A stretch of DNA of 64,000 nt from a virus (Duplodnaviria > Heunggongvirae > Uroviricota > Caudoviricetes), in IMG/VR virus record IMGVR_UViG_3300044259_000172, one strand, 5' to 3'. Below are positions 1-64,000 of this stretch, piece by piece. The first letter of the stretch is position 1. The number at the start of each line of letters is the position of its first letter. The position numbers and the translations under genes are program-made. The notes under the pieces were generated by a model. That model worked only from the letters and a program-made list of their open reading frames with translations, was not told the DNA's origin and did not search any database.

Positions 1-99
1 TCATTTATTGAATAATTTGTATAAGATCTTTCAATAGTCTTTATTTCATGGTGACCATTGACGGAAAGAATGATAGAAACAACAGCAAGAATGTTCATA

Positions 100-408
100 T
101 TATAAACTCCTAATGAAAAACTCATATTCAAGATCGGAAATAAGTTTAGGATCAGAAATTAATTCCCACCCTTCTCCTCTAAAAATTCCTTTATCCCCTT
201 CTCCATTAATCATTAAAAATTGATTCTGATAACTCACTGCTTCAATACAGCAATAGATACCTGAATGGAATTTTGATACATCTTTATAGAAGTTTCGTGG
301 GAAAGGAATATCAATAAATTTTCCTAAATCATCATCACTTTCCATTTGAAACTTCCTCAATGACCCAATTACATCCATCAGGAATTGTAATTCGACGATC
401 ATGAACAA
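100..408 (-). CDS. hypothetical protein; true start probably at an internal Met near 345-378
   Basis: ORF in minus-strand gene series; N-terminal extension overlaps upstream ORF 335..655, so a shorter start is likely. Confidence 0.35.
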   Translation of the reverse strand: MFMIVELQFLMDVIGSLRKFQMESDDDLGKFIDIPFPRNFYKDVSKFHSGIYCCIEAVSYQNQFLMINGEGDKGIFRGEGWELISDPKLISDLEYEFFIRSL

Positions 409-655
409 AGAAATTATAAAGACCTCCTCTTATAATTGCAATATTGGTTGCAACCATAATATTGAATTTGGAAGCTTCTTCGATAGCAAAAGTAAAACAA
501 GGTTCACCATTATCGTTTGGAATGGTAACATATGCCTTTGTCTTATTTGCCAATTTAAGAATTACAAAATAGTTCTTACCCACTTTAATTTCCTTTTCAA
601 TTAGAACGAGGGATCTGAATTCCGCGAGAAACACATTCCCGGAGAACTTCACCAA
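335..655 (-). CDS. hypothetical protein (106 aa)
   Basis: ORF track; co-directional tight packing with neighbours. Confidence 0.4.
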   Translation of the reverse strand: MVKFSGNVFLAEFRSLVLIEKEIKVGKNYFVILKLANKTKAYVTIPNDNGEPCFTFAIEEASKFNIMVATNIAIIRGGLYNFFVHDRRITIPDGCNWVIEEVSNGK

Positions 656-826
656 GAATCAAAAGCTTATCTGCCAAAAGTTGACGGCAACCAAGTTTTT
701 CCATGAGATTAACAATTGCGTCATCATCACCAATAAAACGCCTTGAATAGGGTTTTTCTAGATTATCAGATGAGATGATCACATCAATTAATTGCTGATC
801 GGACATAAACTTTGCAAAATGTTTCA
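597..826 (-). CDS. hypothetical protein; ATG at 826 preceded by GGAG RBS (ORF-track start 839 is a TTG extension)
   Basis: minus-sense ttGGAGattaaaATG; upstream GTTTACA promoter-like motif at 874-884. Confidence 0.45.
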
Positions 827-884
827 TTTTAATCTCCAATTTCTATAAAAGAAGACTATCATGTTTAACATTGAATGTAAACAG

Positions 885-910
885 AAAAAGAGGGATTTTA
901 TCCCTCTTTT
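885..910 (-). terminator. rho-independent terminator (aagaggga-tttta-tccctctt) overlapping stop codon of 910..2226, followed by TTTTT on minus strand
   Basis: read directly. Confidence 0.6.
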
Positions 911-2226
911 CAAACCTTTATTGTATCTCTATCAAGAGTCATAGAATCTTTAACTATTTCTACAACAATCCAAAATTTATCCTTTTGGAACATTCTTCTC
1001 AATGAGGTTATCAAATAATTTCCAGAATAAGCAAGATCGGGGGTTACAGTTCTTCCTATGTCAATATTTTCAACGTTAGGCATATCGAACTTTAATATCA
1101 TTCCCACCTTCATTTCCAATTCTCCAGGAAGAATTCCTTCTATAACAAAATTATCTAATTGGAACATTTGAGAAAGTCTAGGTGAATACCAATCTTGTAC
1201 CTGATTTCCTCCTGGAACTTCATTTGTAAAAAGTCCTTGATGTTTTACAAAAACTCTGGTATCCATTGTCATGTCATATAGATTATTGAGTTGATTTGAA
1301 GAAGAAAGAGGATATGAATCTCCCAATTTTCCTTTTAGATGTTTTGATTTATAAAAATCTTCAAAATAGTTATATTCAAAATCTTCTGATCCTTTATGAA
1401 TTATGTCAATCAATTTAATTCTATTTTTATACATCCCAAAGGACATATTCTCTAAAACATCTGAAGATTTTTTGATGCTCATCTTTTCAAATCTCATCGT
1501 ATCTTTTTCTTGACGTTGAGAATATGCATGTTTATAATCTTCTACTTTTCTCATAGGATCATACGAAACCTCAGCAAATGGCTTATTTTTAGTTTCATCA
1601 ATCAAATTTTCAAGAGCCAAGAAATTAAATCTATCTTTGTCTTCAAAGAAAAGAAAATTTCCTCCTACATATTCTTCATCTTGAGCTCTTGAGGCTATCC
1701 ATGAACAAGCGTTCAAAGGATTCCAATTAGGTATAACAAAGCATTGCTTCAATTTTGTAGTTGAGGCTAATAATTCCTTCGAAGATTTTAAGTAATTTTC
1801 TTTGATATCCTTAATAGCATCCTGATAAAATACTGAATCATATGCTTTTGAAACTTTAGTGAATGCATTTAAATACATTTCAGCAGAACAAAAATTCAAA
1901 GTATATTTTAAAACACCAAAATTGATTTGTTCTCTATCAGAGATTTTGTAAATCATGAATGTTCCCTTTAAGGTACTATATCCATCAAATACTTCAATTT
2001 CTAAAGTTTCCTCTCCTATTATAGGAATATTTTTGATCATATTTTTCGTGTCAACTATGACCAATGAACCAGTCATTGTAGGAGATAAAAGATCCTCAAA
2101 AATATTAAGTTCAACAGCATTAGGAATGACATCAATATTGTTGATTTTTAATTTTCTATATTCATAATATCCTGGATACTGAGCAATATTTTTCGAATAT
2201 TCTTTTGAATTAAAAATTACACTCAT
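910..2226 (-). CDS. putative virion structural protein (baseplate/tail module, 438 aa)
   Basis: large ORF in block adjacent to tail fiber genes; terminator hairpin overlaps stop; product assignment is contextual only. Confidence 0.5.
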   Translation of the reverse strand: MSVIFNSKEYSKNIAQYPGYYEYRKLKINNIDVIPNAVELNIFEDLLSPTMTGSLVIVDTKNMIKNIPIIGEETLEIEVFDGYSTLKGTFMIYKISDREQINFGVLKYTLNFCSAEMYLNAFTKVSKAYDSVFYQDAIKDIKENYLKSSKELLASTTKLKQCFVIPNWNPLNACSWIASRAQDEEYVGGNFLFFEDKDRFNFLALENLIDETKNKPFAEVSYDPMRKVEDYKHAYSQRQEKDTMRFEKMSIKKSSDVLENMSFGMYKNRIKLIDIIHKGSEDFEYNYFEDFYKSKHLKGKLGDSYPLSSSNQLNNLYDMTMDTRVFVKHQGLFTNEVPGGNQVQDWYSPRLSQMFQLDNFVIEGILPGELEMKVGMILKFDMPNVENIDIGRTVTPDLAYSGNYLITSLRRMFQKDKFWIVVEIVKDSMTLDRDTIKV

Positions 2227-2774
2227 CTTAAAAGACTCTTCGCAAGATCAGTTATTTCAGGAAGATATCTCTTATCCAATATTTTGATATTTTTCTTTTT
2301 ATCATTTTCAATAACAAGAGAATCATATGTCGAAATAGGTTTTCCTAATCCATATACAATATTATTTTTAATTGCTCCAAGCCCATCCCCATTAAAATAA
2401 TAGCTTTGGGTATTTCCATCTTGATCTATAAATGATGCAGGAAATTTTTCTGAAACTATTATTCCAGATGAGTCTTCATATCTTTCAATAGTTTTAGGAG
2501 TGTCTCCATATTTCCAATCCATAAATTTTGACATGACTTTGTCAGATTTAGGCCAATCTTTTAAAGTCATTTTATTTGTGATAAGAATAACCCAATGATA
2601 GTATGGAACATTATAAAATTTATTTGAAACGGAATCAGGTCTTTCACCATCTTGGACATAATATTCATCATACATATATTTTGGATCATCAAGATCAATA
2701 GAAGTCAATGCTTTTGAAAGATCTGTGATGTATTGATCATCATATAAAATCGTATTAAAAAATGAAAAAAACAA
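2223..2774 (-). CDS. hypothetical protein, structural-module context (183 aa)
   Basis: ORF with 4-bp start/stop overlap to downstream gene (operon packing). Confidence 0.5.
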   Translation of the reverse strand: MFFSFFNTILYDDQYITDLSKALTSIDLDDPKYMYDEYYVQDGERPDSVSNKFYNVPYYHWVILITNKMTLKDWPKSDKVMSKFMDWKYGDTPKTIERYEDSSGIIVSEKFPASFIDQDGNTQSYYFNGDGLGAIKNNIVYGLGKPISTYDSLVIENDKKKNIKILDKRYLPEITDLAKSLLR

Positions 2775-2779
2775 TTTGA

Positions 2780-3658
2780 TTAACTTCCATACGTAAATAA
2801 GTCTGCAATAATACCTGATCTTGATTTTCTGATATCTTCTTTCGTAAGAGGATACAATTCCAGAAAGGTCAAATCTAAATTAGTAAATGCCATATTTTGA
2901 TCTTTAAGAATTTTAGGACCATATGGAGCATAATCAACATTCATATTAGTCAAAACTAATGTTTGTAATTTAGGAATTCTAGTTCCTACAAATTGTAATT
3001 CAAAAGAATCAGGAATAAAATATGATGAAAGATCTCCTCCTGACAATTCAGGATGAGATGATAATTCTAGATAATAAATTAGATTTTCTAAGGTTTTCGA
3101 TTCGGTAGAATTTCTAGGGGCAAATTCCCAAGAAAATGTAAATGTTCTAAACGACACCCCATTATAGTAAATTTCTTTGAATGGATTAGAAACTGCTCCA
3201 ACATTTTTTTGCATAAGTTTTCTTAAACCTAAGGTAGGAGCAATATCAATCAATTTATTCTTTGCAGCATCTCCAAAACTTCTACCGGCATCCGCTACTG
3301 AAGAAATATCTCCATTATTAACTCTTGCTATAGCTTGTTCAAGGAATCCTGTTTCTTGTTGAGACCAATCATTTGACCAAGAAAACGGAATATTTCTAGG
3401 AAGAGGTAAAGCAATCGAGGATGTAAGTCTACTAACAGCAGAAAATTTATTGCCTCCTGATGTATCTTCAACTGGAACGGTAGTTCCAGCAGAAGTTATA
3501 GTTGAAGATTTTGTATCATTATGCCTAGTGTTTTTAACAGTTATCTGAGTATAAGTTATATTATCAGGAACTTTTGTCCCTGATATTGTAGATGAGTTTG
3601 AATTATTTTCATCATCAGATGTTATTGTCGAACTAAGATCAAATACTTGAAGTGCCAT
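2780..3658 (-). CDS. putative virion structural protein (292 aa; S/T-rich N-terminus)
   Basis: ORF; context next to tail genes; product assignment contextual only. Confidence 0.5.
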   Translation of the reverse strand: MALQVFDLSSTITSDDENNSNSSTISGTKVPDNITYTQITVKNTRHNDTKSSTITSAGTTVPVEDTSGGNKFSAVSRLTSSIALPLPRNIPFSWSNDWSQQETGFLEQAIARVNNGDISSVADAGRSFGDAAKNKLIDIAPTLGLRKLMQKNVGAVSNPFKEIYYNGVSFRTFTFSWEFAPRNSTESKTLENLIYYLELSSHPELSGGDLSSYFIPDSFELQFVGTRIPKLQTLVLTNMNVDYAPYGPKILKDQNMAFTNLDLTFLELYPLTKEDIRKSRSGIIADLFTYGS

Positions 3659-3679
3659 TTACTATTTATAAGATTTATT

Positions 3680-3997
3680 TTAAATACCCTTTGAATTTAT
3701 AAGGTATTCATATTTTCCAATAATAGAAACTAGTTGATTTCTATATTTGAAAATCCTATCATTCAAGACCCATCTTTCATAAATTTCTTGTTCATAATCT
3801 TTTCCTTTTCTATTCAAAAGAAATGAGTCTTTTAAGAAGAGAGGAAAGTCATACTTATTGACTCCGCATCCAGTGATCATCTTTTTTCTGGAATTGATTT
3901 CTTCTTCAATCATAAGTGAATTAAAAAAATTAAAAGATTCCTTAAGAAAGGACAGAGCTAATTCCCTATTTCCTTTAATGATTTCAATTTTTTCCAT
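3680..3997 (-). CDS. hypothetical protein (105 aa)
   Basis: ORF track; overlaps upstream gene by 14 bp, typical operon packing. Confidence 0.45.
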   Translation of the reverse strand: MEKIEIIKGNRELALSFLKESFNFFNSLMIEEEINSRKKMITGCGVNKYDFPLFLKDSFLLNRKGKDYEQEIYERWVLNDRIFKYRNQLVSIIGKYEYLINSKGI

Positions 3998-4346
3998 CTA
4001 ACTTATCCTCAAAATGATCAGAAATAGCTCCAGATAAACCTAGATAAGGATATTGGAAACATTTTACTTCAATTGTATTATTCTTTTCAGAAAATCCATC
4101 GAAAATTTCCTTAAGTTGAAGACATGTTTCAATTCCTTTATAGGAAAGGACATCTGAAGACTTTACACCATCAATATTATAATTGATAAGAGCAATTACT
4201 TCGGGATGATAATTTTCAATTCTTTTTAGCTTTTCTAAGTAAAGAAGATAATAAAGTCCATTCCACAGAATGGCTAAAGTGACAATAACTATGATAAATC
4301 GATAGAATTTTTTGTTGCCTTCATTCATTTTAATTTTTAATCCCAT
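3984..4346 (-). CDS. hypothetical membrane protein (N-terminal TM helix FYRFIIVIVTLAILWNGLYYLLY)
   Basis: ORF; hydrophobic segment. Confidence 0.45.
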   Translation of the reverse strand: MGLKIKMNEGNKKFYRFIIVIVTLAILWNGLYYLLYLEKLKRIENYHPEVIALINYNIDGVKSSDVLSYKGIETCLQLKEIFDGFSEKNNTIEVKCFQYPYLGLSGAISDHFEDKLDGKN

Positions 4347-4387
4347 TTTGGTATTGATTGAAGATATCTAGTTTAGATAGGAAATAA

Positions 4388-4496
4388 TAAGAAACAAGCT
4401 TTAGCTTGATCGTGAAACGATAATCTAAAACAATTTAGATTGTTTTGTTTCATCACTTTCAGTGATCCTCAAGCTAAAGCTTGCGGTTTCTTTTAA
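4388..4496. repeat. composite palindromic element in divergent intergenic region: outer inverted repeat AAGAAACAAGCTTTAGCTTG ... CAAGCTAAAGCTTGcggTTTCTT enclosing palindromes ATCGTGAAACGAT, ATCTAAAACAATTTAGAT and ATCACTTTCAGTGAT
   Basis: read directly; first ~35 bp recur at 63560. Confidence 0.6.
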
Positions 4497-4724
4497 TATA
4501 GATTTTAAGATTTCCTTTAAAATATTATACACCGGTCCTAGAATGTTGTACACAAAATAATGACAATTATTTCATAATTTCATTCAATTTGTCTCTCAAT
4601 GTATCAATAATATCTTTCGATTCACCTTTTATAATTGCATCAAGTTTTTCATATCGAACTCTTTGACTTTGCTAAAATTATTATACAAAATAAATCTCCT
4701 AAAGTAAACACTAATAAATAAAGA

Positions 4725-5168
4725 ATGAGTGGAAGACGGACATATCAAGGACAATATTATCCAATAAATGAATCGAAATATATTGGAGATCCTACAAAAA
4801 TAGTTTATAGATCATCATGGGAACTTCTCTTTTCAAAGTTTTTGGATTTTAATTCAAATGTAAAATTTTGGTCTTCAGAAGAAATTGTAATTCCTTATTA
4901 TTTTCCTTTAGACGGAAAAATGCATAGATATTTTCCAGATTATTGGGTAGAATTTCATAATGGGAAAAAGGTCATTATTGAGATAAAGCCTTATAATGAA
5001 ACTATAGAACCTGTCCTTAAAAAGGGAGGAAACAAAAGAGTTTTTGCGGATAGAATGGCAACATATTTAAAAAATAAAGCAAAATGGGAAGCTGCGAAAG
5101 AATTCTGTAAAGACCGAGGATGGGAATTTCATGTTTTTGATGAGCATTATTTAAAAAGATTGAAATAA
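4725..5168 (+). CDS. hypothetical protein with PD-(D/E)xK-like motif (FPDYW...VIIEIKP)
   Basis: plus-strand ORF after strand switch; D...E-x-K spacing consistent with restriction-endonuclease-like fold (weak). Confidence 0.45.
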   Translation: MSGRRTYQGQYYPINESKYIGDPTKIVYRSSWELLFSKFLDFNSNVKFWSSEEIVIPYYFPLDGKMHRYFPDYWVEFHNGKKVIIEIKPYNETIEPVLKKGGNKRVFADRMATYLKNKAKWEAAKEFCKDRGWEFHVFDEHYLKRLK

Positions 5169-5195
5169 ATATCAAATAAGAATAAGGAATAGAAA

Positions 5196-8100
5196 TTGGC
5201 TTTGGATATTAAAAAGGTCTCAATTGGAGAAATATTTCCATTTGAAAATAAAGATGAAGGATTTTCAGGAGATTCTGTTAGAGAAGCATTTGACAAATAT
5301 AATCAAAATTTTGATGCAATAAGTTCTCAAATTGGTGGAGGTTCAGGAACTGGTACAAATATTTCTGATTCCTATATTGATGCAAATACGGATTATACAC
5401 AATTCTTTAATGGAGAATCTCTTCTAGATTGGTCAGTTTCTAATGGAACTTTGACCATTGATAATTCTACATCAGAAGCTATCTGGACAGCAAATTCAAA
5501 TTCATATATTTACAGAAAATCAACAGCAATTAATGGGAAAAGATTCACTCATTTTGTTATAGAAATTGTAAGGGTTTCAGGAGGAGCGGTTCCTAATCAA
5601 AGAGTAACTACATTTTCTCCTAATCACGATTTTAATTTTTCTGTAAATTATGCTCAACCTATTGGAAATCCAGTTTCAATTCTGGTAGGTGACACAACTA
5701 TTTTAGTCTTTCCTCTTTCTGATATTCAAGATTGGACTGCAGGAACTACAACAGGTTTAGCTTGTAAATTATCAAATTCAGCAGGATCATATAGAATTAA
5801 ATCTATTAGATTAGTAGGACCTGATTCTTCATTCGTTCAACAAGCTTCTATAGCAGCCGGCAATGCTGCTACTCAGGCAGAATTAGCACAGACTTTAGCT
5901 GAAGCATCTGCTCAACTTTCAGATATTAGAGCTACTGCTGCTAATGATGCTAAAAATTTAGCTGAACAATTTAAAGATCAATCCAATGATTTTGCAAATC
6001 AAGCCCAAGGTTTTGCAATTGATGCCTCAACATATTCTGAAAAATCAAATTTTTCAGAATTAATGTCTACAGCAGCATCAAGATTTGCTCTTTATCAGCA
6101 AATAAATCCTAATGCCAATTGGGATTTTTCTGATGGAGGAATTCATGGATGGACAGGAGTTAATGCGACTTTAACAAATTCAGGATCAACTCTTAAAGTA
6201 ACTCATACTGATCTTGATGGGCAGATTTTTTCCCCTGTTTCTCTTTCATCTTCTGGGGTGATTTATACAAAAGTTGTAATCAAAGTTCATGTGGAAACCG
6301 GAGTTGTTCCGGATTTTACCCAATGTAGATTATTTTATACAACCACATCAAGACAAGCATTTAATGCTGATTATTACATTTCTCCTATAGGGTTTGAAAA
6401 ATTAACTCTTAATGAGAATAATAATGTATATTTAATGTTTGATGCTGACACACCAGGAAGCCCTCAAAGTGATTGGGAAACGTCAACAATAAGGCAATTG
6501 AGATTTGATTTAGCGAATCAAAATCCATTAGTCTATGATATTGATTACATTTATCTTCTTGGAACAGATTCTGCATTTCCTTATAAACAAGCTCAAGCTG
6601 CTGCAACATCAGCCCAAAATGCTGGAACGTCTGAAACTGCTGCTCAGCAATTTGCTCAAGCTTCTCAGACATTTGCTACAGCGGCTCAAACTTCAGAATC
6701 AAATGCTTTGACTTCAGCAAATCAAGCTTCTGTATCTGAAACAAATGCTCAAGGAGCAGCTACAACTGCCACAACTGCTTCATTGGCAGCAGCTCAGTCT
6801 GAATCAAATGCCTCAAATTCATCAGGACAGGCACAATCATATGCAACCCAAGCAGCCTCTTCTGCTTCTTCTGCGGAAGGTTCTTCAGTTGCAGCTTCAC
6901 AATCAGCAACAGTTGCAGCTAGAGTTTCTCAAGGAATTCCGGTTTCTCTAAATCCTGTATTCAATAATTGGCCAACATCAGGACTTCCATACGGTGGGCA
7001 ACTTCTTCCTGGAACTAATTTAGTCAATATTGTCAAAAATACTGCCAATGCAATTTATTCGCCATATGCTTTGCAATTTAATATTCCTTCATCTTCAGAT
7101 TTTGGAGTAGAATTTAATAGTTCATCGACCCAGACTTCTGTTCAATTAGTTGATGTAGAATATTATGTAGCAGAAATTGATATGGCTTTGGTAGCAGGTG
7201 ATGGGGCAGCAACTGGAATTGAAATTGCTAAAATATTTTCTGACACTACTTCTGTTGTGACTACTATTCCATTTTCAAGTTTCACTAAATTCTCTTCAAA
7301 TCGCTATCAATATTCAGGATTAGTTCCGCTATCAACCCCTACTGGCAAAACTATTTCTACGATTAGAATTAGAATTTATGGAAATAATGCAACAATAGGA
7401 ACAGGAATAGCAAAAACTATAATTTGGCATAAAGTAAATATTAGAAGTGCTTCTTCATCAGAAATAGTTGCTAATAAAGTAAATGGAGAAGTTTATGCTT
7501 TAGTTCAACAAGAAGCTGATGCTAGAATTGCTGCGGATGGAAGTATCTCATCTAAGTATACTGTAAAAATTGATAATAATGGTTATATCTCTGGATATGG
7601 ACTGATTGCGACAGAAAATAATGGTGTTCCAACTTCAGAAATGAGTTTTCTAGTTGATAAGTTCAAGGTTGTTTCTCCTGGAGCAGGTGGAACAGCTGGA
7701 ACTCCTACTCAAATGTTCTCAGTGGGTTCTGTGAATGGAATTACTTCGATGGTTCTTAATGGAAACCTAATAGCTGATGGAGCTATTTCTTCTAGATCTC
7801 TTTTAGTTGGAATAGGCGGAAATTTAATTGATAATGCAGATTTCTCAGCAAGTCTGAATTATTATTCAATGTATCAACAAGGAACATCTCATACCCTTAC
7901 TCTCGACAATTCATCAGTGTATTCAATTCCTCAAGGATCTTTAAGACTTTATGGAAACACCGCTTCTACGACTGATTTTGCAAATTGCCTTATGATGGAT
8001 TCTTCTGGAAATTTTAAGTCATATTCGATTACTCCAGGAAAAAGATATGAATTTTCTGTTTATCTTTTTGGTTTGAGATGTAAAGGTGGCCCACGTATCC

Positions 8101-8633
8101 AATGGTTTGATTCTACAGGAACTTTGATTTCAGAGGCTACTTCGAATGATTATACTTTTGGATCTCCAGCCTCTCCTGCTAGATTAATTTCGGCTTATCA
8201 AAGAGTTGGAATTTTTGCCACAGCACCTGCAAATGCCACATCTGCAAAGATTTTTATCCAAAAAGGACCAACATTATCAGGAACGGATTCATATCTTTGG
8301 ATTGCAAGACCTCTATTTTCCGAAGCTTTGGCAAATCAGACAGAATTTTCAACATGGCAACCTGGAGGAGCAACATCTATTCAAGGTGGATCCATTGTCA
8401 CAGGATCAATTGCTGCTGATAGATTAAATGTAACTAATTTGTCTGCAATTTCAGCAAATTTGGGATCGATCACTGCTGGATCTATTAATGTAAATAATAA
8501 ATTCATAATGGGAACAGATGGATCTATCGTAATAAGATCATCGACAACTGGACAAAGATTAGAAATAACCTCATCACTCATTAGAGTTTTTGATGGAAAC
8601 AATGTAGAACGAGTAAGATTAGGGATTTGGTAA
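5196..8633 (+). CDS. tail fiber protein (1145 aa)
   Basis: very large ORF; long A/S/T/Q-rich low-complexity tract (aa ~450-590) and repetitive Gly/Ser/Thr/Asn-rich C-terminal region typical of phage fibers. Confidence 0.7.
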   Translation: MALDIKKVSIGEIFPFENKDEGFSGDSVREAFDKYNQNFDAISSQIGGGSGTGTNISDSYIDANTDYTQFFNGESLLDWSVSNGTLTIDNSTSEAIWTANSNSYIYRKSTAINGKRFTHFVIEIVRVSGGAVPNQRVTTFSPNHDFNFSVNYAQPIGNPVSILVGDTTILVFPLSDIQDWTAGTTTGLACKLSNSAGSYRIKSIRLVGPDSSFVQQASIAAGNAATQAELAQTLAEASAQLSDIRATAANDAKNLAEQFKDQSNDFANQAQGFAIDASTYSEKSNFSELMSTAASRFALYQQINPNANWDFSDGGIHGWTGVNATLTNSGSTLKVTHTDLDGQIFSPVSLSSSGVIYTKVVIKVHVETGVVPDFTQCRLFYTTTSRQAFNADYYISPIGFEKLTLNENNNVYLMFDADTPGSPQSDWETSTIRQLRFDLANQNPLVYDIDYIYLLGTDSAFPYKQAQAAATSAQNAGTSETAAQQFAQASQTFATAAQTSESNALTSANQASVSETNAQGAATTATTASLAAAQSESNASNSSGQAQSYATQAASSASSAEGSSVAASQSATVAARVSQGIPVSLNPVFNNWPTSGLPYGGQLLPGTNLVNIVKNTANAIYSPYALQFNIPSSSDFGVEFNSSSTQTSVQLVDVEYYVAEIDMALVAGDGAATGIEIAKIFSDTTSVVTTIPFSSFTKFSSNRYQYSGLVPLSTPTGKTISTIRIRIYGNNATIGTGIAKTIIWHKVNIRSASSSEIVANKVNGEVYALVQQEADARIAADGSISSKYTVKIDNNGYISGYGLIATENNGVPTSEMSFLVDKFKVVSPGAGGTAGTPTQMFSVGSVNGITSMVLNGNLIADGAISSRSLLVGIGGNLIDNADFSASLNYYSMYQQGTSHTLTLDNSSVYSIPQGSLRLYGNTASTTDFANCLMMDSSGNFKSYSITPGKRYEFSVYLFGLRCKGGPRIQWFDSTGTLISEATSNDYTFGSPASPARLISAYQRVGIFATAPANATSAKIFIQKGPTLSGTDSYLWIARPLFSEALANQTEFSTWQPGGATSIQGGSIVTGSIAADRLNVTNLSAISANLGSITAGSINVNNKFIMGTDGSIVIRSSTTGQRLEITSSLIRVFDGNNVERVRLGIW

Positions 8634-8636
8634 AAT

Positions 8637-8930
8637 ATGGCTCAAGGATTACAAATTAGGGATGGATCAGGAAATATCACATTCGATTTTACTGATAGAA
8701 CTACACTTATTTTGGGAGAATTATATAAACCTTCAGGAAGTGGAATGGTAGAAGTTTATGATGATAGACTTTATTTAGGAAATTCTTTCTATATTATATT
8801 TAATGCAAATTCTATTACATTTGATTTAATTCATATATCTGGAAATAGAGTTTGGGTTGATATTTATGATCCTTCAGGAGCGGGTCCATTTACAAATTTT
8901 TCCTGTAATATAATGTATGGAATTTATTAA
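8637..8930 (+). CDS. tail-fiber-associated small protein (97 aa)
   Basis: immediately downstream of fiber gene; N-terminus MAQGLQIRDGSGNITF paralogous to next gene. Confidence 0.5.
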   Translation: MAQGLQIRDGSGNITFDFTDRTTLILGELYKPSGSGMVEVYDDRLYLGNSFYIIFNANSITFDLIHISGNRVWVDIYDPSGAGPFTNFSCNIMYGIY

Positions 8931-9526
8931 TGACAGCTGGAATACAAATTATAAATAATTCCGGTCAATATCAAGTTATTCAAGATGGATTAAATTATTG
9001 TTTTAAATATAAAACTTCATTCATAGCAACTCCGACTACTACCTCTGGTAGCGATTTTAGAAATGCTAATGATGTAACAATAAGAATCTCTGGAAGCCAG
9101 AGATCAATTTTATCATATAAAACTAATGGAGTTTATATAGTAGGAAATTTTGATCCAACTTCTTATTCAGGAGGATCTATGAATTTAAATATTTCTTATA
9201 TAAATCTAACAGGAGGAAACCAAACTGTAGAAATTTTCATATTTGATAGAATTTTTGATAGAACAAATTTCGGAATGGAAATTTATGATTCTTCTGGAAA
9301 TGTGACAATGACTACCGCTTCTAGACCTTTAAGAATTGCAGGATATGCAAAACCGGGGTATTCGTTCATTGTAAATAATTTCGGAAGTTATCTTTATGAT
9401 ACTATGAACCCATTCTTTTTAAGAAATGGAGGTTCCGATGTTGAATTATCAAAACAATGGGTTTTTGATAATGTCCAGAGATTTGCTCCTACTCTTTATC
9501 TTTTTGTAGATAATGATGGAATATAA
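8930..9526 (+). CDS. tail-fiber-associated protein (198 aa), paralogous N-terminus
   Basis: start overlaps previous stop (ATGA); N-terminus MTAGIQIINNSGQYQ and internal MEIYDSSGNVTM repeat of same motif; bidirectional terminator follows. Confidence 0.5.
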   Translation: MTAGIQIINNSGQYQVIQDGLNYCFKYKTSFIATPTTTSGSDFRNANDVTIRISGSQRSILSYKTNGVYIVGNFDPTSYSGGSMNLNISYINLTGGNQTVEIFIFDRIFDRTNFGMEIYDSSGNVTMTTASRPLRIAGYAKPGYSFIVNNFGSYLYDTMNPFFLRNGGSDVELSKQWVFDNVQRFAPTLYLFVDNDGI

Positions 9527-9553
9527 AAAGGGAGGATTTTAATCCTCCCTTTT
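9527..9553. terminator. bidirectional rho-independent terminator hairpin (ggaggatt-tt-aatcctcc) flanked by T/A runs
   Basis: perfect 8-bp stem between convergent genes 8930..9526(+) and 9571..9831(-). Confidence 0.6.
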
Positions 9554-9570
9554 GACTTATTTAAAATTTA

Positions 9571-9831
9571 TTAGTGGAAAGACCCTGTACCACCAGACTG
9601 GACGGTAATAGTTTCGAAAGTTTTACCACCTCCGATACCAACATATGGAACATCACACTTAGTATCGAACTTTCCAATAGGACTCAGACGCTGACAATCC
9701 TTGACTGTTCGATATGGATGACCTGCAATTTGATATTCAGACGACTTCATAGAAGTAGTATATGTTCCAACAGTAGAACAACCTGATACCAAAACAATTA
9801 CAGCTACACTTGCAATAAGACTCTTGATCAT
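9571..9831 (-). CDS. small lipoprotein (86 aa; signal peptide plus lipobox LVSGC)
   Basis: N-terminus MIKSLIASVAVIVLVSGCST; convergent with tail fiber genes. Confidence 0.6.
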   Translation of the reverse strand: MIKSLIASVAVIVLVSGCSTVGTYTTSMKSSEYQIAGHPYRTVKDCQRLSPIGKFDTKCDVPYVGIGGGKTFETITVQSGGTGSFH

Positions 9832-9870
9832 TTTATATTCCTTTTTATCAGAGATTATTCTCTATGGATT

Positions 9871-9901
9871 ATTTATAGATCAATTCATAGAGAATGTAAA
9901 T
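9871..9901 (-). promoter_or_regulatory. T4-early-like sigma70 promoter (minus-sense TTTACA-17-TATAAA)
   Basis: read directly: tgtctaTTTACAttctctatgaattgatcTATAAAT about 40 bp upstream of ATG 9831. Confidence 0.5.
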
Positions 9902-9915
9902 AGACAAAATGAAAA

Positions 9916-11058
9916 TTATTCCATTCTTTTTCCAAAATGGAATTTCTTGATCACCCCAAATCTCAAAGCATCCGCAGACGTATATCCCTGAAATTTTACA
10001 GTGGCTTCTGTATTAATAATTTCATCTCTAGATTCAAAAATCTTTTTCAAGAAATCTTTTGTTCCTTTAATTCCAGATTTTGAAATAGTTCCTTTAGGGG
10101 TTCTAACTTTTGCAGATTTCGCAATTCCTTCCCAATTTCCTTTTCCTTCATTGATTTCCAAAATTTTCATTTCAGCATCAATAAAGGTTTTATGCTTTAG
10201 AAGATTATCAGATCTTCCGAAGGTATAAGGAGCAAAAGGATTTCTGAACATCATTCCTTCATAACCGGCTTCAAGATATCTCTCATGAATAATCTCTGGA
10301 TCTTCAATATCGATAGAGATAGTTTCTGATTTTACCAATCTTACGGTCTTCATTGGAATATTGTATTTAGTAAATACCTCAATGAGATATGATTCTCTTT
10401 CATCGAAAGACATATCTGGATGATCATGAACAATTACGTCATAAATATGGAACTGAACTTTTTCGCGAATTTCTTCAAGTGTAGGCTCAGGAATAGAACT
10501 AATTTTCTGCTTTTTAATAAAAGAAGAAAGTTGCTCAAAATCATCCTTAAATTCATGATTGTAGAGTTCCCCATCAAGAGTGATGTTTTCTTTTTCCGTA
10601 AGATCTCTGATTTCTTCAATAATATGGTCCGCTGTATAGAAGGGTTTACCTGCCCTGGATAAAGCTGAATTATGGTCAATAACTGATCTAATTCCGTCAA
10701 GCTTAGGTTGAGTTTTCCAGAAGAACATTTTTCGTTTAATAAATTTAGCTTTATCAAACTTATTAGCCAATTGGGGTTCTTGAAAATTACGTCTTCCAGC
10801 TGATTCTGGAGTTTCTGAGTATTTTTGCTCAAGTTTTTGTCGATATATGGATTTAATTTCCCGATCGGCTTGCTCTTCAGCAGTAGTGGAATTCGACTTA
10901 CCTTCGTTCTTGGCATAAGATGTTTTCCAATCAGATTGTACAATTGCCCCACCTAGGACACCTGAGTTTGCCCGAGTCTTGAAACCTTCACGTTCCATCC
11001 ACCAAACTCTTGTATTCCCATTCGAATCAATATTATAAAGCTTCTTATAAACTTCCAA
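9916..11058 (-). CDS. gp30: ATP-dependent DNA ligase (T4 gp30-type)
   Basis: KxDGxR motif (KLDGIR) and adenylation-domain pattern. Confidence 0.85.
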   Translation of the reverse strand: MEVYKKLYNIDSNGNTRVWWMEREGFKTRANSGVLGGAIVQSDWKTSYAKNEGKSNSTTAEEQADREIKSIYRQKLEQKYSETPESAGRRNFQEPQLANKFDKAKFIKRKMFFWKTQPKLDGIRSVIDHNSALSRAGKPFYTADHIIEEIRDLTEKENITLDGELYNHEFKDDFEQLSSFIKKQKISSIPEPTLEEIREKVQFHIYDVIVHDHPDMSFDERESYLIEVFTKYNIPMKTVRLVKSETISIDIEDPEIIHERYLEAGYEGMMFRNPFAPYTFGRSDNLLKHKTFIDAEMKILEINEGKGNWEGIAKSAKVRTPKGTISKSGIKGTKDFLKKIFESRDEIINTEATVKFQGYTSADALRFGVIKKFHFGKRME

Positions 11059-11083
11059 TTAATTTTATCCTTTTATTTCTATT

Positions 11084-11269
11084 TTAATTTTTTATATTGA
11101 ATTCTTCATTATAAAATTTTACAAGTTCAGATAAACATTGTAAAGCGGAAATATTATCAATTTGATTTGATGATCCACCATCTTCACTGAATTTAATAAT
11201 TTCATCCAAATCCCAACCATAATCAGAGAGAATTTTGTTCATCATTTCATAAAAATTTTCATTCATCAT
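11084..11269 (-). CDS. hypothetical acidic protein (61 aa)
   Basis: ORF; promoter-like motif TTTACA-17-TATAAG just upstream (11276-11304). Confidence 0.4.
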   Translation of the reverse strand: MMNENFYEMMNKILSDYGWDLDEIIKFSEDGGSSNQIDNISALQCLSELVKFYNEEFNIKN

Positions 11270-11275
11270 TATTTC

Positions 11276-11304
11276 CTTATATCATATCAATTTTAGAATG
11301 TAAA
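11276..11304 (-). promoter_or_regulatory. T4-early-like promoter (TTTACA-17-TATAAG)
   Basis: minus-sense aatTTACAttctaaaattgatatgaTATAAGgaaataATG. Confidence 0.45.
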
Positions 11305-11759
11305 TTACCATATTTTAAATTTGCTCTTAATTTTGTCAAAATTGAACAAAATTCTCTTTCGGTTAGAACTGTTTCAGATTCTTTTGAACTTCCTATGGAA
11401 TGAGTTAAAACTGAATCTTCTGAAGCTAATAGTGCTTTCTTGAACCCAGGATTGTCGCTGAGTGCAACATAAGCTCCGATCAATAGTTCTCTATATGCAG
11501 GAGAAGAACGTTTCATAGGAACCCCTTTCCACCAAAGAGTCTGAATCTTTTTCCAGGCTTTGTTTCTCTTTTTGCCTTTAAATTTTGCGGCTTTCCCTAC
11601 AAGTTTACAAACTTCAATTTGAATATGTTCTTTGTCATATTTGAGCGATTGTAAAAATCCTTCCATAGAAGCACATTCTACCCCATCAAACACAAAGGAG
11701 TGTGGGGCAAAATTTGACAAAGCATTTGAAGGATAAGAATTACCTGAACCTATATTCAT
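11277..11759 (-). CDS. NADAR/YbiA-family protein (DUF1768; ADP-ribose-processing N-glycosidase family)
   Basis: motifs LSNFAPHSFVFDGVECASMEGFLQSLKY and ALLASEDSVLTHS align to YbiA FSNFA...DG...SEHYFQAQKF ... ALLLAT...LVEH. Confidence 0.65.
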   Translation of the reverse strand: MNIGSGNSYPSNALSNFAPHSFVFDGVECASMEGFLQSLKYDKEHIQIEVCKLVGKAAKFKGKKRNKAWKKIQTLWWKGVPMKRSSPAYRELLIGAYVALSDNPGFKKALLASEDSVLTHSIGSSKESETVLTEREFCSILTKLRANLKYGNLHSKIDMI

Positions 11760-11768
11760 TTGAGGGAA

Positions 11769-12257
11769 TTATCTCCGCTTAAGATTTTCGATCAATTCAG
11801 AAGTAGTCTGATCCCAATCTTTAAATAGAATTCCAATACCACCAGCTTCTCTCCATGGATTGATATTTTTAATGAAATCGTCAATCAAAATATCAAAAGG
11901 ATTTTGCATAAAATTTTTCTTACACTTCCCACTATTCATAGGAAGAACAAGATAATCCTTTTCAGAAAATTCTCTACGAATTGCCTTAATTTTTTGCTTT
12001 GCGATATAATCATAATTTTGGATTGGACAAGCGGTCAAGAAGATTGGTTCAAACCCAGAATTTTCAATAAATTGAATTCCTTCAATGGCACCTTTAATCA
12101 AAGGAAGATCATAGAAAAATTCATTCTCATGAGAATGAATATAATTCCAAAGTTCAGAATCTGTCACTTTTGTAGGATGAGATCCAAAACATTCTTCGAA
12201 ATGTTTATCGAAATCAAACATTACTCCATCAAGATCTACAAAAATTCTTTTCGCCAT
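11769..12257 (-). CDS. HAD-superfamily 5'(3')-deoxyribonucleotidase
   Basis: N-terminal VDLDGVMFDF (DxDGV) motif and size typical of NT5C-like deoxynucleotidases. Confidence 0.65.
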   Translation of the reverse strand: MAKRIFVDLDGVMFDFDKHFEECFGSHPTKVTDSELWNYIHSHENEFFYDLPLIKGAIEGIQFIENSGFEPIFLTACPIQNYDYIAKQKIKAIRREFSEKDYLVLPMNSGKCKKNFMQNPFDILIDDFIKNINPWREAGGIGILFKDWDQTTSELIENLKRR

Positions 12258-12700
12258 TATTCAATATATCCTTTGATCTTTTCTATAAATTTTTGAGCCT
12301 GATCAGAACTAACTGAAAATTCTTCTTTAATAATATTCATTATTTCAGAAATATTGTCATTGTATTTTCCTTCAATCCTGATAGATTTAGATGACTTAAC
12401 TGTAACGATCAAATCCCCATCATCATTTCCAATTTCTACAGAAATATCATCTTGATCAAAAATATCATCATCAATAATTCTAATAAGAGTTTGCCATCCA
12501 TCCACGGAATCGAAAAATACTTTTATCCTAAGACAATCATTAATTCTAAATGTCTCATTTGTATAAAATTCATCTTCAAACAAATATGCTGATGATGAAT
12601 TTTTAACTTCCTTCAGGCGTGTTTCAATAATATCATCAGATCTTGTGCGAATATTTAAAACATATGTTGTCATTTTTCTTCTTTCTAATTTATAAACCAT
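12257..12700 (-). CDS. hypothetical protein (147 aa)
   Basis: ORF track, operon packing. Confidence 0.45.
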   Translation of the reverse strand: MVYKLERRKMTTYVLNIRTRSDDIIETRLKEVKNSSSAYLFEDEFYTNETFRINDCLRIKVFFDSVDGWQTLIRIIDDDIFDQDDISVEIGNDDGDLIVTVKSSKSIRIEGKYNDNISEIMNIIKEEFSVSSDQAQKFIEKIKGYIE

Positions 12701-12957
12701 TCGAAAAAACTAATAAATTGTTCATCAATCTTTTCGAATAAAGTAAGTTCAATAAAATCAAAATATGAACTATTTCCTTTTAAACAAAATCCTTCTAAAG
12801 TAAATACCCCATTTTCAAGAAATTCAATTTCAAAACTAAATCTCATTGAGGAAAAATGGACAACAAAAGAATTTTCACTTTCCTGTATTTTATGAAATGG
12901 AATTAAGAATGGAAATAATCTTAGTATTTCATTTAATTCCTGATTTTTTTGATTCAT
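12685..12957 (-). CDS. hypothetical protein (90 aa)
   Basis: ORF track. Confidence 0.4.
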   Translation of the reverse strand: MNQKNQELNEILRLFPFLIPFHKIQESENSFVVHFSSMRFSFEIEFLENGVFTLEGFCLKGNSSYFDFIELTLFEKIDEQFISFFEWFIN

Positions 12958-13195
12958 TATTTGAATTGATGATTGAGGTTACATTAATTTTTAGAGAACA
13001 ATTGCAACAATAAATTGAGGCAATTGTATCAGGATCTTGGATTGACGTTTCATTATAAATTACATCGGCATGAGTAAATTCAAGCCCTGCTGAACATCTA
13101 GAACATTCCACAAAATAGTTAGTAGGAGGAGATATAATTTTCATTTTAATTAAAATCCTTTTTATTTTTAGAATACTTTGATGCAATTGGATCAC
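12929..13195 (-). CDS. hypothetical protein with CxxC...CCxC zinc-ribbon-like cysteines
   Basis: ECSRCSAGLEF ... CCNCSLK. Confidence 0.4.
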   Translation of the reverse strand: MIQLHQSILKIKRILIKMKIISPPTNYFVECSRCSAGLEFTHADVIYNETSIQDPDTIASIYCCNCSLKINVTSIINSNNESKKSGIK

Positions 13196-13355
13196 CTACA
13201 GTATTGAGATCAAATTCTGGCCATTCTTTTGCCAAAACTTCCCATTCTCCATGTGTCCAACATCTAAGAAAGGTAGAAGCTTCAACTCCTTGAGAAATGG
13301 CAAATTCAATCGCAGAATTAAAAGCTGTCCGCATCGATTCAATATTTTTATTCAT
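13146..13355 (-). CDS. hypothetical protein (69 aa)
   Basis: ORF track. Confidence 0.4.
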   Translation of the reverse strand: MNKNIESMRTAFNSAIEFAISQGVEASTFLRCWTHGEWEVLAKEWPEFDLNTVGDPIASKYSKNKKDFN

Positions 13356-13369
13356 TGAAACCTCTTATT

Positions 13370-13573
13370 TTAAGAAATTGAAGAAGAGATCTGGATAACT
13401 TTTTCAGGAGGATTTTTAAAAACCAACATCGATTCAACATAAAGATTATATTGAATACCTGCTTCTGACATATGTTTCATATATCCATGAATATCTCCAA
13501 TGGCAATAGCTAGCTCTGCCAAAGAGCAATAATACATATATTTTTCCCAAAGAGTTTCTGATTCTTTATTCAT
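13370..13573 (-). CDS. hypothetical protein (67 aa)
   Basis: ORF track. Confidence 0.4.
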   Translation of the reverse strand: MNKESETLWEKYMYYCSLAELAIAIGDIHGYMKHMSEAGIQYNLYVESMLVFKNPPEKVIQISSSIS

Positions 13574-13881
13574 CCTACAATAATCTCCTTGATAATTTCC
13601 TTGAAATATTTAGAAACTTTTTTAGGATTTGTTTCAGAAAAAATTACTTCACGAAATCCATCAACTGTAAAAATTTTAATAGTAATAATAGAGAGCGTAA
13701 TATCCCAAAGCTCTTCTGCCAATTTTTTAGAAAATGAATTCAATTCCTTAATTTCAAATTCATCAATATCCCTAATAGATGTTTCTCCATCTTCATATTT
13801 TTCAATAATAACAAGACGAAGATAATTTGGATCATCCATTACTTTTTCAAAAAGAATTTCGATATTAACCTTAGTGACCAT
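13570..13881 (-). CDS. hypothetical protein (103 aa)
   Basis: ORF track; 4-bp overlap with downstream gene. Confidence 0.45.
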   Translation of the reverse strand: MVTKVNIEILFEKVMDDPNYLRLVIIEKYEDGETSIRDIDEFEIKELNSFSKKLAEELWDITLSIITIKIFTVDGFREVIFSETNPKKVSKYFKEIIKEIIVG

Positions 13882-14032
13882 GGCGATAATCTTTCCTTTT
13901 ATAAGACCCTTTCCCCTTTTTAGGGGAAATGATTTTATTTTTGAAAATCTTCATATTAAGAGCTTTAGCATGAAGATTATGATTTTGTTTATGTTTTACT
14001 TTTAACACAATCTTCATTTGATGTACACCCTT

Positions 14033-14392
14033 TTATTTGAATCTATCTAAAATAATATTCTTCGTATTTGATTTACCCGTTTTAATAAAAACTTCATATT
14101 TTTCGTCAATAAATTTTTGAAGTTTTTTCCAATATTTTCCTTTGAAGAAAATAAAATTTCTATCAGGTCTAATTTCAATAGATTCATATCCACTCAGGTC
14201 ATAGCAATAAAATGAAGAAATTTTAAACTTTTTCATTATAGCCCAATTAGTAAAAATTGAAATCTTTGAATTTTTAATTTCTGCTTGTAAACAATTTCGA
14301 TATTCACAGAAATCTTTATATGAACAAGTTATTTTAAAATCCGAAATTATATTTTCATAAATCTTTTTATCTATGATAACCGATCTTGACAT
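14033..14392 (-). CDS. hypothetical protein (119 aa)
   Basis: ORF track. Confidence 0.45.
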   Translation of the reverse strand: MSRSVIIDKKIYENIISDFKITCSYKDFCEYRNCLQAEIKNSKISIFTNWAIMKKFKISSFYCYDLSGYESIEIRPDRNFIFFKGKYWKKLQKFIDEKYEVFIKTGKSNTKNIILDRFK

Positions 14393-14398
14393 AAAATA

Positions 14399-14788
14399 TC
14401 ATTCCTTCTTCAAATTTTCTACGATGAATTTGTCGATGATTTCAGGGGATTCTTTTACTTTAAGAATATTTGAAATATTTTTCTTCAATTCCTTTTCAAT
14501 TCTCATAAAATTGAAAGATTTGAAACCTCGATAAAATGGAATAATCTTAAAAGAAATTCTTTCCATTTTATCATAAATTTTAATTTCTTTCAATTTATTC
14601 TTTTTCCAACAATAATATAATCTTAGAAAGAATCGATTTGTATCGGGCAAATCGATTGAAATATCATTACTTCTTGAATGTACATCGTAATCTCTCAATT
14701 TATCCATATAAGAAATAATGGTCGAAGTTAGATCATTAGAAGGAAAGGGAATATCCCTATTTGGATATCTTGAAATCTTAAAAGTCAT
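14399..14788 (-). CDS. hypothetical protein (start revised to ATG at 14788; ORF-track 14950 start overlaps neighbour by 172 bp)
   Basis: internal Met gives 11-nt overlap with upstream stop, consistent with packing. Confidence 0.4.
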   Translation of the reverse strand: MTFKISRYPNRDIPFPSNDLTSTIISYMDKLRDYDVHSRSNDISIDLPDTNRFFLRLYYCWKKNKLKEIKIYDKMERISFKIIPFYRGFKSFNFMRIEKELKKNISNILKVKESPEIIDKFIVENLKKE

Positions 14789-15026
14789 TATTGCTAAATT
14801 CCTTATAAAGTTTCTGAATGGCCTGATCCTTTGTAGTGGCTCGGCCTCGCTTACTATTTTTAAAATGTCTATATCGAGTTTCATATCCCCATTTATTTTT
14901 GGAAATTTGCCAAATTTTTCCAATATCATCAGGATTTTTATAACTTCCATATCTCAAAAATTTATAAGGATAATAAATGAGAGTTTCAAACTTGCGATCG
15001 AATTTCACTCTGAATGTATTATTCAT
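14778..15026 (-). CDS. hypothetical basic protein (start revised to ATG at 15026, MNNTFRVKF)
   Basis: 8-bp overlap with stop of 15019..15492. Confidence 0.4.
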   Translation of the reverse strand: MNNTFRVKFDRKFETLIYYPYKFLRYGSYKNPDDIGKIWQISKNKWGYETRYRHFKNSKRGRATTKDQAIQKLYKEFSNNDF

Positions 15027-15492
15027 ATTCAATTTCCTCTGAATCAAAATCCCCATCTGCATCATCAAATGAGTCATCTTCATTAATGAAAGTATTACAG
15101 ATTATAGCTCCATCCCAATTTCCATCTTTAATATAAACTGGAACTTTAGAATAAACTTCAAATGAAGATCCTTCGATACCAAAATCAAACATTTCAACCA
15201 ATTCAAAAGGAATAATTGAAAGAGTCCCAGAATCGACATCTACATTTTTATATTTTCCGTCAATAGAAATTGATAGATATGAACCATCTCCAAAAGCCGT
15301 ACTTGAATAGATTAAAGGATATTCTTTTCCGGAGAAAGCTAAAACAATTTTTCCTGATGTCTCAAGGGCTGAACATAAAATATCCCAATTATCGCCAGAG
15401 AAAATATAACAAGGATCTACAAATATATACTTTCCTGGTTCAATAAAAAATTCATTACCATTATCATTACTTACGATTACAATTTCCGACAT
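15019..15492 (-). CDS. hypothetical acidic protein (157 aa)
   Basis: ORF; promoter-like motif upstream. Confidence 0.45.
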   Translation of the reverse strand: MSEIVIVSNDNGNEFFIEPGKYIFVDPCYIFSGDNWDILCSALETSGKIVLAFSGKEYPLIYSSTAFGDGSYLSISIDGKYKNVDVDSGTLSIIPFELVEMFDFGIEGSSFEVYSKVPVYIKDGNWDGAIICNTFINEDDSFDDADGDFDSEEIEYE

Positions 15493-15518
15493 TTCAATTC
15501 TCCACTATTCTAGAATAT

Positions 15519-15547
15519 TTTATACATTAAAATTATTAGAATGTAAA
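15519..15547 (-). promoter_or_regulatory. T4-early-like promoter (ATTTACA-17-TATAAA)
   Basis: minus-sense gaATTTACAttctaataattttaatgTATAAAatattctagaatagtggagaattgaaATG. Confidence 0.45.
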
Positions 15548-15886
15548 TTCATATTCAGAACAAAAATGTTTTCCCTTTGAACCAATATGTTGATTTAATT
15601 CATCTATAAATTGTTTCATAAACTTTTTGGCTTGAGCATCTGAATTGAATTCAAATTTGTCCCAATCCCGATCATACCAAATATAAACTCGAGCAAGATA
15701 ATACCCATATTCACGCTTTGGCTTCAATGTAGGCTTTCCGAGAAGTTTCCTGAAAAAATTTCTAATAGGATATTTCAGAATTCCTTTTCCTCGGCTTCCA
15801 GGTTTCCAATTAATAGATCGAATTTTGGAAATATTTACAAACTCATTTGAATTTGCAATTCTACAAAAAGGATTATAATCAGTCAT
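15536..15886 (-). CDS. hypothetical protein (116 aa)
   Basis: ORF track; start overlaps stop of small upstream ORF (ATGACTGA). Confidence 0.45.
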   Translation of the reverse strand: MTDYNPFCRIANSNEFVNISKIRSINWKPGSRGKGILKYPIRNFFRKLLGKPTLKPKREYGYYLARVYIWYDRDWDKFEFNSDAQAKKFMKQFIDELNQHIGSKGKHFCSEYEFTF

Positions 15887-16040
15887 CTTCTACTTCACCT
15901 AACAATTCTCTGGCAAAATCGATACCTTCCCAATTATCAACTCCTGCATTTTCAAGAGCATCCAACCAATCAAGTTGTTCCTTGATATCATCCCACTCTT
16001 CTTTTGTTAGAGTTCTTGATTTATCTTCATGTATAATCAT
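15883..16040 (-). CDS. small hypothetical protein (52 aa, MIIHEDKSRTLTKEEWDDIKEQLDWLDALENAGVDNWEGIDFARELLGEVEDD), missed by ORF track
   Basis: hand translation; stop overlaps next start in ATGA fashion. Confidence 0.45.
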
Positions 16041-16068
16041 TTCAAAATCCTCTTAATTGATAAAATAT

Positions 16069-16100
16069 TAGGGGTGATTCAATTTAAAGAATCACCCCTA
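16069..16100 (-). terminator. rho-independent terminator (12-bp stem taggggtgattc/gaatcaccccta)
   Basis: perfect inverted repeat directly after stop of RNA ligase gene, followed by T-rich run on minus strand. Confidence 0.6.
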
Positions 16101-16106
16101 AATGAG

Positions 16107-17162
16107 TTATATGCTCAATTCCAAAACTTCAGTCTGAATTCTCTTTTGAAAATAAGAGACTGCAATATTGTTTACATATTTTGCAATAGTTTTCCAATCC
16201 TTGCCATTATCTTCCATTTCAGCCAAACATTCTTTTTGGACATCTCCTGCTACCCATTTCAAGAAGCTAGAAACTTCCTTCATGGTAAGAGGAATAGTTC
16301 CATTTTCAGAAACTACATCATATCCTTGGGACAACCTGGCATCAGTAACAAGACTCTGAGCAAATTCAGCATTTTCGGACATCTTTTCAGTATTCACATT
16401 AACTGCCTTGGCAGATTTTGTCGTACGATGAGCTTCACACTTTGCCTTAAAAATATAATGCTCTGAATAGGAAAGTCGATCATAAAATACCAGACCTTCG
16501 CCAGGACCTTCAATACCAAATTTATCCTTGATATAAGGATCAACATCTCCAATTTCTTCAATCAAAGGATTAACTAGATTGAGGAAATCTTCAACATTCT
16601 TTATATTGAACAAATCAATATCGAAATCATTTTCAAAGAACCATGGAAGAATGTGAATTCGATTCTTTGAACGTTCATCGATATATTTGAACAATTCTTC
16701 CAAATTGTCACTGATTTCATTTGGTTCAATAATATAAGATCGCGTATAAGAATCTGGATACAAACTATCCTCAATAGAGAAGATAAAGAAAGACTTTTGC
16801 TCAATCATTGAACACCCAGCATTCTTTTGAATTCCAGGACCTGCCCATTCTCCATGAACAACATGACCTTCGAGGAAATGTTTTGCGTATGGGTTCAACA
16901 TTTCCCATGCAGGCTTAATTACAACTTCTACCCATTGAGCAAATCCAAAATTATCAGATTCGACACTCAAAAGTCGAGTTCGTCCCTGGGCAACAGGCCC
17001 ATTAGATGTAAAGAGAATTCCAGCATTAGTTCCATGCAATTTGATTTTTGCATTATAACTCACATTATGAGTATGAGTCTCAGGCTTAAAGATATCAAAA
17101 TGCTTCTTTACGGAACGATACATGTTCGTAAAATTGTCGATGTCCATCCATTTTTTATGCAT
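16107..17162 (-). CDS. rnl2: RNA ligase, T4 Rnl2 family
   Basis: motif I KLHGTN (KxHGxN) and HGEWAGPGIQKN matching T4 Rnl2 FGEFAGPGIQKN. Confidence 0.8.
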   Translation of the reverse strand: MHKKWMDIDNFTNMYRSVKKHFDIFKPETHTHNVSYNAKIKLHGTNAGILFTSNGPVAQGRTRLLSVESDNFGFAQWVEVVIKPAWEMLNPYAKHFLEGHVVHGEWAGPGIQKNAGCSMIEQKSFFIFSIEDSLYPDSYTRSYIIEPNEISDNLEELFKYIDERSKNRIHILPWFFENDFDIDLFNIKNVEDFLNLVNPLIEEIGDVDPYIKDKFGIEGPGEGLVFYDRLSYSEHYIFKAKCEAHRTTKSAKAVNVNTEKMSENAEFAQSLVTDARLSQGYDVVSENGTIPLTMKEVSSFLKWVAGDVQKECLAEMEDNGKDWKTIAKYVNNIAVSYFQKRIQTEVLELSI

Positions 17163-17184
17163 AAATTTTTCCTATATGTTAGAG

Positions 17185-17370
17185 TTAAATCAGCTTCTTA
17201 ATTTCAAAATTGAGATTTTCATTCAGACGAGACTTCTGATCTGAAGCTTCAAGAGCTTCATCAAAATATCCTTTATTCACCAAAAATTCACGAGAATCAT
17301 CAAGTTGAATGATGATGTCCTTTACTTTAAGAATTTCTTCCTGAAAAACAATTTCTGTATTTGCGAACAT
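17185..17370 (-). CDS. hypothetical protein (61 aa)
   Basis: ORF track. Confidence 0.4.
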   Translation of the reverse strand: MFANTEIVFQEEILKVKDIIIQLDDSREFLVNKGYFDEALEASDQKSRLNENLNFEIKKLI

Positions 17371-17423
17371 TTTAGAGACTTTCTATTTTCTCGTTGTTGA
17401 TGTATTTTTTATAAACTAGAATA

Positions 17424-18566
17424 TCAATGATGTACATACGTAGGATTTAAAAATTCAAAATAATTCTTTATATCCTCATAATTTAATTCATAATCAAATT
17501 TACACCACAATTGTTCCATTGCTTTAATCACTTCCCCTAATTCCTTTGAAGGTTTCAGATTGAAATCTTCCATAACCCTCTCAGCCTTCACAGGAGACGG
17601 ATTTTTAGGAAGATGAAAGTAACCAAACATCCTAAAATCGATAGTCCTGGCAATGTCATACATGATAGGACCATATTTAAATAAGATATAATTTGGATGC
17701 TCAGTTGTAGTTTCCAAAATATCAATCAATTCCAAAGTTTTATTTTCTACTTTAGACAATTTGAGATTTCGAATTTGATTCTTCGAAAGCCCCATAGAAT
17801 AAAGAGTCAGAACTGGATGATCTGGAAAATGAATCATTTTTTCATAATTCAACTCTTTCCCAAAAATTTCTTTAGAAACTCCTGTATAATTCATATGATG
17901 AAAAATCAATTTGTTTAATTTATTCAATTTCATCGAATTCATTTTCCAAATTTCTGAATGGATTCTTTCTTTGGAAATCATAGACAAAGATTTTGAATGT
18001 TTTGAAATGATATCCAAAACATCTTGGTCGATTTTAAAATCTTGATATTTCACACAAAATCTGAAAAATCTAAGAATGCGAAGATAATCTTCCTGGATAC
18101 GGTCTTCTGGATTTCCAATAAAGACTACCTTTTTATTCTGAAGATCTTGAATTCCTCCAAAATAATCATAGATATTTCCTTCAGAATCCATAGAAAGAGC
18201 ATTAAATGTAAAATCTCTACGAGAAGCATCAACCTCCCAATCTTCAACAAATCTCACTTCTGCGTGGCGGCCATCTGTTTCAACATCCGCTCGAAGAGTA
18301 GTGATTTCAAATGATTCATCATTAAAGGTAACAGTAACTGTTCCATGTTGAAGCCCTGTAGGAGCAAAGGACAATCCCACTGCTTCCGCAATATCCTTAA
18401 TATTGTCAGGAAAGGCTGTCGTGGCAATATCAATATCATTTACAATTGTTCCGGAAATTGCATCCCTTACACAACCTCCTACCAATCTGGCTTGATAACC
18501 AAAATGATTAATCAATTTTAAAATTGAGATCGCATTTTTGAAATTTTCAGGAATTTCGATTTTCAT
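17424..18566 (-). CDS. cca: tRNA nucleotidyltransferase (CCA-adding enzyme / poly(A) polymerase head-domain family); start revised to ATG 18566
   Basis: LVGGCVRDAISG...DIDIATTA motif (GGxVRD...DxD); RBS AGGA before ATG 18566; a hairpin lies inside the ORF-track N-terminal extension. Confidence 0.75.
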   Translation of the reverse strand: MKIEIPENFKNAISILKLINHFGYQARLVGGCVRDAISGTIVNDIDIATTAFPDNIKDIAEAVGLSFAPTGLQHGTVTVTFNDESFEITTLRADVETDGRHAEVRFVEDWEVDASRRDFTFNALSMDSEGNIYDYFGGIQDLQNKKVVFIGNPEDRIQEDYLRILRFFRFCVKYQDFKIDQDVLDIISKHSKSLSMISKERIHSEIWKMNSMKLNKLNKLIFHHMNYTGVSKEIFGKELNYEKMIHFPDHPVLTLYSMGLSKNQIRNLKLSKVENKTLELIDILETTTEHPNYILFKYGPIMYDIARTIDFRMFGYFHLPKNPSPVKAERVMEDFNLKPSKELGEVIKAMEQLWCKFDYELNYEDIKNYFEFLNPTYVHH

Positions 18567-18634
18567 GGGATATTTTCCTATTTTAGAAATGATTATGGGT
18601 TCAGTATATACTGAACCCATTTCTCTGTACATAT

Positions 18635-18853
18635 TTAAATCAAAAAATTTATGAAAGCTAATGATGTAATATATGATTGGATAATACACATTATAAAGAT
18701 TAATACGTAAATTACTTGCACTATTAGATTTTTTTCATCTAATTCAATTTGTTTCGAAACGTATTTTGACACAACATTTGCAATAGCACAGGAATAACAA
18801 ATTATATAGACGACTAAAAGGATACTTATTATATAATGAGCCGCTGTGATCAT
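18635..18853 (-). CDS. possible small hydrophobic membrane protein (72 aa)
   Basis: ORF track; two hydrophobic stretches; could be artefact. Confidence 0.3.
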   Translation of the reverse strand: MITAAHYIISILLVVYIICYSCAIANVVSKYVSKQIELDEKNLIVQVIYVLIFIMCIIQSYITSLAFINFLI

Positions 18854-18871
18854 AATTTAGTTTCCAATCTA

Positions 18872-19384
18872 TTAATAGACGTTGATCAGAGGAGTTTCGT
18901 AAGACTTGAAAAAATTCCGGATTGTAATATCCTCAATCTTTTCGAGAGTGATATATTGACCATCAAACTCTGTCATTTCATAACGAGAATTACGTTCGAA
19001 TTTAACTTCAGAATTTTTCTTCGGAATTGGAAGAAAAACTGTTCCCTTTGAATCTCGTCCAATTTTCTGATCCTTAACAGAAGTATCCAAAATGATCTTT
19101 CCATCAATTGTTTCATATTTCAAAAACTTGATTTCATCAAAATATGGGTGAGCAGCAATATTTGCATGAATGAAGAAGGATTTTTTAGAAGATTGATCCT
19201 CTTTGTTTGCGGGATCCATCAATTCGAAAAACTGATGAAGCTTTTTCATATTCGAGGCATTATGATCCATCTTAATGAATTCATCTTCACCTTGAATTGT
19301 GATAGAACCACCATCAAAAATCTTTACTTCATAACCATGAGACTCATAAACCCGAAGTTTGCCATTTTCGCGAACCAAATTCAT
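18872..19384 (-). CDS. hypothetical protein (170 aa)
   Basis: ORF; good promoter upstream. Confidence 0.5.
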   Translation of the reverse strand: MNLVRENGKLRVYESHGYEVKIFDGGSITIQGEDEFIKMDHNASNMKKLHQFFELMDPANKEDQSSKKSFFIHANIAAHPYFDEIKFLKYETIDGKIILDTSVKDQKIGRDSKGTVFLPIPKKNSEVKFERNSRYEMTEFDGQYITLEKIEDITIRNFFKSYETPLINVY

Positions 19385-19430
19385 TTTATATTCTCCTAAT
19401 TTAGAGATGTTTGATTTGTTTTGATAAATT

Positions 19431-19460
19431 CAATATAATCAAATCTACGAGAATGTAAAC
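19431..19460 (-). promoter_or_regulatory. T4-early-like promoter (GTTTACA-17-TATATT)
   Basis: minus-sense gatGTTTACAttctcgtagatttgatTATATTgaatttatc ... aggagaatataaaATG. Confidence 0.5.
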
Positions 19461-19467
19461 ATCAAAA

Positions 19468-19929
19468 TTAGATTATTTCCCAATTTCCTGTAGATTCATT
19501 TTTAGAAATTTTCTGAGTATAAATGTCGCTAAAACAAAATTGTTCGAAAATTTTTGGGTATTGAGAATCGAATGGATTTGTTTTTATATTTTCAATTTCG
19601 ATTTCAATTTGCTTTTTGGAATGTAAAAGATTTTTCAATTGAGTTTTTCTAGATGAAATATTAACTCCAATTAAATTCAATTGGTCTTTATCCATTTGGG
19701 ATAAGATATTAATAATATCCTCAGTCTGAGAAATTTCTTTAGAAGTAGAATTTAATCTTTCAATTAAATTCGCAATAGTATTATCAATGAATTTTTGATT
19801 TTCTTGATTTACGAATGCTTCAACTTCTTCAATAGAAGCATTCGTAAAAACTGTGGAATAATCATTATCAATGTCCCAACAAGGATATCTTAAAGATTCA
19901 TTCCAGTATTCTTTCCAAATTTGATACAT
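19468..19929 (-). CDS. hypothetical protein (153 aa)
   Basis: ORF track. Confidence 0.5.
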   Translation of the reverse strand: MYQIWKEYWNESLRYPCWDIDNDYSTVFTNASIEEVEAFVNQENQKFIDNTIANLIERLNSTSKEISQTEDIINILSQMDKDQLNLIGVNISSRKTQLKNLLHSKKQIEIEIENIKTNPFDSQYPKIFEQFCFSDIYTQKISKNESTGNWEII

Positions 19930-19931
19930 TA

Positions 19932-20330
19932 TTAAAATGTCTCAAATTTTACAGGAGGTAATTCAATTGAGGCCGTCCCAATAGCTCCAAAAATCTGGAA
20001 TTTCTTTGTAGGAGACTTTGAAAGATTTTCCTTAAGAAAAGTATCCATTTCATCCTTGTGCATAACTTTCAAAAATTTTCCATCAAGAAAAATTGCTACA
20101 CTATCCTTAAAACTTGGCTGAGGCCCTGCTGATTCTACTACCACGAAGTTTTCTCCTTTAACTTTTACCTTAAACCCTACTGAATAAAATCTAGACGGAT
20201 TTGAGACGACCTTCAAATCCAAAATTCTTCCGTCCAAAGAAACATTCTCAATCTCAAGAATTGTATCTCTATTGATTGAACTATAAGAACTGAAATTCTT
20301 TTGGAGTTTTACCCTATCACCAACATACAT
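19932..20330 (-). CDS. hypothetical protein (132 aa)
   Basis: ORF track. Confidence 0.5.
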   Translation of the reverse strand: MYVGDRVKLQKNFSSYSSINRDTILEIENVSLDGRILDLKVVSNPSRFYSVGFKVKVKGENFVVVESAGPQPSFKDSVAIFLDGKFLKVMHKDEMDTFLKENLSKSPTKKFQIFGAIGTASIELPPVKFETF

Positions 20331-20334
20331 TTTT

Positions 20335-20592
20335 CTAAACCTTTATCTTTTCATATATTTCTATGAGTTCATTTTTGCCAATTCTATCTGAAATTTCACT
20401 ATATTCAAGATAAGAAGCAATTTGAATTTTAATATCTCTCAAAAGATTATTTGCTTCAATTAATTGATCTTCTAAATCTCTAGCCTGAACTGACTTTCCA
20501 TCCCTATTAATATACAGATAATTATTTCGAAATTTTAATTTTTCAATTTCATTTTTATAATATTCTATATCATTAGGATTCAAATTTGACAT
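20335..20592 (-). CDS. hypothetical coiled-coil protein (85 aa)
   Basis: ORF track. Confidence 0.45.
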   Translation of the reverse strand: MSNLNPNDIEYYKNEIEKLKFRNNYLYINRDGKSVQARDLEDQLIEANNLLRDIKIQIASYLEYSEISDRIGKNELIEIYEKIKV

Positions 20593-20620
20593 TTAAAAAT
20601 CTTTCAAAAATGGAGCCTTA

Positions 20621-20926
20621 TTAGGCTCCTTGCTTTTGACCTCGATTATTCGAGAAATTGTAACCTTCTCGACCATTGGATACAAAAAATCCATTTGCCC
20701 AACGAGCATTTGAATTATACTGTAGATGATCGACAAACTTCATAAAGTCGATCCAATCCAATTGGTTGTCATCTTCATCATAGATGACAAGCTTATTATC
20801 CTGAATAAACTTCTTCCATGTTTCCACCTCATAAATCTTTCCATGGGTATAGAATACAAAGCGATAATTCTTTGCATAAAAACCGATGTAGATCTTTGTT
20901 TCATTGAAGTTAACGTGAAAACGCAT
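20621..20926 (-). CDS. hypothetical protein (101 aa)
   Basis: ORF track. Confidence 0.45.
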   Translation of the reverse strand: MRFHVNFNETKIYIGFYAKNYRFVFYTHGKIYEVETWKKFIQDNKLVIYDEDDNQLDWIDFMKFVDHLQYNSNARWANGFFVSNGREGYNFSNNRGQKQGA

Positions 20927-20974
20927 ATTTTTAATCCTTATATTTATGTGAAAAACTATTTTAGGGGGTAAATT

Positions 20975-21250
20975 TTACTTAGAAAGCTTACGATTTTCTG
21001 CGGTATTAATAGCCCGCTTATAAGCATCCTTGATTGTTTCTTTTTCTTCAATTTCTGATTCAGGTTTAGCTCGGTCCTTGATAATCTGGCGAATAATTCC
21101 AGTATCATATCCCTTATTCTTAATTTCCTGATAAACTTCCTTGATATCATCAGAAAAGGTCTTCATCTCTTCAGTAAGAGATTCAATCCTTTGTACAAAT
21201 CCAAAAAGATCTGAATCATCAATAGAGGTTACTGTAACATTAGAGTTCAT
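20975..21250 (-). CDS. gapR: GapR-like DUF2312/UPF0335 nucleoid-associated DNA-binding protein
   Basis: LFGFVQRIESLTEEMKTFSDDIKEVYQEIKNKGYDTGIIRQIIKDRAK closely matches DUF2312 consensus (IERIERLeEEkk..sdDIKeVYaEAKgnGfD.k.lR.ii..RK). Confidence 0.65.
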   Translation of the reverse strand: MNSNVTVTSIDDSDLFGFVQRIESLTEEMKTFSDDIKEVYQEIKNKGYDTGIIRQIIKDRAKPESEIEEKETIKDAYKRAINTAENRKLSK

Positions 21251-21767
21251 GTACTTTATTTTCCTTTTTTACAAGATTTGAAATGTATCCAGAAACTTCT
21301 GGAATTTGGTTATACATTTTTTGGATTACATCGAATGGAATAGGAGGACCCATTCCGGCTTTAAATCTTTCCTCTACCCTACGATTAAGTTCATCAATAG
21401 GAGTATTAAAGAAAGTTTTGACAAAAATATCCAAATTTTTATTTTGGAGAAATTTATCAATTTGAGATTTCAAAATCTTAAGATTAAGATTTGTATCAGA
21501 AATGACCAAAATATGGTCATAATCATTTTTAATGAAATCATCAATGGCTTCGTCACAAATTTTTGTGACGACTTTTTCTTTATCAAACTTATAAAATCCT
21601 GCATTATATTGATTGTTTGTCAAAAGATTTCGAACATCATCTCGGTTCACATTAATAAGAAGTGAACCTTTTGAGCAAAGTTTATTGACCCAGGTCGTCT
21701 TACCAGAAGCAGGAGGGCCAATAGTAAAAATAATGCTCTTTTTCATTTTCTTAACCTTTTTAATCAT
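21240..21767 (-). CDS. pnk: polynucleotide 5'-kinase, T4 Pnk kinase domain only (no phosphatase domain)
   Basis: SIIFTIGPPASGKTTW...INVNRDDVR...VISDTNLN aligns with T4 Pnk ILTIGCPGSGKSTW...NINRDDYR...VIISDTNLN; 175 aa only. Confidence 0.75.
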   Translation of the reverse strand: MIKKVKKMKKSIIFTIGPPASGKTTWVNKLCSKGSLLINVNRDDVRNLLTNNQYNAGFYKFDKEKVVTKICDEAIDDFIKNDYDHILVISDTNLNLKILKSQIDKFLQNKNLDIFVKTFFNTPIDELNRRVEERFKAGMGPPIPFDVIQKMYNQIPEVSGYISNLVKKENKVHEL

Positions 21768-22020
21768 TATCTACCATATGATTGAACACCATAATTGCTG
21801 CCTTCAAATTAGGAGCGGTCGAAATAGTAATAATAGGTTCGAATGAACCAGGAGATTTCTTATAATCAAAATGTTTGATAAAATATTCAATTTTAGAAGT
21901 TTGAAAAATTGCCTTCGAATAAAGACGAATTGCATTATGCTTATTTGTCACTGATTCTGCAATATTTGTAATTTCAACCTTATCAGCAAAGTCATCGAAA
22001 TAAATCTTAGACATTTTCAA
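21760..22020 (-). CDS. hypothetical protein (86 aa)
   Basis: ORF track. Confidence 0.45.
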   Translation of the reverse strand: MKMSKIYFDDFADKVEITNIAESVTNKHNAIRLYSKAIFQTSKIEYFIKHFDYKKSPGSFEPIITISTAPNLKAAIMVFNHMVDND

Positions 22021-22051
22021 ATTTCCTTCAGTTAGGTTGTTTATTAAATAT

Positions 22052-22081
22052 TTTATATCCTATTCTGAAGGAAATGTAAAC
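22052..22081 (-). promoter_or_regulatory. T4-early-like promoter (GTTTACA-17-TATAAA)
   Basis: minus-sense aatGTTTACAtttccttcagaataggaTATAAAatatt. Confidence 0.5.
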
Positions 22082-22082
22082 A

Positions 22083-23123
22083 TTAATTTTTCAAAAATTC
22101 TTTCATTTTGAGATCTGCTGATAATCCTGAAGAAACAAAGGAATATCTATTATCGATTAAATTTTTAAAATATTCTGGAGAATTTCCTCTAATTTCATTC
22201 AAATCTTTTCCAAATTCTTTAGAATTCTTCGGCCAAAAGAAAACTCTATACCCCATAGAAATTCCTTTTTTCATAGATTTCATAACGTCAGAATTTCTAT
22301 TTTCATTATCAAAAACAAGAATAAATTTTTCTTTGGGAAGTTTCGTTTTTTCAGAAACGGAATAAAGAGCCGCATCCAAATTTGCTAAATTATTGTCAAA
22401 CATTTTAGCATCAAAAATACCTTCAGTGACCCAAATATCTTTATTGATATCTACCTCATGAAGTCCATAAACTTTTGCAAATCTACGATCAATCATAATA
22501 GTCAAATATCTAAAATCTCCTTCAAGAAATCTTAATTGAACCCCATAAACATGTTTCTCAATTGTCATCAAAGGAAAAACAATAGCAGCTTTATCCTTAA
22601 AGAGTTCAAGCTTCTTTGTCTCAGGTCTAAATTTTTCTATGATTTCTAAAGTGTTTTTGGTAAAATAGATATCATCCATTTTTTCAATGAATCTTCCTTT
22701 AAGATAATTCATTGAGGTAGAAGAAAGTGAAACAGGAAACACTTGACCAAGTCCTAAAAGATTAGGAAGATCATTTTCAATTTCTGGTTCAACTATTGGA
22801 TCAACCAGAGATTCAAATTCATCAGTTCTAATTTTTCCTTTAAATCTTTTGATTCTGTATTCTTTAGCCAAAGAATTATCTTGATCTTCTAAAAATTTCA
22901 GAAGATTAATTTTTGGCATATTACAATTGAAACAACCAATGATAAGACTATTACCATTAGGAGAAGGAAATGCTGAACCACGAGCTGCAAATTGATTTTT
23001 TCTAGAGTCACCACAATATGGACATCTAAATCCAAAATGATTTTTTCCTCTATCTTTAAACATTTTAAGCTGAGGAGATAATCTTCGCAAAAAGAATACA
23101 TCCTCAGCAATTGTATGAGTCAA
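22083..23123 (-). CDS. gp61: DNA primase (T4 gp61-type: zinc ribbon plus TOPRIM); TTG start
   Basis: CPYCGDSRKN...CFNC zinc finger; TOPRIM WVTEGIFDA; ORF begins with TTG preceded by AAGGA. Confidence 0.8.
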   Translation of the reverse strand: MTHTIAEDVFFLRRLSPQLKMFKDRGKNHFGFRCPYCGDSRKNQFAARGSAFPSPNGNSLIIGCFNCNMPKINLLKFLEDQDNSLAKEYRIKRFKGKIRTDEFESLVDPIVEPEIENDLPNLLGLGQVFPVSLSSTSMNYLKGRFIEKMDDIYFTKNTLEIIEKFRPETKKLELFKDKAAIVFPLMTIEKHVYGVQLRFLEGDFRYLTIMIDRRFAKVYGLHEVDINKDIWVTEGIFDAKMFDNNLANLDAALYSVSEKTKLPKEKFILVFDNENRNSDVMKSMKKGISMGYRVFFWPKNSKEFGKDLNEIRGNSPEYFKNLIDNRYSFVSSGLSADLKMKEFLKN

Positions 23124-23133
23124 TTATTCTTAT

Positions 23134-23320
23134 CCTTTCTTAAAGAGAAAGAAATTCTGCAAGTTCAAATGTGTACATAAAACCGAAAAATGCTAATGAA
23201 TTTTCAATTTCTTCTTCAGTCAATTCTTTGATATCCAAAATAGGTTTATTGTCCTTTAAAAGGGCTCCGGTTTTAGAATTATAAGTTACTCTGTCGAAGA
23301 TAAGAACTAAAGACATTGTA
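23134..23320 (-). CDS. small hypothetical protein (58 aa, MSLVLIFDRVTYNSKTGALLKDNKPILDIKELTEEEIENSLAFFGFMYTFELAEFLSL)
   Basis: hand translation; GAGGA RBS upstream; below ORF-track size cutoff. Confidence 0.4.
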
Positions 23321-23392
23321 TCACATTCCTCTATTGAATTTCTTTGTTAATTAGATACTAACAAATTTCAAAAGACTTGTAAACAACTAAAT

Positions 23393-23731
23393 TTAAAGCA
23401 TTGCATAAAGTTCTTTATAATATGGGCTCAAATTTTTATCATAAGAATTTGTAGCCAAACCTTCTTCAATTAGCAATTTAATATATCTCAGAATTTGAGA
23501 TTCTTCCTTAAAAAGATATTCAGCTTCTGCAAGAAGATCATATCCCTGATTTGCAAAAACTGCACCAGCAGATAGAATTAAGAAATCTTCATCTCGAATT
23601 GAGATGAATTTATAAACCTTCTCATAACCTTTTGAATTTTCTAAGGCGTATTCCCTTTTGAATTTTTCCCAAGAATCATGATGTTGGGAAAGATATTGTT
23701 CCAATGAAGTTACATTTGAAATCTTTGTCAT
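23393..23731 (-). CDS. hypothetical protein (start revised to ATG 23731, 1 nt after upstream stop)
   Basis: TGAaATG junction. Confidence 0.45.
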   Translation of the reverse strand: MTKISNVTSLEQYLSQHHDSWEKFKREYALENSKGYEKVYKFISIRDEDFLILSAGAVFANQGYDLLAEAEYLFKEESQILRYIKLLIEEGLATNSYDKNLSPYYKELYAML

Positions 23732-23732
23732 T

Positions 23733-24080
23733 TCACTTACCCAATTCTTCAAGAGCAATTTCAAGCTCTGTCTTTGTTTCCAATTTTGCTTGTTCTTCTT
23801 TGACATTCATTTTATTCAAAATGTCAAAAATGATAGTGTCAAAATTATCATGAATATAATCAATAAGAAGAGAATTAAGAACCTTCGAGCTGTGTCGATA
23901 ATTTTCACTACCTTGATGATATTGTCCCGAAATGACCAATTTAACTGAAGCATGAACAGGAGAAAGTTTAAGAACTTCTCCATTATAGCCTGAGTTTCCA
24001 ATATGAGAAACCCATTCTCGAATTTCATCATATTCAGATTTCAATTTATGATAAGATTCGTATTTTGGACCAATATTCAT
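23733..24080 (-). CDS. hypothetical protein (115 aa)
   Basis: ORF track. Confidence 0.5.
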   Translation of the reverse strand: MNIGPKYESYHKLKSEYDEIREWVSHIGNSGYNGEVLKLSPVHASVKLVISGQYHQGSENYRHSSKVLNSLLIDYIHDNFDTIIFDILNKMNVKEEQAKLETKTELEIALEELGK

Positions 24081-24263
24081 TTTCTAATCCTTTAAACCTG
24101 AGACATATGAGCAATTTTTGAGAGTCGAACTTCTTCAAAAGCCAAAGAGCCTCCGATGGCTCCAATAATAGCAATCACAAAAAGGAAACCGATAGCAAAA
24201 GCTTTCACTGACATTTTAAATTCTCCATTTGATTTTGTAATTATAGATTACATAAAGAATTCA

Positions 24264-24929
24264 TTAATGTACATAACCAAAAATGCCTTTTTTCAAGAAA
24301 GTTTTAATTTCTGCCAATGTCAAATATTTCATAGCATCTTTGACGGAAATGTAAAAATCTGGATTAAATGCATTACTATTACCTGGATCAGATGAAACGA
24401 TATCTCTATAAATTCTAAGAACCTTTTTTCTCATTTCTGATTTAGGTTTAGTATATAGATCCATAGGACACCTCATGTAAATCAAAGTGTCTAGATTGAT
24501 CTCAGGGTGCTCATAATAAAGATTGCTATTGGTTATTTCATAGAATTCTATAATCCTTCTACGAAGCCCTAGATTTCCTTCCGCTGGATCAAAGATAATC
24601 CCATCAATCATAGTGCAAACATGTTCTTCGAAGAAGATTAAAAATGTTCCTTTTTCATACTTCTTTTGGACCTTTTTAAGTGTATCCTCATTATAAAAGA
24701 GAGGAATTCTTTGATAATCCAAATTTAATTTGCTGAGGCATTTGAAAATATCAGTATCAAACATACCAATAGATTCATCAAATCCATACTTTTTTGCAAG
24801 ATTATAAATTTCAGTTTCTGTTTTATCTGGACACAAATTCCAAAATGCTACCAAAGAACATTTATTTTTTAGATTATGGAGTACATCAAAAAATTGAAAT
24901 TCTACTTTTCTCATTTGATTAGAAGACAT
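24264..24929 (-). CDS. hypothetical protein (221 aa)
   Basis: ORF track; promoter-like GTTTACA motif upstream at 24988-24994 (weak -10). Confidence 0.5.
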   Translation of the reverse strand: MSSNQMRKVEFQFFDVLHNLKNKCSLVAFWNLCPDKTETEIYNLAKKYGFDESIGMFDTDIFKCLSKLNLDYQRIPLFYNEDTLKKVQKKYEKGTFLIFFEEHVCTMIDGIIFDPAEGNLGLRRRIIEFYEITNSNLYYEHPEINLDTLIYMRCPMDLYTKPKSEMRKKVLRIYRDIVSSDPGNSNAFNPDFYISVKDAMKYLTLAEIKTFLKKGIFGYVH

Positions 24930-24984
24930 ATCTTACATTTCATCCAAATTTGATAATGAAATATTCTCTATCACAAAATTACGT

Positions 24985-25557
24985 TTATGTAAACAGTTTA
25001 TAGATTGCAATTTCATCAATTTTATCAATAAATCTTGAACCAATTCCTGTCCATTTTCCCGAAGGCATTAGAGGTTTCTCATCCATCAAATGAAATCTAT
25101 TCTGAATAGGAATCCATGTTAACCAATTTTTAGAAATGATATCAAAGAGATAAAGATCTCCATAAGGATTTCGATCCAAAAACATTTGACATGCCCAAGC
25201 CGTTCCACCTTTCACAAAACCAGTTTCTGAGTCCAAAGGAGCAACTGCATAAACAGAATTTGAATCTTTAATTTGATAAAAATTTCTTCGAAGAAGATTA
25301 TTTGTATGAATGCTAGAAGAAGGAAATTTTCTCTTGATTTTCTTATTTGCTCTTTTTACAAAAGGATCAGCTAATGTTAAAAGTTCATCACTCAATATAT
25401 TAAAGAAAAGTCTATTTGAATATTTTTCTTCAAAATGATAATGAATTACTTTATGATTTACAGATTGTGCAATTGCTCCAAATGCAAGATCAGCACCTTG
25501 GGCTCCACCAGAAAAACAAATATTTTCACCTTTATTTCCATCAGCATAGATATTCAT
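24985..25557 (-). CDS. SLOG/DprA-LOG-like Rossmann-fold protein (SGGAQGAD motif)
   Basis: N-terminal ICFSGGAQGADLAFGAIA resembles the TGGAxGxD nucleotide-binding signature of the SLOG superfamily; weak. Confidence 0.4.
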   Translation of the reverse strand: MNIYADGNKGENICFSGGAQGADLAFGAIAQSVNHKVIHYHFEEKYSNRLFFNILSDELLTLADPFVKRANKKIKRKFPSSSIHTNNLLRRNFYQIKDSNSVYAVAPLDSETGFVKGGTAWACQMFLDRNPYGDLYLFDIISKNWLTWIPIQNRFHLMDEKPLMPSGKWTGIGSRFIDKIDEIAIYKLFT

Positions 25558-25626
25558 TAGAATGATTTCCGTTTTAAATTAGTATTAAAATTCAATATGT
25601 TAAAAATGTAAATTTCATTAAAATGC

Positions 25627-25658
25627 AAAAGGTGGATAATTATACACTATCCACCTTA
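25627..25658 (-). terminator. rho-independent terminator-like hairpin (aaggtggata / tatccacctt) followed by TTTTGCATTTT on minus strand
   Basis: 10-bp perfect stem read directly. Confidence 0.5.
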
Positions 25659-25889
25659 ATTGCATTCTAAACGCATATTCCGGAAAAATTTAAAATCTCA
25701 TACAAAGTCACAAAGTCATAAAGTGACAAAGAACAAAGTCATTAATAATCTAAACCCGCTTTACAAAGTCACAAACAGGAAGTGAGTTTAAAACTCCTTC
25801 ATTTTGAACGGAACAAAGATTAATATTTTGCCAATGTTTTCCTAAAATGGAAAACGTGATATTTGATTTTAAATTAATTCCGGAACAAA
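25659..25889. repeat. iteron-like repeat region: at least 5 copies of ACAAAGTCA(C/T), several short palindromes (TTCCGGAA x2, ttttcc-taaaat-ggaaaa, gaagtgagttt/aaactccttc); no ORF
   Basis: read directly from 25690-25790; bracketed by two terminator hairpins. Confidence 0.5.
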
Positions 25890-25912
25890 GACCTTAAATA
25901 ATATTTAAGGTC
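25890..25912 (-). terminator. rho-independent terminator (11-bp perfect palindrome gaccttaaata-a-tatttaaggtc) overlapping stop codon of 25894..26559
   Basis: read directly. Confidence 0.6.
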
Positions 25913-26559
25913 TTAAGAACATCAACTATCTCTTTACTCAGATGAATAGTAGTAGTATAGTTGAGTTCATTGCGTTTTTCTTCCAAAGCTCTAATTTCCT
26001 TTTCAAGATTTCGAATAGAATCATCGTTCTTTTCTTTTGCATCAGAAGGAAAGGCGAAAAAATTTCCTGATCGATATGGAATATTTTGAACAGAAACATC
26101 CAATGGAGCAAGAGACTTCTGTTCAGCAATAGCAGAATTTTGCCTAATAATCTTCAATGCATCAGATTCAGAGAATGTCCTAATCTGATTCAAAATTTGA
26201 ATAGGTCGAATTCCAAGCTTAATTTGTTCAATTCCGGTGATAATCTCATTAAGTCCAGATCGATCATTTGCCGTAGCAATAGTTACTCGCAAACGAGAAT
26301 TAATAGAATTCAGAGTTCCAAAGATATTGAAAAGATTCTGAGTCTTTTCAATAATTTCTTCTCTCTTCATCTTAAGAGTCTCGGCCGTATCAGTTTCATC
26401 AATAATGAAAGCTTTATTAGCCGATTCTGCAATTTTCATTTCATAAATCTTCAAGTGTTCCTTGACAAGGTTACGAATCTTATTTGCCTTAGAAAGGGAA
26501 ATCAATTCACCTTCTTTTTCTTCAACTGCTGTCTGAATTTCACTGTTCTTCTTTGCCAT
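25894..26559 (-). CDS. hypothetical coiled-coil protein (221 aa)
   Basis: ORF track. Confidence 0.5.
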   Translation of the reverse strand: MAKKNSEIQTAVEEKEGELISLSKANKIRNLVKEHLKIYEMKIAESANKAFIIDETDTAETLKMKREEIIEKTQNLFNIFGTLNSINSRLRVTIATANDRSGLNEIITGIEQIKLGIRPIQILNQIRTFSESDALKIIRQNSAIAEQKSLAPLDVSVQNIPYRSGNFFAFPSDAKEKNDDSIRNLEKEIRALEEKRNELNYTTTIHLSKEIVDVLKTLNII

Positions 26560-26570
26560 ATCATTTATCC

Positions 26571-27005
26571 TTAAAAAATAGTTTCTAAAACTCTTCGTGT
26601 TTCTTGATCTATATTATCTAATCCAAATTCTAATGCATATGAAGCCATCGATTTAATGACTGCATTTTTACAATTTTCAATCATAGATTCTAGCCCACAT
26701 CCTCCTGATACAGAGGTATTTGTATGAAAATCTTGTCCATTAATTTTATATTTTATAAGAATTTTAATATCATTTTCAAAGCCAGAATATTCTTTAAATG
26801 CAAAAACCTTTGCGTCAAAAATATTATTTTTCAAAGGAAATGAACCTAAAAATCTCTGTTCAATTTTATCCTGCATCTCCTGCAAAATCTTAATAGATTC
26901 ATCAGTAGGAGCTCTGATTTCAGTAATATGACGGTCTACGTATTTTGTGGTATTCGTATGAAATGAATTAAAATGAATAGATTTATTCAACATAAAATTT
27001 TTCAA
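26571..27005 (-). CDS. hypothetical protein (144 aa)
   Basis: ORF track. Confidence 0.5.
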   Translation of the reverse strand: MKNFMLNKSIHFNSFHTNTTKYVDRHITEIRAPTDESIKILQEMQDKIEQRFLGSFPLKNNIFDAKVFAFKEYSGFENDIKILIKYKINGQDFHTNTSVSGGCGLESMIENCKNAVIKSMASYALEFGLDNIDQETRRVLETIF

Positions 27006-27219
27006 TTTCCTTATTTTTAAAATTCTTCCAATAATTACGAGCAGCTCTTGAGGAATGTCTCTTCATAAATTTATGTCCTTCCGCCCCATAATAGCCATGA
27101 TCATCATCATGTGTATTATAACCTTTTGGATGAGAACTATCCGGTCCACAACGACTATCTTTTGGACTATCATCACGACCTTTATTAAGGCCATTATCAT
27201 ACCGGGTTGTTCTAGACAT
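26983..27219 (-). CDS. hypothetical basic His/Asp/Gly-rich protein (78 aa)
   Basis: ORF track. Confidence 0.4.
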   Translation of the reverse strand: MSRTTRYDNGLNKGRDDSPKDSRCGPDSSHPKGYNTHDDDHGYYGAEGHKFMKRHSSRAARNYWKNFKNKEIEKFYVE

Positions 27220-27512
27220 TGCTTCCTCGCAATTATGTTATCTTACATAAATTATACGAAAATGGTGAGTAAAATATTCATCTACCGTATTATAGTGTTT
27301 ATCCTCTACCGTTCTCCATTTCCATTCAATCCAATCAAATGAAGTATTAAATCTAATCATAATTATTCTTTCTTATCATATTATGAAAATATTAGAAACA
27401 AAAATTATTCCAACTTAACACCTATATTTCATAGTTTCGTCTCGAGCATCCACTATGATCATTCAAGCTAAATAATTCCACGTATGGGTTTCTAATATTT
27501 TCCTAATAAGAT

Positions 27513-27607
27513 TTGGCTGAAGAGGATGGGCTTGAACCATCAATCGAGGTTAACAGCAACGACTTGTCTCTTGTATCGTATCTAGAATAATACAATTACA
27601 CTCTTCA
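27513..27607 (-). ncRNA. tRNA-like element (94 nt) with a ~20-nt insertion; perfect 7-bp acceptor stem (tgaagag/ctcttca), discriminator G, encoded CCA and canonical T-arm (gatgg-TTCAAGC-ccatc); possible tRNA pseudogene or atypical tRNA
   Basis: minus-sense TGAAGAGtgtaattgtattattctagatacgatacaagagacaagtcgttgctgttaacctcgattGATGGTTCAAGCCCATCCTCTTCAgCCA; D and anticodon arms not resolvable. Confidence 0.3.
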
Positions 27608-27613
27608 AATATT

Positions 27614-27689
27614 GGTGTGCCCTGTCAGGCTTGAACTGACGACCCTCTGCTTAAAAGGCAGATGCTCTAACCAACTGAGCTAAGGGCAC
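27614..27689 (-). tRNA. tRNA-Lys (anticodon UUU), CCA encoded
   Basis: minus-sense GTGCCCTtaGCTCAGTTGGTTAGAGCatCTGCCTTTTAAGCAGAgggtcGTCAGTTCAAGCCTGACAGGGCACaCCA: 7-bp acceptor, D-arm, anticodon loop CUUUUAA, T-arm all canonical. Confidence 0.8.
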
Positions 27690-27698
27690 AAATTTAAA

Positions 27699-27938
27699 TT
27701 AAACTTCAAAATCATACATAGTTAATGAACCGTTTTGAAACTTATTCTTTAACCGAAGAATTTCTTCTCTCATAATCTTATAACAAGTTTCTATGCCGGC
27801 ATTTTTTCCTTCTGCGTAACCAAGATTTTCAGAAGAAACCAATGTTTTGAATTCTTTATGCAATTTTCTTCTTTTTTCAGCTCGGTCGGCAGAATCTAAA
27901 AGAATATTTTCCAAATTTTCAAGAGCCAGATTTTTCAT
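27699..27938 (-). CDS. hypothetical protein (79 aa)
   Basis: ORF; promoter upstream. Confidence 0.45.
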   Translation of the reverse strand: MKNLALENLENILLDSADRAEKRRKLHKEFKTLVSSENLGYAEGKNAGIETCYKIMREEILRLKNKFQNGSLTMYDFEV

Positions 27939-27971
27939 CGATCGAATTCCTCTTAAATTTGATTATGATTT

Positions 27972-28001
27972 AATATAGTCTATTTAAGAGGAATTGTAAA
28001 C
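27972..28001 (-). promoter_or_regulatory. T4-early-like promoter (GTTTACA-17-TATATT)
   Basis: minus-sense gttGTTTACAattcctcttaaatagacTATATTaaatc. Confidence 0.5.
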
Positions 28002-28009
28002 AACAGAAT

Positions 28010-28192
28010 TCAATCTTTTTCATTATTTTCTGGAAAATGAATATCAAATGGAGAAAATTCTAATTCCATACTTTTCATCTTAGAACTCACTTTATCAGCA
28101 AATTCTTGTAATTTTGGCAAATCGGATTTCTTTGATTTGCCAAAAAGATTCATCATATGAATTCTATCTCTATAAGATAAATTATCAGACAT
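28010..28192 (-). CDS. hypothetical protein (start revised to ATG 28192, 8-bp overlap with upstream stop)
   Basis: ORF-track start 28258 overlaps HD-domain gene by 74 bp. Confidence 0.4.
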   Translation of the reverse strand: MSDNLSYRDRIHMMNLFGKSKKSDLPKLQEFADKVSSKMKSMELEFSPFDIHFPENNEKD

Positions 28193-28844
28193 TTTTAAAT
28201 CTCTCCTGGTAATATCGATTGATATTCTTAATTGCCTTTTCAGACAATTCTTTTCCATTCTTAAAAGACTTAAATGGAACTAATTCAGGACGATTAACTA
28301 ATTGACCGATAAACTTTTTTCGAACTTTGTCAATAGCTTCCTGAGAAAATTGAGTCTTCCATTCTTTTTCAATGTTTTCATTTGTACGAAGAAACTTTTC
28401 ATAAGGATCTGCGAATGATAACAAATCAAGATCTAACAAAACTTGGCATGCAAATTTTTGATCTTCATTTTCCATTTTTTCCATAATAGGATTTTCAACA
28501 AGAAAATGATATTGAGTTGCTAAAATGAGATTAGACACGAAAAATGAATCAGAGGTAAGAGCCCAAATATAATCTTCTCCATGTTTATGAAGTTCATAAA
28601 ATTGAGCAGATTTTTCTTCATTTGTTCTGTGCATATTAGGCATCACATCATAAATAATATCATGATATAAAATTGCCTCGATCAAGAGCTTTTGCTCTTT
28701 CATAAAGATATCTTTTACAAAATTTCCCGAATGTAAATTAGATTTGAAATCAGACAACATCCTTAGAATGTGATCTTTGTTATGATAAAACCTATGAGGT
28801 TCTTCATATCTTTGAAAAATTTCGGTAATATTAATTTGTGTCAT
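28185..28844 (-). CDS. HD-domain metal-dependent phosphohydrolase-like protein
   Basis: YHNKDHILRM ... LYHDIIYD (H...HD motifs of HD superfamily). Confidence 0.5.
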   Translation of the reverse strand: MTQINITEIFQRYEEPHRFYHNKDHILRMLSDFKSNLHSGNFVKDIFMKEQKLLIEAILYHDIIYDVMPNMHRTNEEKSAQFYELHKHGEDYIWALTSDSFFVSNLILATQYHFLVENPIMEKMENEDQKFACQVLLDLDLLSFADPYEKFLRTNENIEKEWKTQFSQEAIDKVRKKFIGQLVNRPELVPFKSFKNGKELSEKAIKNINRYYQERFKNV

Positions 28845-29145
28845 TTTCTTCCTTTTCCAAAAATTTAAATTGAGAATAATCTCTATACATTCTAGTTTCA
28901 GTATCAGAATTTAGAAAATATTTCCCATTCTTGGAATAAACCATACAAAGAAATAGAATATTATAAGAAGAACTCATATCTTTATGGATATCAATTGATT
29001 CAATTTTAGCTTGATATCCCGAATATTTTCCCTTTGTAATTTCTACAATTTTGTGGAGATATTTCTTATTAAGCTCATTCTGTCTATTTGACAAATAAAC
29101 CTGAAGCTTTTTCCTATAATCTAAAAATTCTTCAATTTCATTCAA
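28831..29145 (-). CDS. hypothetical protein (104 aa)
   Basis: ORF track. Confidence 0.45.
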   Translation of the reverse strand: MNEIEEFLDYRKKLQVYLSNRQNELNKKYLHKIVEITKGKYSGYQAKIESIDIHKDMSSSYNILFLCMVYSKNGKYFLNSDTETRMYRDYSQFKFLEKEENDTN

Positions 29146-29524
29146 AATCTTTATTCCTTTTCATCAACAAATATTGACTAAGATATTTTTCAATATTTTC
29201 TTTTCCTACAGGATTCTGAGAATGAACATAAAATTTAAAATCATCTGCCAAGATATTAAAATCAATATCAACATCTACCAAAGATTTTGCAATAGATAAT
29301 CCATTTTCAGAATCTTGTCCTAAATCATGATCAAAAGAAATATAAGAAATCTTTTCAAAATCTCCTATAAGATCGAAATATGATTTCCATAGTGTCTTGA
29401 TTATTGGATTTTGAGACTTAATAAATGTATTGAACAAATAAAGGGCATCAGAAGAATTTCTAATTATAACATCAAATTTATCATTTTCAGATGGATCACG
29501 TTCATCATCAATAAAAATTTTCAT
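29138..29524 (-). CDS. hypothetical protein (128 aa)
   Basis: ORF track. Confidence 0.45.
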   Translation of the reverse strand: MKIFIDDERDPSENDKFDVIIRNSSDALYLFNTFIKSQNPIIKTLWKSYFDLIGDFEKISYISFDHDLGQDSENGLSIAKSLVDVDIDFNILADDFKFYVHSQNPVGKENIEKYLSQYLLMKRNKDFE

Positions 29525-29760
29525 TACACAAATTCTCCTTTACAAATTTTCAAGATTTCTCTAGAAGAAACTACATTAACTCTAGAATCTTCAAGGATTT
29601 CCTTGAGTCTTCTTTTAGGAATATCATAATGATTATATACAGATTTATGAAACCAACATTTCTTGATTTCTAAATCTTTAGCCATTTCATGTAGATTTTC
29701 TTCCGAATATGGAATACAAACCAAATGTCTTGAAACATCAGCAAAATATCTCATACCCAT
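29524..29760 (-). CDS. DUF4031-like protein
   Basis: HLVCIPYSEENLHEMAKDLEIKKCWFHKSVYNHYDIPKRRLKEI matches the CHL..D...ELH.FA..LG....WF......HYD...KR pattern of DUF4031. Confidence 0.5.
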   Translation of the reverse strand: MGMRYFADVSRHLVCIPYSEENLHEMAKDLEIKKCWFHKSVYNHYDIPKRRLKEILEDSRVNVVSSREILKICKGEFV

Positions 29761-29936
29761 TCTCCAATCTCTACAAGAGTATCAGAATTATGTTGAAAAT
29801 TTACTTTTGTTCTAGGGAGTTTTTTCCCATCAGAAAGAGTAATAGATTTTGTATTCTCAGAAACCACTTCTAAATGGGTTTCATTGAGCATCCAAACTTT
29901 TTTACCTAAGAGTGAACTTCCGTGAATCTTTTTCAT
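29751..29936 (-). CDS. hypothetical protein (61 aa)
   Basis: ORF track. Confidence 0.4.
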   Translation of the reverse strand: MKKIHGSSLLGKKVWMLNETHLEVVSENTKSITLSDGKKLPRTKVNFQHNSDTLVEIGEWV

Positions 29937-29975
29937 ATAATTTTTATATCAAAATAATTCGCGGAAGTAAATAGA

Positions 29976-30129
29976 TTAAATCTTAATTTTGTAAATTATT
30001 TCATAATATGGAGAGTTTTCAAAATTATAACGATTGACTGCAATAATTACGGCCCCAGAATCTTCAAGTTCTTCTAGATAGCTCAACATATCCTTCAATT
30101 TCAATTGACCAATTCGATCATATTTCATA
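29976..30129 (-). CDS. small hypothetical protein (50 aa, MKYDRIGQLKLKDMLSYLEELEDSGAVIIAVNRYNFENSPYYEIIYKIKI)
   Basis: hand translation; fills gap between neighbouring genes. Confidence 0.35.
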
Positions 30130-30140
30130 GATTTAAATCC

Positions 30141-30662
30141 TTAAAGGTATGAGAAATCTGATGTCAATTCTTTTGCATCGGGACCAAATGCAAACATTCC
30201 TGTTGTAACATCATAAGCCTTGAAAATCAAGGATCCATCCTTTAGATGGTATTCAGGATCAATGACTTCTTTTGCGATACAAGCCAATTGATCAGAAAGA
30301 GCTATCGCTTCTTTAATCTTTGCATAAGATGCCTTTTTGACATAAACTGTACCGAAACCTTGAGGAGTTTCTTTTTTCCACTTGAGATATTCGGAAGAAA
30401 GAAATTGATTAATCCCCGAAGAAATGAATTTTTCAAATGTTTCATGAAAAACAGAAGTTGCGTGTGAAGCCTGGGCAGCTGCCCTGCCTTTAGTCATAGA
30501 CAAAGGCAAATCGTCTCGAACAACAATGTATAGACGACTCAATTTTTCATCTGAAGATACCAACATTTCATTTAATTGAAACTTTTCAGATGATTTTTGG
30601 GGAGGAATTCCTCCCCAAAAACTTTTTTCGATAAATGTATTTGCTTTCATATTCATATTCAT
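30141..30662 (-). CDS. peptidyl-tRNA hydrolase PTH2-family protein
   Basis: YIVVRDDLPLSMTKGRAAAQASHATS matches the PTH2 core (vvRtDL.M.kGKiaAQcsHAa). Confidence 0.55.
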   Translation of the reverse strand: MNMNMKANTFIEKSFWGGIPPQKSSEKFQLNEMLVSSDEKLSRLYIVVRDDLPLSMTKGRAAAQASHATSVFHETFEKFISSGINQFLSSEYLKWKKETPQGFGTVYVKKASYAKIKEAIALSDQLACIAKEVIDPEYHLKDGSLIFKAYDVTTGMFAFGPDAKELTSDFSYL

Positions 30663-30880
30663 TCAGAATCTTCTTCCACTAGGATAATTTCTTCATTGAG
30701 CGCTCCTGCAATTTTTGCAAAAGCAATTCGATAGGCTGCAACTTCATAAAAATCTTCTGCTTCTTCTGTAAGAAAGCGAGCAACCTCTTTTCCATTTACA
30801 ATGAAAAAGGTTTTATAATTTGCTGTAGAGATAATCTTAAACATTTTATATTTCCCTTTTATTTTAAAAATCCATATCAC
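30659..30880 (-). CDS. hypothetical protein (73 aa)
   Basis: ORF track. Confidence 0.45.
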   Translation of the reverse strand: MIWIFKIKGKYKMFKIISTANYKTFFIVNGKEVARFLTEEAEDFYEVAAYRIAFAKIAGALNEEIILVEEDSE

Positions 30881-30904
30881 TGAATTTTAAGATATAGATT
30901 TTTA

Positions 30905-31165
30905 AAATGTCGGTGAGAGGAACACCTCCCTAACGCTGCCGACCCAACATCATTGTTTTATATCTAGTTGTATATCTTATCTAGCTGTATATGTCTTAAA
31001 ATTTCAAGAACTTAGAGCATGATAAAATCTCCTTTTGATAGAGTTTGTTCATGTATATTAAATTTTATTCGTCGTATATCATCTATGTAAAATAATTAGA
31101 AAAAGAAATTAGAGCATGATAAAATCTCCTTTTAATTTATTTAAGCTTTTACTCTCTATCAGAGC
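30905..31165 (-). ncRNA. candidate non-coding or leader RNA: from T4-early-like promoter (~31166-31200) to GC-rich terminator hairpin (30908-30946); contains two copies of a 25-nt SD+AUG-CUC-UAA minigene
   Basis: promoter-like GTTTACA-18-TATATT on minus strand; hairpin gucgg...ggagg-uguu-ccucuc-a-ccgac followed by UUUU; no ORF longer than 2 codons behind the SD. Confidence 0.3.
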
Positions 31166-31217
31166 TTGTTTACATTTTGAATATACGCTATTCAACACAA
31201 AATGTAAACAACAAAAT

Positions 31218-31487
31218 TCACTTTTTTGAAATTTTTTTCAGATTGAATTTTGAAGGAATTCCAATCACTTGATTTGGATAATTGTTGGCTTTCAAAAATG
31301 TCTTTAATTTAATCAAAATTTGTTCAGGATTTTTTTCTGTATCTGGATATTCTAAAACTAAAATGGTATCAGGATTAAGATCTAAAAATAATATCTTAAA
31401 CGGATGAGGTTCATTCTCAGGTGCAATCGTTTCCCTTTTAATAGGGGTATTGATGAATTTAAAAAATGCTCCTATAAATTCTTTCAT
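31218..31487 (-). CDS. hypothetical protein (89 aa)
   Basis: ORF track. Confidence 0.45.
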   Translation of the reverse strand: MKEFIGAFFKFINTPIKRETIAPENEPHPFKILFLDLNPDTILVLEYPDTEKNPEQILIKLKTFLKANNYPNQVIGIPSKFNLKKISKK

Positions 31488-31552
31488 GATATAATCTCCA
31501 AATACAAAGAAGGGCCAATGGCCCTTCTAATTTATATGAAGCTATATATTAT

Positions 31553-32443
31553 TTACTTCTTTAGAGAATCATTTTCTTTCAAAAGATCATCAGAATTTAG
31601 AAGCATTCCATTGCTTGTTCCTTGAACTTTTGGCATCTTACCATCCCAACGTTCAATTGCCTTATATTTTACAAGCTCAGGGGTAATAGATTCTGACAAA
31701 ATCTTATTTGCCTTTGCTTGGGCTTCTGCTTCAAGAAGAACAGATTCAGCTCGACCTCGCGCATCTTCAATTGCCTTTTGAGCATCAGCCTTTGCAGATT
31801 CTACTTCTTGAGTCTTTTGCAAAGTTTTCTGGGATGCATTGATCTTTGCATTAATCATATTAACAACTTCATCAGGAAGTCTAAATGCTCCTGTCCAATA
31901 AAGTCGTTCTACCTTGATGCCAATAGGATCAAATTGAGACCTAACTCGAGCTTCTACATTCTTAATGAGTTGTTCCTTGCCAGGACCATAAATTTCATCT
32001 ACTCTCATTTTAGAAGCTTCAGAAACGAGAGCATCCCGAACTGCATTTCGAATTACAATCTGATTGAGTTCTTCCGTTCCCTTACGATATCGCTGGAAGA
32101 TATTGGAAATCTTTGAAGGATCAAAAGAATATGCAATACCAATATCAGAATTTACCTTCAGTCCATCTCGGTCTTGGAACGTAATAGACTCATCTTCTGG
32201 ACTCGAAGAATCCTTGATATTATCCCAGGTATAATTTTGGGTGAATGTAGGAAATAGGAACAAATCTTCATTCCACCCGATAAAATATCGACCTGGACCT
32301 AGAATTTGATTATCAACCCCCTTAGAATCTCCTAGCAAATATACTTTTACCCCAACTTGACCAGCTGGAACCTTTGAGCAAGAAGCCATAGATAGGCAAC
32401 CAAGAAGCAGAGCTCCAATAGTAATAATTTTCTTAATACTCAT
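31553..32443 (-). CDS. SPFH/band-7 (prohibitin/HflKC-like) domain lipoprotein
   Basis: signal peptide and lipobox MSIKKIITIGALLLGCLSMASC; band-7 core with C-terminal EAQAKA-type coiled coil. Confidence 0.75.
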   Translation of the reverse strand: MSIKKIITIGALLLGCLSMASCSKVPAGQVGVKVYLLGDSKGVDNQILGPGRYFIGWNEDLFLFPTFTQNYTWDNIKDSSSPEDESITFQDRDGLKVNSDIGIAYSFDPSKISNIFQRYRKGTEELNQIVIRNAVRDALVSEASKMRVDEIYGPGKEQLIKNVEARVRSQFDPIGIKVERLYWTGAFRLPDEVVNMINAKINASQKTLQKTQEVESAKADAQKAIEDARGRAESVLLEAEAQAKANKILSESITPELVKYKAIERWDGKMPKVQGTSNGMLLNSDDLLKENDSLKK

Positions 32444-32449
32444 TTTTTA

Positions 32450-32740
32450 TTAATCCTTTTTGTTAAACATAATTTTTGCGGTTGAATTGATAGCTTTAAT
32501 TACCAATGTAAAACATACTGCAAAAGTTGCGAAAAATCCAGCAAATCCTAATAGGACAGAAATATCAGAAGATTGCGAAATTGCAAAAGGGCCAATTACC
32601 CCAAAATATGAAATTGCAATAATTACAGCCAACATCATATAACCAAGAGGTTTCCAATAGGTTATTAAAGGATTTTCAATTTCTTTGAATTCTTCAATTT
32701 TTTCGAGATTTTCGAATGCTTGTTTTTCATCGTCATTCAT
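32450..32740 (-). CDS. two-TM membrane protein (possible SPFH partner)
   Basis: hydrophobic helices LGYMMLAVIIAISYFGVIGPFAI and LLGFAGFFATFAVCFTLVI; 6-bp gap to SPFH gene. Confidence 0.5.
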   Translation of the reverse strand: MNDDEKQAFENLEKIEEFKEIENPLITYWKPLGYMMLAVIIAISYFGVIGPFAISQSSDISVLLGFAGFFATFAVCFTLVIKAINSTAKIMFNKKD

Positions 32741-32741
32741 G

Positions 32742-33005
32742 TTATTTTCTTTCGCTTTCTTCTTTCAGAATTGAAATTTCAGATTTCAATTCTGAAATTT
32801 CTTTTTCATATTTTGCTAAATTATGATTATATGACTTTTCATACATTTGCAAATTTTCTGAATTGTGCATTAATCTTCTAACTTCTGCAATAGACTGTTC
32901 ATTTCCGAGAAGATTAAAACCATTCCAAGAAATACCAGACAAAACCCCTTCTTTTGGAATGTATAATATCTTCTTAATTTCTTCCCAAATATCAGATCTA
33001 TTCAT
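32742..33005 (-). CDS. hypothetical coiled-coil protein (87 aa)
   Basis: ORF track. Confidence 0.45.
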   Translation of the reverse strand: MNRSDIWEEIKKILYIPKEGVLSGISWNGFNLLGNEQSIAEVRRLMHNSENLQMYEKSYNHNLAKYEKEISELKSEISILKEESERK

Positions 33006-33010
33006 ATATT

Positions 33011-33226
33011 TTATTCTCTATAGATCTTATAATAAGTAAAAATTTCGTCAATATCCTTAATAGATTTAGTCATCTTTGATTGATGAGAATACAGAGAATC
33101 TACCCAATTTCCTTCATGAGGATTAAACCCTTCAAGAGCAGCCTCAGAAACGATACTTCTTGATTTTAATAGGGCAATTTCAATTTTTTTAAGAATTTCT
33201 ACATCAATTTCAATCATATTAGACAT
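33011..33226 (-). CDS. hypothetical protein (71 aa)
   Basis: ORF track. Confidence 0.4.
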   Translation of the reverse strand: MSNMIEIDVEILKKIEIALLKSRSIVSEAALEGFNPHEGNWVDSLYSHQSKMTKSIKDIDEIFTYYKIYRE

Positions 33227-33641
33227 ATGGAACCCCAGGTCTAGAAATCAAAGATTCTCTCCAATGCATATTTCCAACTTTTAAAGAAGAAAAATGAGAA
33301 GCCTCTATCCACTTATCATTACCAATTACCCAATAATCATTTTCAATCTTAGGTTTTAAAGTAACGAGCAAATTGCTTCCCGTCTTTCTTCTCATCATAA
33401 ATTTGAAATCTGAATGGACATGATCCCAATTGATATAATCAGGAACTTTAAGAATCTCATAATCATATCTAAAGAAATCCCAACCTAAGTGTTCTGTGTG
33501 TCGGGACATTTTATCAAATGTCCCAAAACTTTTCGGATACTCTTTTGGAAAATATTTAATAGTTTCTCCACGCATATAGGCCTGGATAATATCCAAAATA
33601 TATTCTTCTTGAGGAAAATCAATCAATTTATTTTTCTCCAT
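33219..33641 (-). CDS. hypothetical protein (140 aa)
   Basis: ORF track. Confidence 0.5.
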   Translation of the reverse strand: MEKNKLIDFPQEEYILDIIQAYMRGETIKYFPKEYPKSFGTFDKMSRHTEHLGWDFFRYDYEILKVPDYINWDHVHSDFKFMMRRKTGSNLLVTLKPKIENDYWVIGNDKWIEASHFSSLKVGNMHWRESLISRPGVPYV

Positions 33642-33891
33642 TCCAAGGTTTATAGGTCACTACAACAAATTCTGTATAATCTAAAGGATCATAACGATCA
33701 TAAGTCAAACAATCAGTATGAATATATTCCGAGGAAATGATCACATCATTTAAATCCGCATCGGGCCATTTTTCTTTAATATCTTCCAATAGTTCAAAAA
33801 CTGAAGGTTCATTACTTTTGTAGATAGTATTTTCAGTATCATCAGGCCAAAAAGATTTTATTTGCCCATTATTTCTATAAGAATATCCCAC
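33628..33891 (-). CDS. hypothetical protein (87 aa)
   Basis: ORF track. Confidence 0.45.
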   Translation of the reverse strand: MGYSYRNNGQIKSFWPDDTENTIYKSNEPSVFELLEDIKEKWPDADLNDVIISSEYIHTDCLTYDRYDPLDYTEFVVVTYKPWNGEK

Positions 33892-33905
33892 CTTAAAAAT
33901 TCTTT

Positions 33906-34187
33906 CTAAATATAATTAGCCTTGACATTATGTCCTTCAAACCTTGAAACTAAAATGACTTCAACTCCTTGAAGTTCGGGATGATTTCGGAGAAAACGCT
34001 TGAATGCTTTTACAGATCTAATTGGCCAAAAATGATTTGATCCACCTTTAGGTAAAGGATCATGAACACTAACAAATTTCCTTTTGTCATTACACCACCA
34101 CAATGAAGCAAATGTAGTAACTGAACGATAACGCTTCATTAAACGTTCTCCAACAGGAGCTTCAAATTCAAGAACCCAATTAGCCAT
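33906..34187 (-). CDS. hypothetical protein (93 aa)
   Basis: ORF track. Confidence 0.45.
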   Translation of the reverse strand: MANWVLEFEAPVGERLMKRYRSVTTFASLWWCNDKRKFVSVHDPLPKGGSNHFWPIRSVKAFKRFLRNHPELQGVEVILVSRFEGHNVKANYI

Positions 34188-34374
34188 CCTTGTAATTTCT
34201 CCATTTATCCACGGCTGAACAAGTCGTATCTCCAGGAGTAATTAATAGAATTCGTCCATTAAATTCAAATTCAACATCGCATTGATATTTTCGAGTCAAT
34301 GCGAGAGAATTATCCAAACAATCATGAATAAAAGCTGTAGATCCAACATCAAGAATGATTTTAGAAATTTTCAT
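34180..34374 (-). CDS. hypothetical protein (64 aa)
   Basis: ORF track. Confidence 0.4.
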   Translation of the reverse strand: MKISKIILDVGSTAFIHDCLDNSLALTRKYQCDVEFEFNGRILLITPGDTTCSAVDKWRNYKDG

Positions 34375-34610
34375 TTTGAAAGCCTTTCAAATTCTTGTTT
34401 AATACGATTTTCTCGTTTGATAAGATCAGTAATAGATTCAATCCATTGATCAAGAGAAAGTTGATTGAGACTATAAACATAGATAGAAGATGTATACCAA
34501 AGTTCTACTTCAGGCCCACATACATAAAAATATCCTTCTCCCTTGACGAGTTCATATTGACCAAAACCAAGTTCTTTGAGCTTTTTATTTACTGTACGAA
34601 GTTGGATCAT
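34371..34610 (-). CDS. hypothetical protein (start revised to ATG 34610, MIQLRTV..., with GGAG RBS)
   Basis: ORF-track start is non-ATG; ctGGAGcaaattaaaATG. Confidence 0.45.
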   Translation of the reverse strand: MIQLRTVNKKLKELGFGQYELVKGEGYFYVCGPEVELWYTSSIYVYSLNQLSLDQWIESITDLIKRENRIKQEFERLSK

Positions 34611-34635
34611 TTTAATTTGCTCCAGTTGATATTTA

Positions 34636-34665
34636 GATACTATCACAAATAGAGTAAATGTAAAC
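34636..34665 (-). promoter_or_regulatory. T4-early-like promoter (GTTTACA-17-TAGTAT)
   Basis: minus-sense ttattGTTTACAtttactctatttgtgaTAGTATctaaat. Confidence 0.4.
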
Positions 34666-34670
34666 AATAA

Positions 34671-35057
34671 TTATTCTTTTATAGTCCAAAGAATTTGCTT
34701 AATTTCGAAAAATGGATCTCCATTACATTTAACCATATCAACTTTCCATACAGAAATACAATCAACGCTTAAATCAAGAAGATCTATTTCAATATGTTTG
34801 ATTTCAAAATGTTTTTCTTTTTCATCATGAATTTTAGAAATTTGGCGTAGATTGTCAGGAAATCGTTTATATTTTTTACCAGTTTTGAATTCAATCATAT
34901 TGACCATAGGTTCATTAGGCAAAATTGCCATAATATGATCAATAGTTTTTCGTTGTAAAGGTTTTACACCTTTTGAAGTTTCAAGTCCGAAATCCCCATC
35001 AAAAATATAATCAATTTCATCATTTTCTTGTTTGATGAGCAAATTAATTTTGGACAT
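34671..35057 (-). CDS. hypothetical protein (128 aa)
   Basis: ORF track. Confidence 0.5.
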   Translation of the reverse strand: MSKINLLIKQENDEIDYIFDGDFGLETSKGVKPLQRKTIDHIMAILPNEPMVNMIEFKTGKKYKRFPDNLRQISKIHDEKEKHFEIKHIEIDLLDLSVDCISVWKVDMVKCNGDPFFEIKQILWTIKE

Positions 35058-35104
35058 TTTAATTTTCCAATTTATTTTTATAAAATCAATTTATTAAAAA
35101 TAGT

Positions 35105-35258
35105 TTATTCTTCATTATAGAAGCGAGAAGTAGCAGCTGCTGCACAAAGCTTATCAATATCTCGAGCCAATTGCCCTTTCAATTTTCCACTCATAATGAG
35201 TAATTGAAGAGAATCAATAATATCTCTGATCGGGCGATCTTTTGTTTCTTTTGTCATT
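35105..35258 (-). CDS. small hypothetical protein (50 aa, MTKETKDRPIRDIIDSLQLLIMSGKLKGQLARDIDKLCAAAATSRFYNEE)
   Basis: hand translation of gap region. Confidence 0.35.
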
Positions 35259-35269
35259 TTAATTTTTCC

Positions 35270-35464
35270 TTATAAATCAAAATCTTCGGGATGAATAAAT
35301 GCTTGTCTATATCCATCAGGATGCTTAATAAGTTTTATTCTAGCACCCTTTAGTTTCTTTTCAACAACTCTTTCATTATGATAATCTTCAGTGACATCGC
35401 AAAAATTTATCCATTTAATGCCTTGAAACGTTCTATAACAAAGAGTTTGATCTTTATAAGGCAT
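35270..35464 (-). CDS. hypothetical protein (64 aa)
   Basis: ORF track. Confidence 0.4.
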   Translation of the reverse strand: MPYKDQTLCYRTFQGIKWINFCDVTEDYHNERVVEKKLKGARIKLIKHPDGYRQAFIHPEDFDL

Positions 35465-35480
35465 TATATTTCACCTCAAT

Positions 35481-35738
35481 TTATTTGTTAAAAACATTAG
35501 AAGAATAAAATGGGTTTACGCTATTTCTACGACGAATGAAACCTTCTTTAGCTGCATTAAAGGACTTATAATTATCGGAATTATCGGAATTATTAGAATA
35601 CCACATTTCTCGTCCATCTTCATCCGTACCTTCTTGTGTGAGATATGTGACCATAAATTCATTTGGATTATATTCCATCATTTCAAGACGAGAATCTTTG
35701 GAAAATCTATGGGTAAAATGAACTTTAATCTTTGCCAT
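35481..35738 (-). CDS. hypothetical protein (85 aa)
   Basis: ORF; promoter upstream. Confidence 0.45.
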   Translation of the reverse strand: MAKIKVHFTHRFSKDSRLEMMEYNPNEFMVTYLTQEGTDEDGREMWYSNNSDNSDNYKSFNAAKEGFIRRRNSVNPFYSSNVFNK

Positions 35739-35776
35739 TTTGTTATCCTATCTTTGATGATTTCTATTTGTTAAAA

Positions 35777-35806
35777 TTAATCTATCACAGTAGGAGAGAA
35801 TGTAAA
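35777..35806 (-). promoter_or_regulatory. T4-early-like promoter (GTTTACA-17-TAGATT)
   Basis: minus-sense atatGTTTACAttctctcctactgtgaTAGATTaatttt. Confidence 0.4.
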
Positions 35807-35810
35807 CATA

Positions 35811-36239
35811 TTATTTTGAAAAATTTATGAATTCTGATAAAGTTTTTCTCTTTAAAGGCTTTTTTAAAAGAGGAACTTGAGGATAAGCTACTGCTCCTCC
35901 GCCTGAGGTATTCACTGGGGCATCTTCTTCTATTTCAGCAATAAGAATATCAACCATTTCATCCGTCATTTCCTCTTCTTTAAGAAGAGCTAGAGCTGAT
36001 GACATTCTTATAAATGGGTTCAAAGAACCTGGAACTTTTGAAACAACTCTTTTTAGATTATAAGCAACTCGATCAAATGGGCCATAATATTTCTTTTGAT
36101 CTGGAGTTAAATTAGAGACAATCATGTTACCATTTTCATCTACAATACCAGCTTTAAATGCTGGAGTATATTCCCATTTTTGGGCAATTATTTTAATAAG
36201 TCTGTACGTAAAATAGGAATCTACAAAATTGCGAATCAT
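35811..36239 (-). CDS. hypothetical protein (142 aa)
   Basis: ORF track. Confidence 0.45.
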   Translation of the reverse strand: MIRNFVDSYFTYRLIKIIAQKWEYTPAFKAGIVDENGNMIVSNLTPDQKKYYGPFDRVAYNLKRVVSKVPGSLNPFIRMSSALALLKEEEMTDEMVDILIAEIEEDAPVNTSGGGAVAYPQVPLLKKPLKRKTLSEFINFSK

Positions 36240-36580
36240 TTTTGAATTTCTTTCTTGAGTTCTAATAGAAGATTTCTATCTATATTTACCATATCCAAAG
36301 ATCTATCTAATAGAACTAAAAATGTATTGATAATAAACCAATCCTCTTCCTTTGTGGATGCTTTTATAAGTCTTATGACATAAAGAGGATGGAATACATT
36401 AAATAAAATAATGAGATGATTTATTATCAATCTAAAATTGGGAGGCTTTTTCCCGTTTTTTAATTTTGAAATCAATTTCTTTAAATGGGTTATTCTGACC
36501 AGATCTTCTTCCAAATCATCTACATGGAATTCATTGTTCAGAAACATTTTTGCTGAAGAATACACTTCTTGTTTTGTCAT
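36236..36580 (-). CDS. hypothetical protein (about 103-114 aa; start probably the internal Met at 36547)
   Basis: ORF track. Confidence 0.4.
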   Translation of the reverse strand: MTKQEVYSSAKMFLNNEFHVDDLEEDLVRITHLKKLISKLKNGKKPPNFRLIINHLIILFNVFHPLYVIRLIKASTKEEDWFIINTFLVLLDRSLDMVNIDRNLLLELKKEIQK

Positions 36581-37112
36581 GCGGAGGTCTTACGTGTCCT
36601 TGTAAAGCTACTGAGACCTTGCGATAAACCTCTAATGCCTGATTAGGAGAAAATCTAGAAGAAAAATTCTTCAAAAATGATTGATAATCTCCAATTTTAC
36701 AAAAGTCTCGCATTTCAGTAGCACTGATATTATATTTATCGCGCATAGCAAAATTCAAAACTCCTAATTTGGATTTATAATCCTTTTGATATTTCTTAAA
36801 CAGTGAAGAAAATTCCTCACATCTATCACCACCTACAATAAAATTGATTTCATCATATTCATCAGAATTAAAAGAATCAATAATTCCAAAAATTCCGGTT
36901 TTTCCAAGATTTGAAAGATAATCTCCAAACCCCATCTGATAAATGATATCATATTTTTCATCAAATGAAAGAGGATCGGTTTTGTTATTTTTAGTAAAAG
37001 TAGGGCAAATGAAAAATTCACCCTCTAAATGTTTTCCAAAGTTAAATAATTTCTCATGACCGATATGAGGAGGGTTAAATCTCCCATATGCTATATTTGC
37101 TATCATTTTCAT
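36531..37112 (-). CDS. HxGH nucleotidyltransferase, NMN adenylyltransferase (NadM)-like
   Basis: GRFNPPHIGH (G.F.P.H.GH) near N-terminus and ISATEMR (ISGT.IR-like) near C-terminus. Confidence 0.5.
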   Translation of the reverse strand: MKMIANIAYGRFNPPHIGHEKLFNFGKHLEGEFFICPTFTKNNKTDPLSFDEKYDIIYQMGFGDYLSNLGKTGIFGIIDSFNSDEYDEINFIVGGDRCEEFSSLFKKYQKDYKSKLGVLNFAMRDKYNISATEMRDFCKIGDYQSFLKNFSSRFSPNQALEVYRKVSVALQGHVRPPHDKTRSVFFSKNVSEQ

Positions 37113-37909
37113 TGTGATTTAAATTCTTCATATTTTGTATAAAAGATATTTGGAATTTGGACATTCTTTCGTTCCAATCCTTTGATGGTTTCTTCCAAAA
37201 CGAATGCACAAGATTTTAAAGAAAATCTCTTATCCATATTCTTCAAAATATCAATAGAATCCATCCTATATCCATTTTCTTGAGAATATCTTTCTGGAAT
37301 AATAGAATCTCTAAAATTTTTAAATGAATGACCTAGAATAAAAGGTTCATCTAAGATTTTTACAGGATTTACCAAATATTTTCCAGTAGCTTCGGACTTA
37401 TATGTATAGGTAGATTTAATCAGTCCTTCAAATAGAGTATAACGGACCCTTTGAAAAGTATTAACCTTTGTTCGATCCATAGAAAGAATTACAGGATTAT
37501 GGACAATATTTACAAGATGAAATAATAGTTCATTTCTATAAAGTGCTTTAAATGGATCATTCGAAGAAACAGTGGTAGCTTCCTTAACCCAATCATCATA
37601 AATATTCTTTTGTGAAATGATATTAATATCAACTTGGACATCCTGGAAACACAAGAAAATTGTATTTCCATGCGTTTCGATTTTATATCCAGACTTTACA
37701 AATAGACCTAGTAGTTGAGAGATTTCATGGTCACTATAAAGAGCTACATCAATATCTCCAAATTTAGCATTAGGATTTGCCGAATTTGATGATCCTATAA
37801 ATTTAAAATCACTGCCTCTAAATCCTAGATTAAGAATAAATTGATTCACTTTCTTCTTGTCATCTTGATTTGCATCTCGAGTTAAGCCCTTAAAAATCTT
37901 ACCACCCAT
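37109..37909 (-). CDS. putative Pol-beta-superfamily nucleotidyltransferase-fold protein
   Basis: IGSSNSANPNAKFGDIDVALYSDHE fits the GS-x(9-13)-DxD nucleotidyltransferase signature. Confidence 0.45.
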   Translation of the reverse strand: MGGKIFKGLTRDANQDDKKKVNQFILNLGFRGSDFKFIGSSNSANPNAKFGDIDVALYSDHEISQLLGLFVKSGYKIETHGNTIFLCFQDVQVDINIISQKNIYDDWVKEATTVSSNDPFKALYRNELLFHLVNIVHNPVILSMDRTKVNTFQRVRYTLFEGLIKSTYTYKSEATGKYLVNPVKILDEPFILGHSFKNFRDSIIPERYSQENGYRMDSIDILKNMDKRFSLKSCAFVLEETIKGLERKNVQIPNIFYTKYEEFKSQ

Positions 37910-37910
37910 A

Positions 37911-38702
37911 TTAATTCACTTCTCCAAAAATTTTGTCATTAAGAGGAAAATCATCCTTATTAAGATCTAAACATAATTTTACTAGTTTATCATCTATTTT
38001 CATTATAATTCCTTCATAGATTTCGCCATTCCTTGGTTTAATAGATTTAAAATATTCCACAAGTTTATTCTTGATTTTGTATCTAAGTTCCCTATATTGC
38101 TTTTTGAAGGAAAAGATGTCAGGGTGAGAATCAGCCAATTCCTTTATTTCTTGCCCTAAATTTTTATCAAATTCTACCACAATTCCACCAGGAAGCTTAA
38201 AATTAACCCCTTCTACTTCAGGCCATTTTCCATACATAGAAAATTTAACATCATGAAGAATAAAAGTGTCGGCTACAAATGTATCATGAGGAAATCTAAT
38301 AGTAAAGGATCGATATTCATCAATAACCTTTGAATATTTCAATGGAAAATATTCAAAAGAAATATCTTGCCCCTTCTCAGGATATTGATTTGCAATATTA
38401 ACCCTAATAAACCTTTGAAAAGATTCAGAATCAATTAGAGTTTGTCCAATCAATCCAATATCTTTGGAGAAATCTGTTTCTTTTGCCCAGTAAACATATT
38501 GGTAATAGGAATAGCATTCAGGAGAATTTGCTGTCTGAAAATACATATCCCCTTCACTATCAATTCCAAATGAGAAGAAAATTCCATCTTCCTTTTTTGT
38601 TTCAAAGATCAAATTACCCATATGATTATGGATATAATCCCACATAGAAATTTGATCTCTAAAAGAGCAATTATAGATATGAGGAATAGATTTCCGTTTC
38701 AT
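37911..38702 (-). CDS. hypothetical protein (263 aa)
   Basis: ORF track; in same tightly packed operon as the ThyA-like gene. Confidence 0.5.
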   Translation of the reverse strand: MKRKSIPHIYNCSFRDQISMWDYIHNHMGNLIFETKKEDGIFFSFGIDSEGDMYFQTANSPECYSYYQYVYWAKETDFSKDIGLIGQTLIDSESFQRFIRVNIANQYPEKGQDISFEYFPLKYSKVIDEYRSFTIRFPHDTFVADTFILHDVKFSMYGKWPEVEGVNFKLPGGIVVEFDKNLGQEIKELADSHPDIFSFKKQYRELRYKIKNKLVEYFKSIKPRNGEIYEGIIMKIDDKLVKLCLDLNKDDFPLNDKIFGEVN

Positions 38703-39706
38703 TATTTAAGACTCCAATAATTGGTTTGAACTCTCTCACCTTTAAAAGAGAACGATCTTGTCAATTTAAAATTTTTCAATAATGAATGATCCACTGAATC
38801 TGTATTCAGAATAGATGGGCAGTGATCATTCACATTTACAAATAATATTTTGTCAAACTTATCACACTTTTTATAATAAGTAAATTCAAATAATGCTAAT
38901 TTTTCTAAAAAAATGAAATAATCAAAATGTCCATTCTGATCAATTAAAGACATATTAATCCAATCAATCTCTCCTTCATCAAGATTAATCATAGTCTTTG
39001 AAAAGACAAATTTAAGAAAATCTATAAGATCACTCCATCTATTTTCAAAGACTTCAACAAAATAAAAATTGTTTATATTAATTCCAGTAAGATTAAAAAT
39101 TTCTTTAAATTCTTTTCCTGTTCTATTTTTTATCCATTCAATGCAATCTTTCTTTATAGAAGATAAAGGAATATGACTAGATTGAGAAGCCATTTTAGCC
39201 CCATTAGCCTTCACTTCAATATCTTCTCCATTTGATAATTGCATATCTCCAGAATTTTTAGCCTTTTTCGACCCCTCAGTTAGAAGAATAAACCCGTATT
39301 CACCTTTTCCTACAGAATTCTTTGAAAATGAAGTAGGAACATAATTTAATAATTTGGTAAGATTATAATTTGTTAATTTTGGATTAATAATATCATTCAA
39401 AGAAATTTGAGTTTTATAAGAAAGATTCAAATAATCTTGATCAAGAATTTTACCGCCGGTAATATCTTTAACCAATGATAAGATTTCTGTTGATGATTTT
39501 CCAGTATCTGGATCAAATAAAACTTCATTCATAAAATAACTAAAATCAGGGGAATTAAAGGAAATTCCCCTGGTTTCAAAGAGTTCTTTAGAAGCCATTT
39601 CTATTTTATCGGAAGTCATAATATAATAGGACTTATAAAGATATTGATAATCATTACACTGATCGATCCTCTTGGACAATTCAGTTTTTAGATCAGAAAT
39701 TTCCAC
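38702..39706 (-). CDS. hypothetical protein (334 aa)
   Basis: ORF track; 1-bp overlaps with neighbours. Confidence 0.5.
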   Translation of the reverse strand: MEISDLKTELSKRIDQCNDYQYLYKSYYIMTSDKIEMASKELFETRGISFNSPDFSYFMNEVLFDPDTGKSSTEILSLVKDITGGKILDQDYLNLSYKTQISLNDIINPKLTNYNLTKLLNYVPTSFSKNSVGKGEYGFILLTEGSKKAKNSGDMQLSNGEDIEVKANGAKMASQSSHIPLSSIKKDCIEWIKNRTGKEFKEIFNLTGININNFYFVEVFENRWSDLIDFLKFVFSKTMINLDEGEIDWINMSLIDQNGHFDYFIFLEKLALFEFTYYKKCDKFDKILFVNVNDHCPSILNTDSVDHSLLKNFKLTRSFSFKGERVQTNYWSLK

Positions 39707-39708
39707 AT

Positions 39709-40503
39709 TTATGCCTTAAATTTATCTGCTGCATATTTTAGATGTTCGATGAAATAATCATATGAAGTAAGTTTGGAATGAACAGTCATATCAATAAAAT
39801 CAATGATCTCACCATCTACAAAATTATGATTTGCATTATCCAATTTAGCCCACTGAATTGCATCTTCCCAATGCTTTTCATAAATATGAGCAGAACCTTG
39901 ATTGATTGTCAAAATTCCGAGATTAACATCAATTCCTCTTTGAAGCAAAAGGATTTGAACAACTTTTGACATCATTGTGAATGTGAATGAATCATACCCA
40001 AATCCCCAAATCATATCCTGAGAACGCATATTGACAACAGTACATAGCTTATTGTTTCTAATAAAGAATTGCATAGAGGTTGTACAAGGAACATCCTTGG
40101 ATCCTCTCGGATTTTCTCTCCAAATATTAAGAAATGCTTGACGAGAATCATTGTCAGCAATCAAAGAATCTACAACATAAGAAACTTGATCAATGAATTT
40201 TGGACCATAAGCTCCATTCAAAAATACTCCATTATCGGAATAATTTACATAAGATTTCATATATTGAGTAATATCAGATACTTTATTAGATCCTGAACAA
40301 ATCCACCACGCTTCACCAAAAGCAAAGGAATAATTAAGCTTTCTATCCTTTAGTGTGATAATTGGATCAAGCATATCAAATTTAATTTGGTATCCTACAA
40401 ATTCTTTGATGAGTTGACCTCTAGGTGAGACTTCATCCCCAAATGAAATAATATCATTAATACAATTTTGCCATTTTAAATTAATATCAAACAATTTAAT
40501 CAA
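39709..40503 (-). CDS. gp42: ThyA-fold pyrimidine hydroxymethylase, most consistent with deoxycytidylate (dCMP) hydroxymethylase (T4 gp42-like)
   Basis: VPCTTSMQFFIRNNKLCTVVNMRSQDMIWGFGYDSFTF aligns to ThyA [38 protein letters not shown] with catalytic Cys conserved and the pyrimidine-recognising Asn replaced by Asp (GYDSF), as in dCMP hydroxymethylases. Confidence 0.55.
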   Translation of the reverse strand: MIKLFDINLKWQNCINDIISFGDEVSPRGQLIKEFVGYQIKFDMLDPIITLKDRKLNYSFAFGEAWWICSGSNKVSDITQYMKSYVNYSDNGVFLNGAYGPKFIDQVSYVVDSLIADNDSRQAFLNIWRENPRGSKDVPCTTSMQFFIRNNKLCTVVNMRSQDMIWGFGYDSFTFTMMSKVVQILLLQRGIDVNLGILTINQGSAHIYEKHWEDAIQWAKLDNANHNFVDGEIIDFIDMTVHSKLTSYDYFIEHLKYAADKFKA

Positions 40504-41000
40504 ACCTTTTCTTTATCAATAACAAATGAATAATAGAATGCTAAATAAGCAGCGCAATCAATAAGACTATCAGCTTTTCCTTCAAAATTTGGAGAAGATT
40601 TAGAATTAAAAAGAGATTCAATTCTTTGGATCTTTGTCATAATCATATGAATATATGAAAAATCTTCAAATGGAAAATAATTAATTCTTGGATCATCAAG
40701 TCTAAATGTTTCATCATTAGCCTTGTTAGAATTATAATCTAAAGTCTTTTTTCTTAAAATAGAAAAAGTATCTTCGGAAATATTTTTATCCGTCAAAAAA
40801 TTATAATAATCTTTTACTACTCCAAAGATATAAATGAGTTCTTCTTTTGGAATTCCTGAATGATCAATTTTTTGAGTAGAAACCCAATCATCAATAAAGT
40901 AAACTAATTCATTAACATAGGTACATTCTTCTGCATATTGAGGACCTGAAAATGGAAAATTACCTTCATAATCCTCAAATAGTCTAATACTTTCAATCAT
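40500..41000 (-). CDS. hypothetical protein (166 aa)
   Basis: ORF track. Confidence 0.5.
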   Translation of the reverse strand: MIESIRLFEDYEGNFPFSGPQYAEECTYVNELVYFIDDWVSTQKIDHSGIPKEELIYIFGVVKDYYNFLTDKNISEDTFSILRKKTLDYNSNKANDETFRLDDPRINYFPFEDFSYIHMIMTKIQRIESLFNSKSSPNFEGKADSLIDCAAYLAFYYSFVIDKEKV

Positions 41001-41042
41001 AAATAACCTTTAATTTTCTAAGTATAGTTGAATATACATCAT

Positions 41043-41261
41043 TTATTCTGGAAAATACACCGGAATAAAAATGTAATTTTCAGAATTTACTTCAAAATCT
41101 CTAGACTTAGAAGATTGCTTAAGAGCAGCTCTAGCTTTTCCCTCCGTAGCATAAATTTTAGAAGTGAGAGAAGAATATCCTCCTCCAGTCTTTACTCGAG
41201 TTCCATCCTTTTTAGCGATAACAACACCTAGAAGTTTAGCCATTTTTAACATTCTCCACAA
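41043..41261 (-). CDS. small protein, paralog A of a duplicated pair (72 aa)
   Basis: GGYSSLTSKIYATEGKARAALKQSSKSRDFEV...IPVYF, similar to 41745..41948. Confidence 0.45.
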   Translation of the reverse strand: MWRMLKMAKLLGVVIAKKDGTRVKTGGGYSSLTSKIYATEGKARAALKQSSKSRDFEVNSENYIFIPVYFPE

Positions 41262-41745
41262 TTTGATCCCAATGAATAGGATAATAATTAGTCATTTCCA
41301 ATGAAATATTCATATGGTTGTCTGAAATTTCTTTTCTCATTCTATGGACATGTCCATGAACATTTAATTTAACTCTATCTGTATTCACCAAAACTGGTCG
41401 ATGAGTGAATAAAATTTCTCTTTGAGGTTGCCAGGATTCCATAATCTTTTCGAAATATTTTAAATATTCCTTCATTGGAAATTTGTCATGATTACCAAGA
41501 ATAAGACGCTTATGGCCATTAAGCCTAGGCATAATCCTATGGAAAGATTCAATATCAAATGAAATATCACCCAAACAATACCATTTATCGGTTGGCTTGA
41601 CGAATTCATTATGCCTTTCAATGATAGTTTCATCCATATCTTTAATCGAATCAAACCCTGGCCTAACTTGATCACCTTCATAATTAATGAATTTGAGAAT
41701 ATTAGAATGTCCGAAATGGTGATCTGAACTAAACCAAACATTCAT
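41236..41745 (-). CDS. calcineurin-like metallophosphoesterase
   Basis: DHHFGH, LGDISFD, GNHD, GHVH motifs. Confidence 0.65.
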   Translation of the reverse strand: MNVWFSSDHHFGHSNILKFINYEGDQVRPGFDSIKDMDETIIERHNEFVKPTDKWYCLGDISFDIESFHRIMPRLNGHKRLILGNHDKFPMKEYLKYFEKIMESWQPQREILFTHRPVLVNTDRVKLNVHGHVHRMRKEISDNHMNISLEMTNYYPIHWDQIVENVKNG

Positions 41746-41948
41746 TATAGATATACCGGGACGATTTCAATTTCACCAGCCTCCCACTGTCTAAACTTAC
41801 TAGAACCAGCCATAGCTGTTCTAGCTGAATTTTCAGAAGCATAAGTCTTTCCAATTTCTGAATATCCTCCATTTTGAGTTTTTACGATATCTCTTGTATT
41901 CTTATAAAGAGCAATCCATGCGATAGGTAGATCAACTTCTTGAACCAT
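41745..41948 (-). CDS. small protein, paralog B of duplicated pair (67 aa)
   Basis: GGYSEIGKTYASENSARTAMAGSSKFRQWEA...VPVYL. Confidence 0.45.
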   Translation of the reverse strand: MVQEVDLPIAWIALYKNTRDIVKTQNGGYSEIGKTYASENSARTAMAGSSKFRQWEAGEIEIVPVYL

Positions 41949-41959
41949 TATTTTCTCCT

Positions 41960-42382
41960 TTAAATTTTTAAAACAACTTCTTGGATAAGCATTTTACAAA
42001 GACCATCAATTGGATAATCCTCATTTTCGTCTGTTCCATTCCATAGAAAAATCTTTTCTCCAACATCAGTCTTTTGAGGAATAAGTGATTCCCTAAGAGT
42101 AATACCTGAAAGAAGGAATACATGAAGAGTATAAGATGGATATCGAATAGTTGCTATAGGAAACCAATCAGACTCGGATGTCGTATAACCGAGTTCTTCC
42201 TTAAATTCTCGAGCATTAGCTTCATATGCCCCTTCATTTTCTTCAACTTTTCCACCTACAAAAATTGACTTTCCAGACATAGGTCCATGATCCTTTTGAA
42301 CAAAGACAAATTTTCCAGACTTAGTCATTGCAATAGAAAGAGTATAGGCTGGGCGAAATGCGAATGGAATATCTTCTGTCAT
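41960..42382 (-). CDS. NUDIX hydrolase
   Basis: Nudix box GGKVEENEGAYEANAREFKEELG. Confidence 0.7.
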   Translation of the reverse strand: MTEDIPFAFRPAYTLSIAMTKSGKFVFVQKDHGPMSGKSIFVGGKVEENEGAYEANAREFKEELGYTTSESDWFPIATIRYPSYTLHVFLLSGITLRESLIPQKTDVGEKIFLWNGTDENEDYPIDGLCKMLIQEVVLKI

Positions 42383-42567
42383 TCTGAAATCTTTTCTTCA
42401 GAATTAAATGGATTGATTACAAAATCATGATTATCTACATCATAATCAGTAAATACATTTCCCATAGTATCTGTGTCCAAAAATACGATCAATTCTTGAA
42501 CAACTTTCCTTTGAAGACCACGATTGAAAATTGTAATTCTTACTTGCTTACCTTTATATTCGTTCAT
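42379..42567 (-). CDS. hypothetical protein (62 aa)
   Basis: ORF track. Confidence 0.4.
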   Translation of the reverse strand: MNEYKGKQVRITIFNRGLQRKVVQELIVFLDTDTMGNVFTDYDVDNHDFVINPFNSEEKISE

Positions 42568-42578
42568 ATATTTTTCCT

Positions 42579-42770
42579 TTAATCTAAATCTACAGTTGGA
42601 TTAATACCAACTCTATTAAAATCCCATTTATTATAAGCTAAATACGTTCTGCCTAAAGTATCCTCATATAAATTTACTGTTTTCCCATTCACAATATCAA
42701 TAAATCTATTATCTTCTATAAGTTTCATAGGAAAACCAAAGGTTAAAAACTTTAACATAGATGTTCTCAT
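42579..42770 (-). CDS. hypothetical protein (63 aa)
   Basis: ORF track. Confidence 0.4.
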   Translation of the reverse strand: MRTSMLKFLTFGFPMKLIEDNRFIDIVNGKTVNLYEDTLGRTYLAYNKWDFNRVGINPTVDLD

Positions 42771-43246
42771 AACTCAAACACTGTCAATTCTATATTGGGG
42801 TATTTTTTTAGGTTTTCTTTGATGATTTCTTCTATCTTTGACCAATCACCTCCGCCGAGTCCTGCTCCAATTTTAGGAATTGCAATTAGAACTGGTCGAT
42901 CCAAAAGCTCATAATATGAGAAGAATTTATCAAAACATGAATTGATAGCATCGTATGAAATTCTCATTCCAGGACCATATGTTTCTTGGGTGAAGAGATT
43001 CCAGACATCAGTTCCCGAATAATTACAAGCTAATTGATTAGTTCCTACTAAATCATTTGAATATCTCGATAAGCACAATTTTCTATAAGCAGTGAAAGAT
43101 AAAGGGAACTTTGCTTTAAATTGTTTTGCAAATCCAGCACTCATAACTCCTAAACAATTCACTCCATGAGCAATAGCATCATATTCAGAAATAAATTCAA
43201 AAAGATTTCCCCTTTTATAATTAATCTTGGATTGGGACAAGTTCAT
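42767..43246 (-). CDS. macro-domain protein (ADP-ribose binding/hydrolase family)
   Basis: YKRGNLFEFISEYDAIAHGVNCLGVMSAGFAKQF and PKIGAGLGGGDW match macro-domain GDI..DAIVNAAN..GGGV and P..G.G..G motifs. Confidence 0.65.
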   Translation of the reverse strand: MNLSQSKINYKRGNLFEFISEYDAIAHGVNCLGVMSAGFAKQFKAKFPLSFTAYRKLCLSRYSNDLVGTNQLACNYSGTDVWNLFTQETYGPGMRISYDAINSCFDKFFSYYELLDRPVLIAIPKIGAGLGGGDWSKIEEIIKENLKKYPNIELTVFEL

Positions 43247-43529
43247 ATGCCTTTACAATTTTTTCAATTTGACGAACCTCAAAAATTTCTCGTTCTTTGA
43301 AATATTCGAATTCATATGGACCTTCATATTGAGATTCTGTTGAGCCTACAGCATATTCAGTTTCGTAAAATTTTCCTGTAGATTTATCTCTAAAAATTTG
43401 ATTATGAATCGTTGACCATCTAGTCTGATCTATAATTTTGTTTTCAATAGTTTCAAAATTTTCATCATCATCAAATGCAATATCAATTAATTGCTGCTTT
43501 GTAAACTTTTTCGAAATATATTTTCTCAT
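43221..43529 (-). CDS. hypothetical protein (102 aa)
   Basis: ORF track. Confidence 0.45.
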   Translation of the reverse strand: MRKYISKKFTKQQLIDIAFDDDENFETIENKIIDQTRWSTIHNQIFRDKSTGKFYETEYAVGSTESQYEGPYEFEYFKEREIFEVRQIEKIVKAYELVPIQD

Positions 43530-44014
43530 AGTTTAAATCCTCTATGTTCTACTAAATCATTAAAATATTCAAGTTCTACAGGAACCATTTCAACATTACA
43601 CAATTCGAACATTTTCTTTACAGGTTCAGAATTCCATCTAGATTCAAATTCAGGATTTTCAATGTAAACAAATTTTTTAATTCCGGCCTGAATTGTATGC
43701 TTACAACAATCGATACAAGAGAAATGAGTAGAATAAATTGTACAATCTACAACTGACCTTCCAGATCTTCCAGCAGAAAGGATTGCATTAATTTCCGCAT
43801 GTTCAGTATACAAAAGTTTCACTTCTCTAGCATTATACCAAGCTAACAAATCCGGCATCTTTCTAGGAAATCCATTATACCCCGATGAAATAATTTCTTG
43901 ATCCTTTGTTATTACTGCCCCAACTTTAGTAGAAGGATCTTTTGATAATTTTGATGTCAAAAGGGCAGTTTGAAGAAAAAATATATCCCAACGAGTATCA
44001 ATTTTACTTGTCAT
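43526..44014 (-). CDS. cd: dCMP deaminase (T4 cd-like)
   Basis: HAEINAI and SCIDCCKHTIQAGI (H-A-E and PCxxC zinc-binding motifs). Confidence 0.8.
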   Translation of the reverse strand: MTSKIDTRWDIFFLQTALLTSKLSKDPSTKVGAVITKDQEIISSGYNGFPRKMPDLLAWYNAREVKLLYTEHAEINAILSAGRSGRSVVDCTIYSTHFSCIDCCKHTIQAGIKKFVYIENPEFESRWNSEPVKKMFELCNVEMVPVELEYFNDLVEHRGFKL

Positions 44015-44168
44015 TATTTGTTATAATCTCCGTTTGTTTGATATTTTTAGGAGTTAGGAAATGAATAATTTCATTTCCTTTTAAATGCCCTATAGAAAAT
44101 CCAAGAATTACCCCACCTATATAAATTGCAGCAATCGTATTGATAAAACAAAACTTTGAAATTTTCAT
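44004..44168 (-). CDS. small membrane protein (54 aa, MKISKFCFINTIAAIYIGGVILGFSIGHLKGNE...), missed by ORF track
   Basis: hand translation; ATGA overlaps with both neighbours. Confidence 0.4.
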   Translation of the reverse strand: MKISKFCFINTIAAIYIGGVILGFSIGHLKGNEIIHFLTPKNIKQTEIITNNDK

Positions 44169-44983
44169 ATAAATCTCCTAGTAATTGGAATTTCTACTTC
44201 TTCAACATCCGGATTTCCACATTTTTCTTTCAGAAAATACAAAATTCTATTCTTTTCTTCCTCATCTTTAGGTTTGAAGAACCATCTTTTAGATTTTCCA
44301 TCCCAATAAAATCCATTTGATTTTACAATATCTTTATAATTAAATCCTACATTGGCATAAAGAACAATTTCAGGAGTATAAGCCTTTTCTAAAAGGGATT
44401 GAAATGCAGTTTTACCATCTTTGAGTGGAAATGAAAGAGCGTGCAATGTAGCTCTACAATCATTTTCAGCTCTATGATGTTCAAACCAAAATCCTAGACG
44501 AAACGCAATATAATCTAAAACTTTTGAAGAAATATTCAAAGAACCCCAATCAGGATCATTAGCTGAACATCCCCAAACAATTTTCTTTAGAGAAGGAAAT
44601 CTTTTTTCCATCTTTGATCTATCAAATTTAGCATTATGAGCAATTGCGACATCAGCTTTATTAAATAGGGAAGTAACTGAATGATCTTCAAAATGTTTGC
44701 CTTCAAGCATTTCATCATTCATCCCAGTCAAAGATTTAATCTTCTCAGATAAAGGCTTTGAAGGTTGCTCAAACCCTACATAAGGCTTATAAACTTTTGT
44801 GATTTTAAAATCATCTGTAAATGCAAATGGCAAAATACAAATTTCTGTAATTTCCGAATCATCTTCAAGCCCTGTTGTTTCTGTATCAACAACAATCCCC
44901 AAATTTGTTCCTTCTGCATCAGTTGAATAAATGTTCTGACGATCGAAGAACTTAATGATTTTGTCTTTATTTTCTAATGTCAT
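44165..44983 (-). CDS. DnaQ-like DEDDh 3'-5' exonuclease
   Basis: Exo I VVDTETTGL and Exo II IAHNAKFD motifs. Confidence 0.7.
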   Translation of the reverse strand: MTLENKDKIIKFFDRQNIYSTDAEGTNLGIVVDTETTGLEDDSEITEICILPFAFTDDFKITKVYKPYVGFEQPSKPLSEKIKSLTGMNDEMLEGKHFEDHSVTSLFNKADVAIAHNAKFDRSKMEKRFPSLKKIVWGCSANDPDWGSLNISSKVLDYIAFRLGFWFEHHRAENDCRATLHALSFPLKDGKTAFQSLLEKAYTPEIVLYANVGFNYKDIVKSNGFYWDGKSKRWFFKPKDEEEKNRILYFLKEKCGNPDVEEVEIPITRRFI

Positions 44984-45687
44984 TTAACCTGTATAAACCT
45001 ATGATTGCCAAATTTGGCCTTAGTGTCGATAATGCAACATGTCAAGGCTCCGCCAAAAACTGCTCCTGTATCGATATTAATTTGAGATGAAAGGACTGAT
45101 GGTTTATTATCAAGAGGAGTGTGACCATGTACCACAAAATACCCTCCTTCAAATTCTCCATCATAAGCATTTGATCGCCTGGACCAAATCAAAGTTTGCT
45201 CAGATTGTTCTTCAAGAGTAAGAGAAGGATCGAGACCTGCATGAACAAAAACTACATGATCAACTTGATAATAAAGTTTTGTATTCAAATAAAATTCTTC
45301 ATGTTCTTTAGAGAACAAATCTTGAAATTTGAGAGTATCCTTTGTATAGCCATAGGATTCAAGACACTGCCATCCTCCATTATATACCCAATTTTCCTGT
45401 GCAGACCTATTTCCCCGGAAAGCTTCAATCAAAAAATCCTCATGATTGCCTCGAAGAGTAGTCACTTTATTAATAGGACTATCATGATCTAGAATATTTT
45501 TCTGTAAATCAATGATATAATCTACTACACCTTTAGAATCAGGGCCTCGATCAATATAATCTCCCAGAAAAATAATTTCAGCCCCATCTTCAGGGTTCTT
45601 AATATCAGCATCTTCGAAAATCAATGGAATAATTTTCTCGAGAAGATCAAGGCGACCATGAATGTCGCCAATTGAATAAGTTAACAT
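44980..45687 (-). CDS. Ser/Thr protein phosphatase-type metallophosphatase (lambda PPase/ApaH-like)
   Basis: GDIHG, GDYIDRGP, GNHE motifs. Confidence 0.7.
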   Translation of the reverse strand: MLTYSIGDIHGRLDLLEKIIPLIFEDADIKNPEDGAEIIFLGDYIDRGPDSKGVVDYIIDLQKNILDHDSPINKVTTLRGNHEDFLIEAFRGNRSAQENWVYNGGWQCLESYGYTKDTLKFQDLFSKEHEEFYLNTKLYYQVDHVVFVHAGLDPSLTLEEQSEQTLIWSRRSNAYDGEFEGGYFVVHGHTPLDNKPSVLSSQINIDTGAVFGGALTCCIIDTKAKFGNHRFIQVK

Positions 45688-45735
45688 ATTTGTAATCCTC
45701 TATTTAATTTAGATTGATCTTAACACATAAATTGA

Positions 45736-46653
45736 TTAATGTACAATCCTTTGTTCAAGTTCTTTTCTAAATTGTACGACCCCCGATCCCAAATTTCCTC
45801 CTAAATTATCAACTTCATTATCTAGAAGACTTCTAACTTGGTGTTCAACTGGAGAAGCATGCATCGGTTTTGAAACAATTAATCTATCAAATAGCTTGAG
45901 ATCATCCTGAATAGTAGGTCTATTTCCATCATGAGTTAAATATGAAACTCTTGCACATCTAGCCGCAGAAATTCTTTTTACCATTTCAATCAAATGATAA
46001 CTATTTCTTTTCACAATTTCTAAATTATTAGAATTATTTGAATTTTCAGCTTCCCAAATACCAGTTGCCACTAGATGATCTGTTACCGCATAATAATCAT
46101 ATTCTCTAATAAAAGGTAAATGCCATTCATCGGCATATAGTTGTCTAGGTTCACTAGAAATGACGATATCATTCATTTTATATGCTAATTCTTGAAATTC
46201 AGGTTGAGCATCTGGATGGGCTCTAAGTTCAAAGAAATTATCCATATCAGTTGCTGTCATAATTACAGTAATATGAGACCAAGGTTCAATTACTCTATTG
46301 ACAATTTGCTTATGAACCCCAGTCCAATAAAGCAGATATGCTAGTCCAATTGCAGTATATCCTGAAAGTTTCCAAACTGATTGAGCCAAGAATTTCTTGA
46401 AAGGCGACAATTCAACCTTTGCTTGCATCCCAGATTGATTTGCTCCCCAATGAACAGGAGAAGCCATATCATTCATAATATTTGACACAATTTTCTTAAA
46501 TGGAATAGCTCTTGAAGAAGCAGCATTTCTAGAAAATACTCGATGAGTCATGAATTCAGAATGAATAAATCGAGGATATTTCAGTTCCCATGTAGTTATT
46601 CTCTTTCCTGTAGTAGTAACAGAATCAAGCAAAAGTTTAGCAGAAATAGTCAT
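45736..46653 (-). CDS. thyX: flavin-dependent thymidylate synthase ThyX
   Basis: MTHRVFSRNAASSRAIP fits ThyX RHRx7-8S signature (RHRIASYNELSGRY). Confidence 0.6.
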   Translation of the reverse strand: MTISAKLLLDSVTTTGKRITTWELKYPRFIHSEFMTHRVFSRNAASSRAIPFKKIVSNIMNDMASPVHWGANQSGMQAKVELSPFKKFLAQSVWKLSGYTAIGLAYLLYWTGVHKQIVNRVIEPWSHITVIMTATDMDNFFELRAHPDAQPEFQELAYKMNDIVISSEPRQLYADEWHLPFIREYDYYAVTDHLVATGIWEAENSNNSNNLEIVKRNSYHLIEMVKRISAARCARVSYLTHDGNRPTIQDDLKLFDRLIVSKPMHASPVEHQVRSLLDNEVDNLGGNLGSGVVQFRKELEQRIVH

Positions 46654-46655
46654 AT

Positions 46656-47039
46656 TTAAATTGTTACCTTATCTAAAAGTTGAATAATTATGTCAGAAAG
46701 ATCATCTACTCCTAAAGCTTCGGAATATGAAATTCCAGTTTTAGATAAAATATTCTGTAAATGTTCTTTTAAAAGATCTTCCAAAATTTCATTCTGATAA
46801 TTATCAGATTCCGAAATAACAGCAGAAGAGAAATAATTAGGTTTTGAAAGTCTACCTCCAGTTACATGATAATAAACCTTTGGAACTTCATTCATAATAA
46901 AATAAAAATCAGTTAACTCTTTCCAAATTTCATCAGGAATTTTCAAGTTTGGATAGAGTTCTTTCCAGAACTCTTCCGACGAAAGTTTTAGAGTTTCCTC
47001 ATGATTATCCTTTAAGGAGTTTTGAATTTCGTTTTTCAT
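46656..47039 (-). CDS. hypothetical protein (127 aa)
   Basis: ORF track. Confidence 0.5.
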   Translation of the reverse strand: MKNEIQNSLKDNHEETLKLSSEEFWKELYPNLKIPDEIWKELTDFYFIMNEVPKVYYHVTGGRLSKPNYFSSAVISESDNYQNEILEDLLKEHLQNILSKTGISYSEALGVDDLSDIIIQLLDKVTI

Positions 47040-47190
47040 CTAAGGTTTTTTCTAAAATTTGCAGTGTTTGATTATCATGATCCTTAGATCCATCAATCAA
47101 ATAACCCTTTTGTTTTTCAGTTTTATAAGCCATTGACATTTTTAATTCTTTGATTTTCTCTTGGAGAGAAATTACGGTTTCACAAGTCAT
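47005..47190 (-). CDS. hypothetical protein (61 aa)
   Basis: ORF track. Confidence 0.4.
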   Translation of the reverse strand: MTCETVISLQEKIKELKMSMAYKTEKQKGYLIDGSKDHDNQTLQILEKTLDEKRNSKLLKG

Positions 47191-47192
47191 TT

Positions 47193-47645
47193 TTAATCCT
47201 TAAATTCAAATGGAGTAGTTTCCAAAATTTTACGATGTCTAGGCTCAGGAGCTACCCATCCTTCAGGTTTAATAACATCCAACCCATTTGTATTCGGTCT
47301 AGAAGCCTTTGAACCTCTCACTTTTTCCATATTTGCAGATTGAACTGCATCCCAGTGGGCATCCCCATTTACCTTCATGAGATCAAGAGTTCCTACAGCA
47401 AAATAAATCAAATCGATCAAAGCATCAATAAGACCTACAGTATCTCGCTCTTCAATTGCAATAAGACCTTCATCCAATTCTTCTCGAATCATAACATCCA
47501 AACGTTGGCGAAGATTATGGACTGTAGGTTCCCAGTCTTTATTGAATTCAAATTTTTCATGAAATGCTTGAAGATCAGAAAAAAGTTTTGTTTTCATTGT
47601 ATTAATGTATTGATTATTTTGAGCATAATTTGTGGTAATATTCAT
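47193..47645 (-). CDS. MazG-like all-alpha NTP pyrophosphohydrolase (possible dCTPase/dUTPase analogue of T4 gp56)
   Basis: IREELDEGLIAIEERDTVGLIDALIDLIYFAVG matches the MazG/HisE EE.GE...A......EL.DvL motif. Confidence 0.55.
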   Translation of the reverse strand: MNITTNYAQNNQYINTMKTKLFSDLQAFHEKFEFNKDWEPTVHNLRQRLDVMIREELDEGLIAIEERDTVGLIDALIDLIYFAVGTLDLMKVNGDAHWDAVQSANMEKVRGSKASRPNTNGLDVIKPEGWVAPEPRHRKILETTPFEFKD

Positions 47646-48508
47646 AAAAATTCTTTCATATTGTATGATTTAGTAAAGTCTCCATAGAGAACATAAATGG
47701 AACTTTTAGTATTAATTCGCTTGACGTCATTTAAATTTAAAGATCTTACTCCGTCAAAAGATCTTATTTCTGATGAACCTTTATAAATTTCATCATCATT
47801 ACTAGTTTTATAATTACAGATTATACTACAAATATTCTTCCTTTTAAACAGAAATGTACAGTAATCATCTATAAATTTTAAATCTTCATGGTTAAATACT
47901 CCACCTTTTACAGAATAATCATCATAAGAAGCTGTAATATAAGGAGGATCAAAGAAATATAAATCTACTGAAGTTGAAGATTGTTCAAGAAATACTTTAT
48001 AATCTAATTCTTTAATATTTTGAAATCTAGAAGAAATAAATTTTATTGATTTCAATCTTGCATCAAATTGAGCAGATTTCGTAAAGAAATGCCAAGTTGA
48101 AGTATATTTTCCATATTTGTTAAGTCTATAAAGACCAAAGTGGGCACAATTTTGAAGATACCAAAATAGAACCGCTCTATTTAAAGTATTGATTTCGGTC
48201 TCATTGAATTCATCTCTCTTTTGATAAAAGAAATCATGACTATTCATATTTTTATCTGTTAATATAATTCTTGATAAATCTTCAAATTCTTGAGAATTAC
48301 ACCATCTATAAAGATTGATGATATCGAAATTCAGATCATTGCCAAAACAAGAACCTTCTTTTCCAAAAAATCCTGAAATTAATCCTGTCCCCATAAATGG
48401 TTCTACTATAGAAATTTTAGAAGATCCGAGGATTTCCCGGATCTTCTTTTTCTCCTTCAATTTAGAACCAGCCCATTTAAATGGGCTTAGTTTAAGTTGG
48501 TCATTCAT
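47642..48508 (-). CDS. dam: DNA N6-adenine methyltransferase (Dam); start revised to ATG 48508
   Basis: FKWAGSK near N-terminus and DPPY catalytic motif; ORF-track extension overlaps helicase gene. Confidence 0.8.
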   Translation of the reverse strand: MNDQLKLSPFKWAGSKLKEKKKIREILGSSKISIVEPFMGTGLISGFFGKEGSCFGNDLNFDIINLYRWCNSQEFEDLSRIILTDKNMNSHDFFYQKRDEFNETEINTLNRAVLFWYLQNCAHFGLYRLNKYGKYTSTWHFFTKSAQFDARLKSIKFISSRFQNIKELDYKVFLEQSSTSVDLYFFDPPYITASYDDYSVKGGVFNHEDLKFIDDYCTFLFKRKNICSIICNYKTSNDDEIYKGSSEIRSFDGVRSLNLNDVKRINTKSSIYVLYGDFTKSYNMKEFL

Positions 48509-49919
48509 TAAATTTAAATCCTCCTGATTTCGTCTTATCAAAAATAGGAGAATCATTTATTTGAGATTTCGGAGTAGCTTTTTTATTTCCTTCGTAAAGT
48601 TTATCTTCAGGATTTAAATCTGTTCCTTCAATGATATTATCATCTACCTCAAAAACTGTCATTCTTGCCTTATCTACTCCTAGCATAATTCTTCGATATT
48701 TTGATTTATCATCATATCTAGATTTCAATTGTTTAATCATAATCAAACCCTTGGATTCATATTCTTCTGTATTAATGATCCCCCAAATAAGGTCGGCAGT
48801 CATAGGAACACCATGAGATTCGGAAGTATTTTCAAGAGACAAGTCGGAGGCATCTTGTCCTGAACGATTTGTCTGCATACCTGTCCAGATTACTAGATCA
48901 TTTTCCTGAGATAATCCTCTCAATTCTTCTGCAATTGCTTTATTGTAAGAATATAGATTTGATGGATCCTTCACTCTAACAGAAGCGCAGATAGAAAGAT
49001 AATCTACAATTACAATTTTAGGTTTAAATCCCTTTTTAATCTGAAGATCTTTTAAAAGAGCTCTAAAATGATTTGCATTTGCTGAAGTCATAGGATATTC
49101 TTTGATGAATAACCTTCCTTCAGTATGAGATTTAATATCGGATATCTTTTGAAGATAATGAGGCTTTAGAATTGATCTAACTTCAGAAATTTTAAGATGA
49201 GTTAGATTTGCATCAATTCTTTCACGAATTTTAAATTCGGACATTTCCAAAGTGATATAAAGAACATCATATCCTTGATGAAGATATGAAGCTGCAAAAT
49301 CACATAAAAATCCGGTTTTAAATGTATTTGTTCCACCCATAAAAATATTCAAGGATTTTGTTGGAACTCCACCTTGAGTAATTTTATTGAAAATAGGAAG
49401 TTTAAATGGAATTAGATGTTCTTTTGAATTATAAGCATCATGGGCCTTTTCAGCATCTTCAAAATAATCATGACCTACTGTATTATCAAATGAAATTGCA
49501 AGAGCATCTTTAACGAGATCAGGAATTGCATCTCGAGGAGTATTTTTATCTCCGCCATCATAAATTTGAATGGCGGAAGAAATTGCTAAATAAAGAGCTC
49601 TATCTTGGCAAAATTTTTCTGCCAAAGATTTAATCCATTCATCTTTCATCTTATAACGATTCATAAGATGAGTTTCATTTAGATTTTTGAACTCTTCGAT
49701 ATCATGATCATTAAGATCATTTCTTTTTCTTACTTCAATATTCAATTCTTCAGGTGAAGGAATTGACCCATAGTTATTAGCATAACTCTGAATCTCTTCA
49801 TAAACAGCCTTTTCAACTTTTTCTTCAAAGTATTCAGGCTTTATATAAGGAAGTACTTCTCTTGAAAAATTATCATTATGAATTAATGCATTAAGAATTG
49901 CCTGAGATTTTGATGTCAC
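48501..49919 (-). CDS. gp41: replicative DNA helicase (T4 gp41, DnaB family)
   Basis: Walker A GGTNTFKTGF, DnaB-like H3/H4 motifs, size 472 aa, position next to uvsX. Confidence 0.85.
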   Translation of the reverse strand: MTSKSQAILNALIHNDNFSREVLPYIKPEYFEEKVEKAVYEEIQSYANNYGSIPSPEELNIEVRKRNDLNDHDIEEFKNLNETHLMNRYKMKDEWIKSLAEKFCQDRALYLAISSAIQIYDGGDKNTPRDAIPDLVKDALAISFDNTVGHDYFEDAEKAHDAYNSKEHLIPFKLPIFNKITQGGVPTKSLNIFMGGTNTFKTGFLCDFAASYLHQGYDVLYITLEMSEFKIRERIDANLTHLKISEVRSILKPHYLQKISDIKSHTEGRLFIKEYPMTSANANHFRALLKDLQIKKGFKPKIVIVDYLSICASVRVKDPSNLYSYNKAIAEELRGLSQENDLVIWTGMQTNRSGQDASDLSLENTSESHGVPMTADLIWGIINTEEYESKGLIMIKQLKSRYDDKSKYRRIMLGVDKARMTVFEVDDNIIEGTDLNPEDKLYEGNKKATPKSQINDSPIFDKTKSGGFKFNE

Positions 49920-49930
49920 TGTAAAATAAA

Positions 49931-50263
49931 TTATTTCTTTTGTAGAAGTTTTTCACATTCAAGTTTGAATATAAATGATATTACATTAAAAAGAATAGAA
50001 AGTAAATCTCTATTTTCTCTAGAAATATTCTTTGGATTTTCTATAATATCAAAAGCAAAAGATAAATTATTCGACATTTCATCAAAATAAGCACTCCCAA
50101 ATTTAATTACGGTTCCTTGAAAAGGAGGAAAAGATGAATTAAATTTAAATAGACCTCTACTATTTTCTTTATCAATAATAACATCTATTGGATAAAGAGA
50201 TTCTACATGTTCTTTGATGATTTCATCAAGATCTTCATTTATCAAAGAATTGTTTTTATTCAT
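49931..50263 (-). CDS. hypothetical protein (110 aa)
   Basis: ORF track. Confidence 0.45.
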   Translation of the reverse strand: MNKNNSLINEDLDEIIKEHVESLYPIDVIIDKENSRGLFKFNSSFPPFQGTVIKFGSAYFDEMSNNLSFAFDIIENPKNISRENRDLLSILFNVISFIFKLECEKLLQKK

Positions 50264-50312
50264 AATTTATTAACCTTTCATTATCAAAGGAAGTCTGAGA
50301 TTTAACTCAGAC

Positions 50313-51449
50313 TTATTCTACTTCATCATCAGATTCTTCAGATATAGAAGTAAGCAACTCATCATCAGATATAATATCAGATTCAGGAAGTTTATACTTT
50401 TCAATTAACTTTTCTCGGAAATTTGAATTTGCAAATAATTCATCGAACCAAGAATTTGTAATTTCCCTTTTAAACCATGACTTCGAATCTTCAATTATTT
50501 CGCCAGTAGTTTTATCAAACATAAGCCTCTTATATCTACCATTCGAAGGTTTTTCAATAACCCCAAGTTCAAGACCAATATCCAAAAGACCAGTATATTT
50601 ATTGATCCCGCCTTTAAAATTAACAGTAATAGGAATAATTGATCCCTCTTTTACATATCTAGATTTTTCAATTTTAATTTTGAATGTAAATCCAGAAAGA
50701 GCATCTTTCTTTGTATTTTCATCCTTTTCCGTTTCTTTAGATTTGGAAATAAAGAAAATATTTGTTGCTGAATAAGTTCCACCTGTTCCACCACCCATAA
50801 TAGTTTTTGGGAACATTCCGATTTCAGAATAAACGTGATTGATAGCAATACAAGGAATATCTTGAAGAGTGAAGTAAGGGGTTACCATGCGGAACAATCC
50901 TTTTAGGGCCTTCGCTCTAGACATATCAGCTACTGATTTTTCGTCAATAGCATCCTGAAGTTCTTTCTTAGAAGCCAAATTACCAATAGAGTCAATTAGA
51001 ATGCATACCTTTTCTTTAGGAAGCTTCTTTTTGATATTTTCTATATTTTGTTCTTTGATAGCTTCAAGCTTATTTACGATATCAAATTTAAATTCTTCGA
51101 CATTCGCAATGGGAACATGGATTACTCTAGACATATCAATTCCAGCTCCTCTCCAATAGGACAGGGTAGTACCAAATTCAGAATCGTAAAATATGCAATA
51201 TCCATCTGGATGTTTTTTCAAATAAGCCGAAACTGCAATCAATCCAAAAATAGTTTTGAAGTGTTTTGATGGAGCAGCAAAGAAATGAAGACCTGATCCC
51301 ATTCCACCAAATGGATCTCCTGAAAATGCAACATTAATACCAAGAACTGATATCTCAGTAAGTTCTTTTTCATTAAAAAGAACACTTTCATCAAGAGGAG
51401 CTGAAGCAGTATTTTGTTTAACTAGTTTTTTAAAAAATTCTTTAGACAA
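50313..51449 (-). CDS. uvsX: UvsX RecA-like recombinase
   Basis: extended identity to T4 UvsX: CIFYDSEFG, DSIGNLASKKE...MSRAKALKGLFRMVTPYF, IPCIAINHVY. Confidence 0.9.
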   Translation of the reverse strand: MSKEFFKKLVKQNTASAPLDESVLFNEKELTEISVLGINVAFSGDPFGGMGSGLHFFAAPSKHFKTIFGLIAVSAYLKKHPDGYCIFYDSEFGTTLSYWRGAGIDMSRVIHVPIANVEEFKFDIVNKLEAIKEQNIENIKKKLPKEKVCILIDSIGNLASKKELQDAIDEKSVADMSRAKALKGLFRMVTPYFTLQDIPCIAINHVYSEIGMFPKTIMGGGTGGTYSATNIFFISKSKETEKDENTKKDALSGFTFKIKIEKSRYVKEGSIIPITVNFKGGINKYTGLLDIGLELGVIEKPSNGRYKRLMFDKTTGEIIEDSKSWFKREITNSWFDELFANSNFREKLIEKYKLPESDIISDDELLTSISEESDDEVE

Positions 51450-51475
51450 TTTATTCTTTCAATTTACAATAAAAG

Positions 51476-51682
51476 TTATGATGATTTTAAACTAATCAGT
51501 GGAATAGAATCTACAGTCCATTCCACTGATTCTTCCATTGATAACCAATCGTGATTATCAACATATTCTTGAATTTCCATATCAGAAGGAAGATCATCAA
51601 AGGCAACGCTTAACACATCATTATCTTGGGTAATAAATTCAATCAACCAAATCATATTATACTTTACCTTTATATTGTACAT
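51476..51682 (-). CDS. hypothetical protein (68 aa)
   Basis: ORF track. Confidence 0.4.
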   Translation of the reverse strand: MYNIKVKYNMIWLIEFITQDNDVLSVAFDDLPSDMEIQEYVDNHDWLSMEESVEWTVDSIPLISLKSS

Positions 51683-51690
51683 TGGAAATT

Positions 51691-51834
51691 TTAGATTGTA
51701 TCTCGAGCTACACTCTTAATATCACATCTAATAATTCCAATGTCACTCAATTCTCTGTCAGAAAGAGATCTTAATTCCTTGACAGTTCTATTATACTTTT
51801 TACTCTGTCTAATAAAATCTAATATATTTTTCAT
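51691..51834 (-). CDS. DUF1127-family small protein (47 aa, MKNILDFIRQSKKYNRTVKELRSLSDRELSDIGIIRCDIKSVARDTI), missed by ORF track
   Basis: hand translation; RTVxELxxLSDRELxDIGIxRxDI is the DUF1127 signature; GGAG RBS 8 nt upstream. Confidence 0.55.
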   Translation of the reverse strand: MKNILDFIRQSKKYNRTVKELRSLSDRELSDIGIIRCDIKSVARDTI

Positions 51835-51891
51835 AATATAAACTCCTTTTATTTCAATCATGAGTTTATATTATATCATGAAAATAAGACT

Positions 51892-51918
51892 AGAGCTATG
51901 TTGAAATGGTATAGCTCT
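51892..51918 (-). terminator. rho-independent terminator (8-bp stem agagctat/atagctct) followed by TTATTTT
   Basis: abuts stop codon of small ORF 51919..52064. Confidence 0.5.
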
Positions 51919-52064
51919 TATACCACATCAATCATTTTACGAAGACTATAAATTTTTCGATCCAATCTCATAATTTCCTGAATATTTCCGGTAAAATATT
52001 CATGAAATGCCTTATCAAGGTAAGACATATAAAGATCTACATACAATTCAAGTTTAAATTTCAT
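51919..52064 (-). CDS. small hypothetical protein (48 aa, MKFKLELYVDLYMSYLDKAFHEYFTGNIQEIMRLDRKIYSLRKMIDVV)
   Basis: hand translation; AGGA RBS; terminator directly after stop. Confidence 0.35.
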
Positions 52065-52069
52065 GTGAT

Positions 52070-52645
52070 TTAATCCTTAATTAGTGTTTCGTATGGAAAT
52101 GGTAGACGCTGAGGTTGCCACAATGGATGATTAGGATAATATTCGTAAGGGACGTTTGATTCTTCTTTAGTAATTTTCTTAAGAATTTCGTTCCAAATCT
52201 TATCATTGGAATTTTTAGATTGTTTAAATTCTTCAGGAGGTTCTTCAGGACCTTCATCATAATCAGAAACTTTTCCATATTCATCTGAAGGAGGTTCTGC
52301 CTTTTCTACCTTTGGTTTATCAATAATATGAAGAGACATCCAAGATTCAATAGGAAGATTTTCTAGCCATTTTTCTAGAGTAGGAATAAATCCTAGATCT
52401 TCAATTACATGTTGTTCGGCAATATCTCGTACTGAGACTTGATCTCCAAAAGAATTTGTAATAGTATAACCAAAAACTTGTTCTACCACAAAAATACCGA
52501 ATGTAGAATGAAAAACTGCTCGGTGGCGAGGATCAGCTAGACCGATTTTTGATTGATCCATAAATTGATGAATTTCGATATAGTCATCAACTTCACCACC
52601 AAATTTTTTTACTGAATTTACTGCATGCACATAAGGTTTTGACAT
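52070..52645 (-). CDS. hypothetical protein (191 aa; acidic P/E-rich C-terminal half)
   Basis: ORF; good promoter and RBS (AAGGA) upstream. Confidence 0.5.
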   Translation of the reverse strand: MSKPYVHAVNSVKKFGGEVDDYIEIHQFMDQSKIGLADPRHRAVFHSTFGIFVVEQVFGYTITNSFGDQVSVRDIAEQHVIEDLGFIPTLEKWLENLPIESWMSLHIIDKPKVEKAEPPSDEYGKVSDYDEGPEEPPEEFKQSKNSNDKIWNEILKKITKEESNVPYEYYPNHPLWQPQRLPFPYETLIKD

Positions 52646-52670
52646 ATTTTTCCTTTTTAAATTATAATTG

Positions 52671-52699
52671 ATAATACATTAAAATTTATTGGTTGTACA
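52671..52699 (-). promoter_or_regulatory. sigma70-like promoter with TGTACA -35 (TGTACA-17-TATTAT); -35 sits in one arm of the hairpin that terminates the polymerase gene
   Basis: minus-sense TGTACAaccaataaattttaatgTATTATcaattataatttaaaaaggaaaaatATG. Confidence 0.45.
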
Positions 52700-52713
52700 T
52701 ATAAATTACAACC
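52691..52713 (-). terminator. hairpin (ggttgta-catataaat-tacaacc) overlapping stop codon of DNA polymerase gene
   Basis: 7-bp inverted repeat read directly; followed by A/T-rich tract. Confidence 0.45.
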
Positions 52714-55213
52714 ATGGATTTTCTTCTACATTACTTTCGGGTTTGATTCCGCAAATAGCAGCTACTTTATCCATAGGATTTTTAAAAGAATCTGCCCAAA
52801 TAAGATCATAATTCATGTCTTTTCTTAAGATTTCTTCTAATTCCAAAGGAATTTCATTTTTCCATCCAATGCAATTAGACATCGCAATATTTGGAGTTTT
52901 CAGTTTCATTAATTTAATTTTATCTCCTTCTACAATGTCTGAATATTTCTCTGTTAATTTAAGGTCTTTTATCATTTTATTATAAGCAATAGCACCTTTA
53001 GAATTGAATGGTGTTCCTTTGATAGGTCTTCCGTTTCCATCCAAATATTGAGAAATACCATTAACAGAAGAATTTGTAGCAATTTCATTAGGAGAAAATT
53101 TATAAAATAAAGATTCGAAAGAATTAATCTTTGAATAATAACCATCTCTTCCTTCAAAAAGAAGAGTTTTGAATACTTCAGTCATTTCATTTCTTAAAAC
53201 TTCAGGAGTAGAAGATTTGATAGCTTCCATTCCTGTAATTTTAATTTCTTCTCCTCTATCATAGAGGGCTCCTTCTTTATTCCGGATAGACATAATATAT
53301 CTTTTCTTGGCTACAAAAATAGCAGAGTCAGAGACTGCTTCTCTTTTCATATCAAGAGCACCTCTATCGATACAATTTAAATATTCAGCAAAATTTGCAA
53401 TTGATTTTGCAATTAATTTGTTAATATTTTCATCAGAAAATTTAGTGACAAATTCTAAAGCCTTTTCATTATCATAAATTTTTCCGAATTTCTTTTCTAC
53501 AATATCTCCAAGATCTACATAGATCGAATCTGTGTCAGAAGCAATAATTCTATCCTTTTTATCTCCCATCAATTTTTGAAGAGAAGCATTTACATCTCTA
53601 ATTACCCAACCGATCATAGATTGTCCACCCAAAGTGATTGCTTCTGCAATATCAATATCATAAAATCTAAAGAAACGAGCTCCTGTTACTCCATAAATAG
53701 AATTCAAAAGAACCTTCATAGCATTTTGATAAGTATCATATTCTTCGGAAAGTTCTTTATTATGATCTTTATCAGCTTGAACCTTCAAAGCCTTATATTT
53801 AGCTCTTTCTTTAAAAAGATATCTGATAACATCAGGCATAAATCCATCTTTATTTCTGATAAAGACTTGTCCATTTCCTGCGACAGTCCAATCATTTTCT
53901 AAGATTTCATCATTAACAAATGTCTTTCCTATAATAGAAGCAGGAGAAATTGGAAACTTCTTTTTAACCTTTGTTTCCGGAGAAATATTCATAGCTCTGA
54001 TAAGAGAAGGATATTCAGAAGTTACATCGAAAGAAACTACCCATCTATATTTTCCCGGAATTGTTTCTTTTACAGCAGCTCCTTCAAATTGAGCCATAGG
54101 AGGAGCTTCATATTTCCATTCAAAATACTTTCCTCTTTCCTTTAGAAAAGTATAAAACATCATGTCAATAATTCTCATATTCGTAAGAATATCTTCAAAA
54201 TTCGTATAAGAAATATAAGAAATTACCTGAGTGAGATAAATTAGCTTAAGTTTAGCTTCAAGTTGGACCAAAAGCCTAACGTCTTGAATATTATAAAGAA
54301 GAGCATCACTAAAATACTTTCTATAAAGCAGATGCCCCGGAATACCAGAATGATGCTTTAATTTTTCAGATTTTAATTCTACTTTAGCAATATAATCCAG
54401 AGTATATTGTTCTCTAGGTTTCTTGATAAACTTTTTATAAACTTCCTTATAATCAAGGATAGTAATACCTTTAAGAAGGATTTCTAGGGCAGGATTTCCA
54501 TAATCATCTTCCCCATCTCTAGTCTGAATGATTCCATAAGGAGAAAGTTTTTTAAATAAATCTTCATCTAAAAGTTTAAATGCTCTCTGATGAATATAGA
54601 CGATGTCGAAAAATTTAAAATTCCATCCGGTCATGATATCAGGATAATCCGAAGAATGAAATCTAATATATTTAGTCAAAAGTTCTTTTTCATCTTTACA
54701 TTTTACATAACCAACTTCATCTTCTTGTTCATCAAATTTATGAACAGGCTTATTATGCACATAAAAGCACGTATAAGATTTAGATCTAGTTGAAAATGTT
54801 GTGATAATGTTAATTTCTTCTCTTGCCCCGATAGGATCAATTTTACCGTGCTCAACGGTAGTTTCGATGTCTACATAATGAGTATGGACTAAAGAATAAT
54901 CTACCTTTTGATTTTTGAAATTTTCATAAATATAAGAATTGGCTACTTTTGAATAACCATAAACCGGAAAATTAGAAGAATCGTATTGTTCTATTAAGGC
55001 TTTTAATTCATATGGATTTTCATTTGAAGAAATCTTCACAAGAGGTTTACCAAAAATATCTTGAGCGTCAGGTTTTACCTGACTATCCCTAGATGTCATT
55101 TTAATAAAAATGTCCGGAGTATAATTCTTCACAATAGAATAAGAAACTCTATTATTTGAATCAATATATTTTACATGGATTTTGTTCTTGAAAGAAAAAT
55201 AATTTAAATACAA
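52706..55213 (-). CDS. gp43: family B DNA polymerase (T4 gp43)
   Basis: 835 aa; exonuclease and polymerase motifs including IIASDTDSIYV (DTDS) and K-x3-NSxYG-like SIYGVTG. Confidence 0.9.
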   Translation of the reverse strand: MYLNYFSFKNKIHVKYIDSNNRVSYSIVKNYTPDIFIKMTSRDSQVKPDAQDIFGKPLVKISSNENPYELKALIEQYDSSNFPVYGYSKVANSYIYENFKNQKVDYSLVHTHYVDIETTVEHGKIDPIGAREEINIITTFSTRSKSYTCFYVHNKPVHKFDEQEDEVGYVKCKDEKELLTKYIRFHSSDYPDIMTGWNFKFFDIVYIHQRAFKLLDEDLFKKLSPYGIIQTRDGEDDYGNPALEILLKGITILDYKEVYKKFIKKPREQYTLDYIAKVELKSEKLKHHSGIPGHLLYRKYFSDALLYNIQDVRLLVQLEAKLKLIYLTQVISYISYTNFEDILTNMRIIDMMFYTFLKERGKYFEWKYEAPPMAQFEGAAVKETIPGKYRWVVSFDVTSEYPSLIRAMNISPETKVKKKFPISPASIIGKTFVNDEILENDWTVAGNGQVFIRNKDGFMPDVIRYLFKERAKYKALKVQADKDHNKELSEEYDTYQNAMKVLLNSIYGVTGARFFRFYDIDIAEAITLGGQSMIGWVIRDVNASLQKLMGDKKDRIIASDTDSIYVDLGDIVEKKFGKIYDNEKALEFVTKFSDENINKLIAKSIANFAEYLNCIDRGALDMKREAVSDSAIFVAKKRYIMSIRNKEGALYDRGEEIKITGMEAIKSSTPEVLRNEMTEVFKTLLFEGRDGYYSKINSFESLFYKFSPNEIATNSSVNGISQYLDGNGRPIKGTPFNSKGAIAYNKMIKDLKLTEKYSDIVEGDKIKLMKLKTPNIAMSNCIGWKNEIPLELEEILRKDMNYDLIWADSFKNPMDKVAAICGIKPESNVEENPWL

Positions 55214-55247
55214 TTGATCTTGATTTCCTTTATTTTATAAATAGTTT

Positions 55248-56150
55248 ATGATCAATAAAATTTTTGAAGTGGAACATAATCCACATTATATCAATCGTTA
55301 CTTGAAGTTTATTAATTCTATCAAAGAATTAGGTGAAAGAACACATTTAATTACAGAAAAACATCATATATTACCAAGTAAATTATGGCCAGAATTTAAA
55401 AATCTTAGACAAAATAAATGGAATATGGTTAAACTTACTTATAGAGAACATTTTATCGCTCATCTTATTTTATTTAAGTGTTTTTGTGGAAATAGAAAAA
55501 TTAAAATGCTTCAAGCTCTAAATTTTATGATGAAGCATTCCAAAAAATCAAGTGTTTATCAAATCAAAAGAACTGAGTGGTTTCTCAAATTCGGTAAAGG
55601 AGAAAATCATCCTAATTTTGGAAATACTCATTCTCCTGAAACTCGGAATAAAATATCTGAATTTAGAAAAAATTTTACAGGTTGGAAACATTCCAAGGAA
55701 ACAAAATCTAAAATATCAAATACTAAAACTGGTAAACTTCGCTCAGAAGAAACTAAAAAGAAAATATCGGAATCACATATAGGTAAAATACTTTCAAGTG
55801 AAACAAAAGAAAAAATATCGAAAACTACAACAGGGAAAATTGTTTCTGAAGAAACAAAAGCCAAAATGTCAGAATCTCGAAAAGGAGAAAAACATCCTCT
55901 TTTCGGAAAAACTCATTCTGATGAAACCAGAAAGAAAATGTCAGAATCCCATAAAGGAGAAACCTCGCCAATGCGCGGAAAAACTCATTCTGATGAAACC
56001 AGAAAGAAAATGTCAGAAGCCCATAAAGGAGAAAAACATCCAATGTTTGGAAAGCCTCGATCTGAGGAAACAAAGGCCAAAATATCAGAATCCAAAAAAG
56101 GAAAGCTTCGCGGGCCTTATAAAAAGAAAAATCCGCGAATCCTGATTTAA
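55248..56150 (+). CDS. free-standing HNH homing endonuclease with about 8 tandem NUMOD3 DNA-binding repeats
   Basis: N-terminal HNH_3-like EKHHILPSKLW...NMVKLTYREHFIAH; repeats GKTHSDETRKKMSESHKGE...; only plus-strand gene in the replication module. Confidence 0.75.
   Translation: MINKIFEVEHNPHYINRYLKFINSIKELGERTHLITEKHHILPSKLWPEFKNLRQNKWNMVKLTYREHFIAHLILFKCFCGNRKIKMLQALNFMMKHSKKSSVYQIKRTEWFLKFGKGENHPNFGNTHSPETRNKISEFRKNFTGWKHSKETKSKISNTKTGKLRSEETKKKISESHIGKILSSETKEKISKTTTGKIVSEETKAKMSESRKGEKHPLFGKTHSDETRKKMSESHKGETSPMRGKTHSDETRKKMSEAHKGEKHPMFGKPRSEETKAKISESKKGKLRGPYKKKNPRILI
55860..56050 (+). repeat. near-perfect ~60-bp tandem nucleotide repeat inside the endonuclease gene (NUMOD3 units)
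   Basis: ggaaaaactcattctgatgaaaccagaaagaaaatgtcagaa(t/g)cccataaaggagaaa occurs twice. Confidence 0.7.
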
Positions 56151-56231
56151 TAAACCGCTGACTATAAACAAAATTATAACTAGGACCCTTAGGTTGTTCG
56201 CCAGGATGTTTCTTAAATGATCGTTAATGTT

Positions 56232-56639
56232 TTATTTTCTCTTCTTTGAATTTACAGGAATTTCAAATTCTTTGATAATTTCTTTTTTTTGATCTTCAGA
56301 AAGAAATTTAATCATTTCCAAAGATTTATCAAGAGATAATTTATGATATTTTTGAAGAGTATTTAATACTTCTTGATCATTTTTACCTGAAAGCTTTTTA
56401 GGCCATTTTGACCATCTCTTTCTTTTTGAAACTAAAGTATGAAGAAAATGATATTGGCATGATGGAGGAATAGAAGGCCTCATATTCATTTCATCAGCCA
56501 ATAAAATTGTATCCATATGGAGTGATAAACCTCTATTTACCATAAAGGCATTATATTCATTTGGATCCAATTCTCCAGTCAGAATTTGATTATCAGAAGA
56601 TTCAGAAACAGAATTTATGAAATCAAAAGGAGTGCTCAT
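56232..56639 (-). CDS. gp62: clamp loader small subunit (T4 gp62)
   Basis: FMVNRGLS and RKRWSKWPKK align to T4 gp62 FMVENALS / GKRYGKWAKL; 4-bp overlap with gp44 gene. Confidence 0.7.
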   Translation of the reverse strand: MSTPFDFINSVSESSDNQILTGELDPNEYNAFMVNRGLSLHMDTILLADEMNMRPSIPPSCQYHFLHTLVSKRKRWSKWPKKLSGKNDQEVLNTLQKYHKLSLDKSLEMIKFLSEDQKKEIIKEFEIPVNSKKRK

Positions 56640-57592
56640 TGAAATTCCGCTTCTGACATAATCTTAGTTAAAGTAGCTACCAATTTCAATTCCTTATCAA
56701 CTGCTGAAGCCATAGTAGTTTGAGCTTCATCTAGAAAAATGACAGCCTGAGGAAAAGTACTCATGACAAAATATTTATGCCCATTGTGATACAAATCAAG
56801 AATAATTTCCATTGCATCATCTACATTTTCTCCTACCCACTTTCGCATCTTATTCCACTCTTTATCCTTAAGATACTTGATAAGTTCAGTAGAATCAGAT
56901 TTTTTAATATAATCCAAAATTCCAGAATCGATAGACCCTACAGCAGAATAATGCTGAATTGCATTAATAATGCGCCGCATATCAGGAAAATACTTCACAA
57001 CAAGAGTTTTAAGGACTTCTGTGTCATATTCATTAATTCCTTCAGATTTTAGAATGAAAATTAGACGACGAATAAAATCCATAGCCAAAGGTTTCATTTC
57101 ATTCTTAGGAATTTTAAGGTCAATAACATGACACCTAGAAATCAAAGCATCGAGCAATCTACCTGGAAAATTGCATGTTAGAATAAATCCACAATTATCA
57201 GAATTTGCTTCAATAACAGATCTGAGAGCCAATTGAGCATCTCCTGTTAGATTATCAGCCTCGTCATAAATGACCATTTTTCGCTTATTACCACCATCCC
57301 AAGAAACGGATGTAGCAAATTTACCTACCTTATTTTTTACTGTATCAATTCCTCGATCTTCTCCAGATCCTTGAAGGAACAAATAATCAATTCCCAATTC
57401 ATTACAAATAGCCTTAGCAAGGGTAGTTTTACCTACTCCGGCATTTCCGGCTAAAATCAAATCAGGAATATTTCCTTTATCACGAAATGCAATAAATTGC
57501 TCTTTAATTTTAATTGGAAGAATTGCATCTTCTACAGTCTGGGGCCTGTATTTTTGGGTCCAAACAAATTCATCTACTTTAGTTTTCATCAT
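56636..57592 (-). CDS. gp44: clamp loader large subunit (T4 gp44, AAA+)
   Basis: Walker A GNAGVGKTT, Walker B VIYDEAD, SRC-like motif; T4 gene order. Confidence 0.85.
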   Translation of the reverse strand: MMKTKVDEFVWTQKYRPQTVEDAILPIKIKEQFIAFRDKGNIPDLILAGNAGVGKTTLAKAICNELGIDYLFLQGSGEDRGIDTVKNKVGKFATSVSWDGGNKRKMVIYDEADNLTGDAQLALRSVIEANSDNCGFILTCNFPGRLLDALISRCHVIDLKIPKNEMKPLAMDFIRRLIFILKSEGINEYDTEVLKTLVVKYFPDMRRIINAIQHYSAVGSIDSGILDYIKKSDSTELIKYLKDKEWNKMRKWVGENVDDAMEIILDLYHNGHKYFVMSTFPQAVIFLDEAQTTMASAVDKELKLVATLTKIMSEAEFQ

Positions 57593-57654
57593 ACTAAATA
57601 TCCTTAAATTTTAACTCTATAGAGGCAAAAGGAACCTAAAAGGTTCCTTTATTT

Positions 57655-58350
57655 TTAACTTTCAAATCTTGAGAACTTTTGAATTGAAATCCAGTAGTCG
57701 ATACGTTCATTGAAAAAGTGAATAATCTTAGCCTGATCATTGAAGAAAATTCCAACTTCATAATTATCAACAAGCATAACTAGATCTGAAGCTGCAACAA
57801 CAATATTAAAATCTTGATCTGTTTCTACATCTACATCAATTGTATAAAGATTCGCTGAAGGATCAAAATCCTTTGTTTCTTTATGAAGTTCTCCTGCAAT
57901 GACACTCAACTTTCCTCCCTTTGAATAGAATGCAATATATTCAAATCCATTCGCAGAGATGGCAGAAAGAAGTCTAGACAAAAGCTCATTTGACAGAGAA
58001 AATTGATAATTATAATCTAGGGCAGGTGGAATCTTGTCTGCCCAAGTCATAGTATTCTTATTGGAATAAGCAATCTTTTGCTTTCCATACTTATCTGAAA
58101 TAGTAAGAGAAGTATCTCCTAATTCAAGATCTGGACCACCTTCAGCCTTAAAGATTGAATAAATTGAAAGAAATTCTTGCAAAGAATAAAGAGAAATTTC
58201 TTTATTAAAGGTTTCATCTGCTCTATATCGAGCACCAATAGTTTTGCCTTCATTTCTAGTTCGAATTTCATTTCCAGGCTGAATTACAATATTCGGCTCA
58301 ATAACGGAAAAATTCTTTAGTACCTTTAGTGTCTTATCAGATAGTTTCAT
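57655..58350 (-). CDS. gp45: sliding clamp (T4 gp45)
   Basis: 231 aa; N-terminus MKLSDKTLKVLKNF matches T4 gp45 MKLSKDTTALLKNF; position. Confidence 0.8.
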   Translation of the reverse strand: MKLSDKTLKVLKNFSVIEPNIVIQPGNEIRTRNEGKTIGARYRADETFNKEISLYSLQEFLSIYSIFKAEGGPDLELGDTSLTISDKYGKQKIAYSNKNTMTWADKIPPALDYNYQFSLSNELLSRLLSAISANGFEYIAFYSKGGKLSVIAGELHKETKDFDPSANLYTIDVDVETDQDFNIVVAASDLVMLVDNYEVGIFFNDQAKIIHFFNERIDYWISIQKFSRFES

Positions 58351-58374
58351 TTTTACCTCTTTTAATATTTTGTG

Positions 58375-58403
58375 ATTTTAACATACATAATTCAATATGT
58401 ACA
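58375..58403 (-). promoter_or_regulatory. sigma70-like promoter with TGTACA -35 (TGTACA-17-TAAAAT) upstream of the gp45 gene
   Basis: minus-sense gTGTACAtattgaattatgtatgtTAAAATcacaaaatattaaaagaggtaaaaATG. Confidence 0.45.
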
Positions 58404-58407
58404 CAGA

Positions 58408-60111
58408 TTAAAGTTCTTTTAAGACTGAAAAATTTGAAACTTTTTCCGCTATAAGAGTCCTTGAAAATTTGTCTTGCATTCTAGCATTATGACTAATAAT
58501 GAAAACATTCATATTAGATTCCTTTAAAAGTTTTGTAAGGAAGTCTACCCCTTCTGCATCCATAGATGAATCGAAAATTTCATCCATACATAAGATATTC
58601 GCAGAAATAGAATTTTTGATTTTTGCAATTTCTATGAAAGCAAAAAGAATGGCAAGATTAATTCTTGATTTTTCTCCTTCAGAAAATGAAGAATATGAAA
58701 ATTTATCTCTAAATCTAGATTTAATTGTTTCATCAAAATTTTCATCTAAATAGAATGAAATATAAAAATCCATCATAGACAAATACTTATTGATTAGATT
58801 ATTAAGCATAGGAAGATAAGTCGATATAATTTTAGATTTTATACCAGAATCTGACGAAAGTTTCAAACAAATATCATAATATTTGAGTTTTGAGATACCT
58901 TTCTTATACTTTTCAATTGATTCGTTTAAAGTATTTACTAAATTATCAAGTTTTTCTTGGTATTCTTTATATGATACATCTTCAGTATTTTCCAAAGATA
59001 AAATTTTATCTTTAATCTTTATCATATAATTATTCTGACTTTGTAATTCGGAGAAAGCCTTTGATCTCTTCTCTTTCATTGAAATAGAAAATTCTAATTC
59101 ATTTTGATATTCATTAGTTCTTTCCTCTAATTCCGCTTCAAGAATAGAAATTTCTTCCTTCATTCTAACGGTTTCAGAATCAATTTCTTCGCACGAATGA
59201 GCCTTAAATTCTGAATCAATTGATTGACTACATGTAGGACAAATATCATTTGATTTAAAAAAATTTAATTCTTTTAGAGATTTATTTAAATCATTCTTTG
59301 ATTCTCGTATTTTTGATTTAATGTTTTCGATATAGGATTTTTTATTAGATAAGATTTCGTCAGATACGACTTTTGCTGAGAAGATTCCATCAATTTCTTT
59401 AATATTTTTGCTGAAACTTCTGAGTTTATCTTCGATTGATTCGAGTTCATTCTTAAATTCCTTGATTTGATTTTCTTTATTATTCTCTATATGAGAGATA
59501 AATTCTTCATTTTCGGAAATAGATCTCTTAAGTTGAGAAACCTCTGAATTAAGTTCTGTCAATTGAGATTTATGTTGGCCTATAGTTTCTTTTATAGTAT
59601 CCGCCATAATGGAAAATACAGATAAGTCTAAAAGTTCTTCTGTAATTTCTCTTCTTGCGAATGTAGGCAATTCCATAAAGGGTTGATATTTCGCAGAACC
59701 TAGAATTTCAATCTGGGTAAATGATCTATATGATTGTTTTAAGATTTGGGTTTCTAGAATTTTTTGATAATCTCTGTTTTTATTATCTTGATTTAATAAT
59801 TCTCCATTAAAATAGACCTCAAAAATAGTAGGTTTGATCCCACGTCTAACTTTATAATGTCCATTATTCGCCGTGAATTCAAGTTCGACCAGACAATCCT
59901 TTTCATTCATTGAATTGATCAATTGGTCCTTTTTAATTTTTCTAAAAGCCTTGCCATACAAAGCAAATGTAATGGCATCAAGGAAGGTAGATTTACCTTC
60001 CCCATTTTTACCTATAATAAGAGTAGATTCACTTCTAGAAAGATCTAATTCCGTAAATACATTTCCATATGAAATGAAATTTTTAAATCTTAAAGTTTTA
60101 AATGTTAGCAT
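58408..60111 (-). CDS. gp46: recombination endonuclease subunit gp46 (SbcC/Rad50-like ATPase)
   Basis: N-terminal Walker A GKNGEGKST, coiled coil, C-terminal signature/D-loop region. Confidence 0.85.
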   Translation of the reverse strand: MLTFKTLRFKNFISYGNVFTELDLSRSESTLIIGKNGEGKSTFLDAITFALYGKAFRKIKKDQLINSMNEKDCLVELEFTANNGHYKVRRGIKPTIFEVYFNGELLNQDNKNRDYQKILETQILKQSYRSFTQIEILGSAKYQPFMELPTFARREITEELLDLSVFSIMADTIKETIGQHKSQLTELNSEVSQLKRSISENEEFISHIENNKENQIKEFKNELESIEDKLRSFSKNIKEIDGIFSAKVVSDEILSNKKSYIENIKSKIRESKNDLNKSLKELNFFKSNDICPTCSQSIDSEFKAHSCEEIDSETVRMKEEISILEAELEERTNEYQNELEFSISMKEKRSKAFSELQSQNNYMIKIKDKILSLENTEDVSYKEYQEKLDNLVNTLNESIEKYKKGISKLKYYDICLKLSSDSGIKSKIISTYLPMLNNLINKYLSMMDFYISFYLDENFDETIKSRFRDKFSYSSFSEGEKSRINLAILFAFIEIAKIKNSISANILCMDEIFDSSMDAEGVDFLTKLLKESNMNVFIISHNARMQDKFSRTLIAEKVSNFSVLKEL

Positions 60112-61205
60112 TATTCAGAAAAACTTCCTTTATTTATGGCTTCCGTATAAAATTTAGACATCAATGATTTTATGATATCTTTATTGATATTTTTTTCCAT
60201 ATTCATGTCATCAATCATATCATGAATAATATGAATCGTAGATTTTGATTCAACGATTTCATCTGAAATCGTATCAGAAAACATATTTTGTATGTCTTCA
60301 ATAATCTTTATATCATAAGTCTTTATATCATTGTTCAAAATATTAATGAATTTGTCAAAAATAAATCTATCAATATCACCTGTGACGATTACCTTAATAA
60401 ATTTGTTTGTTAATCTTTCTAATTGAGTCGATAACCATTTTAGAGATTCAACTCCGGAGATTAAATTGTTTTCATAAAAAATCTTTACATACAAATCATC
60501 TCTTTTATTAGGAATAAAAGTCAAAGAAGCATTAGATGTATCAAAAATATGAAATCCCTTTTTCTGCCCATAATCTGACCAATTGAATTGGTATTGAGTT
60601 CCAAGATTATGAATATTTGCTCCAATTTGAGATTTTGTATGAATGTGACCATTTAATACAAAATCATATTTGAAAAATGTATCAAGAGAAAATCCATGTT
60701 CTAGAAAAATTCCAGGAACATTTTGGGACCCCATTATATCAGTATGTGTTATGATAGTTTTTGCTAAATTTGATTCGATCGCCTCTAGACATTCTTCTTC
60801 ATTCTCAGCACAAATCCAAGGAATAAACTGAATAGGATAATTATCAAAATTTACTATAGTAGGTTTATCATAAAACTTAATATTTTCATATTTATGAATA
60901 ACAGGGCTGATACAATTAGGATGTATTACATTTTTATAATACACATCATGATTTCCGGGTATGATGTGTATATTTTTGTTAGAAAATGGTTCTAAAAAAG
61001 AACCATGAATTAAATTTAAAGTTTTAATATTGATAGATTTTCTATCATCAAAAACATCTCCTGCTACTATAATATCAGTGATATTCTCTTCTTCTATTTT
61101 AGGGGAAAAATCATTTTCCAAAAATGATTTTAATTCATTCTCAAAAATAGAATTTCCATTTCTTACTCCAAAATGGAGATCATTCAGAATCGCCAAACGT
61201 GTCAA
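60111..61205 (-). CDS. gp47: recombination endonuclease subunit gp47 (SbcD/Mre11-like)
   Basis: IPGNHDVYYKNVIHPN...KFYDKPTIVNFD...FIPWICAENEEE aligns to T4 gp47. Confidence 0.85.
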   Translation of the reverse strand: MTRLAILNDLHFGVRNGNSIFENELKSFLENDFSPKIEEENITDIIVAGDVFDDRKSINIKTLNLIHGSFLEPFSNKNIHIIPGNHDVYYKNVIHPNCISPVIHKYENIKFYDKPTIVNFDNYPIQFIPWICAENEEECLEAIESNLAKTIITHTDIMGSQNVPGIFLEHGFSLDTFFKYDFVLNGHIHTKSQIGANIHNLGTQYQFNWSDYGQKKGFHIFDTSNASLTFIPNKRDDLYVKIFYENNLISGVESLKWLSTQLERLTNKFIKVIVTGDIDRFIFDKFINILNNDIKTYDIKIIEDIQNMFSDTISDEIVESKSTIHIIHDMIDDMNMEKNINKDIIKSLMSKFYTEAINKGSFSE

Positions 61206-61716
61206 TATTATTCTTTTCTATATGTTCTCTTAAGTTATCATCAAATTTCTTGTCTTCAAAAGCATCGCTTTCGATTTTATCTAAGACTAGATTTGAATAT
61301 CCTTCGCCATTATTTTCAGCCATAATATGGTCAAAATAATTTTCTTCTTGAGCTCTCGTTTTTGCTTTATTATTTTTTGTTTCTTTTTTAATAAAATTCA
61401 AAAAGGCATTATTTACTATAAAAGTAATATACGCAAACGGATTTTTATATTTGATAGGATCAAAATTATGAATGTATTTTATCACAGTTAGACATGCATA
61501 TCCTATCATATCTTCATGAATATGACGAAGATGTCTAAATTTATAATACCTAGTAAAATTTGTTGAAATCATATATATGGCGGTTCCCATATATTCTGTT
61601 GCAGGAGGAGGATCTCCAATTGACCCTCCTTCTTTCCATTTTAAAATTGCAGGATACCAATTCTCAAGCATATCCTTATAAAGTGCTTTGTTATCTACAT
61701 AATTCTTATTTGCCAT
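61180..61716 (-). CDS. gp55: late-transcription sigma factor gp55
   Basis: HNFDPIKYKNPFAYITFIVNNAFLNFIKKE matches T4 gp55 [30 protein letters not shown]. Confidence 0.8.
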   Translation of the reverse strand: MANKNYVDNKALYKDMLENWYPAILKWKEGGSIGDPPPATEYMGTAIYMISTNFTRYYKFRHLRHIHEDMIGYACLTVIKYIHNFDPIKYKNPFAYITFIVNNAFLNFIKKETKNNKAKTRAQEENYFDHIMAENNGEGYSNLVLDKIESDAFEDKKFDDNLREHIEKNNIDTFGDSE

Positions 61717-61752
61717 TAAGAATAATATATAACAAAATACTCTAAAAGTACA

Positions 61753-62208
61753 CTATTTTATGTTTGTAATAGGTGAAGATGATACTGAAACAGGAATTTC
61801 AAACGGGCCTATTTGCTCATCAGTCATTCTTCCGGCACATTCATATTTAAGGGCAATAAGGACTGAACTAGCCTTTGATTCTTCTTGATTGAAATTCCAA
61901 TCCCACTTTCCAAAATCTATTTTATAAATGAATGATTTTGGCTTGTTTTCTATTGAACTTTTTAAGGTAATAGGAACTTCATATACTACTTTATTCTTTA
62001 CAATATAACCTATTGCTGCTCCTTTTACAGGTTTACAAGATCTAATTTTATAACCTTCAATTTCAGCTGAAACTTTACTTTCCTCTATACTCCAATTAGA
62101 AGCTTGAGCAAATACAATCACAGGTAAAGAATATTGATATATTAGGAGTGAGATAATTCCTATAATCACCCCTAATAATAGTTGAATAATTTTTGTAATT
62201 TTTGTCAT
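61753..62208 (-). CDS. membrane protein with N-terminal signal-anchor (possible lysis accessory/spanin-like)
   Basis: MTKITKIIQLLLGVIIGIISLLIYQY; upstream of endolysin. Confidence 0.45.
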   Translation of the reverse strand: MTKITKIIQLLLGVIIGIISLLIYQYSLPVIVFAQASNWSIEESKVSAEIEGYKIRSCKPVKGAAIGYIVKNKVVYEVPITLKSSIENKPKSFIYKIDFGKWDWNFNQEESKASSVLIALKYECAGRMTDEQIGPFEIPVSVSSSPITNIK

Positions 62209-62211
62209 TTA

Positions 62212-62478
62212 TTAAATCCCTAATAATCCTTTTAATATTCCTACTCCCCAAGTTTGTAAAGCGTAATAAGCTCCAACACAAGAAGCAAACCCAACCAAAA
62301 GATTCTTAGCAAGAGTTCCAATTTTTCCAAATGCGATAAATGATTGATATACACTTATCATATTTTTGACTACTCTTATTTCTTCATTAGAAAGAACTAA
62401 TATATCATCCTTTTCCAATAAATTTTTAATATGTTCGATAATGATTTTTTCATCATCATTTAAATTATCTTCTACCAT
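62212..62478 (-). CDS. small membrane protein (C-terminal TM region), holin candidate
   Basis: hydrophobic C-terminus LLVGFASCVGAYYALQTWGVGILKGLLGI; immediately upstream of endolysin. Confidence 0.45.
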   Translation of the reverse strand: MVEDNLNDDEKIIIEHIKNLLEKDDILVLSNEEIRVVKNMISVYQSFIAFGKIGTLAKNLLVGFASCVGAYYALQTWGVGILKGLLGI

Positions 62479-62492
62479 TTTACAAATTTTCC

Positions 62493-63341
62493 TTAAGATT
62501 GAAGATACTTAGATGAGACAAATCCTATTGAATCTCCAGTTTTAATTTGTGTCCATGTAGAATCTACATCTCTAATCTTTGAAACCTTTGTTCCTTTAGA
62601 TAGTGTTTTGATGATAGAACTATTAGTGGATGGGTCAAATCTTAAATTTAAATTTGCAGTTGTAGTCAATACATTTTCCTCATTAGAATAATCATTCTGA
62701 GAAGCTTTTGTTCCATTTACATTTGAATAGAAATCATCTGGAAGACAAGGACCTGGATCACATTTTCTTAATGGAGCAATCATATCATGTCCAACTACTT
62801 CTTTAATTGGATATGCTTCTTTGAGAGCTTTAACTATTCCATAGAGAGCTTCCATTTGGGCCTTTGAAAACTCTACCCAATATTTTTTTGGACCACCATT
62901 TTTATGAGCAACAAAATTAATCTTATCATCCCTATCATTCCATTTTACTGTAGAAGAACCTGGATATTTGTAATAAGAAATTCCATCTTTTTCATATGCA
63001 AAATCAACAAATCCAGGATTTGTGACTTCTATACCAATTGAATATGAGTTTAGACCTTCAATTCCATTCCAACTAGATTTTCCTGCATGCCAAAGAATTT
63101 CTGAAAAATCTGAAATTTGAACCACCTCACCTTCTTTAGAAACAACTAGTTGGCAAGATGATTGGACATTTTGATCAGAAGATAATGTTCTAATATCAGA
63201 TTCAAATGTAATTCCTGCCGTATAGTGGATCACAATATAAGAAATTGGAAATTTTCTTTTACCGGAGGTTTTTGTTGTATTAAAGTGTTTAACCTGGTTT
63301 CCATCCCTGAAAAGAAGATTATTTTTTACTGTAAATGCCAT
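62493..63341 (-). CDS. endolysin: N-acetylmuramoyl-L-alanine amidase (Amidase_2/PGRP) with C-terminal SH3b-like binding domain
   Basis: IVIHYTAG, LWHAGKSSWNG, NSYSIGIEV, VGHDMIAPLRKCDPGP amidase_2 motifs; C-terminal ~70 aa SH3-like. Confidence 0.8.
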   Translation of the reverse strand: MAFTVKNNLLFRDGNQVKHFNTTKTSGKRKFPISYIVIHYTAGITFESDIRTLSSDQNVQSSCQLVVSKEGEVVQISDFSEILWHAGKSSWNGIEGLNSYSIGIEVTNPGFVDFAYEKDGISYYKYPGSSTVKWNDRDDKINFVAHKNGGPKKYWVEFSKAQMEALYGIVKALKEAYPIKEVVGHDMIAPLRKCDPGPCLPDDFYSNVNGTKASQNDYSNEENVLTTTANLNLRFDPSTNSSIIKTLSKGTKVSKIRDVDSTWTQIKTGDSIGFVSSKYLQS

Positions 63342-63556
63342 TTTATTATTATTTACTCCTGTAGGACTTTGTAATATTATTTATCTTTTGTGGCGAGATA
63401 AAGTATATGATATTAACAATTGTTAATTTTACAAAAATAACATACTACTGGATTAAATTTCATAATTTATTAAATTTCGTGCATTATTTTGTGTACAACA
63501 TTCTAGGACCGGTGTATAATATTTTAAAGGAAATCTTAAAATCTATATTAAAAGAA

Positions 63557-63625
63557 ACAAGCTTTAGCTTGTATCGTGAAACGATTAATCTAGATTATAT
63601 CTAGATAATAAAACTAATCATCATT
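63557..63625. repeat. second copy of the three-palindrome element (CAAGCTTTAGCTTG, ATCGTGAAACGAT, AATCTAGAT-tat-ATCTAGAT)
   Basis: about 35 bp near-identical to 4388-4425. Confidence 0.6.
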
Positions 63626-63648
63626 TCATGATGATGCTAAAGCAATCT

Positions 63649-63990
63649 TTAAGATTTAATTTTAGCTAGACCTTTAAATTTAGGTAAAGGCTTTAATTCG
63701 GAAAATGTCTTCTTAGATTTATTAACAAAAATGTCATCCAAAGATATTTTTTGTGTACAAATATCTCTGAGTATGATATTTATAGCAATAGAGTCAATAA
63801 TATCACAGGATGTTCCTTCAATTTTACATCCTAACTTCTCATGAAGGTAATAACCATATTTTGAATGAAAACTATCAGCCATTAATTCCTTATTAGCTGT
63901 TCCTTTACCAGAAAATAACTTCTTGATGGAAGTAGGAGGTAATTGGATCATTTCCTTTTTGGATAAACTCCATATCATATATTTGATCAT
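63649..63990 (-). CDS. hypothetical protein (113 aa); weak resemblance to RuvC/A22-like resolvases
   Basis: ORF track; assignment speculative. Confidence 0.3.
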   Translation of the reverse strand: MIKYMIWSLSKKEMIQLPPTSIKKLFSGKGTANKELMADSFHSKYGYYLHEKLGCKIEGTSCDIIDSIAINIILRDICTQKISLDDIFVNKSKKTFSELKPLPKFKGLAKIKS

Positions 63991-64000
63991 TTGAGTATTT

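Follow-up and report, generated by a model that had tools for sequence, protein, structure and literature searches.

In the genome of an uncultured T4-like phage, a repeat of three short palindromes makes up the hairpin-bearing half of a larger unit, a module of about 200 bp that joins a predicted promoter to a cluster of hairpins and is present twice, at 4365-4580 (locus A) and at 63464-63660 (locus B) of the window, the stretch of 64,000 nt that was analysed. Its design is clear (promoter, leader, hairpin cluster, terminator-like hairpin); the two-copy rule appears strict and the placement is conserved in at least three lineages. The explanation that we favour tentatively, at a probability of roughly 0.4, is that of a promoter/terminator boundary cassette similar to the PeSLs (promoter-early stem-loops) of T4-type phages, which would yield a short structured early transcript and whose copies would be kept alike by gene conversion.

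Extent and copy number of the duplication

The sequence-only reading had pointed to a second copy of the palindrome cassette about 59 kb away. This copy is real, and its true start is 63552, 5 nt to the left of the 63557 that had been given. The shared stretch, AAGAAAC-AAGCTTTAGCTTG-(t)-ATCGTGAAACGAT-(t)-AATCTA, runs over 63552-63593 and 4389-4427, with 39 of 42 aligned columns identical and two 1-nt indels. Only three exact matches to AAGCTTTAGCTTG exist within the 64 kb (4396, 4470 on the minus strand, and 63559), and ATCGTGAAACGAT is found exactly only at 4409 and 63573. When up to two mismatches are allowed, AAGCTTTAGCTTG has 10 matches against about 2 expected, a number reached in 0 of 100 shuffles. 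The earlier view of a conserved, recurring multi-palindrome module is upheld against chance. The module itself exists in two copies only, within the 64 kb examined of a 154-kb genome.

The cassettes are abutted by a 95-nt inverted repeat (4486-4580 versus 63464-63558). Taken together with the first hairpin, the inverted arm measures 111 and 108 nt and is 92 % identical (103 of 112 alignment columns), while its core of 93 nt (about 4470-4563 and 63481-63571, inverted) reaches 97 % (90/93). A direct match can lie beside this inverted arm because each cassette is internally symmetric, being a quasi-palindrome of about 100 nt that is 75 % self-complementary at locus A and 68 % at locus B. Neither the inverted 95-nt arm nor the quasi-palindromes had been noticed in the sequence-only reading, nor had the extra hairpins at 4452-4466 and 4470-4483 (A) and at 63617-63635 (B).

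Misassembly was considered as the origin of the duplication and rejected, since independent Logan contigs (SRR35908198) show part of the arm beside gp4 and also beside the amidase gene; the divergent gp48/gp4 arrangement, which is the norm in relatives, likewise opposes it. In each of the three lineages examined, Logan contigs break off within the repeat. With a separation of 59 kb, inverted repeats of 93 nt are able to drive inversion, and hence genome isomers as well as assembly errors are to be expected.

Anatomy of the two loci

Table 1. Features of the two module copies and of the genes next to them (positions in the window)
Feature	Position	Strand	Sequence, basis or remarks
p120 and p105	3680-4346	-	p120 at 3984-4346, with N-terminal hydrophobic segment; p105 at 3680-3997; between gp48 and locus A
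Locus A cassette	4365-4492	+
A, leftmost hairpin	4365-4379		TATCTA-GTT-TAGATA
A, conserved heptamer	4389-4395		AAGAAAC
A, palindrome 1	4395-4408		CAAGC-TTTA-GCTTG
A, palindrome 2	4409-4421		ATCGT-GAA-ACGAT
A, palindrome 3	4422-4441		AATCTAAA-ACAA-TTTAGATT
A, further hairpin	4452-4466		ATCACT-TTC-AGTGAT
A, further hairpin	4470-4483		CAAGC-TAAA-GCTTG
A, end of cassette	4486-4492		GTTTCTT
Locus A arm	4486-4580	-	promoter plus leader; counterpart of arm B
A, predicted promoter	-35 4552->4547; -10 4529->4524	-
gp4-like head completion / head closure gene	4725-5168	+	PHROG 218, E 6.5e-53; synteny in relatives
N-acetylmuramoyl-L-alanine amidase gene	62493-63341	-	endolysin, Amidase_2 + SH3_3
Locus B arm	63464-63558	+	near-identical inverted copy of 4486-4580; inverted repeat, promoter scan
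B, predicted promoter	-35 63492-63497; -10 63515-63520		TGTACA, 17-nt spacer, TATAAT; directed right, into the cassette
B, leader	63521-63558		3' of the promoter; 84 % A+T
Locus B, three palindromes	63552-63607	+	opens with AAGAAAC at 63552-63558
B, palindrome 1	63558-63571		(C)AAGC-TTTA-GCTTG; with flanks ACAAGC-TTTA-GCTTGT, 63557-63572
B, palindrome 2	63573-63585		ATCGT-GAA-ACGAT
B, palindrome 3	63588-63606		ATCTAGAT-TAT-ATCTAGAT
Locus B right half	63617-63660	+
B, hairpin	63617-63635		ATCATCAT-TTC-ATGATGAT
B, remnant	63636-63643		GCTAAAGC
B, dyad	63644-63656		AATCTTTAAGATT, followed by TAATTTT

Each cluster holds four to five perfect short hairpins (Table 1). At locus A an outer stem of 20 bp, formed by 4389-4408 and 4470-4492, is able to close the whole cluster. 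At locus B, TTTAAGATTT pairs with AAATCTTAAA of the leader to give a 10-bp inverted repeat around the cassette, and the right half overlaps the stop codon (63649-63651) of a convergent RuvC-like ORF. Hairpins remain intact where the copies differ: ATCACT-TTC-AGTGAT is matched by ATCATCAT-TTC-ATGATGAT, and AATCTAAA..TTTAGATT by ATCTAGAT..ATCTAGAT. The latter pair is the third palindrome, which had been described as different in sequence yet similar in dyad design, and the dyad is indeed perfect at both loci. Predicted folds are far more stable than those of shuffled sequences, with z-scores of -8.1 (RNA) and -9.0 (DNA) for cassette A and of -5.4 for both RNA (-34 kcal/mol) and DNA in the case of cassette B. 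No credible small conserved ORF is found inside the module.

Predicted promoter and terminators

In an in silico promoter scan the module promoter, TGTACA-17-TATAAT, is of the host-sigma-70-type early class and agrees with the consensus at 10 of 12 positions. It belongs to a family: T[GT][GT]AC[AT]-17-TA[TAG][AT][AT]T has 10 sites on the minus (coding) strand versus 1.7 expected, 10 being reached in 0 of 200 shuffles, and the other sites of the family lie mostly 20-60 nt upstream of ORF starts. At locus A the promoter faces left, with the cassette and then the small ORFs p120 and p105 in front of it, p120 starting about 170 nt downstream; at locus B there is no ORF downstream in the promoter direction. 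A match on the opposite strand, TTTAAA-17-TAGAAT, is weak and not conserved in the second lineage described below, and it is only relative to this match that the hairpins lie upstream.

Terminator scans predict hairpins followed by T-runs on both strands at locus A (3 sites versus 0.1 expected). At locus B they predict one on the strand that leads to the amidase: the minus strand from 63572 to 63557 forms a terminator-like hairpin plus TTCTTTT that faces the amidase gene. In the detected sites, CAAGCTAAAGCTTG+TTTCTTATTA, CAAGCTAAAGCTTG+CGGTTTCTTT and ACAAGCTAAAGCTTGT+TTCTTTTAAT, a G+C-containing stem-loop leads directly into the T-run, with stems of 5-6 bp and 3 G-C pairs. The CAAGC/GCTTG stem (5 bp, 3 G-C pairs) is far weaker than the obvious terminators of this phage, for instance AAAAGGGAGGAT-TTTA-ATCCTCCCTTTT at 9526-9553. 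The orientation follows a rule, the TAAA-loop hairpin with its T-run facing the late gene in four loci, namely A(+) and B(-) of the window and one each in the relatives L090(+) and L109(+). Its stems (CAAGC/GCTTG, GAAGC/GCTTC, TGATC/GATCA) have changed on both sides at 3 of 5 pairs and pair in every case. More generally, among the copies and the relatives stems vary by compensatory substitutions and the loops (GAA/TTC, TAAA) are fixed. Hairpins with GAA/TTC triloops are found at 7 and 8 sites of the window versus about 2-3 expected, a modest excess subject to ascertainment bias; as a genome-wide class they were rejected, and it is only with stems of at least 6 bp that they cluster at the two loci.

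Genomic context and conservation in relatives

Both promoters are directed away from a neighbouring gene that is preceded by a late-promoter-like ATAAATA. The gp4 gene starts 144 nt downstream of arm A, with the late-promoter-like AATAAATA at 4713-4720, and on the minus strand arm B is followed after 122 nt by the amidase gene, with GATAAATA about 37 nt upstream of its ATG. On the other side of locus A, p120 and p105 gave no family matches. They are missing, together with locus A, from about 80 more distant relatives, in which the gap between gp48 and gp4 is about 60 nt, locus A being situated within about 1 kb that these relatives lack. Locus B is adjoined by the RuvC-like gene, and the phage also encodes gp46/47. 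The genes identified beside the two loci include no transposase, repressor-like or initiator gene.

The two intergenic regions had been taken as unrelated, which does not hold: two other uncultured lineages possess their own two-copy repeat, one copy preceding gp4 or its operon and the other the amidase gene. In lineage 2 (L083/L109) it comprises 81 nt at 98.8 % identity plus 24 nt at 100 %, in lineage 3 (L085/L113) 137 nt at 90.5 %. The lineages with two copies at the same positions share 52-69 % protein identity. The copies are near-identical within each genome and barely alignable between genomes, a pattern that touches on recombination between copies, as does the arm that is flipped relative to the cassette interior. 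Both lineage 2 copies have kept the -35 (GGTTTACAC) and -10 (TATAAT / TAAAAT) hexamers around a completely different 17-nt spacer. In a third relative (L110), TGTACA-17-TACAAT is directed away from the amidase gene and into hairpins. The promoter of L090 is directed towards gp4, not away from it, and no promoter of the TGTACA-17-TATAAT family was found in the lineage 3 repeat.

The order X, module, amidase, p88, gp55, gp47, gp46 is common to four lineages, in which the position of locus B is conserved. Locus A adjoins ORFs that vary between lineages: the outward promoter is followed by p120/p105 here and by ORFs of 191, 69 and 208 aa in L083, and by no ORF at the equivalent of locus B in L109. 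The gene order around the modules differs between lineages. Equivalent intergenic regions of relatives contain hairpins with triloops of the C-GAA-G type (ACGAAGT). The best local alignments between the modules of the window and of lineage 2, CTAAAGCAATCTT(T)AAGATT(T)AAT plus the leader, have p ~0.02 against shuffles and are a hint only. Since this similarity is marginal, homology across lineages rests mainly on position and design.

In the cultured relative Rhizobium phage P10VF (Pootjesviridae), gp4 and amidase are preceded by neither a large intergenic region nor a shared repeat, and neither locus of the window matched any of 50,697 phage records by DNA similarity. The exact cassette pattern is absent from IMG/VR, JGI metagenome contigs and 185,579 bacterial/archaeal genomes, and the exact arm pattern had no match among viral contigs, collections from which the parent contig is evidently absent too. 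IMG/VR scans with single gp55 and amidase sequences yielded no loci; a gp47 scan showed no more than the conservation of gp55-gp47-gp46, the distant relatives concerned having no amidase homologues upstream. The sequence-only reading had named as counter-evidence that only two copies exist and that relatives show no conservation. The first part is what was found, whereas the second is contradicted by the conserved arrangement in relatives.

A proposed boundary cassette compared with PeSLs

In PeSLs, cassettes of T4-type phages, a sigma-70-like early promoter is combined with stem-loop terminators (PMC2839356, PMC4122927). Their stem-loop sits immediately 5' of the promoter, and a Shine-Dalgarno sequence with an ATG closes the unit (Arbiol et al. 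2010, PMC2839356; Comeau et al. 2014, PMC4122927). Many tandem copies, often with GGGG..CCCC stems, occupy hyperplastic regions (PMC2839356, PMC4122927). The module resembles PeSLs as a promoter and stem-loop cassette that is repeated with high identity within one T4-like genome and is a proposed substrate of homologous recombination; like them, it adjoins variable small ORFs, p120/p105 and those of L083 (PMC2839356, PMC4122927). However, its four to five hairpins are A+T-rich and downstream of the promoter, and there is no stem-loop just upstream of the main promoter. The conserved part ends 122-144 nt before the ATG of gp4 or amidase, without a terminal Shine-Dalgarno sequence and start codon. 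Its two copies within the 64 kb examined are inverted and 59 kb apart, at positions conserved across lineages.

As a boundary cassette, the module would act in two ways. The early promoter would launch a highly structured transcript of about 135 nt, forming the 5' leader of the two accessory ORFs at locus A and leading to no ORF at locus B. In addition, the cassette would stop transcripts running towards the late gene, as may happen at locus B, whose upstream RuvC-like gene is read in the direction of the amidase. This insulating role covers only locus B because no plus-strand gene at locus A reads towards gp4. Recombination or gene conversion probably keeps both copies alike; this would also account for the flipped orientation of the arm with respect to the interior of the cassette.

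Two well-known arrangements offer partial parallels. In the PR'-tR' unit of phage lambda (6S RNA) a promoter is followed by a terminator some 130-190 nt further on and gives a short RNA unless read-through occurs, and boxB carries a GAAAA pentaloop. As in PR'-tR' and nut/boxB, the small leader hairpins of the module could act as recognition elements. However, there is no similarity to boxB in sequence or loop, no Q- or N-like antiterminator was identified, and no genes follow the promoter of locus B. In T4, early read-through expression of lysozyme (gene e), soc and gene 49 is blocked by an RNA hairpin that sequesters the ribosome-binding site, with a late promoter inside the hairpin. The problem would be the same here, that of preventing early read-through transcripts from yielding an endolysin or a nuclease-fold late protein, and again hairpins lie upstream of a late promoter. 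Those of the module, in contrast, are more than 200 nt upstream, terminator-like and accompanied by an opposing promoter.

Alternative explanations

The structured transcript of about 135 nt could itself be the functional product, the two loci being paralogous genes for a trans-acting sRNA such as a regulator of the early-to-late or lysis switch. The layout resembles that of bacterial sRNAs (promoter, a 38-nt leader identical in both copies, hairpins, U-rich end) with very stable folds. The lack of a downstream ORF at B and at L109 and the promoter hexamers kept in both lineage 2 copies agree with it, and the 39-nt stretch singled out in the sequence-only reading would make the A(-) and B(+) transcripts complementary to each other. 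Rfam searches do not favour the idea: with permissive E-values at both loci the best score is 22 bits against a gathering score of 50 (all scores being at most 22, with thresholds of 39-109), and at the gathering threshold only tRNA-Lys passes in the whole window. Within the window, trans targets of the leader have no more than 12 nt of complementarity, the chance level for DNA of 70 % A+T. Relative to the promoter, GAA and UUC loops are seen in either orientation, in better agreement with symmetry at the DNA level than with a selected RNA shape, and the locus A transcript would continue into ORFs. An sRNA pair is unlikely.

The DNA itself could also be the active element, either as an origin of replication primed by an R-loop or as a programmed fragile palindrome or hotspot of recombination that SbcCD-like gp46/47 or a RuvC-like resolvase would cut. 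T4 oriF (uvsY) and oriG (gene 34) consist of a promoter, which is a MotA-dependent middle promoter, and a downstream DNA-unwinding element at which an R-loop forms. Similarly, the module has a predicted phage promoter that leads into a very A+T-rich stretch (the 38-nt leader has 84 % A+T versus 70 % for the window), in two similar copies per T4-like genome. On the other hand, its promoter is of the early sigma-70 type, and we know of no hairpin clusters or near-identical repeats at T4 oriF/oriG. Cutting or extrusion would suit the quasi-palindromes with their low DNA-fold z-scores and the ACGAAGT triloops of relatives, C-GAA-G triloops being known to form very stable DNA mini-hairpins, as well as the presence of gp46/47, the RuvC-like gene beside locus B and the varying gene order around the modules. 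In purely structural terms, the parvovirus inverted terminal repeats, terminal palindromes of the form A-B-B'-C-C'-A' with flip/flop isomers that serve rolling-hairpin replication, show a like design, in which an outer stem encloses small palindromes, and in the two module copies the interior has opposite orientations relative to the flanks. Unlike these repeats, the module is internal to a large double-stranded phage genome that does not use rolling-hairpin replication. A DNA-level site has a low probability: the GC skew of the window simply follows gene orientation, the module, in contrast to the origins of other kinds of replicon, contains no iterons and lies beside no identified initiator gene, and the orientation rule of the TAAA hairpin and T-run relative to late genes is left unexplained.

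In the boldest version, which we consider improbable, an uncultured marine T4-like clade would carry paired cis-acting DNA sites where the gp4 late operon and an endolysin-replisome block begin. Transcription from the promoter into the compound palindrome would produce an R-loop or extruded hairpin, and thereby an origin or a programmed recombination or break site through Mre11/Rad50-like gp46/47 or the RuvC-like resolvase, with gene conversion between the copies; alternatively, a complementary pair of sRNAs of about 135 nt would time lysis.

The sequence-only reading had itself offered two interpretations. The first, a family of binding sites for one dimeric DNA-binding protein that would co-regulate the two late genes, fares poorly. 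Several perfect dyads are packed beside promoters at both loci, many stems start with AT(C/G) and end with (C/G)AT, and the position beside the same two genes is conserved across lineages, all of which speak for operators. However, the palindromes do not share their half-sites, and the spacing varies between 0 and 10 nt. Stems that covary around constant loops fit folded hairpins rather than a shared double-stranded operator, and no repressor-like gene was identified beside the loci. A genome-wide operator family of AATCT/AGATT or ATCTA/TAGAT dyads was rejected, as their counts in the window equal those of shuffles (AATCT..AGATT-type, 9 versus 8.6 expected). We hold an operator cluster to be quite improbable.

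It is more doubtful still that the module is a functionless remnant of segmental duplication or recombination, in which palindrome-templated repair and not selection keeps the palindromes perfect. Perfect dyads can be maintained in this way without selection, quasi-palindrome correction is well known in T4, and the high identity within the genome could mean that the duplication is recent. Nevertheless, independent lineages all keep two copies at the same positions, and promoter hexamers are conserved where the spacer diverges. The second earlier interpretation, a non-autonomous, MITE-like mobile mini-element inserted at two sites, is close to refuted: the module is short, palindromic and repeated, cassette B lies within the AAATCTTAAA/TTTAAGATTT inverted repeat and locus A within the 1 kb absent from more distant relatives, but there are only two copies in the 64 kb examined, no target-site duplication at either of them, no transposase gene identified beside them and no exact copy in the three large collections (which evidently lack the parent contig too), and diverged modules occupy the same two positions in three lineages.

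Significance

Next to nothing is known about the regulatory DNA of marine T4-like phages, which are abundant and uncultured, and a module of about 200 bp is compact and easy to test. Should it be an origin, a site of recombination or a pair of sRNAs, it would represent a functional element that is new for the clade. If the module is a boundary/terminator cassette, it would carry the concept of PeSLs over to another architecture and, outside the hyperplastic regions, to conserved positions; the breaks that assemblies of these phages show at the positions of the module would be accounted for as well.

Repeat anatomy

The longest repeat of the whole window is inverted and consists of the arms of two loci, A near the head completion gene gp4 and B near the amidase (endolysin) gene, each of which adjoins a cassette of clustered hairpins. 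When locus B (plus strand) is aligned with locus A (minus strand), a near-identical block of 93 nt extends from CATTATTTTGTG to the first hairpin CAAGCTTTAGCTTG inclusive, with 3 differences and one CCG indel. The sequence-only reading had described a repeated three-palindrome cassette; the string quoted for locus B is indeed present, starting at 63552 rather than 63557, and when aligned to 4389-4427 it is identical in 39 of 42 columns. This apparent direct repeat, in which the left ends of both cassettes look alike on the plus strand, arises because the cassettes are internally symmetric (self-complementarity 75 % in A, 68 % in B). At locus A, AAGAAAC-CAAGCTTTAGCTTG pairs with CAAGCTAAAGCTTG-cg-GTTTCTT, enclosing three inner hairpins. 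Since direct alignment of the cassette interiors (70 %) is better than inverted alignment (57 %) while the arms are inverted, the interior is flipped relative to the arm between the loci. Exact occurrences of the 13-mers AAGCTTTAGCTTG and ATCGTGAAACGAT in the window are limited to the two loci; at up to 2 mismatches AAGCTTTAGCTTG has 10 matches (2 expected), a number reached in 0 of 100 shuffles.

Coordinates of the two module copies and of other features of the window
Feature	Position	Strand	Sequence or remark
Locus A, cassette	4365-4492		
Locus A, arm	4486-4580		
Locus A, outer pairing	4389-4408 with 4470-4492		
Locus B, arm	63464-63558		
Locus B, cassette	63552-63660		
gp48-gp4 interval	3659-4724		1,066 nt
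Late-promoter motif	3663-3670	-	TATAAATA
Late-promoter motif	4713-4720		AATAAATA
Strong bidirectional terminator-like hairpins, compared with module stems	886-910; 9526-9553; 30594-30621		A-run, GGGAGG-type stem, T-run
Further hairpins of this type	13910-13929; 57628-57650		
G+C-rich palindrome, two copies	16065-16101; 62139-62175		ATATTAGGGGTGATTC...GAATCACCCCTAA; 78 % identical
Dyad-containing coding segment	21465-21495		AGATTTCAAAATCTTAAGATTAAGATTT
Short-repeat array	25702-25771	-	GACTTTGT x4, one GTCACTTT variant; ~70 nt
Intergenic region of this array	25558-25893		336 nt
Direct repeat of 34 nt	31006-31039; 31103-31136		AAGAA(C/A)TTAGAGCATGATAAAATCTCCTTTT; 94 %
Intergenic region of this repeat	30881-31217		337 nt
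300-aa ORF	55248-56150	+	Tandem repeats at 55833-56102

The window has 30 % G+C, one tRNA gene (tRNA-Lys) and T4-type core genes, both structural (gp48 baseplate tail-tube cap, gp53, tail protein, gp4 of family PF08722) and for replication and transcription (late sigma factor gp55, SbcCD-like gp47/gp46, clamp loader, DNA polymerase, DNA ligase). Cultured phages, namely Rhizobium/Sinorhizobium Pootjesviridae and cyanomyoviruses, share only 30-55 % identity with it at the protein level, and a DNA comparison with 50,697 phage records gave no match. Proteins exactly matching its gp4 and amidase also occur on a 154,347-nt contig from JGI and on Logan contigs (run SRR35908198). Judged by these features, the phage is an uncultured T4-like myovirus.

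Predicted promoter and hairpins

The arm contains a predicted promoter, TGTACA-17-TATAAT, followed by a leader of 38 nt from the -10 hexamer to the first hairpin, 84 % A+T and the same in both copies. On the minus strand, where almost every window gene lies, the pattern T[GT][GT]AC[AT]-17-TA[TAG][AT][AT]T has 10 sites against 1.7 expected (0 of 200 shuffles get to 10). The other sites lie mostly 20-60 nt 5' of ORF starts and, as in the arm, are often preceded by TTTTGTTG. At locus A the promoter points leftward across the cassette to p120 and p105, two small unannotatable ORFs; at locus B it points rightward across the cassette to the 3' end of gene X, a convergent RuvC-like ORF, and no ORF was found in its direction.

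On the promoter-sense strands the cassettes fold as RNA far below shuffled sequence, at -40 kcal/mol for A (z -6.1) and -34 kcal/mol for B (z -5.4); as DNA, z is -9.0 and -5.4. A terminator scan detects terminator-like CAAGCTAAAGCTTG plus a T-run, at locus A on both strands and at locus B on the minus strand, in each case directly preceded by a TTC-triloop hairpin (ATCGT-TTC-ACGAT or ATCACT-TTC-AGTGAT). At the right end of locus B, which is degenerate, ATCATCAT-TTC-ATGATGAT plus GCTAAAGC remain. A TAAA-loop hairpin faces the late gene at A (plus), B (minus) and in two relatives, L090 and L109 (both plus); it comes in three sequence versions, between which 3 of 5 pairs are changed on both sides with 100 % pairing, in a small sample chosen as hairpins. 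The module stems are weak compared with the evident bidirectional hairpins of the table, which appear to be the ordinary terminators of the phage.

Other repeats were observed in the window. The G+C-rich palindrome represents another small family of repeated hairpins, with no sequence relationship to the module. The GACTTTGT array looks like iterons and is followed by the hairpin GGTGGATAGTGTATAATTATCCACC enclosing TATAAT. The 34-nt repeat reads AAAAGGAGATTTTATCATGCTCTAA on the coding strand, a duplicated Shine-Dalgarno sequence plus mini-ORF. Surrounded by a long run of minus-strand genes and immediately 5' of the DNA polymerase gene, the 300-aa ORF contains 72-nt tandem repeats that encode six NUMOD3 motifs (Pfam E 9e-56); its product is probably a homing endonuclease, free-standing and of the Seg/GIY-YIG-associated type. 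One coding region holds a perfect dyad, AATCTTAAGATT, that is shared with the lineage-2 module (L083 9794) and, as the near-match AATCTTTAAGATT, with locus B; in A+T-rich DNA this is probably chance.

The module in relatives

In ~80 IMG/VR relatives (L001-L080; gp4 ~50 % identical), gp48 and gp4 diverge with only ~60 nt between them, containing two TATAAATA late promoters. The window has ~1 kb extra here, comprising p105, p120 and locus A. Closer relatives, found via a protein database, carry a SegE-like GIY-YIG gene (L090), an HNH gene (L094) or several small ORFs (L083) at this spot, which is an insertion hot spot. In lineage 2, a 153-kb ENA contig (gp4 68 %, amidase 54 %), the 388 nt 5' of gp4 hold GTTTACA-17-TATAAT, directed away from the gene; next come a leader rich in A+T and four perfect hairpins whose triloops are GAA/TTC. 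In L090 (gp4 77 %), an early-type promoter precedes ATGTTG-TTC-CAACAT and GAAGC-TAAA-GCTTC with a T-run, in this case directed towards gp4. L093 (gp4 71 %) has 6-7 direct repeats of ~14 nt at 300-440 (TTAAAATGTTTAAAC and variants), 5' of a small ORF diverging from gp4; the array looks iteron-like and adjoins the TTC-loop hairpins GTGATC-TTC-GATCAC and ATCGCC-TTTCA-GGCGAT.

A second copy precedes the amidase gene of lineage 2 (81 nt at 98.8 % plus 24 nt at 100 %), with the -35 and -10 hexamers (TAAAAT) retained and the spacer wholly different. Lineage 3 (ERZ23268497; gp4 69 %, amidase 52 %) has a 137-nt repeat, 90.5 % identical, 5' of the gp48-gp53-tail-gp4 operon and 5' of the amidase gene; a fourth contig has the lineage-3 module 5' of its amidase as well. 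The order X, module, amidase, p88, gp55, gp47, gp46 is kept in four lineages. In L110 (amidase 60 %), TGTACA-17-TACAAT is directed away from the amidase into hairpins. No such repeat was found in the cultured relative P10VF.

In T4, hairpins acting on the early transcripts of gene e have late promoters within them. L113 of lineage 3 is reminiscent of this: GTTCGT...ACGAAC, a perfect stem of 6 bp, encloses in its loop a late promoter TATAAATA 5' of the amidase (3958-3990).

What the module may do

The data support a predicted promoter-plus-hairpin/terminator cassette whose two copies head two late-expressed units. The closest described system is the promoter-early stem-loop (PeSL) of T4-type phages (PMC2839356, PMC4122927). 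However, a PeSL has its stem-loop upstream of the promoter and ends in a Shine-Dalgarno sequence plus ATG. The module has neither of these defining features and is therefore classed as a variant of the PeSL kind, not a member; the GGGG..CCCC stem-loops described for PeSLs resemble the ordinary terminator-like hairpins of this phage.

We favour, at a probability of roughly 0.4, a boundary element with a terminator towards the late gene and an outward short early transcript. Points against it are that the terminator stem is weak, that the promoter of L090 has the opposite orientation, that no plus-strand transcription arrives at locus A and that no promoter turned up in lineage 3. That the copies specify a pair of trans-acting sRNAs seems unlikely, and an R-loop origin or palindromic recombination site is doubtful to the same degree. 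Less probable still are operators of one DNA-binding protein, as proposed from the sequence: half-sites are not shared, and the stems covary around constant loops. A neutral remnant is improbable, and the other proposal, a mobile mini-element (MITE), is the least probable, given its copy number, the lack of target-site duplication, the absence of exact copies from three large collections and its conserved positions.

Copies are 90-99 % identical within genomes and barely alignable between lineages (p ~0.02), at the level of sequence comparison a pattern of concerted evolution. Recombination at the repeats is plausible because, in every lineage looked at, De Bruijn assemblies stop within the repeat (L081/L089, L082, L084, L086, L114) and gene orientation around the modules differs between lineages. 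As a boundary element, the module would terminate transcripts heading for the late gene, a role that fits clearly at locus B, where transcription of gene X runs towards the endolysin. Its outward promoter would emit a short structured early transcript, an accessory-ORF leader at A and non-coding at B, and gene conversion would maintain the likeness of the two copies.
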